DNA of 21,691 nt from Armatimonadota bacterium (GTDB taxonomy: Bacteria; Armatimonadota; Hebobacteria; CAIYQO01), in NCBI GenBank assembly GCA_038248345.1, contig JBBRXO010000047.1, positions 1 through 21,691 on the forward strand. The letters are read 5' to 3'. The notes under the pieces were generated by a model that had not been told where the DNA came from, ran no database searches, and was given only the letters and a program-made list of their open reading frames with translations. The translations under genes were made by a program, and so were the position numbers. This document shows positions 1 to 21,691 of this stretch, in pieces (positions within the stretch are counted from its first letter, which is position 1; each line of letters starts with the position of its first letter).

Positions 1-1904
1 ATATGATTCCCCTGGGCATCCAGCCCTAAGATTCCTTCACCTGCCGAATTCAGAATCATATCGTTCTGGTGGCTCACGCGGGCCAGTTCCACTTGCACCC
101 GCTTGCGATTAGAGATGTCGTGGTAATTTATCAGTATTCCACTAATATCTGGATTATTAATGTTATTTACGGCCGTCAACTCAATCCATTTATAGCTGCC
201 ATCTTTGCATTTATACCGGTATTCGATCGTCCTGGAGAGATTGTCCGCCAGGAGCAATTTCCCAAATGCCCCTTGTATGCGCTCCAAATCATCCGGGTGG
301 ACAGTGTGCCAGCCTTCTTTGCCTACCAGATCTTCCGGTTTCCAGCCGAAGTGCTTCTCGATATTCTCACTCTTATATTTCATGATGCCATCAGTGCCAA
401 TAATGCCGATGACGTCACCGATATTGGCGAGCATGGCCGCATGTACCGCGATATTCTTCCGTAGCGCTTCCTCCGCCTGCTTGCGCTTGGTGATATCTTC
501 AAAGACAGTGGCGAATCTATCCGGGCCGGTGCAATAGATGGAGATGCGGAAGGATTTCCCCATCGGCACATAATCTGTCTCGAATTGGGTTGAGTTACCG
601 GTGGCGGCTACTTCTGCATACAACTTCAGGTACGGCGCCTCGGTGGCGCCATATATAACCGACGCTTTGTTCAGTTGTACATTCTCCGCTTTCAGCCCAG
701 TGATGGCTTCATAGGCGGGGTTAACGGTGAGTATCATATAGTCTGTTGCTGTCCCATTGGCATCGTAGAGCAATTGGTGTAGCGCCACACCTTCGTTCAT
801 GGAATCATACAGACCGCGGAATTTCTCCTCACTTTCGCGCAACTGCGTGCGCTGCTGATATTCCTCGGTTACATCGCGGAATACCAGTACCGCCCCGGTG
901 ATTCGGTCGCCTGACGTGCGGATAGGGGCGCAACTGTCGGCAATCTGGTACTCTACCCCATCTTTGGCGATGAGCACTGTGTGGTTGGCCAGCGCCACGA
1001 TCACGCCGTCGTGTAATGCCTGCGCTACCGGGTTAATTGCTATAGTGCGTGTCGCGGCGTGGACGATATTGAAGACCTCGGTCACCGCGTGCCCACTAGC
1101 GTCGGCTGTTGTCCAGCCGGTCAGCCGCTCCGCCACGGTATTGAGATGAGTTACCCTACCCGCAGCATCGGTAGTGATAACTCCGTCCCCGATAGAGTGC
1201 AGTGTAGCGGATAGATTCTCCTCGCTCGCACGCAGATCAATGCGTGACTGGGCGGCGAACATGCTCTCTGCCACCATCGCCAGTATCAGCAGAATCAACA
1301 CTGCGGGTAGTGCAGCACGGGATATAACACCCCTGCTCCAGGCACGAGCGTCAATATCCATCCCCAGTACCGCCACCAGTTTGCCGGTAGCGGGGTCATT
1401 CAGTGGCACCAGCGCCGACATCCAGGTTCCCCAGCGGTCGGTGTCTGGCCCGATAACTGCCGGAGTCTGGCTGTCGAAGACACTCCGAGTACCTTCCGTC
1501 ACCTCGGTAAAGACCTGGCCCGGCGGGGAGTAGTCCGGCGAACTGGTCGGCTCGGAATCCACAAAAAAGAACAACGTACCATCGTCTTTGCGCCCCATCA
1601 GATAGACAAAGCGACACTCTGCACTGGCTTGTTTAACCGCACTGAGTTGTTCTTTCAGGCGCAGGTAATCGGGGCGCGTCAGGTCATCATCACTGGCGGT
1701 GAGAGTTATAACGCGTTCAAGATTAACTGCACTCTCCGCTATCCGTGCGTGTTGCAGCAGCTCCGCACGCTGCTGCTTGCCAGCCATTTCCGCTGCCCAC
1801 CAGGTAGATAACACCCCCAGCAGAAGAAGCGCTATTACTACGATAATCATATAGCCTGGCAGGCCACGATTCCATTTTTTCTGATTCACCACATCCATCA
1901 GCAT
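1..1904 (-). CDS. Membrane sensor protein with extracytoplasmic Cache-like domain and at least four PAS domains (N-terminal part; output domain lies beyond the window start)
   Basis: Absent from the ORF track because it runs off the window; translated by hand in the segments read. ATG at 1904 follows GGGAGA. Sequence: MLMDVVNQKKWNRGLPGYMIIVVIALLLLGVLSTWW (TM1), then FVYLMG..FFVDSEP..YSPPG..DRWGTWMSALVPL, TM2, then PAS starts LHSIGDGVITTD, YDSMNEGVALH, LANIGDVIGII and MILNSAGEGILGLD. The last of these is in frame with the ATG. Confidence 0.88.
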   Translation of the reverse strand, partial: MLMDVVNQKKWNRGLPGYMIIVVIALLLLGVLSTWWAAEMAGKQQRAELLQHARIAESAVNLERVITLTASDDDLTRPDYLRLKEQLSAVKQASAECRFVYLMGRKDDGTLFFFVDSEPTSSPDYSPPGQVFTEVTEGTRSVFDSQTPAVIGPDTDRWGTWMSALVPLNDPATGKLVAVLGMDIDARAWSRGVISRAALPAVLILLILAMVAESMFAAQSRIDLRASEENLSATLHSIGDGVITTDAAGRVTHLNTVAERLTGWTTADASGHAVTEVFNIVHAATRTIAINPVAQALHDGVIVALANHTVLIAKDGVEYQIADSCAPIRTSGDRITGAVLVFRDVTEEYQQRTQLRESEEKFRGLYDSMNEGVALHQLLYDANGTATDYMILTVNPAYEAITGLKAENVQLNKASVIYGATEAPYLKLYAEVAATGNSTQFETDYVPMGKSFRISIYCTGPDRFATVFEDITKRKQAEEALRKNIAVHAAMLANIGDVIGIIGTDGIMKYKSENIEKHFGWKPEDLVGKEGWHTVHPDDLERIQGAFGKLLLADNLSRTIEYRYKCKDGSYKWIELTAVNNINNPDISGILINYHDISNRKRVQVELARVSHQNDMILNSAGEGILGLDAQGNH

Positions 1905-2149
1905 ATATTCTCCCGCCCTTAACCTCGCCACACCATGCGCATCTACATATATTCTACCGTAGCAAAACCATTATTACTAGCTTTTTTATTCCACATGAGT
2001 AGCGTCTATTCCCCAACGTTGGTTCTATTCACACCCAAAATGACTATTTTCCCTGCAAGCAAGCGTGGCATGGCAGCTGCCCCAATGCTATAATTCACAG
2101 GATACTAGGGTGGTCAGGATAGCAGGTAGAGGAATAAACGTCACCTGAG

Positions 2150-2362
2150 GTGATTGCAAAACCTCTTTCTCGCTGGGATTGAAATCCCGGCTGCAGGGCA
2201 TTAAAATGCCAGTCGTCCGCCTACGCGGACTTTTCTGGCCCAAACAAGTCCGCGAAGGCGGACGACCGGCACGACTTGTCCGCCGTAGCCAGGATGGTGA
2301 AGGAGGAAGTGCCCTGCAGCCGGGACTTTAGTCCCAGCATAATTATTGGGTTTTGAAATCAC
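2150..2362. mobile_element. MITE/REPIN-like non-autonomous element
   Basis: Terminal inverted repeats gtgattgcaaaacc (2150-2163) and ggttttgaaatcac (2349-2362) match at 13/14. Flanking direct repeat gtcacctga at 2140-2148 and 2363-2371. Nested internal palindromes: gctggga..tcccggctgcagggca / tgccctgcagccggga..tcccagc and gtcgtccgcc..gcggactt / aagtccgcg..ggcggacgac. Confidence 0.6.
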
Positions 2363-2394
2363 GTCACCTGATGATACTTCCCAGCTCTTTTTAT

Positions 2395-2476
2395 ATCGCG
2401 GTAGGGACTGCGGTTACCCGCAGCCCCCCGCACAAACCCCGGCGTCACTACCCTGCGTAGAGAAGGAGCCGGGGTT
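2395..2476 (-). other. Group II intron 3'-end (domain VI)-like remnant preceded by a hairpin
   Basis: The minus strand reads ...gccggggtttGTGCGGGGGGCTGCGG-GTAA-CCGCAGTCCCTACCGCGAT, which resembles the DV/DVI end of bacterial group II introns (TGTGCGGGGGGC..GNRA stem..TCCCTACCGCGAY). No RT ORF or intact DV is seen. Confidence 0.5.
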
Positions 2477-2505
2477 GGCGCCGGATCATCAGCCTGCCCC
2501 GCCAG

Positions 2506-3534
2506 CTAGAAGCTGGAGTAGTCAAGTCCTGTCGCCGCTGAAATCATGGCGAAGTAGTTCTCATCTGGTACATAGTCAGGTACGCTATTGCCGGTGCCGA
2601 GGGCGTAACCGCCGCCGGTGGCGCTGTGCTCCAGCATGGCTGCGGCGCGCGCATGCACTTCCGCCGGGGTGGAGCGGCAGACGAAGTCGAGATCGAGGCC
2701 ACCTAGAATGGCGATGCGATCATGATATCGCTCGTACATGGTCTCTACCGGGCAGATCTTATCCTCATATGAGTGCTTGCCGTCGTATTTACAGACGTCA
2801 ATGATGTCATCCATCACATCATCCAATCTGCCACATGAGTGCAGAATCGCCGGAACACCGGCAGCGTGAATCGCTTCCACGATCTTCGTGTGCCAGGGGA
2901 TAGGGTATTTGCGCATTAAATCAGGAGGGAGCATCGTCTGGGTGTTAAAGCCCCAGTCGTCGTTGGAGATCATCGCGCCGACACCACTTTGCTGGCCGCA
3001 CAGTTCGTAGTAACGTACCAGACGGGAGCCGACCTCATCGAAGATAGTCTGCAACAACTCGGGGTCGTCTGCGAGCATGAAACACATCCCCTCATAACCG
3101 GTGAGCTGCATCACATTTTCCAACACACCGCCCGGCCCAAAGACGGTCATTTTGGCGCCCGCCGGCAATTCACTGGCGAGGGTACTGATGGTGGAATAAT
3201 CGAAATCCTCGGGATTAAGCCAATTATACGCCGCAAAGCTCTCCCGATCTGTGATGACCGCCATGTCTTCCATCGAACGGCTCGCTTTGGTATCCACCTG
3301 CTTAGTGGGGAAACTAAACTGCGATCCGTGCATGTTCACATAGTCATAGCCGAGACGCATAAAAGCGCTGGCTGCCATGCGCCCCGATTCCAGCGGGCTC
3401 ATCTCCGGGCATAAGGGGATGCCGGAGACCTTGCTATACAAGGGGCCGTTAAGAAAAAATTCAAATAGTGTCGGGCGATCCGGCACTTCACGACGAAGTA
3501 CCTTGAGCAAGTTCTTGAAATTAGGTTCACGCAA
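2506..3534 (-). CDS. Uroporphyrinogen decarboxylase (URO-D/MtaA-CmuA-like) family protein
   Basis: 342 aa with family motifs NDDWGFNTQTML, ILHSCG, IAILGGLD and GYALGTGNSVP. AGGAG lies upstream of a TTG start. Probably a URO-D-like paralog rather than true HemE. Confidence 0.85.
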   Translation of the reverse strand: MREPNFKNLLKVLRREVPDRPTLFEFFLNGPLYSKVSGIPLCPEMSPLESGRMAASAFMRLGYDYVNMHGSQFSFPTKQVDTKASRSMEDMAVITDRESFAAYNWLNPEDFDYSTISTLASELPAGAKMTVFGPGGVLENVMQLTGYEGMCFMLADDPELLQTIFDEVGSRLVRYYELCGQQSGVGAMISNDDWGFNTQTMLPPDLMRKYPIPWHTKIVEAIHAAGVPAILHSCGRLDDVMDDIIDVCKYDGKHSYEDKICPVETMYERYHDRIAILGGLDLDFVCRSTPAEVHARAAAMLEHSATGGGYALGTGNSVPDYVPDENYFAMISAATGLDYSSF

Positions 3535-3614
3535 AAAAATATTATCTCCTGAAGGCTATCAGCTGTTATCACAGCTCCAGCCAATATATTACAGATTTAT
3601 GTGGGAAATGGAAA

Positions 3615-3709
3615 TAGGGGCACATGGCATGTGCCCTCAATACAGGCTATGGGAGACATGACCAATTGAAGGTATGGTTACCACGTGGGCACAAGCCTTG
3701 TGCCCCTAC
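3615..3709. repeat. GTAG-type REP doublet (REPIN)
   Basis: taggggcacatggcatgtgccct ... gtgggcacaagccttgtgcccctac; an inverted homolog with a related spacer lies at 20228-20323. Confidence 0.75.
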
Positions 3710-4335
3710 TATGCGATATCGTAGTACATCTCCCCATTCCGAACCTGTGCCATAGAAGACAATATGTGGGGGCGGCATTGGTTTCGGCTGATGATATCCT
3801 GCACGTTGACACAACGGATGGTGAGGGCATCGGCGATGAGTGAACGGTGGCAGCGCCAGGGCAGGGCCTCGGCGCACATGATCACCGTCTTTCCTGTGCT
3901 TGACAGGGCGATGAGCTGATCCAGCGCGATGTGAAAAGCGGGGGTAAGCATATAATCGGCATAGCCCCGGAATGAGGCGTTGCGCCAGCCGGTGTTAGGC
4001 GAGTCCAGGCGTGCGTGGCGCAGGCCACCCAAATCCTTGAGGTGGTAGTAGCTGAGTTGCACCTCGGCGAGTGACCGCCGGAGCGTCTCGATATTATATT
4101 GCGGGTTCCGCGCATATCCCGGTATAGTGCGCACATCCACCAGTTGCTGTATGGCGTGCGACTGCAACATGGTGATGAATTCCGCAATCGTCCGGGTGGA
4201 GTGGCCGATGGTATAGATCACGAGGGGACTGCCTCCTGCAGACCCCTCTTCATCTGTGGCCACCGCCAGATCACGCGGTGCATGCATCAGGCCATGCTGC
4301 GAATCTTCCTCTTGCTCACCGCCGCTTTTAATCAA
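3709..4335 (-). CDS. DUF488 family protein
   Basis: Motifs IYTIGHSTR, LVDVRTIP, LGGLR, WRNASFRGYADYM and MCAEALPWRCHRSLIAD. The true start may be downstream of 4335. Confidence 0.88.
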   Translation of the reverse strand: MIKSGGEQEEDSQHGLMHAPRDLAVATDEEGSAGGSPLVIYTIGHSTRTIAEFITMLQSHAIQQLVDVRTIPGYARNPQYNIETLRRSLAEVQLSYYHLKDLGGLRHARLDSPNTGWRNASFRGYADYMLTPAFHIALDQLIALSSTGKTVIMCAEALPWRCHRSLIADALTIRCVNVQDIISRNQCRPHILSSMAQVRNGEMYYDIA

Positions 4336-4513
4336 TGATTATCGCGGCGACGGGACATTCATCGGCGGCTTGCTGGCAGGTATCCTCGGCTGCTATGGGT
4401 ACCGGATCAGCGATGACGATGGCTTTGTCGCCATCCATCTCAAAGACTTCCAGGCAAGTATCGACGCACAACTCACAGCCGATGCAGGTGTCTTTATCTA
4501 CTTGTGCTTTCAT
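4328..4513 (-). CDS. Single-cluster ferredoxin
   Basis: 61 aa with CIGCELC...CPVAAI; strong RBS (AGGAGG) upstream. Confidence 0.92.
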   Translation of the reverse strand: MKAQVDKDTCIGCELCVDTCLEVFEMDGDKAIVIADPVPIAAEDTCQQAADECPVAAIIID

Positions 4514-4547
4514 AGAACCTCCTTTTTGAAGTAACTTGTCGGCAAGA

Positions 4548-4838
4548 TTACCGGCACTCGAAAGTGCTGCAATCCGCGTGTTCCGCGTGGCAGCCGACGG
4601 AAATCTCTGCAGCGCTGCAGGTCAGATCGGAGTTGTGTTTGCATATGCTGGTATGGCACGCGCCCACTCCGCTGGCTCCCGAACAATCAATATGATTGGC
4701 GCGCGAGATGAAAGTATCGCATCGGGGATGCGTCTCTCCTCCGACGGTGATCGCCGGAACATGACATTGCATGTCGCTGTTGTAGAAGCACTCACTGACT
4801 TCACATTTTGCGACTTTCGGCATTTGATGACAACTCAT
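4548..4838 (-). CDS. DUF1540 domain-containing Cys-rich protein (two repeats)
   Basis: Two repeats, CEVSECFYN..C..AITVG..CDTF and CHTSICKHN..C..EISVG..CSTF; RBS AAGGGG. Confidence 0.8.
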   Translation of the reverse strand: MSCHQMPKVAKCEVSECFYNSDMQCHVPAITVGGETHPRCDTFISRANHIDCSGASGVGACHTSICKHNSDLTCSAAEISVGCHAEHADCSTFECR

Positions 4839-5242
4839 AGTTTTTCCCCTTTAGCAGCGTCTGCGTCTCCGCTTCGGGCTATTATATATCCACAAAGGAT
4901 AAGCCCGGCTACTTCCATTGCTGAAAATACCTTACCTGCAAGTAAATGTAAATAGATTGCGAGTGACAAAAGGGATGAAGCTACTCTCATTGTAGCAATC
5001 ATAATACATTGATTTAAAATATATTGACTATTCAAGTTATGGTGATATTTGACTCTTTGTGTTACGCATAATACAATCACACCTTTATTGTCTATATTGT
5101 CTATTGCTACTACATTCAACCATCGAAATTGGGTGTAAATTAAAAGCAGAGAAATACTTGCGCTATACAGGGCGGTTAAAATTTGCTTGGCCGCCCCAAG
5201 TAAAAAAATGGACCGTCCGAGAGGACAAAGGAGGAGAATATC

Positions 5243-5389
5243 ATGTTGTGGGCAGTTGTCGCTATTCTGGTAGTTCTGTGGCTACTCGGGTTTATCACTC
5301 AAGTCGGCGGAGGGTTGATTCACATCCTGCTCGTCATCGCGTTGATTGTGTTTATCGTGAACATGCTGACGAGTAGACGTTCTTCTTGA
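5243..5389 (+). CDS. lmo0937-family (DUF5670-like) small membrane protein, copy 1
   Basis: Below the ORF-track size cutoff. MLWAVVAILVVLWLLGFITQVGGGLIHILLVIALIVFIVNMLTSRRSS* (48 aa); RBS AAGGAGG. Confidence 0.88.
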   Translation: MLWAVVAILVVLWLLGFITQVGGGLIHILLVIALIVFIVNMLTSRRSS

Positions 5390-5408
5390 CGTTGATACCA
5401 CATCGAAA

Positions 5409-5479
5409 TGTACATCCGCAATAGAGCGGCTGTATTTGACCGCTGCAAGGCGGTGATCTGGCGGCGCTGCCGTTTGATC
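5409..5479 (+). promoter_or_regulatory. Putative structured RNA element (three hairpins), copy 1
   Basis: tacatccgc/gcggctgta; accgct-GCAA-ggcggt; gatc.ggcggc/gccgtt.gatc. Stems are conserved and loops differ relative to copy 2. Confidence 0.5.
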
Positions 5480-5504
5480 GAATTAGTAATCTGGAAGAAA
5501 AAAA

Positions 5505-5936
5505 ATGAGTCCTATTGTATACCGAAACATAGTTTACCGTGACGATGGAAGCCTTGCCTGGGGAACACTGGCAGTGGTGGTTGGGGCATTTTTTGTGCTG
5601 CTACTGGTGGGGTATTTTGCCTGGTTCCTGCCCTCGCAGCAGGTAATGGTGGCACCTCCAACTACCATCATTAACACGCCCAACACACCTGCTCCTCAAG
5701 TGATACCCGCACCTGCAGCTGCACCTGCTCCCGCACCCATCATCATCAATACACCTGCACCCGCTCCTGGGCCTGCTGGTGCACCCGGAGCGACAGGTGC
5801 CACTGGCGCAACCGGTTCGACTGGCTCGACCGGGCAGTCCGGCTCTCCGGGCGCAACCGGAGCGACTGGGTCTACTGGCTCTACTGGCTCTACCGGCAAA
5901 ACCGGAGCTCCGGCCCCTAACGCCGCGCCGAGATAG
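5505..5936 (+). CDS. Membrane-anchored Pro/Ala-rich collagen-like protein, copy 1
   Basis: N-terminal TM helix, Pro/Ala/Thr linker with IINTP repeats, and 16 contiguous Gly-X-Y triplets, mostly GAT/GST. Confidence 0.82.
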
Positions 5937-6248
5937 CAAACGAAGCAGTTAGGTCACCTTATCCCCCAGCCCCCTCCTCTAGGACGGAAGGAGCTGGGGG
6001 TCAGGTTCAACAAGCGCATACATTTATTTATAGTATGCTTACTAATTTGGTTATGGCCATATTTTACTCTTTGTATGGCGCACAATACAACCGCACACAA
6101 ATATCTATATTGTCGATTGTTGCTACATACGCTGAGAAGGATAAGGTGTACATTAAATGCGAAGAGAGACTGTTTCCATATGGGGCGGTTCCACTTTGGG
6201 ATCGCCCCAGAAAATTTGGGGGGCAGTCGGAAAGAATGAGGTGTTATT

Positions 6249-6401
6249 ATGTTGTGGACAGTTGTCGCAATTCTAGTGGTTCTGTGGCTGGTTGGGTTAT
6301 TAACCTCGACCACTTTCGGAGGGCTGATTCATCTGTTGCTCGTCATCGCGTTGATTGTGTTTATCGTCAATATGCTGACGAACCGACGTAGTGCGCTATA
6401 A
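6249..6401 (+). CDS. lmo0937-family small membrane protein, copy 2
   Basis: MLWTVVAILVVLWLVGLLTSTTFGGLIHLLLVIALIVFIVNMLTNRRSAL* (50 aa); RBS GAGGTG. Confidence 0.88.
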   Translation: MLWTVVAILVVLWLVGLLTSTTFGGLIHLLLVIALIVFIVNMLTNRRSAL

Positions 6402-6417
6402 ACGTGCTGCACTGCAT

Positions 6418-6488
6418 TGTACATCCGCGACATTGCGGGTGTATTTGACCGCTGCAAGGCGGTGATCCAGCGGCAACGCCGTTTGATC
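6418..6488 (+). promoter_or_regulatory. Putative structured RNA element (three hairpins), copy 2
   Basis: tacatccgc/gcgggtgta; accgct-GCAA-ggcggt; gatc.agcggc/gccgtt.gatc. Confidence 0.5.
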
Positions 6489-6511
6489 ATAAATCTGGAG
6501 AAGGAGTTACT

Positions 6512-6883
6512 ATGAGTCCACTTGTAGATCAAAACATCGTCACTCGCGACGATAGCAACGGAGTATGGGGTACATTAGTGGTGGTAATAGTGGTAGTTTT
6601 TGCACTGTTACTGATTGGCTATTTTGCATGGTACCAACCATCGCAACAGGTTACACCGCAAACTACCATTATTAACACGCCCAACACACCTGCGCCTGCA
6701 GCTGCGCCTGCAACTGCGCCTGCACCCATCAACATCATCAATACGCCCACACCCGCTCCTGGGCCAGCTGGCGCTCCGGGTGCCACTGGCGCGACCGGTG
6801 AATCCGGCTCCCCAGGCGCAACCGGGGCGACCGGGTCTACCGGCAAAACCGGAGCTCCGGCTCCTAACGCCGCTCCGAAATAG
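6512..6883 (+). CDS. Membrane-anchored collagen-like protein, copy 2
   Basis: Paralog of 5505-5936 with 11 Gly-X-Y triplets; RBS AAGGAG. Confidence 0.82.
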   Translation: MSPLVDQNIVTRDDSNGVWGTLVVVIVVVFALLLIGYFAWYQPSQQVTPQTTIINTPNTPAPAAAPATAPAPINIINTPTPAPGPAGAPGATGATGESGSPGATGATGSTGKTGAPAPNAAPK

Positions 6884-6938
6884 CAAACGAAACAGTTCAG
6901 TCACCTAACCCACGCCCCCATTCATGGGGCGCATGACC

Positions 6939-7100
6939 GTAGCCCCGGTATTTATGCCGGGGCTACGCGGAGCGGGCTACCGCTATCGTTTTAATTCACA
7001 GGATATAAGGATAATAAGGATAAAAGGGCTGGAAAAAATTCTCACACGGAGTTTATTCCATTACCTGCTATCCTGACCATCTGCTAGCCTGTGAATTAAA
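6939..7100. repeat. REP-like palindromes
   Basis: gtagccccggtatttatgccggggctac at 6939-6966 has a relative near 17856-17875. A 13-bp inverted repeat, tttaattcacagg (6990-7002) / cctgtgaattaaa (7088-7100), has a right arm region homologous (inverted) to 2091-2139. Confidence 0.65.
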
Positions 7101-7198
7101 GCATTGGGGCAGGATGCCATGACACGATTGCATGCAGGACAGATCCTGAATCAACAATATTTCGTGCCTTTTCCCCCTTTTCGTGGTAAAATCCCCCT

Positions 7199-7969
7199 AT
7201 GTATGAGGAAATTGAGGCGGATATTGTGGCGCTGGACCTGGAGACCACCGGGTTATCTCCGCGGCACGACCGGATTGTGGAGTTCGCCGCCGTGCGCTGG
7301 CGTGCGGGGGTGGAGGTGGCCAGTTTTCAGTCGCTCTGCCACCCGGGGCGGCACATCCCCGACGGGGTGATCCGTGTGCATGGTATCACCAACGAAATGG
7401 TGGCCGACGCGCCGTCGGTGGCGCAGGTATTGCCGGATTTCCTCGACTTCTGCGCCCAGGCCGATGTGGTAGTGGCGCACAACGCCCCGTTTGATATGGG
7501 TTTCATCCGCGCCGCCTGCGCGAGTGCCGGGCTGGAATGCTTCGATGTGCCGGTGGAGGACAGTTGCAATCTGGCGCGGCACAACTTGCCCGGCAGCCCC
7601 AGCTACAGCCTCACCACGCTGAAGCGGCTGCTCAACATCGACACCGGCCGCGCCCACCGCGCGCTGGAGGACGCCCGCGCCTGCCTCTACGTCTACCTGC
7701 ACTGCCTCAACCACACCCCCCTGCCCATAGGCCGCCTCCGCGAGTTGAACCACCTCCCCGCGCACCTGTCATTGCTAGAAGAGGCGTTGAATACCGGCAC
7801 CGTGGTGATGATCGAATACCGCGACACCCGCGGCATCCCCAGCAGCCGCGCCATCCAGCCGATGTCGGTGCAAGGCGGGGCAGTAGTAGCCCACTGCCAC
7901 CTACGCGGCGAACTCCGCCACTTCACCATGGTGCGGATCGAGCGGGTTTGGCGGGTGGAGGAGGAATGA
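7199..7969 (+). CDS. DEDDh 3'-5' exonuclease (DnaQ/PolC-type) with C-terminal WYL-like domain
   Basis: ExoI ALDLETTG, ExoII VAHNAPFD, ExoIII HRALEDA. The C-terminus IEYRD...RAIQP...VAHCHLRGELRHFTMVRI matches the WYL pattern. Confidence 0.85.
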   Translation: MYEEIEADIVALDLETTGLSPRHDRIVEFAAVRWRAGVEVASFQSLCHPGRHIPDGVIRVHGITNEMVADAPSVAQVLPDFLDFCAQADVVVAHNAPFDMGFIRAACASAGLECFDVPVEDSCNLARHNLPGSPSYSLTTLKRLLNIDTGRAHRALEDARACLYVYLHCLNHTPLPIGRLRELNHLPAHLSLLEEALNTGTVVMIEYRDTRGIPSSRAIQPMSVQGGAVVAHCHLRGELRHFTMVRIERVWRVEEE

Positions 7970-8058
7970 GGGGGTATAGCTCTTGTAGAGGCACATGAAT
8001 GGGCAGAGAATACGTAATGTTTAATCGGGGACTGTCCTCTCCCAGTCTTAGGTTTATC

Positions 8059-8306
8059 GTGGCATGGGCGTCTCGCCCATGAGAACGGGCCACATTGGGA
8101 CGGGCCAATGCGGAGAATGGCGTTCTCAGGAGTTGTAGCCCGCGCCCGCCGTGGCGCGTATTTGCTTACATATTTGCGCCTCGGAATTACATCTTCGCGC
8201 CACGGCGGGCGCGGGCTACGGGGCAGGCGGGACGCCTACGTTCCCAGGGATGCCCCCTGAGGTTATGTGTTATTTGCCGTTCTCATGGGCGGGACGCCCA
8301 TGCTAC
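8059..8306. repeat. Nested REP mosaic between convergent genes
   Basis: Outer inverted pair gtggcatgggcgtctcgcccatgagaacgg (8059-8088) / 8277-8306. Inner perfect 24-bp inverted repeat at 8135-8158 / 8196-8219. A gcaggcgggacgcct REP is also present. Confidence 0.8.
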
Positions 8307-8312
8307 GAGTAC

Positions 8313-9164
8313 TTACCCGCCCACCAGCTCCCATTCCGCTCTGCGGCGCTGGTAGAACTCCTCATCGTAGGGGCCGAGTTCGAATTTCAGGGGGAGGGGT
8401 TCGCGACCGTAGCGGGTGAGGGCGGCGACGAGGAGGTACTGGTAGGCTTCGTTGTGCGGGCGCAGGGTGACGGCGCGACGTAGTTGTTTGATGCCGATCT
8501 CTAGGCGGCCGGTGGCGATGGCCATGCTCGCGAGGCGCACCAGGTAGTAATCGTCGAAGGAGGCCAGCTCCACGGCCACTTGCAGATGCTCATAGGCTTC
8601 CTCGAGCAGGTTCAACCGCTGGCAGAGGGTGGAGATGCGGAATTGGTAGAAGGCGATCTTCGGCTCCTGCAAGGCGGCGCTGGTCAATTCGTTCTTCGCC
8701 TCATCGAACAGCCCCATGCGCTCTAGCACGTCGCCCAGTTGATAGCGATAAAACCCGCGCTCGCCCTCCAGTGTCACCGCCAGCCGGTACTGCGCCAGCG
8801 CCTGGCTGAACATGCCGTAGCGCAGATACAGATCACCCAGGCTGGAGTGCGGCTCCGCCAGCATCGGCGACATCTCGATAGCCTTCTGGTAGGCGGTTAT
8901 CGCCAGGGGGATCTGCTCGGCCACCACATAGGCATCAGCGAGGCGGGTCTGGAAATGGCCGTTGGTTTTATCGAGTTTCAGCGCCCGCTTATACTCGGCA
9001 ATCGCCCGTGCGATGCGTCCATTGCGGATATAGGAATCAGCCAAGCGCACGCGCAGATACGCAGTCTCCGCTTTCAGGTCGTCATCACGATCCTGTTCCT
9101 GTTCATATCCGCGTTGCATGTCCTGCAACTCACGCCAGCGCTTCTGGGCAAAATCATCTATCAT
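8313..9164 (-). CDS. Tetratricopeptide repeat protein
   Basis: Repeated ~34-aa helical units (LADSY..G...AIAEYKRALKLD; LGDLY..G...ALAQYRLAV). Confidence 0.88.
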   Translation of the reverse strand: MIDDFAQKRWRELQDMQRGYEQEQDRDDDLKAETAYLRVRLADSYIRNGRIARAIAEYKRALKLDKTNGHFQTRLADAYVVAEQIPLAITAYQKAIEMSPMLAEPHSSLGDLYLRYGMFSQALAQYRLAVTLEGERGFYRYQLGDVLERMGLFDEAKNELTSAALQEPKIAFYQFRISTLCQRLNLLEEAYEHLQVAVELASFDDYYLVRLASMAIATGRLEIGIKQLRRAVTLRPHNEAYQYLLVAALTRYGREPLPLKFELGPYDEEFYQRRRAEWELVGG

Positions 9165-9279
9165 CTATTCTTCCGCCTAACTGGGTAGTCATTATATCAT
9201 TACCCACCTGGGTACGGAAGTAACGGCCCCCCCCCACTATGAAAAATAGTGGAGGGTTTTTGAAGATAAACAAAGGGTA

Positions 9280-9759
9280 TTATAATTGCGAGTATGGGGA
9301 ATTATCCTCTACAGTATTGCCAGTGATGCTGCTACTGACATTAACATTGCCTGATGCCGGGTCATAATCCCACGACGTGGCGACACTGGCGGGTCTATTG
9401 GGATCAAGTGGGTTCACCGGTATGCCGGGGTGATCAGTATAGCCAGAGCTCTGCAGATACGGCCCTTTGTAAGTGTTGGCCAATACCGGCTCGGCCGCGC
9501 CACCTACCCACCCATTGGGGGTACCACTGGCTACAATATCCGGCAAGGTAGCAGGGTAGACGCCGGTATCCGCCTGAAAACGCATCACTGCATGGCGGAT
9601 TCTCCCCAGGTTTTCCCGCATGTTCGCTTCTTTTGCCCGCCGTGTAGCTGACATCAGACGTGGTATCACAATCAAAGCTAAAATCGCAATTACTACAATT
9701 ACGATGAGCAACTCCACTAGTGTAAATCCGCGTGATATTCTCTTTTGATAGTTCTTCAT
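9280..9759 (-). CDS. Prepilin-type N-terminal cleavage/methylation protein (GspG-like pseudopilin)
   Basis: MKNYQKRISRG|FTLVELLIVIVVIAILALIVIP class III signal peptide; F.ADTG.YP and YKGPYL resemble GspG. Start placed at the ATG at 9759. Confidence 0.88.
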   Translation of the reverse strand: MKNYQKRISRGFTLVELLIVIVVIAILALIVIPRLMSATRRAKEANMRENLGRIRHAVMRFQADTGVYPATLPDIVASGTPNGWVGGAAEPVLANTYKGPYLQSSGYTDHPGIPVNPLDPNRPASVATSWDYDPASGNVNVSSSITGNTVEDNSPYSQL

Positions 9760-9898
9760 ATCCTGCCCTCGGTTAACGGAACATATACCTCCCGCTTTCC
9801 TTAGCATTTATACCCGTATCAATATATTTTATCCCATCTTCACTGGTATATGTGTGGTAGATAATTAACATGACGTTAAAATCACCGATTCTTATCAG

Positions 9899-11005
9899 TT
9901 ATCTGCGACGGCGTGGGCGGTTTCGTGGTGTTTCCGCCGGGGTGGCGCCAGCCGCAGGTTTCTCGGGGGACGCTGCAGCAGGCGGCGTCCCTGGAGTGGC
10001 ATTAGCCTGGCCAGGGCGGCGCCGGCGGCGGCGCGGGCGCTGGCTGGTTGGCGCGTCTGTGCTACTGGTCGTCGTATTCTGCTCACGCATCTCAGGGACA
10101 AAATCGTCGATGATGATTATCTTGCCCGGTTCGTCGTAGAAACCCTCTTCGCTGGTAACGATCATCTCTTCCGGCTCGTCCATTTGGGGTGCGCAGCATT
10201 TACCGGCGCAGGTGCCGCCAGTCAGTTCATCCACCGGGATCCATGCAGGAGGCTCATTTTCCACCGCCACCTCCACCTGGCGGCCCAGCAGATTCACGCG
10301 AAGCACTTTGCCCGGGCCGTTTTGCGTCTGCACGGTGGAGTTCACCCGCGGCAGCTCGCCACGCATCTCATTATACATATCATTTTCAAAGGCCAGGCAG
10401 CACATCAGCCGCCCACAGGCCCCGCTGATCTTCTGCGGATTCAACGCCAGCCCCTGTACCTTGGCCATACTGATAGAGACGGGGGCAAAATTGTTCAGAA
10501 AGCTGGAGCAGCAGAGGCCGCGCCCGCATATTCCACAGCCATTGATTAGCTTGGCTTCATCGCGCACACCCACCTGGCGCAGCTCGATACGCGCGTGCAG
10601 CTCCCGCGCCAGCTCCCGCACCAGCTCGCGGAAATCCACACGGTTCTCCGAGAGAAAGTGGATCAGCACATTGGAGGCATCCAGGCTGATTTGCGCGTCG
10701 ATGAGTTGCATCGGCAACTTTAGACCTTCCACATGCTGGCGACAAGCCACCAGCGCCGCCCCCTCGCGGGCCCGGTTATCGCTGTTGCGTTTGATATCGT
10801 AGGCAGTCGCCCGGCGCAGCACCGTATCCAACGGCGGCGCACCATCTCCGGGCATATTATATGGCGGCTCTTTCACCACGCCCAGCTCCACCCCGCGCGC
10901 GGATACCACCACTACCTGCTCGCCGCGATAATAGCTCTCTCCCCGTGGATCAAAATAGTATATTTTCCCCGCCGTGCGGAGGCTGATGCCTACGACAATG
11001 GGCAT
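9899..11005 (-). CDS. ricT: PSP1-domain / RicT (YaaT) regulatory Fe-S complex subunit-like protein
   Basis: GKIYYFDP, RVDFRELVRELA, RIELRQVGVRDEAK, CGRGLCC and KISGACGRLMCCLAFE. Confidence 0.9.
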   Translation of the reverse strand: MPIVVGISLRTAGKIYYFDPRGESYYRGEQVVVVSARGVELGVVKEPPYNMPGDGAPPLDTVLRRATAYDIKRNSDNRAREGAALVACRQHVEGLKLPMQLIDAQISLDASNVLIHFLSENRVDFRELVRELARELHARIELRQVGVRDEAKLINGCGICGRGLCCSSFLNNFAPVSISMAKVQGLALNPQKISGACGRLMCCLAFENDMYNEMRGELPRVNSTVQTQNGPGKVLRVNLLGRQVEVAVENEPPAWIPVDELTGGTCAGKCCAPQMDEPEEMIVTSEEGFYDEPGKIIIIDDFVPEMREQNTTTSSTDAPTSQRPRRRRRRPGQANATPGTPPAAASPEKPAAGATPAETPRNRPRRRR

Positions 11006-11050
11006 TTCTTCACATCATTCCGGACAACACGGTGCCCTGGGTATATCTCT

Positions 11051-11404
11051 TTAAGCGGCATATTCTACCGTCACAACAGTATGTAATCCGCCACGCACAT
11101 TAAAATCGCCCGTCACCGTCATGCGGCGCGGAGCGCAGGCGGCCACCAGGTCGTCCAGTATCTGGTTGGTCACCGCCTCGTGGAAAGCTCCCTCGTTGCG
11201 GTAAGACCAGAAATACAGCTTCAGCGACTTCAACTCCAGACAGAGCTTATCCGGCACATAGCTGATGTTGATGACGGCGAAATCCGGCTGCCCGGTCTTC
11301 GGACAGACGCAGGTGAACTCCGGCGTGCTGATATTTATCGTATAATCCCGCCCCGGATTTGGGTTCTCAAAAGTCTCTAATTCGCGACCTGGCTGCGTGG
11401 ACAT
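11051..11404 (-). CDS. queF: NADPH-dependent preQ0 reductase (preQ1 synthase), type I
   Basis: [30 protein letters not shown] and FNVRGG. Start taken at MSTQ after GAGAGG. Confidence 0.95.
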
Positions 11405-11522
11405 CTGACCTCTCTCTTTCCCGTACATCGTCCAAAAAACGATGACTTATGTATATGATACAAGAAAAGTGACGTTTCGCGCCAATTTGAGGGTAATTAT
11501 TGTCGAAGATCGTTTTTAGTGT

Positions 11523-11880
11523 CAAGCCATGATCCCTGGCCTGGCCGTGAACGGCCAGGCTGGAGGACCTACGACCGATCGGCCTTCGGACGGGACGGTT
11601 TAAGGAAAGCGTGCCCACCCGAAGGGGTGATGGAAACATCTTTCCACCACCCTTTCAGGGTGGGATATCGAAGACGATTCATACCCGGCGCTTACGCACC
11701 GGGCTATATTCCATCACCGATTCGCGGTGGATAGTTTTGCGCTGGGATTAAAATCCCGGCTGCGTGGCGCTACGCGCCGGTCGTCCGCCTTCGCGGACTT
11801 GTCTGAGCCAAACAATAGCGCGCTTTAGCGTGCTTGCCGCCTGGCCGCCATAGCCAGGATGGCGACGGCGGGTTGTTAGC
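11523..11880. repeat. Cluster of REP-like elements of three families
   Basis: 11523-11598 is homologous (inverted) to the right arm of the 14738-14883 element. An imperfect ccacccgaaggggtg / caccctttcagggtggg inverted pair follows. 11741-11800 is homologous to 2172-2232 and 18680-18737. Confidence 0.75.
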
Positions 11881-11947
11881 CACCTCCTTCGGGGGACGTA
11901 TTCACTACTTATATTCTCTTCGTGCCTTCGTGGTTCACTTCACCCCT

Positions 11948-13261
11948 TCACCCCTTCGCCCCTATCAACAACTCCTCTACCGTCACCTGCTCGCCGGTCC
12001 AGTCAGGGTGGAGGCGGTGCAAGCTGCCGTTGAGGCTGGTGGCGCCGTTCTGCAACAGCACGGCCTCGATGTCGGCGCTCTCGCGGGCGTCGTTGGGCAG
12101 GCCGTCGGGCCAGTCGATGGTGGGCAACTCCGGGGTATATTTTGCCCCGTGTTTCACCTCCAGGCACTGCGCCAGGTAGAGCGCTTGCGCCAACCCGGCG
12201 GTGAAGTAGGCGCGTTTGCGCGCTACCTTGGCCAGCGTGCGTAGCAGGCGATATTTCAACGCACGGCCGCTCTCCGCCACGCCGAATTTGTCGATACCGA
12301 AGAGAGAAGGCGCGGTCTCGCTGGTGAGCAACGCCAGGTCGGTGAGCCGGTCGATCTCGGTGAAGGCCGCTGTCAGGTGTGCGTCCCAGGTGAGGTACTC
12401 CGGGCGCGGGCGCGTCTGCGGGTCGAAGGGGATGATCTCCAGATCCTCCAACGCCACCGTGCCGTCCGGGCGGATGAAGTCCAACGGCACCGCCAGCCGC
12501 GGCGAAGCGTGCTTGCGCAACACCTCCGACACCTGCGATAGCCGCTCGTTGAGCGCGGCGAAGAGGCTCTCCAGCCCCAGATAATCGGAGTAGCCCCAGA
12601 AGCGGCTGCCGGTCCGGTAGTTGGGGATGTGGATAAGCGGTATCGCGTCGATGCTTGTCTCCTCCACTGCCAGCGGCGCGTGGTCAGCGTAGAGCGCGCT
12701 CAACGGCAGCTCCTCCTCCGGCTGCAACGTCACCGGGTCGGCGCGATGCAGCAGGCGGCGCACTTGCCCAGGAGTATGGACATCGCGCCGCAATAGTGTC
12801 TCATCGCCCAGCATACGCGGCCAGCCCAGGGTGGCGCCGCGCATACCGCGCACGTTGTCCGGGTCGATATCCGGCACGAAGATCGCCGCCGACACCTCCT
12901 CGATGCGCGCGCCACGCGGCGTCCAGCGCACCGAGAGCACCGCGTCGCCCCGGAAGGAGGCGGCCAACGAGGCCTCATAACCCACCAGCCGCAGGTCACT
13001 GGCCATCACCAGTTTATCCAGCGCCGCCTGCGTCGCCGGATCGACGACATGGAAACGCGGCGTCTCGCCGAAGAGGATATCGGCGCAGGTTTTGCTGATA
13101 ATCCCCGCCAGGTTCGCCGTCAGGTAGCGCTGCATGCGCCGCGTCTCCGCCGGGCGCACCCGGAAAGCCTCCTCATGCCGCCCCTCGAAGAGCAGTTCAA
13201 AGCGCCGGTAATTCTCCCACCGCGCCGCATCCGCCGCTGTATACCACAAATCCGCCATCAT
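11948..13261 (-). CDS. Phage portal protein, SPP1 Gp6-like (solitary)
   Basis: About 437 aa. NLAGIISKTCADILFGE, GDAVLSV, IPLIHIPN..FWGYSDY..LNERLS, EYLTWD, ESGRALKYRL..K and IDWPDGLP are typical of SPP1-type portals. RBS GGAGGG lies just upstream of the ATG at 13261. Confidence 0.85.
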   Translation of the reverse strand: MMADLWYTAADAARWENYRRFELLFEGRHEEAFRVRPAETRRMQRYLTANLAGIISKTCADILFGETPRFHVVDPATQAALDKLVMASDLRLVGYEASLAASFRGDAVLSVRWTPRGARIEEVSAAIFVPDIDPDNVRGMRGATLGWPRMLGDETLLRRDVHTPGQVRRLLHRADPVTLQPEEELPLSALYADHAPLAVEETSIDAIPLIHIPNYRTGSRFWGYSDYLGLESLFAALNERLSQVSEVLRKHASPRLAVPLDFIRPDGTVALEDLEIIPFDPQTRPRPEYLTWDAHLTAAFTEIDRLTDLALLTSETAPSLFGIDKFGVAESGRALKYRLLRTLAKVARKRAYFTAGLAQALYLAQCLEVKHGAKYTPELPTIDWPDGLPNDARESADIEAVLLQNGATSLNGSLHRLHPDWTGEQVTVEELLIGAKG

Positions 13262-13287
13262 ACGCCCCTCCATTACTAAGATGATAA

Positions 13288-13317
13288 ATAATAGCAAACG
13301 TGCGTTTGATTTGTCAA
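13288..13317 (-). promoter_or_regulatory. sigma70-type promoter with embedded palindromic operator (LexA-box-like)
   Basis: Minus strand TTGACA-18 nt-TATTAT with TG extended -10. CAAAC-N4-GTTTG at 13295-13308 lies inside the spacer. Confidence 0.65.
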
Positions 13318-13337
13318 TAGGGAAGTAGTTTTTCTAT

Positions 13338-13590
13338 TGAACCACGAAGGCACAAAGGCACGAATAGGTTAGGATACATGGGTACCCTGGGAGCGCAGGC
13401 GTCCCGCCTGCCCGTAGCATGGGCGTCCCGCCCATGCGAACGGGGTTGCGATTCTTATGTTTTTTTCAACACAGAGGGCACGGAGAAAGTAAGTGGGGCT
13501 AGCAGTTGTTAACCACGTCCTTTAGGGCGTGGTGAGGAGCGCGGCCCTGCAAAAGTTTAGATATTTAGACCTTAGCGGGGCCGCGCTAAG
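13338..13590. repeat. Cluster of REP-like elements
   Basis: tgaaccacgaaggcac; cctgggagcgcaggcgtcccgcctgccc and gtagcatgggcgtcccgcccatg (inverted relatives near 8221-8306); accacgtcctttagggcgtggt (relative near 18840-18861). Confidence 0.7.
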
Positions 13591-13648
13591 GCTTGGCACC
13601 CTTCCAGACATCAATCCCTTTGCCCATTCTCCACAGAATTTGGAACTC

Positions 13649-14653
13649 CTACTTCACCCGCTTCTCCCACACTCCATCCCCACCAAGTTTATGGGGGAAT
13701 TTATCGCCCGCCAGCCATTTTTTTGCCGCGGGGTCGTCGCGCAGGTAGGCGTCCCAGAAGGCAGTGGTGCAGATGAGTGTATCGTTATTGATGGTAGCGT
13801 CGCCGGGCAGCGCTTTGCCGGTCAGGCGTTTGCCAGAGAAGACCATGTGGTCGGCGTCTTTGAAGGTGACCAGGTATTGGTCGGCGTTGCGGATATTGTC
13901 GTAGGGCACGCGACGCAGGTCGGCGGTATCCTCGATGAAGTCTTTGGCGCCGGTGATATGCAGTAGCGGTGTTTTAATACCGGCGTATATCAGTGGGTAA
14001 GCTTCCTTATTGCCGAAGACCGGCGAACTGATAGCGATACCCGCCTTCATGCGTGGCTCGGGCTGATTGAGTGGGCTACCCATCCCCGCCGCGACCAGCG
14101 TGGTAAAACTGCCGAAGGAGTGCCCGGCGATGCCAACGCGGTTCATATGCATCCGGCCTTTCAGCGCTTTATCATCGTCGTTCAGCCGTGTCAGTTCATC
14201 CAGCACGATGGCGATATCCTTTTGCCGGTTCAGCGCATTCTGCGGGTCAAGGGCAGCGTTGCGCATGGCGGCGAGTGGGTTTTGCTGGCCCTTCCACACG
14301 GAGGTGTCGCTACCGATGTGGGTGACATGCACCACTAGATAGCCGTAACTCGCCCAGTGTTGCCCCAGGTAGCTGTAGCCGTCGCGTGAGCCGCCCAGCC
14401 CATGCGAGAAGACGATCACCGGGCACGGGGCGGTGGCCAGCTTCGGGTAATATATCTTCACCGGCACCGCGCGCTTGCGCGTAGCGTCCTGCCACTCGGC
14501 GGTTATCTCCGCCACGGCATCGGGGCCAGGTTTCTCGGTGTAGTTCACCACCTTACTAGCCTGCACCGGCAATGGGCGTGGCCATACACGGGTGAGGCCG
14601 TATGCAGCCAGCAGCAACATGACTATGGCGGTTATGGCGATGAATGTGCGCAT
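13649..14653 (-). CDS. Exported alpha/beta hydrolase (dienelactone hydrolase / PAF-acetylhydrolase-like)
   Basis: N-terminal hydrophobic signal, VIVFSHGLGGS, nucleophile elbow GHSFG, ITGAKD and ADHMVF. Confidence 0.88.
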   Translation of the reverse strand: MRTFIAITAIVMLLLAAYGLTRVWPRPLPVQASKVVNYTEKPGPDAVAEITAEWQDATRKRAVPVKIYYPKLATAPCPVIVFSHGLGGSRDGYSYLGQHWASYGYLVVHVTHIGSDTSVWKGQQNPLAAMRNAALDPQNALNRQKDIAIVLDELTRLNDDDKALKGRMHMNRVGIAGHSFGSFTTLVAAGMGSPLNQPEPRMKAGIAISSPVFGNKEAYPLIYAGIKTPLLHITGAKDFIEDTADLRRVPYDNIRNADQYLVTFKDADHMVFSGKRLTGKALPGDATINNDTLICTTAFWDAYLRDDPAAKKWLAGDKFPHKLGGDGVWEKRVK

Positions 14654-14737
14654 GAAATTCCTCTAAATCATTATACCACTGTTCCCGTCCCTTGCCGCTG
14701 CATCCACAACAGCATTGTTTATAGCACCCATCCAGTT

Positions 14738-14883
14738 CGCCCAGCCGTGAACGACTGGGCTAGTGGGCTTCGCCGATCGTCCTTCGGACGGGACGAATTA
14801 ACCATGCCCGTCCCGCCCGAAGGGCGATCGGCCATAGGCCCTCCAGCCTGGTCGTTCACGGCCAGGCCAGGGATGAGGGCTTG
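14738..14883. repeat. REPIN-like long imperfect palindrome
   Basis: gccgtgaacgac..ccgatcgtccttcggacgggacg / cgtcccgcccgaagggcgatcgg..gtcgttcacggc; same family as 11523-11598. Confidence 0.75.
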
Positions 14884-14895
14884 TGGCTAAAACCG

Positions 14896-16062
14896 TTATG
14901 TCTGCCGCCGCATCCACAACAGCAGAAATGCCAGCAGCAGCGGGCAGAGGGTGCTGGTGGCGATGCCGAGATTGAGGGCGGAGTGGTCGGCGATGATGCC
15001 GATGGCCCAGGGCATGAAGATACCGCCAGCATTACCGAAGCCCCCGAGCAGCCCGAACATGGAGGCGCCGCCGCGCGGGTAACGGTCGGCGGTGATGCCC
15101 AGCATACTGGGCCACAGCGCGCTACCCGTGAACCCGACCAATATCGCCGCGCCCAGCGCCAGCCCGCGCCACGGGGAGAAACTGGCCAGCAGGAAAAGCG
15201 CCGCCGACACCCAACAACTGATCAGCATAATGGTCACCGGCTTCACGCGCGTGCCTAGCATCCCCGCACCCATCCGTGCCACGGTCATCGCCACCGAGAA
15301 ACCCAGCAGCGCCATGCCGCCGATCCATTTGCTATACCCCAGGCTCTCCTCGGCATAGGCGGGCAGCCACTGGGCAATGCCTACCTCAGCGGATCCGGCG
15401 AGGAAGATACCCAATAGCGCCACCAGAAAGACCGGCTGCCGCAACAGGTCACGTGCGCGGGTGCGCGTTTGCTCTGTGCCCACCAGATGGGGGATATGCA
15501 ACTGCAGGAAGCCGATGGCCACCAGCACGGGCAATATTATCAGCAGAAAACACAGCGTGCGCCAGCCGATCCCCGAGCGCAACGCCAGCGAGCCAGCGAG
15601 CACCGTCACCACCGCCCCCACGCAGTAGAAGGAGTGCAGCCAGTTCATCGCCGCGGTGCGTCGCTCCGGCTGGAAGGCGCAGACGATGGGGCTCAGCACC
15701 ATATCGAGCACGCCGGCCCCGAAGCCCATTAATGTCACCGCCGCCAGCACCGCCGGGTAGTCGGGGGCGAAACCGAGTACCAGCAAGCCGACCCCGACGA
15801 GGATATTGCCCAGCACCGCGAAAAGTTTCGGCCCCCAACGGTCGGCCAGCGGCCCGGTGATGAGGATCCCCGCCACCAGTCCGATGAAGGTCATCGCCCC
15901 GATGCGGCCCAGTTGTTCGTTAGTGAGTGGATGCCCAACCCCCAGCGACGCCCCCAGCGTGGTGAGGAAGACGGGGATAAGATTCACCGCCACCGCCAAC
16001 GACATCATGCCCGCGTAATTCACCGCCAACGCGAAAGCGAGCGAGGTTTTCTGTGAAGTCAT
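14896..16062 (-). CDS. MFS transporter
   Basis: 388 aa with about 12 hydrophobic segments and MFS motif A GPLADRWGPK. Confidence 0.92.
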   Translation of the reverse strand: MTSQKTSLAFALAVNYAGMMSLAVAVNLIPVFLTTLGASLGVGHPLTNEQLGRIGAMTFIGLVAGILITGPLADRWGPKLFAVLGNILVGVGLLVLGFAPDYPAVLAAVTLMGFGAGVLDMVLSPIVCAFQPERRTAAMNWLHSFYCVGAVVTVLAGSLALRSGIGWRTLCFLLIILPVLVAIGFLQLHIPHLVGTEQTRTRARDLLRQPVFLVALLGIFLAGSAEVGIAQWLPAYAEESLGYSKWIGGMALLGFSVAMTVARMGAGMLGTRVKPVTIMLISCWVSAALFLLASFSPWRGLALGAAILVGFTGSALWPSMLGITADRYPRGGASMFGLLGGFGNAGGIFMPWAIGIIADHSALNLGIATSTLCPLLLAFLLLWMRRQT

Positions 16063-16130
16063 ATCTACTGCAAAACTTTCTTAACGTGGGTTCCGCCCAC
16101 AGCCAAATATCAGTATCTGCCCTGCCTGCA

Positions 16131-16163
16131 ATCGTGGCATGGGCGTCCCGCCCATGCCACGAT
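16131..16163. repeat. REP hairpin
   Basis: atcgtggcatgggcg-tcc-cgcccatgccacgat, a perfect 15-bp stem; same family as 8059 and 13413. Confidence 0.75.
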
Positions 16164-16260
16164 AACCCACAACGCGCAACTTTTCTATACCTTTATTCAT
16201 CGGAAAAGGACAAATATCCGCGCACATTATCGCATGATATCCCATCGTGCGCCAGCTTCG

Positions 16261-16995
16261 TTACTCTCCGGTGGTGATGAAGCGGATCAAACGTTCTGCG
16301 CGGAAATATTCATCTATCTCCGCGTGACCCTGGCCGGCGACCACCACCAGTTCACCCGGCCCACCCAGCTCCTGGTAGCGTTTGATTAACTCGGCAGAGT
16401 TCGGTTCCAACGGTATCACCGTGTCATTATCGCCGTGGATATGCAGGATGGGCACGTGGGCGCGGGCCAGCGGTTGCAGCCGCTCAATGGGATTGTAATT
16501 GGCTAGCTCGCGCTGCAGCTGTTCCGTCGTAATGCCGAAGGTCTGTGCCGCTTCATCTAGCCCCGGAAATAATCTGATATCGCATACCGTGTAAATCCCT
16601 GCAATACGCAGGACCAGCGTCGGGTGCTCCGCGGCCCAGTTATATATCATCAACCCGCCCCGGCTTTGCGGCAACAGGACAGCCTGGGCGGCGAGATTAA
16701 ATTGGCGGGTGATCGCCGCGTAGAATTGGGTATAGACCTGCCGCCCGCTGATACTGCCGAATGATTCACCGACATCCATGCCCACAAAAGCCATATTCGC
16801 GCGCAGCACTGGCTCGATAATGCCATCAATACGCGCCCCGAGCGGGGTGCCAAACGAGGGCGCGTGCCATACCCAGTCGATAGTGTCCGTGGCGACTCGC
16901 GCTGTCGGCAGAATCACAAAACCAATCCGCCCGGCGACCTCTACCTGCACCATCCTGCCGCCGTATTCGGCGACATCCAGCATTTCAGCTGTCAT
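16261..16995 (-). CDS. Alpha/beta hydrolase fold protein (prolyl oligopeptidase-like C-terminal domain)
   Basis: PQSRGG elbow, ILHIHGDNDTVIP and GQGH suggest a Ser-Asp-His triad. Confidence 0.8.
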   Translation of the reverse strand: MTAEMLDVAEYGGRMVQVEVAGRIGFVILPTARVATDTIDWVWHAPSFGTPLGARIDGIIEPVLRANMAFVGMDVGESFGSISGRQVYTQFYAAITRQFNLAAQAVLLPQSRGGLMIYNWAAEHPTLVLRIAGIYTVCDIRLFPGLDEAAQTFGITTEQLQRELANYNPIERLQPLARAHVPILHIHGDNDTVIPLEPNSAELIKRYQELGGPGELVVVAGQGHAEIDEYFRAERLIRFITTGE

Positions 16996-17014
16996 AATTA
17001 CTCGCCTTCAGGCA

Positions 17015-17776
17015 CTAAATCGTCGGCATCACGTTGCCGCCACACACCGGGATATAGGCGCCGGTGATGAAGCTGGCCAGGTCGGAGGCGAGGAAGGCCA
17101 CCACATTGGCGATCTCCTGGTCTTCACCGCGCCGTTTGAGCGGCACGTTCTTTTCATACTCCACCTGGCGCTCCGTACCATCCTGGCGATATTTATCGCT
17201 GACCGTCCAGCCCGGCGCTACCTGATTAACGGTGATGGCGTGCTCCCCGATCTCCTTCGCCAACACGCGCAACACCCCATCCATGCCACGCTTGCCCGAC
17301 ACATAGGCGGACTGTGACTGGGCGGCCTGCATCGCGCATTCGGTATTGATGCCGATCACCCGGCCCCACCCGCGGCTGATCATCGCCGGGACAAAGGCCT
17401 TGACCATAAAGACATTATGCAGCACACAGGAGCGGAACTGACTCTCGTAATCCTCCGTGGCCTGCTCCAGCACGCTCGTCCAGTTATATTGGCTGACGGC
17501 ATTGTTCACGATGATGTCAGGATCGCCCAGGGCGCTCACAATCGCGACCCGCATCGCCTGCACGCTTGGCTGATCGGTGATATCCGCTTGCACTATCATG
17601 CCGCGCACCCCCAGTGCCTGCACCTCGGCCAGCAGCATCTCGGCACATTCCCGGTTGCGCAGGTAATGAATGGCCAGATCGGCCCCACACCCCGCCAGCG
17701 TGCGCACCATCACCCGCCCCAGCTCCCCGGTGGCGCCAGTAACAACGGCGACTTTTCCTTTTAAATCTATCTGCAT
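17015..17776 (-). CDS. Short-chain dehydrogenase/reductase (FabG-like)
   Basis: TGATGELG, IVNNA, catalytic YVSGK and VNQVAPG; RBS GAAGGAG. Confidence 0.92.
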   Translation of the reverse strand: MQIDLKGKVAVVTGATGELGRVMVRTLAGCGADLAIHYLRNRECAEMLLAEVQALGVRGMIVQADITDQPSVQAMRVAIVSALGDPDIIVNNAVSQYNWTSVLEQATEDYESQFRSCVLHNVFMVKAFVPAMISRGWGRVIGINTECAMQAAQSQSAYVSGKRGMDGVLRVLAKEIGEHAITVNQVAPGWTVSDKYRQDGTERQVEYEKNVPLKRRGEDQEIANVVAFLASDLASFITGAYIPVCGGNVMPTI

Positions 17777-18111
17777 CTGTCAATCTCCTTCAAAAATAGT
17801 TCCACGTTTCAAGTTTCAAGGCTGGTTTAGCGTGTTCAAATCCAGCCAGCCTGTTCCCCGGTATTTATACCGGGGTGGCACGTCCACATTATAGCGGTAA
17901 ATGACGAGGTATTATACTCTAATGACTCAATCTCTCATCCTCATTAATTATTAGTTGTGCTTCTTCAGGTGAAAGAATTACTGTATGGTTTGTGATTGTA
18001 CTATAAGGTTATTCAGTAGTTATAATCCCTAGTTTTTTCCACTATAATCATAAGCCACAATTCTACTTGAAGGAGGCGGCGTTATTATTATCGATCCAAA
18101 TTTTCGATATT

Positions 18112-18609
18112 TTACCCATTTTTGATCACCCTAGAAGAACCCGTGTCAATGTCAACGATCATAATAGAAGCCTCCTTGCTTTGATAACCATAATCACAAA
18201 TCATGATGTTGTTATCTGACAAATACGATATCTGTGGGTTTGTATTATGTCGCAAAATATCGCTATTCAGCTTAATCTCCTTAGCATTCATTTCAGAAGA
18301 TATGACTCGCATCCCACCTTCATAGACGTATGCTATATAACCATCATGCACAGCAATATTGCCAATTTTTTTCAATGGCAGTTTATTGCCATTGTCATAC
18401 AGCAATCTACCATTGGAATATATTACTTTGTTTTGTACTTTAATCCATTCGTCGCGTAAATCTCCACTTTGATGTAGCCTTAGCATATATACTATCGCAT
18501 ATACTGCTATCGCAATTGCGAGCACAACACCGGCCATGTACTTTTTATTATATATTACAGTTTTTATATTGCAGCATCCTGTTCCGCGCCATTCTGTTTT
18601 GTGAATCAT
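18112..18609 (-). pseudogene. AT-rich hypothetical membrane-anchored protein, probably truncated or degraded
   Basis: Composition is visibly more AT-rich than the flanking genes. An N-terminal TM (MAGVVLAIAIAVYAIVYML) is followed by beta-rich sequence, and the downstream 17915-18110 gives only short frames broken by stops. Start uncertain (ATG also at 18537). Confidence 0.4.
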
Positions 18610-18679
18610 AACTTAACGCCTGACCATTGTAAATAGCGGGTTTCCTTTGTCCTGGAACATGATCTGACGAAACTATCAA

Positions 18680-18890
18680 GGGATTGAAATCCCGGCTGCA
18701 GGGCACTGCGTGCCGGTCGTCCGCCTTCGCGGACTTTACTGAACTGAATGATAGCGCGCTTCCCGAAGGCTGTGAGCTTGTCGAACAGAGCGTGCTTGAT
18801 CTTACTTGTAGGCCATAGCCAAGATGGCGACGGTTTATAGCCACGTGCTTTAGCGCGTGGTGAAGGAGCGTAGCCCCGTTCTCATGGGCA
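18680..18890. repeat. REP-like composite element
   Basis: gggattgaaatcccggctgcagggca..gtcgtccgccttcgcggact..gccatagccaagatggcgacgg is shared with the 2172 and 11741 elements; gccacgtgctttagcgcgtggt is also present. Confidence 0.75.
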
Positions 18891-18922
18891 GGAACCCCCG
18901 TCAAGTATAATACCATTCGAGG

Positions 18923-20128
18923 TCACCTGCGCATCAGCATACGCCGTATCTTATTGAATCCCTGTACCAGGTTGACCACCGGTTTGAAGTACCACCCCTG
19001 CATCTCCTGCGCCACCTCGCGCAGGTGCTGGCGGATGGGCAGGTGTTGCGGGCACAGTTTTTCGCATTTGCCACAATCCTGGCACAACGAGGCATAGGCG
19101 GGCTGGCCGCCGTCCATGCCGCAGGTGTAGGCCACATAGCTGATCTGCGAATTCCTGTCGTGAAAGAGATTTTTCGTGTTATAGGTGCTGAAGCAGAAGG
19201 GGATATTGACACCAGCGGGGCAGGGCATGCAGTAGCCGCAACCGGTGCAACCCACCTTCAGTTGCGCGGCGATAGTAGTCTTCACCTCGTCAATGAGCTG
19301 CAGTTCCGCGCCGGTCAGCGAGTTGGGGGCGGCTTCGCTGGCAATGCGGATATTCTCCTCGATGTAGGATTCCTCGTTCATCCCGGAGAGCACGCATGTT
19401 ACTTCGGGGTGATTCCACACCCAGCGCAACGCCCACTCGGCCGGCGTCCGCGGCACCGCTGCTTTGTCCCACACCGCCTGCACCGACGCGGGCATCTTCC
19501 CCACCAGGTTGCCGCCGCGCAGCGGCTCCATGACGACTACGCCCAGCCCCTTGGCCGCGGCATATTCCAGCCCCGCTTTTCCCGCTTGGAAGTGTTCATC
19601 CAGGTAGTTGTACTGGATCTGGCAGAAATCCCACGGGTAGTCATCCACAATAGCCTTAAACTGGTCGAGATCGCCGTGGTAGGAGAAACCGATGCGCCGC
19701 ACTTGCCCCGCCGCCCGCGCTCGCTCAATAAAACCCTCCACCCCCAGCTGTTTGGCGCGTTGCCAGCCTTCCAGCGTGTTGATGGCATGCATCAGGTAAT
19801 AATCCACCCGGTCGGTCTGCAGCCGCTGCAGCGAGGTGGCCAGATAACGTTCCATGCTCGCCACCGAGTTGGCCATCATCAGCGGAAGTTTGGTGGCAAT
19901 GAGCACCCGATCTCGGTACCCCTTCGCCAGGATACCTCCCAAGACCGACTCACTATTCCCATAGGCATACGCCGTATCAAAGTAGTTCACCCCACCCTCG
20001 ATAGCGCTGATAATTTGCCGCTCTGTTCGCGCAATATCGGTGTGTTTATCCAGCAGGGGAAAGCGCATACAGCCGTAGCCCAAAATAGAAACACGATCCC
20101 CCGTTTGCCCCATTTGTCGGAATAACAT
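18923..20128 (-). CDS. Aldo/keto reductase with C-terminal 4Fe-4S dicluster domain
   Basis: LGYGCMRFP, NYFDTAY.YG.SE, IATKLP, QIQYNYLD, MEPLRGG, CTGCGYCMPCP and CQDCGKCEKLCPQ. Start placed at MLFRQM. Confidence 0.93.
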   Translation of the reverse strand: MLFRQMGQTGDRVSILGYGCMRFPLLDKHTDIARTERQIISAIEGGVNYFDTAYAYGNSESVLGGILAKGYRDRVLIATKLPLMMANSVASMERYLATSLQRLQTDRVDYYLMHAINTLEGWQRAKQLGVEGFIERARAAGQVRRIGFSYHGDLDQFKAIVDDYPWDFCQIQYNYLDEHFQAGKAGLEYAAAKGLGVVVMEPLRGGNLVGKMPASVQAVWDKAAVPRTPAEWALRWVWNHPEVTCVLSGMNEESYIEENIRIASEAAPNSLTGAELQLIDEVKTTIAAQLKVGCTGCGYCMPCPAGVNIPFCFSTYNTKNLFHDRNSQISYVAYTCGMDGGQPAYASLCQDCGKCEKLCPQHLPIRQHLREVAQEMQGWYFKPVVNLVQGFNKIRRMLMRR

Positions 20129-20157
20129 CGGCACACCCCCACTCTTTGTATGCATTA

Positions 20158-20166
20158 ATTATAACA
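20158..20166 (-). promoter_or_regulatory. Extended -10 promoter for the aldo/keto reductase gene
   Basis: TGTTATAAT on the minus strand, about 30 nt upstream of the ATG. Confidence 0.5.
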
Positions 20167-20227
20167 TCTTCTGCGGGGGAGAACGTCTTGGGGAGTGCCG
20201 CTCCAGGAGTTATATTGAAGTAGTTGT

Positions 20228-20323
20228 GTAGGGGCGCAAGGCTTGCGCCCACGGCTTAAACTCTCAATATAATGGTCATGTTCTCGATACCCCGCTCTTA
20301 GGGCACATGCCATGTGCCCCTAC
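20228..20323. repeat. GTAG-type REP doublet (REPIN)
   Basis: gtaggggcgcaaggcttgcgcccac ... agggcacatgccatgtgcccctac; inverted homolog of 3615-3709. Confidence 0.78.
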
Positions 20324-20381
20324 ATATCACTGTGGCAAACTCCCGCTTATCTGCTACAATAGCAGTAACTGGAGAACACAC

Positions 20382-21691
20382 GTGCATAGCAGTAACGAAG
20401 ATATTCTGGGCGGGTTGAATGAACGGCAACATGAGGCGGTGACCTGGGGGGAGGGGCCGTTGCTCATCTTCGCTGGGGCGGGGAGCGGCAAGACGCGGGT
20501 GCTCACCCACCGTATCGCTTACCTGATGCGCGTGCATGGAGTGGGCGCGGAGCAGATTCTGGCGGTCACCTTCACTAATAAAGCGGCAAAGGAGATGCAG
20601 TCGCGCATCTCCCGGCTGGTGGGGCGGCAAGCGGGCTACATGTGGACGGGCACCTTCCACGGCACCTGCGCGCGCATCCTCCGCCGTGATGGCGAGCGCA
20701 GCGGGGTGGCGAAGAACTTCGTCATCTTCGATACCGATGATCAGCTCACCGTCATTAAGGACTGCTTCAAGGAGTTCAGTATCGACCCCGCCCGGCTGAA
20801 GCCGAATGTGGTGCTCAATCGCATCAGCAGTGCGAAGAACGAGCTAATGACGCCGGATGAGTATGACGATATCGCCAAAACCCCCGACATGAAGGCCACC
20901 GCACGCGTCTACCACAGCTATCAGGAGCGGCTGCGTAAAAACCATGCGCTGGACTTCGATGATCTGATCATGGAGACGGTGAAGCTGCTACGCAATGTTG
21001 AAGAGGTGGTTGAGGAGTACCGCGAGACTTTCCGCTATATCTTCGTCGATGAATATCAGGATATCAACCGCGCCCAGTATGAGTTTATCTCGTTATTAGC
21101 CTCGAAATACCGTAACATCTGTGTGGTGGGCGATGACGACCAGAGCATCTACACCTGGCGCGGGGCGGACAGCAGCCTGCTGCTGCGTTTCGAGAAGGAC
21201 TACCCGGAAGCGCATGTCATCAAGCTGGAGCAGAACTACCGCTCGCCGCAACTCATCCTTGATGCCGCCTATGCGGTGATTCGCGAGAACAAAGTGCGCA
21301 AGGAGAAGCGCCTGTGGACGGAGCGCAGCGGTGGCGAGAAGATCCAATGCTACCTGGCCAATGACGAGCACGGCGAGGCGTATTTCATCGCCAGCGAGAT
21401 CGCCACCCAGGTGAAGAGCGGCACGCATAAATACTCGGAGATCGCCGTCCTCTACCGCATCAACGCCCTCTCCCGCGTGCTCGAGCAGATGATGATCAGC
21501 CAGGGCATCCCCTACCGCATCGTCGGCGGGTTGAAATTCTTCGCCCGCAAGGAAATCAAGGATGTCGTCAGCTACCTGCGCGTCCTCTACAACCCCGACG
21601 ACAGCATCAGCCTGCGCCGCATCATCAACTGCCCGCCGCGCGACATCGGCGCGAAAACCGTCTCCAAGCTGGAAGAATTCGCCGCCCAGCG
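20382..21691 (+). CDS. pcrA: ATP-dependent DNA helicase PcrA/UvrD (5' part, runs off the window)
   Basis: Translated by hand from the GTG at 20382 (RBS GGAG): LNERQHEAV..GPLLIFAGAGSGKTRVLTHR, ILAVTFTNKAAKEM, GTFH, LDFDDLI, VDEYQD, VVGDDDQSIY.WRGA, LEQNYRS. Confidence 0.95.
   Translation, partial: MHSSNEDILGGLNERQHEAVTWGEGPLLIFAGAGSGKTRVLTHRIAYLMRVHGVGAEQILAVTFTNKAAKEMQSRISRLVGRQAGYMWTGTFHGTCARILRRDGERSGVAKNFVIFDTDDQLTVIKDCFKEFSIDPARLKPNVVLNRISSAKNELMTPDEYDDIAKTPDMKATARVYHSYQERLRKNHALDFDDLIMETVKLLRNVEEVVEEYRETFRYIFVDEYQDINRAQYEFISLLASKYRNICVVGDDDQSIYTWRGADSSLLLRFEKDYPEAHVIKLEQNYRSPQLILDAAYAVIRENKVRKEKRLWTERSGGEKIQCYLANDEHGEAYFIASEIATQVKSGTHKYSEIAVLYRINALSRVLEQMMISQGIPYRIVGGLKFFARKEIKDVVSYLRVLYNPDDSISLRRIINCPPRDIGAKTVSKLEEFAAQ

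Follow-up and report, generated by a model that had tools for sequence, protein, structure and literature searches.

The portal gene in the 21,691-nucleotide stretch of DNA analysed here (the window; contig C47 of G000, a 2.98-Mb metagenome assembly in 185 contigs that is 95.7% complete) is one of five loci that lie among host genes, share a promoter with an overlapping palindrome, and probably (we put this at roughly 0.6) specify a domesticated, SOS-induced head-tail particle resembling a gene transfer agent (GTA). The genes, their scatter and co-occurrence, their intact frames, purifying selection and the shared promoter and palindrome are observed, and particles, transcripts and packaged DNA are predicted from the genes; we are highly confident that the host maintains the set as a co-regulated system of one kind or another. 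We call it GTA-like and do not assign it to a named family because random packaging and transfer, the defining features, lie beyond sequence analysis. The original prediction had offered two readings of the portal gene. The first, one locus of a dispersed, host-controlled, phage-derived particle system, is supported by scattered modules, a shared motif, orthologs, dN/dS below 1 and a separate portal clade; the second, a portal ring acting alone as an anti-phage decoy, is unsupported, since a full complement of morphogenesis and lysis genes accompanies the portal.

The window holds the following features:
11948..13261, minus strand: portal protein gene, SPP1 gp6-like, 436-437 aa, one of the set's five loci (Pfam, PHROGs, fold, orthologs)
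13265..13271, minus strand: ribosome-binding site GGAGGGG (read from the sequence; orthologs carry similar sites)
13288..13317, minus strand: sigma70-type promoter, TTGACA (13317-13312), 18-nt spacer, extended -10 TG, TATTAT (13293-13288) (promoter scan, relatives)
13295..13308, unstranded: predicted LexA (SOS) operator, palindrome CAAAC-N4-GTTTG in the promoter spacer (lexA-trained matrix, score 18.2)
11511..11945, unstranded: genome-wide intergenic repeats downstream of the portal gene, not element-specific (31-83 blastn matches per stretch; high depth in public contigs)
13330..13600, unstranded: intergenic repeats upstream of the promoter that recur genome-wide, among them one arm of a 20-nt inverted pair (165 and 15 blastn matches)

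The gene had been described as a full-length, uninterrupted SPP1-Gp6-like portal, and each line of evidence agrees: the ORF scan finds no stops at 11948-13297 (minus strand), and the product matches PF05133 (E 1.8e-7; 31 bits against a family cut-off of 25.5) and phrog_533 (E 3.2e-29). In the Foldseek check that the original prediction had called for, the best matches of the structure model (mean pLDDT 66.5) were the portals of 80alpha, SaPI1, phiCD508 and SPP1 (E 1e-11 to 7e-9, probability 1.00), to which it superposes as a portal fold with a TM of about 0.4-0.45, and a profile search with the window portal also matched the phiCD508 portal (E 2e-5). Translation likely starts at the ATG at 13258 or 13261, 3′ of the GGAGGGG at 13265-13271 that had been named a strong ribosome-binding site; an ortholog in the same genus begins at the second Met. 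TIGR03139 and Pfam place the gene between queF and an alpha/beta hydrolase, as claimed, and no further virion gene appears among the window ORFs scanned (17 against Pfam, 10 against PHROGs) apart from collagen-repeat matches, in line with the claimed lack of other phage genes nearby. The composition had been called host-like, which is wrong: its 66.4% GC falls on the 99th percentile of host ORFs (1582 heuristic calls, median 55.4%). It is plausibly monocistronic because queF has its own promoter-like site; the window scan lists no terminator-like site downstream of the portal gene.

The portal promoter (TTGACA-18-TG-TATTAT, 13317-13288) scores 11/12, which upholds the claim of a near-consensus sigma70 site, and yet the window score is weak if taken alone, with three sites against 1.5 ± 1.1 in shuffles; the call has weight because the architecture is conserved in relatives, matching in 5/6 portal upstream regions. 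The palindrome in its spacer was overlooked by the original prediction. A version of this palindrome overlaps the lexA promoter in 11/11 family genomes with a lexA ortholog (L217-L227; G008, with a weak lexA match only, was excluded), giving a predicted family LexA box of (A/G/T)AAC-N4-GTTT that overlaps the -35 element. Our literature search found no paper on the LexA box of this family. With a matrix trained solely on these 11 lexA upstream boxes, the three best-scoring sites in the genome are, in this order, those of the terminase, recA and the portal, and upstream boxes at recA are clear only in G000 and G001 of the 11 genomes. Scores of at least 10 occur in 26/28 element upstream regions (31/33 with the five regions of a C45 gene described below, which the first count omits) as against 2.8% of 600 background regions.

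Every locus of the set has a TTGAC(A)-spacer-TG-TA(T)NAT promoter overlapped by an AAAC-N4-GTTT palindrome, and in G000 the motif with at most one mismatch also lies upstream of lexA, recA and a DinB-like gene. When sites in G000 were ranked by strong promoter plus box, 22 were found and five of the top seven belonged to the terminase, the portal, the scaffold-capsid pair, the tail operon and a 59-aa gene on C15, a partly circular ranking as its thresholds were chosen after the element promoters had been seen. Motif scores are also inflated where -35 and box overlap, since TTGACA followed by AAC gives part of the box, but boxes are found upstream of, within and downstream of the promoter core. 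We infer that LexA binds the palindrome at the set's promoters, and the set is predicted from this motif to be under the control of a host regulator.

Two other genes of G000 with a box were considered as members and rejected. The C45 gene (L139:3867-4331, minus strand) encodes a Cys-rich protein of 155 aa with neither a Pfam nor a PHROG match, and has a perfect box; it is a general SOS gene because it is present in carriers and non-carriers of the set alike (5/5 of each, 10/10 family genomes searched), and is an unnamed SOS gene of the family. The C37 gene (L138:4233-4871, plus strand; 213 aa) has a weak PHROG virion-protein match (E 0.06) and was not found in 5/5 carriers searched.

The original prediction had suggested a genome search for terminase, capsid and tail genes that stand alone and share the promoter motif, and these are present at other sites of G000. 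Using 1993 plus-strand ORFs from the 91 phage or prophage loci with the nearest portals as queries, matches fell on C158, C127 and C56, and the five loci are the portal on C47, the terminase on C158, the scaffold-capsid pair on C56, a neck-tail-lysis operon on C127 with its end on C119, and the 59-aa gene on C15. The features outside the window are:
C158: large terminase as an ATPase gene of 243 aa (phrog_38, E 1.6e-62) and a nuclease gene of 236 aa (phrog_38, E 8e-50) (PHROGs)
C56: scaffold (PF06810, E 1e-9) and HK97 capsid (PF05065, E 7e-53) (Pfam)
C127: adaptor, closure, tail terminator, Ig-tipped tube, chaperone remnant, tape-measure-like gene of 140 aa, 120-aa gene, hub (profile searches)
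C119: amidase end of the tail operon (G000)

The other four sites also sit among host genes, which we take by recognition to include folC, ligA, lpxA, nusA, thrS and dusB, and no replication or integration genes were seen beside the loci read. The hub gene on C127 is cut by the contig end. In relatives the operon continues with a LamG-domain tip, a 70-aa holin-like gene without a family match, and an Amidase_2 endolysin, and the tip and holin of G000 probably lie in the assembly gap between C127 and C119 because the amidase end of its operon is on C119. The chromosome therefore carries head, packaging, tail and lysis genes as expected of a GTA, with the tip and the holin-like gene seen only in relatives and with the tape measure, distal tail and holin labels resting on position and sequence character. 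Among carriers the tape measure spans 140-194 aa and the scaffold 109-140 aa, lengths that point to a short tail and perhaps to a small head. Tail chaperones with the -1 frameshift layout are retained in G003, G005 and G011; G000 has a 76-aa chaperone remnant, and in G001 the position holds no chaperone. No amidase was found in the 99% complete G003. The hub query found no match in five non-carriers, in a search without a positive control.

If the particles are indeed made upon DNA damage, they might serve as weapons like PBSX of Bacillus subtilis, holding DNA perhaps and delivering none, and bind competitors or soak up phage receptors. A weapon would fit with control by the SOS response, with the lysis cassette and with a LamG tip that varies between carriers (33-62% identity), and PBSX itself is described as packaging 13-kb pieces of host DNA and yet acting as a tailocin (PMC12946183). 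Against this, the five tail operons read, four of them in relatives, have no sheath ORF between terminator and tube, where an R-type or PBSX-like tailocin has a sheath gene, and the best-conserved parts of the set are head, portal and terminase, which a tail-based killer does not need. We therefore regard killing or decoy particles as unlikely.

A tail fragment on C28 of G000 (tape measure, tube, DUF2924) was rejected as a part of the set, as its minor-head match falls on the DUF2924 ORF and no box is listed for it, and it is treated as a separate mobile remnant. This contractile-tail element remnant (L130:741-4234, minus strand) has a tape measure fused to a piece of a Tn5-type transposase, a tube-like gene, a LysM-type wedge gene and DUF2924. 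In another family, contig C129 of G014 (L203) carries a clustered prophage-like region with tube, tape measure (292 aa), distal-tail and hub genes; no other of the loci searched gave a match to the last three genes of the element, and the region is a possible relative of the tail donor.

The terminase of C158, flanked by two pilin-like host genes, is split into two genes at the same breakpoint in G000, G003, G005, G009 and G011; stop and start of the halves overlap in G003 and G009, and in the other split carriers the start site is separate. G001 has its ATPase gene closed by a stop, and directly after the gene imperfect ~90-nt tandem repeats run to the end of the contig, C4 (L196:6850-7364). 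The terminases of the phage relatives are fused, with a single ORF at 18 of the 19 loci with an ATPase match, and the closest of them (45-49% identical) have the same P-loop, while the top three carry an insert of ~45 residues exactly at the split point. P-loop Lys, Walker B DD, TRW and the acidic residues of the nuclease are all kept; we dropped Gly for Arg in the P-loop as a sign of a dead ATPase, since the closest fused terminases share the motif. The two halves would act jointly as the packaging motor. A small terminase was found by PF03592 in 0/5 genomes and by PF05119 in 1/5, there on a contig with an unrelated capsid gene, and 83 profiles from phage neighbours found neither a small terminase nor a minor head gene. 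Blanks from single families are unreliable here, as PF03237 missed the G000 terminase.

Such a terminase split could cripple or alter packaging. A second alternative is an intracellular anti-phage system, in which SOS-induced portal, capsid, split terminase and tail parts mix into the assembly of an infecting or induced phage and spoil it, and holin and amidase lyse the cell early. The closest relatives of the portal, adaptor, terminator and tube are in viral contigs, SOS accompanies prophage induction, and a split terminase without a small subunit could be dominant negative. Co-assembly with those phages is doubtful, however, because the portals are just 45-50% identical and their capsid is of another family, and an ordered, complete tail operon with a chaperone frameshift and a receptor-binding tip exceeds what interference needs. 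Interference with phages is thus quite improbable as the function of the set.

The capsid and tail operons may have a second layer of control. Their leaders share an invariant TGAG-hairpin-AGGCG element followed by a terminator-like stem and T-run (11 sequences), and 13/18 pairs have changed on both sides, a number reached by 0/500 shuffles, for a structure derived from the same alignment. G000 has three occurrences of the pattern, two of them at the capsid and tail operons, and in Rfam the leaders matched nothing, the six weak matches falling elsewhere. Related phages have similar leaders, in three of them behind a small gene weakly like the 59-aa protein (E 0.14-4.3). The 59-aa gene is present in five of the six carriers, missing from the 77% complete G001. 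Its product has no Pfam match at E 0.1 and was not found by PF10055 (DUF2292) in five genomes, so that an Atlas lead (0.79) to a cluster with 30% DUF2292 does not place it in that family, and a pattern search found no relative in viral contigs. That the protein is an antiterminator at these leaders would be a lead, and stays one because the small genes behind the phage leaders resemble it only weakly.

Orthologs of portal, terminase, capsid and tail tube co-occur in the same 6/12 family genomes, spread over three genera. The expected portal orthologs are present in 5 of the 11 other family genomes at 65-93% identity, and among 31 class genomes capsid (72-86%), terminase ATPase (63-87%) and tube (54-73%) orthologs occur in exactly the six portal carriers, other matches being ≤41%. 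Across the phylum the portal profile matched 8/401 genomes, namely the six carriers and two far weaker ones. The scatter is not assembly breakage because on a single 90-kb contig of G003 three modules, each flanked by host genes, lie 25-30 kb apart (terminase at 25.3 kb, capsid at 50.1 kb, tube at 79.8 kb). Module boundaries are identical in all carriers and neighbours differ between genera, those of the portal even between G000 and G001.

All aligned orthologs are free of internal stops, and the proposed selection check gives a portal dN/dS of about 0.1 (NG86: 0.10 against G001, 0.10-0.13 within genera), with 0.135 for the capsid and 0.08-0.28 for all genes in the closest pairs. Between genera the values are 0.24-0.7 for structural genes and about 1 for the tape measure, with dS probably underestimated at high GC3. 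A quick tree of 47 rows places the 11 host-type portals in a single clade (SH-aLRT 100, stem 0.85) with subgroups that follow the host genera, apart from the sampled phage and prophage portals; purifying selection in a lineage separate from phages is as expected of a GTA. The original prediction had named nesting among recent prophage portals as grounds for a simple relic, and the portals do not nest among those sampled. Carriers are not shown as one host clade: on the rpoB tree carriage needs two changes, with only 6% of bootstrap trees giving one, the recA tree joins the non-carrier G006 to the window's genus (88/92), and the host trees place genus g2 outside and leave the other genera unresolved. 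The lack of the set in G004, G006 and G007 may reflect losses or, alternatively, an early transfer.

These patterns bear on whether the set is an old prophage in slow decay, broken up by repeat-driven rearrangement and without current host function. The set is missing in half of the family, partial losses have occurred (small terminase, chaperone of the window's genus, amidase of G003), repeats are abundant between the genes, and in prophage relics a dN/dS below 1 can persist for a while. Random breakage is disfavoured because it would not supply each fragment with its own promoter and box in three genera, the same breakpoints in all carriers, or compensatory changes in leader hairpins; frames are also intact at 50-75% protein identity. 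Decay is therefore a very unlikely account of the set.

The repeats themselves lie between nearly all element genes and may drive module shuffling. The 13-nt core pattern of the inverted repeat has 44 copies in the genome, and a portal carried as cargo of a small transposon was rejected since the flanking 20-nt inverted pair belongs to this genome-wide repeat. Short intergenic repeat families of tens of copies occur at 11511-11945, 13330-13600 and 14739-14895 of the window and in the L129 and L135 intergenic regions.

An assembly or binning artefact that puts phage genes among host genes is largely refuted: although G000 is a 185-contig metagenome assembly and no public contig bridges the portal to queF or the hydrolase (the contigs break at the flanking repeats), the isolated layout recurs in five other genomes, a stronger argument than run X1 (which may be the source sample), where portal depth is 13.1 against 10.9-13.2 for its neighbours, one contig covers portal and promoter, and the halves of the terminase are each linked to a host neighbour on two contigs.

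For the GTA-like particle that we favour, DNA damage would lift LexA repression at the five sites together, and small HK97-type heads, each bearing a short, non-contractile tail, would be assembled in the cell. The heads would likely be filled with host DNA by non-specific packaging, without a small terminase or a phage genome to recognise, and lysis would release them. The 59-aa protein would act as a second switch by lifting the terminator in the capsid and tail operon leaders, and recipients might use the released DNA as a repair template or as new alleles.

Very few GTA families are described, most of them in Alphaproteobacteria (PMC12946183, PMC9662315), and our literature search found no description of such a scattered, SOS-wired set in Armatimonadota, with supplementary gene lists outside the search; the term 'split terminase' is absent among the literature matches listed. 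RcGTA of Rhodobacter capsulatus (Rhodogtaviriformidae) is similar to the present set in being multi-locus, with an HK97 capsid and under purifying selection. Its loci are described as scattered without conserved order (PMC5026251), and its capsid is among the solved-structure matches of our capsid gene (E 2e-15). Both systems have raised GC at codon positions 1-2, as described for RcGTA genes (PMC7360931): here the GC content of the element genes is high in all carriers (0.65-0.72) and stands out most in the window's lower-GC genus, and their GC12 is raised relative to host genes (p 1.5e-8). The carbon saving of alphaproteobacterial GTAs was not seen for the portal in comparison with phage portals, as side-chain carbons are slightly costlier (2.99-3.10 in 8 proteins vs 2.92-3.13 in 28 phage-type ones, p 0.083). 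RcGTA has terminase, portal, capsid and tail in one 15-kb cluster, whereas here they occupy separate sites, each with a predicted LexA box; where Rhodogtaviriformidae have an HK97-type portal by terminase and capsid, ours is a solitary PF05133 portal of the SPP1 type with the rest elsewhere, the terminase is in two genes and no small terminase was found. RcGTA control is described as a CtrA/GafA switch with LexA acting indirectly through CckA (PMC6363796). In Caulobacter, GTA particles are described as aiding DNA repair (PMC9632790), the same benefit as proposed here; its controller RogA is a LexA-like repressor without cleavage residues that acts upstream of activators, with no SOS box per structural locus.

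The Brachyspira GTA (BhGTA, VSH-1) is described as induced by mitomycin C, released by lysis, with a single terL outside the structural cluster and on a long branch from phage homologs (PMC9662315). We liken the present set to it by this description in lytic release (here predicted, as is induction), in a terL apart from the structural genes and in the long branch, and the two differ in host phylum and in the BhGTA structural genes forming one 16.3-kb cluster. Outside Proteobacteria, mitomycin-induced PBSX and FpGTA of Faecalibacterium are described as particles that package host DNA (PMC12946183). The first is a tailocin and the second podovirus-like, whereas the present set is dispersed with a non-contractile tail gene order. 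PBSX is also a defective prophage whose genes are clustered, with a repressor of its own and a contractile tail. The contiguous terminase-portal-head order of an intact prophage is not found here. IMG/VR phages with phrog_533 portals (L053-L128) have the closest portals (45-50%), adaptor, terminator and Ig-tipped tube, and some have a similar hairpin leader behind a small gene; unlike the present set they are clustered, with a large minor head gene, a putative small terminase, a different capsid and, in 18/19, a fused terminase.

Three genomes of the sister genus g2 (G002, G008, G010) lack the present set, and each holds an unrelated phage-derived one (L028-L030, L150, L151, L156, L288-L290). 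It comprises a small-terminase-like gene and a terminase between host genes, with an HK97 portal-protease-capsid-adaptor group elsewhere, is 85-91% identical among the pairs compared, and in G002 has portal and protease ~25 kb apart on one contig. Its boxes score 19.3-20.1 and lie inside a TTGACA promoter at 6/6 sites. A second, unrelated set with the same boxes suggests recurrent domestication, and we tentatively entertain, as a possibility short of probable, that the family has twice taken tailed phages from unrelated donors into its SOS regulon, and that the window's clade thereby independently evolved a five-locus, LexA-boxed GTA with a two-chain terminase, no small subunit and, as second switch, a phage-derived 59-aa protein with a structured leader. 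Searches that look for clusters would miss so finely scattered a set, and further such systems may be concealed among lone virion genes written off as relics; genomes can be scanned for the pairing of a solitary virion gene with an SOS box. With LexA wired directly to the set, the contested proposal that GTAs provide templates for repair could be put to a direct test. The conserved large terminase in two chains, for which no small subunit was detected, is relevant to the way packaging motors select and cut their DNA.

Elsewhere in the window, a 165-aa ORF without a Pfam or PHROG match lies in a stretch of 35% GC (18112-18609, minus strand). Tandem paralogous genes at 5505-5936 and 6512-6883 (plus strand), each preceded by a similar upstream stretch, encode small membrane-anchored proteins with Pro-rich linkers and collagen repeats, and the gene at 7199-7969 (plus strand) encodes a DEDDh exonuclease fused to a C-terminal WYL domain.
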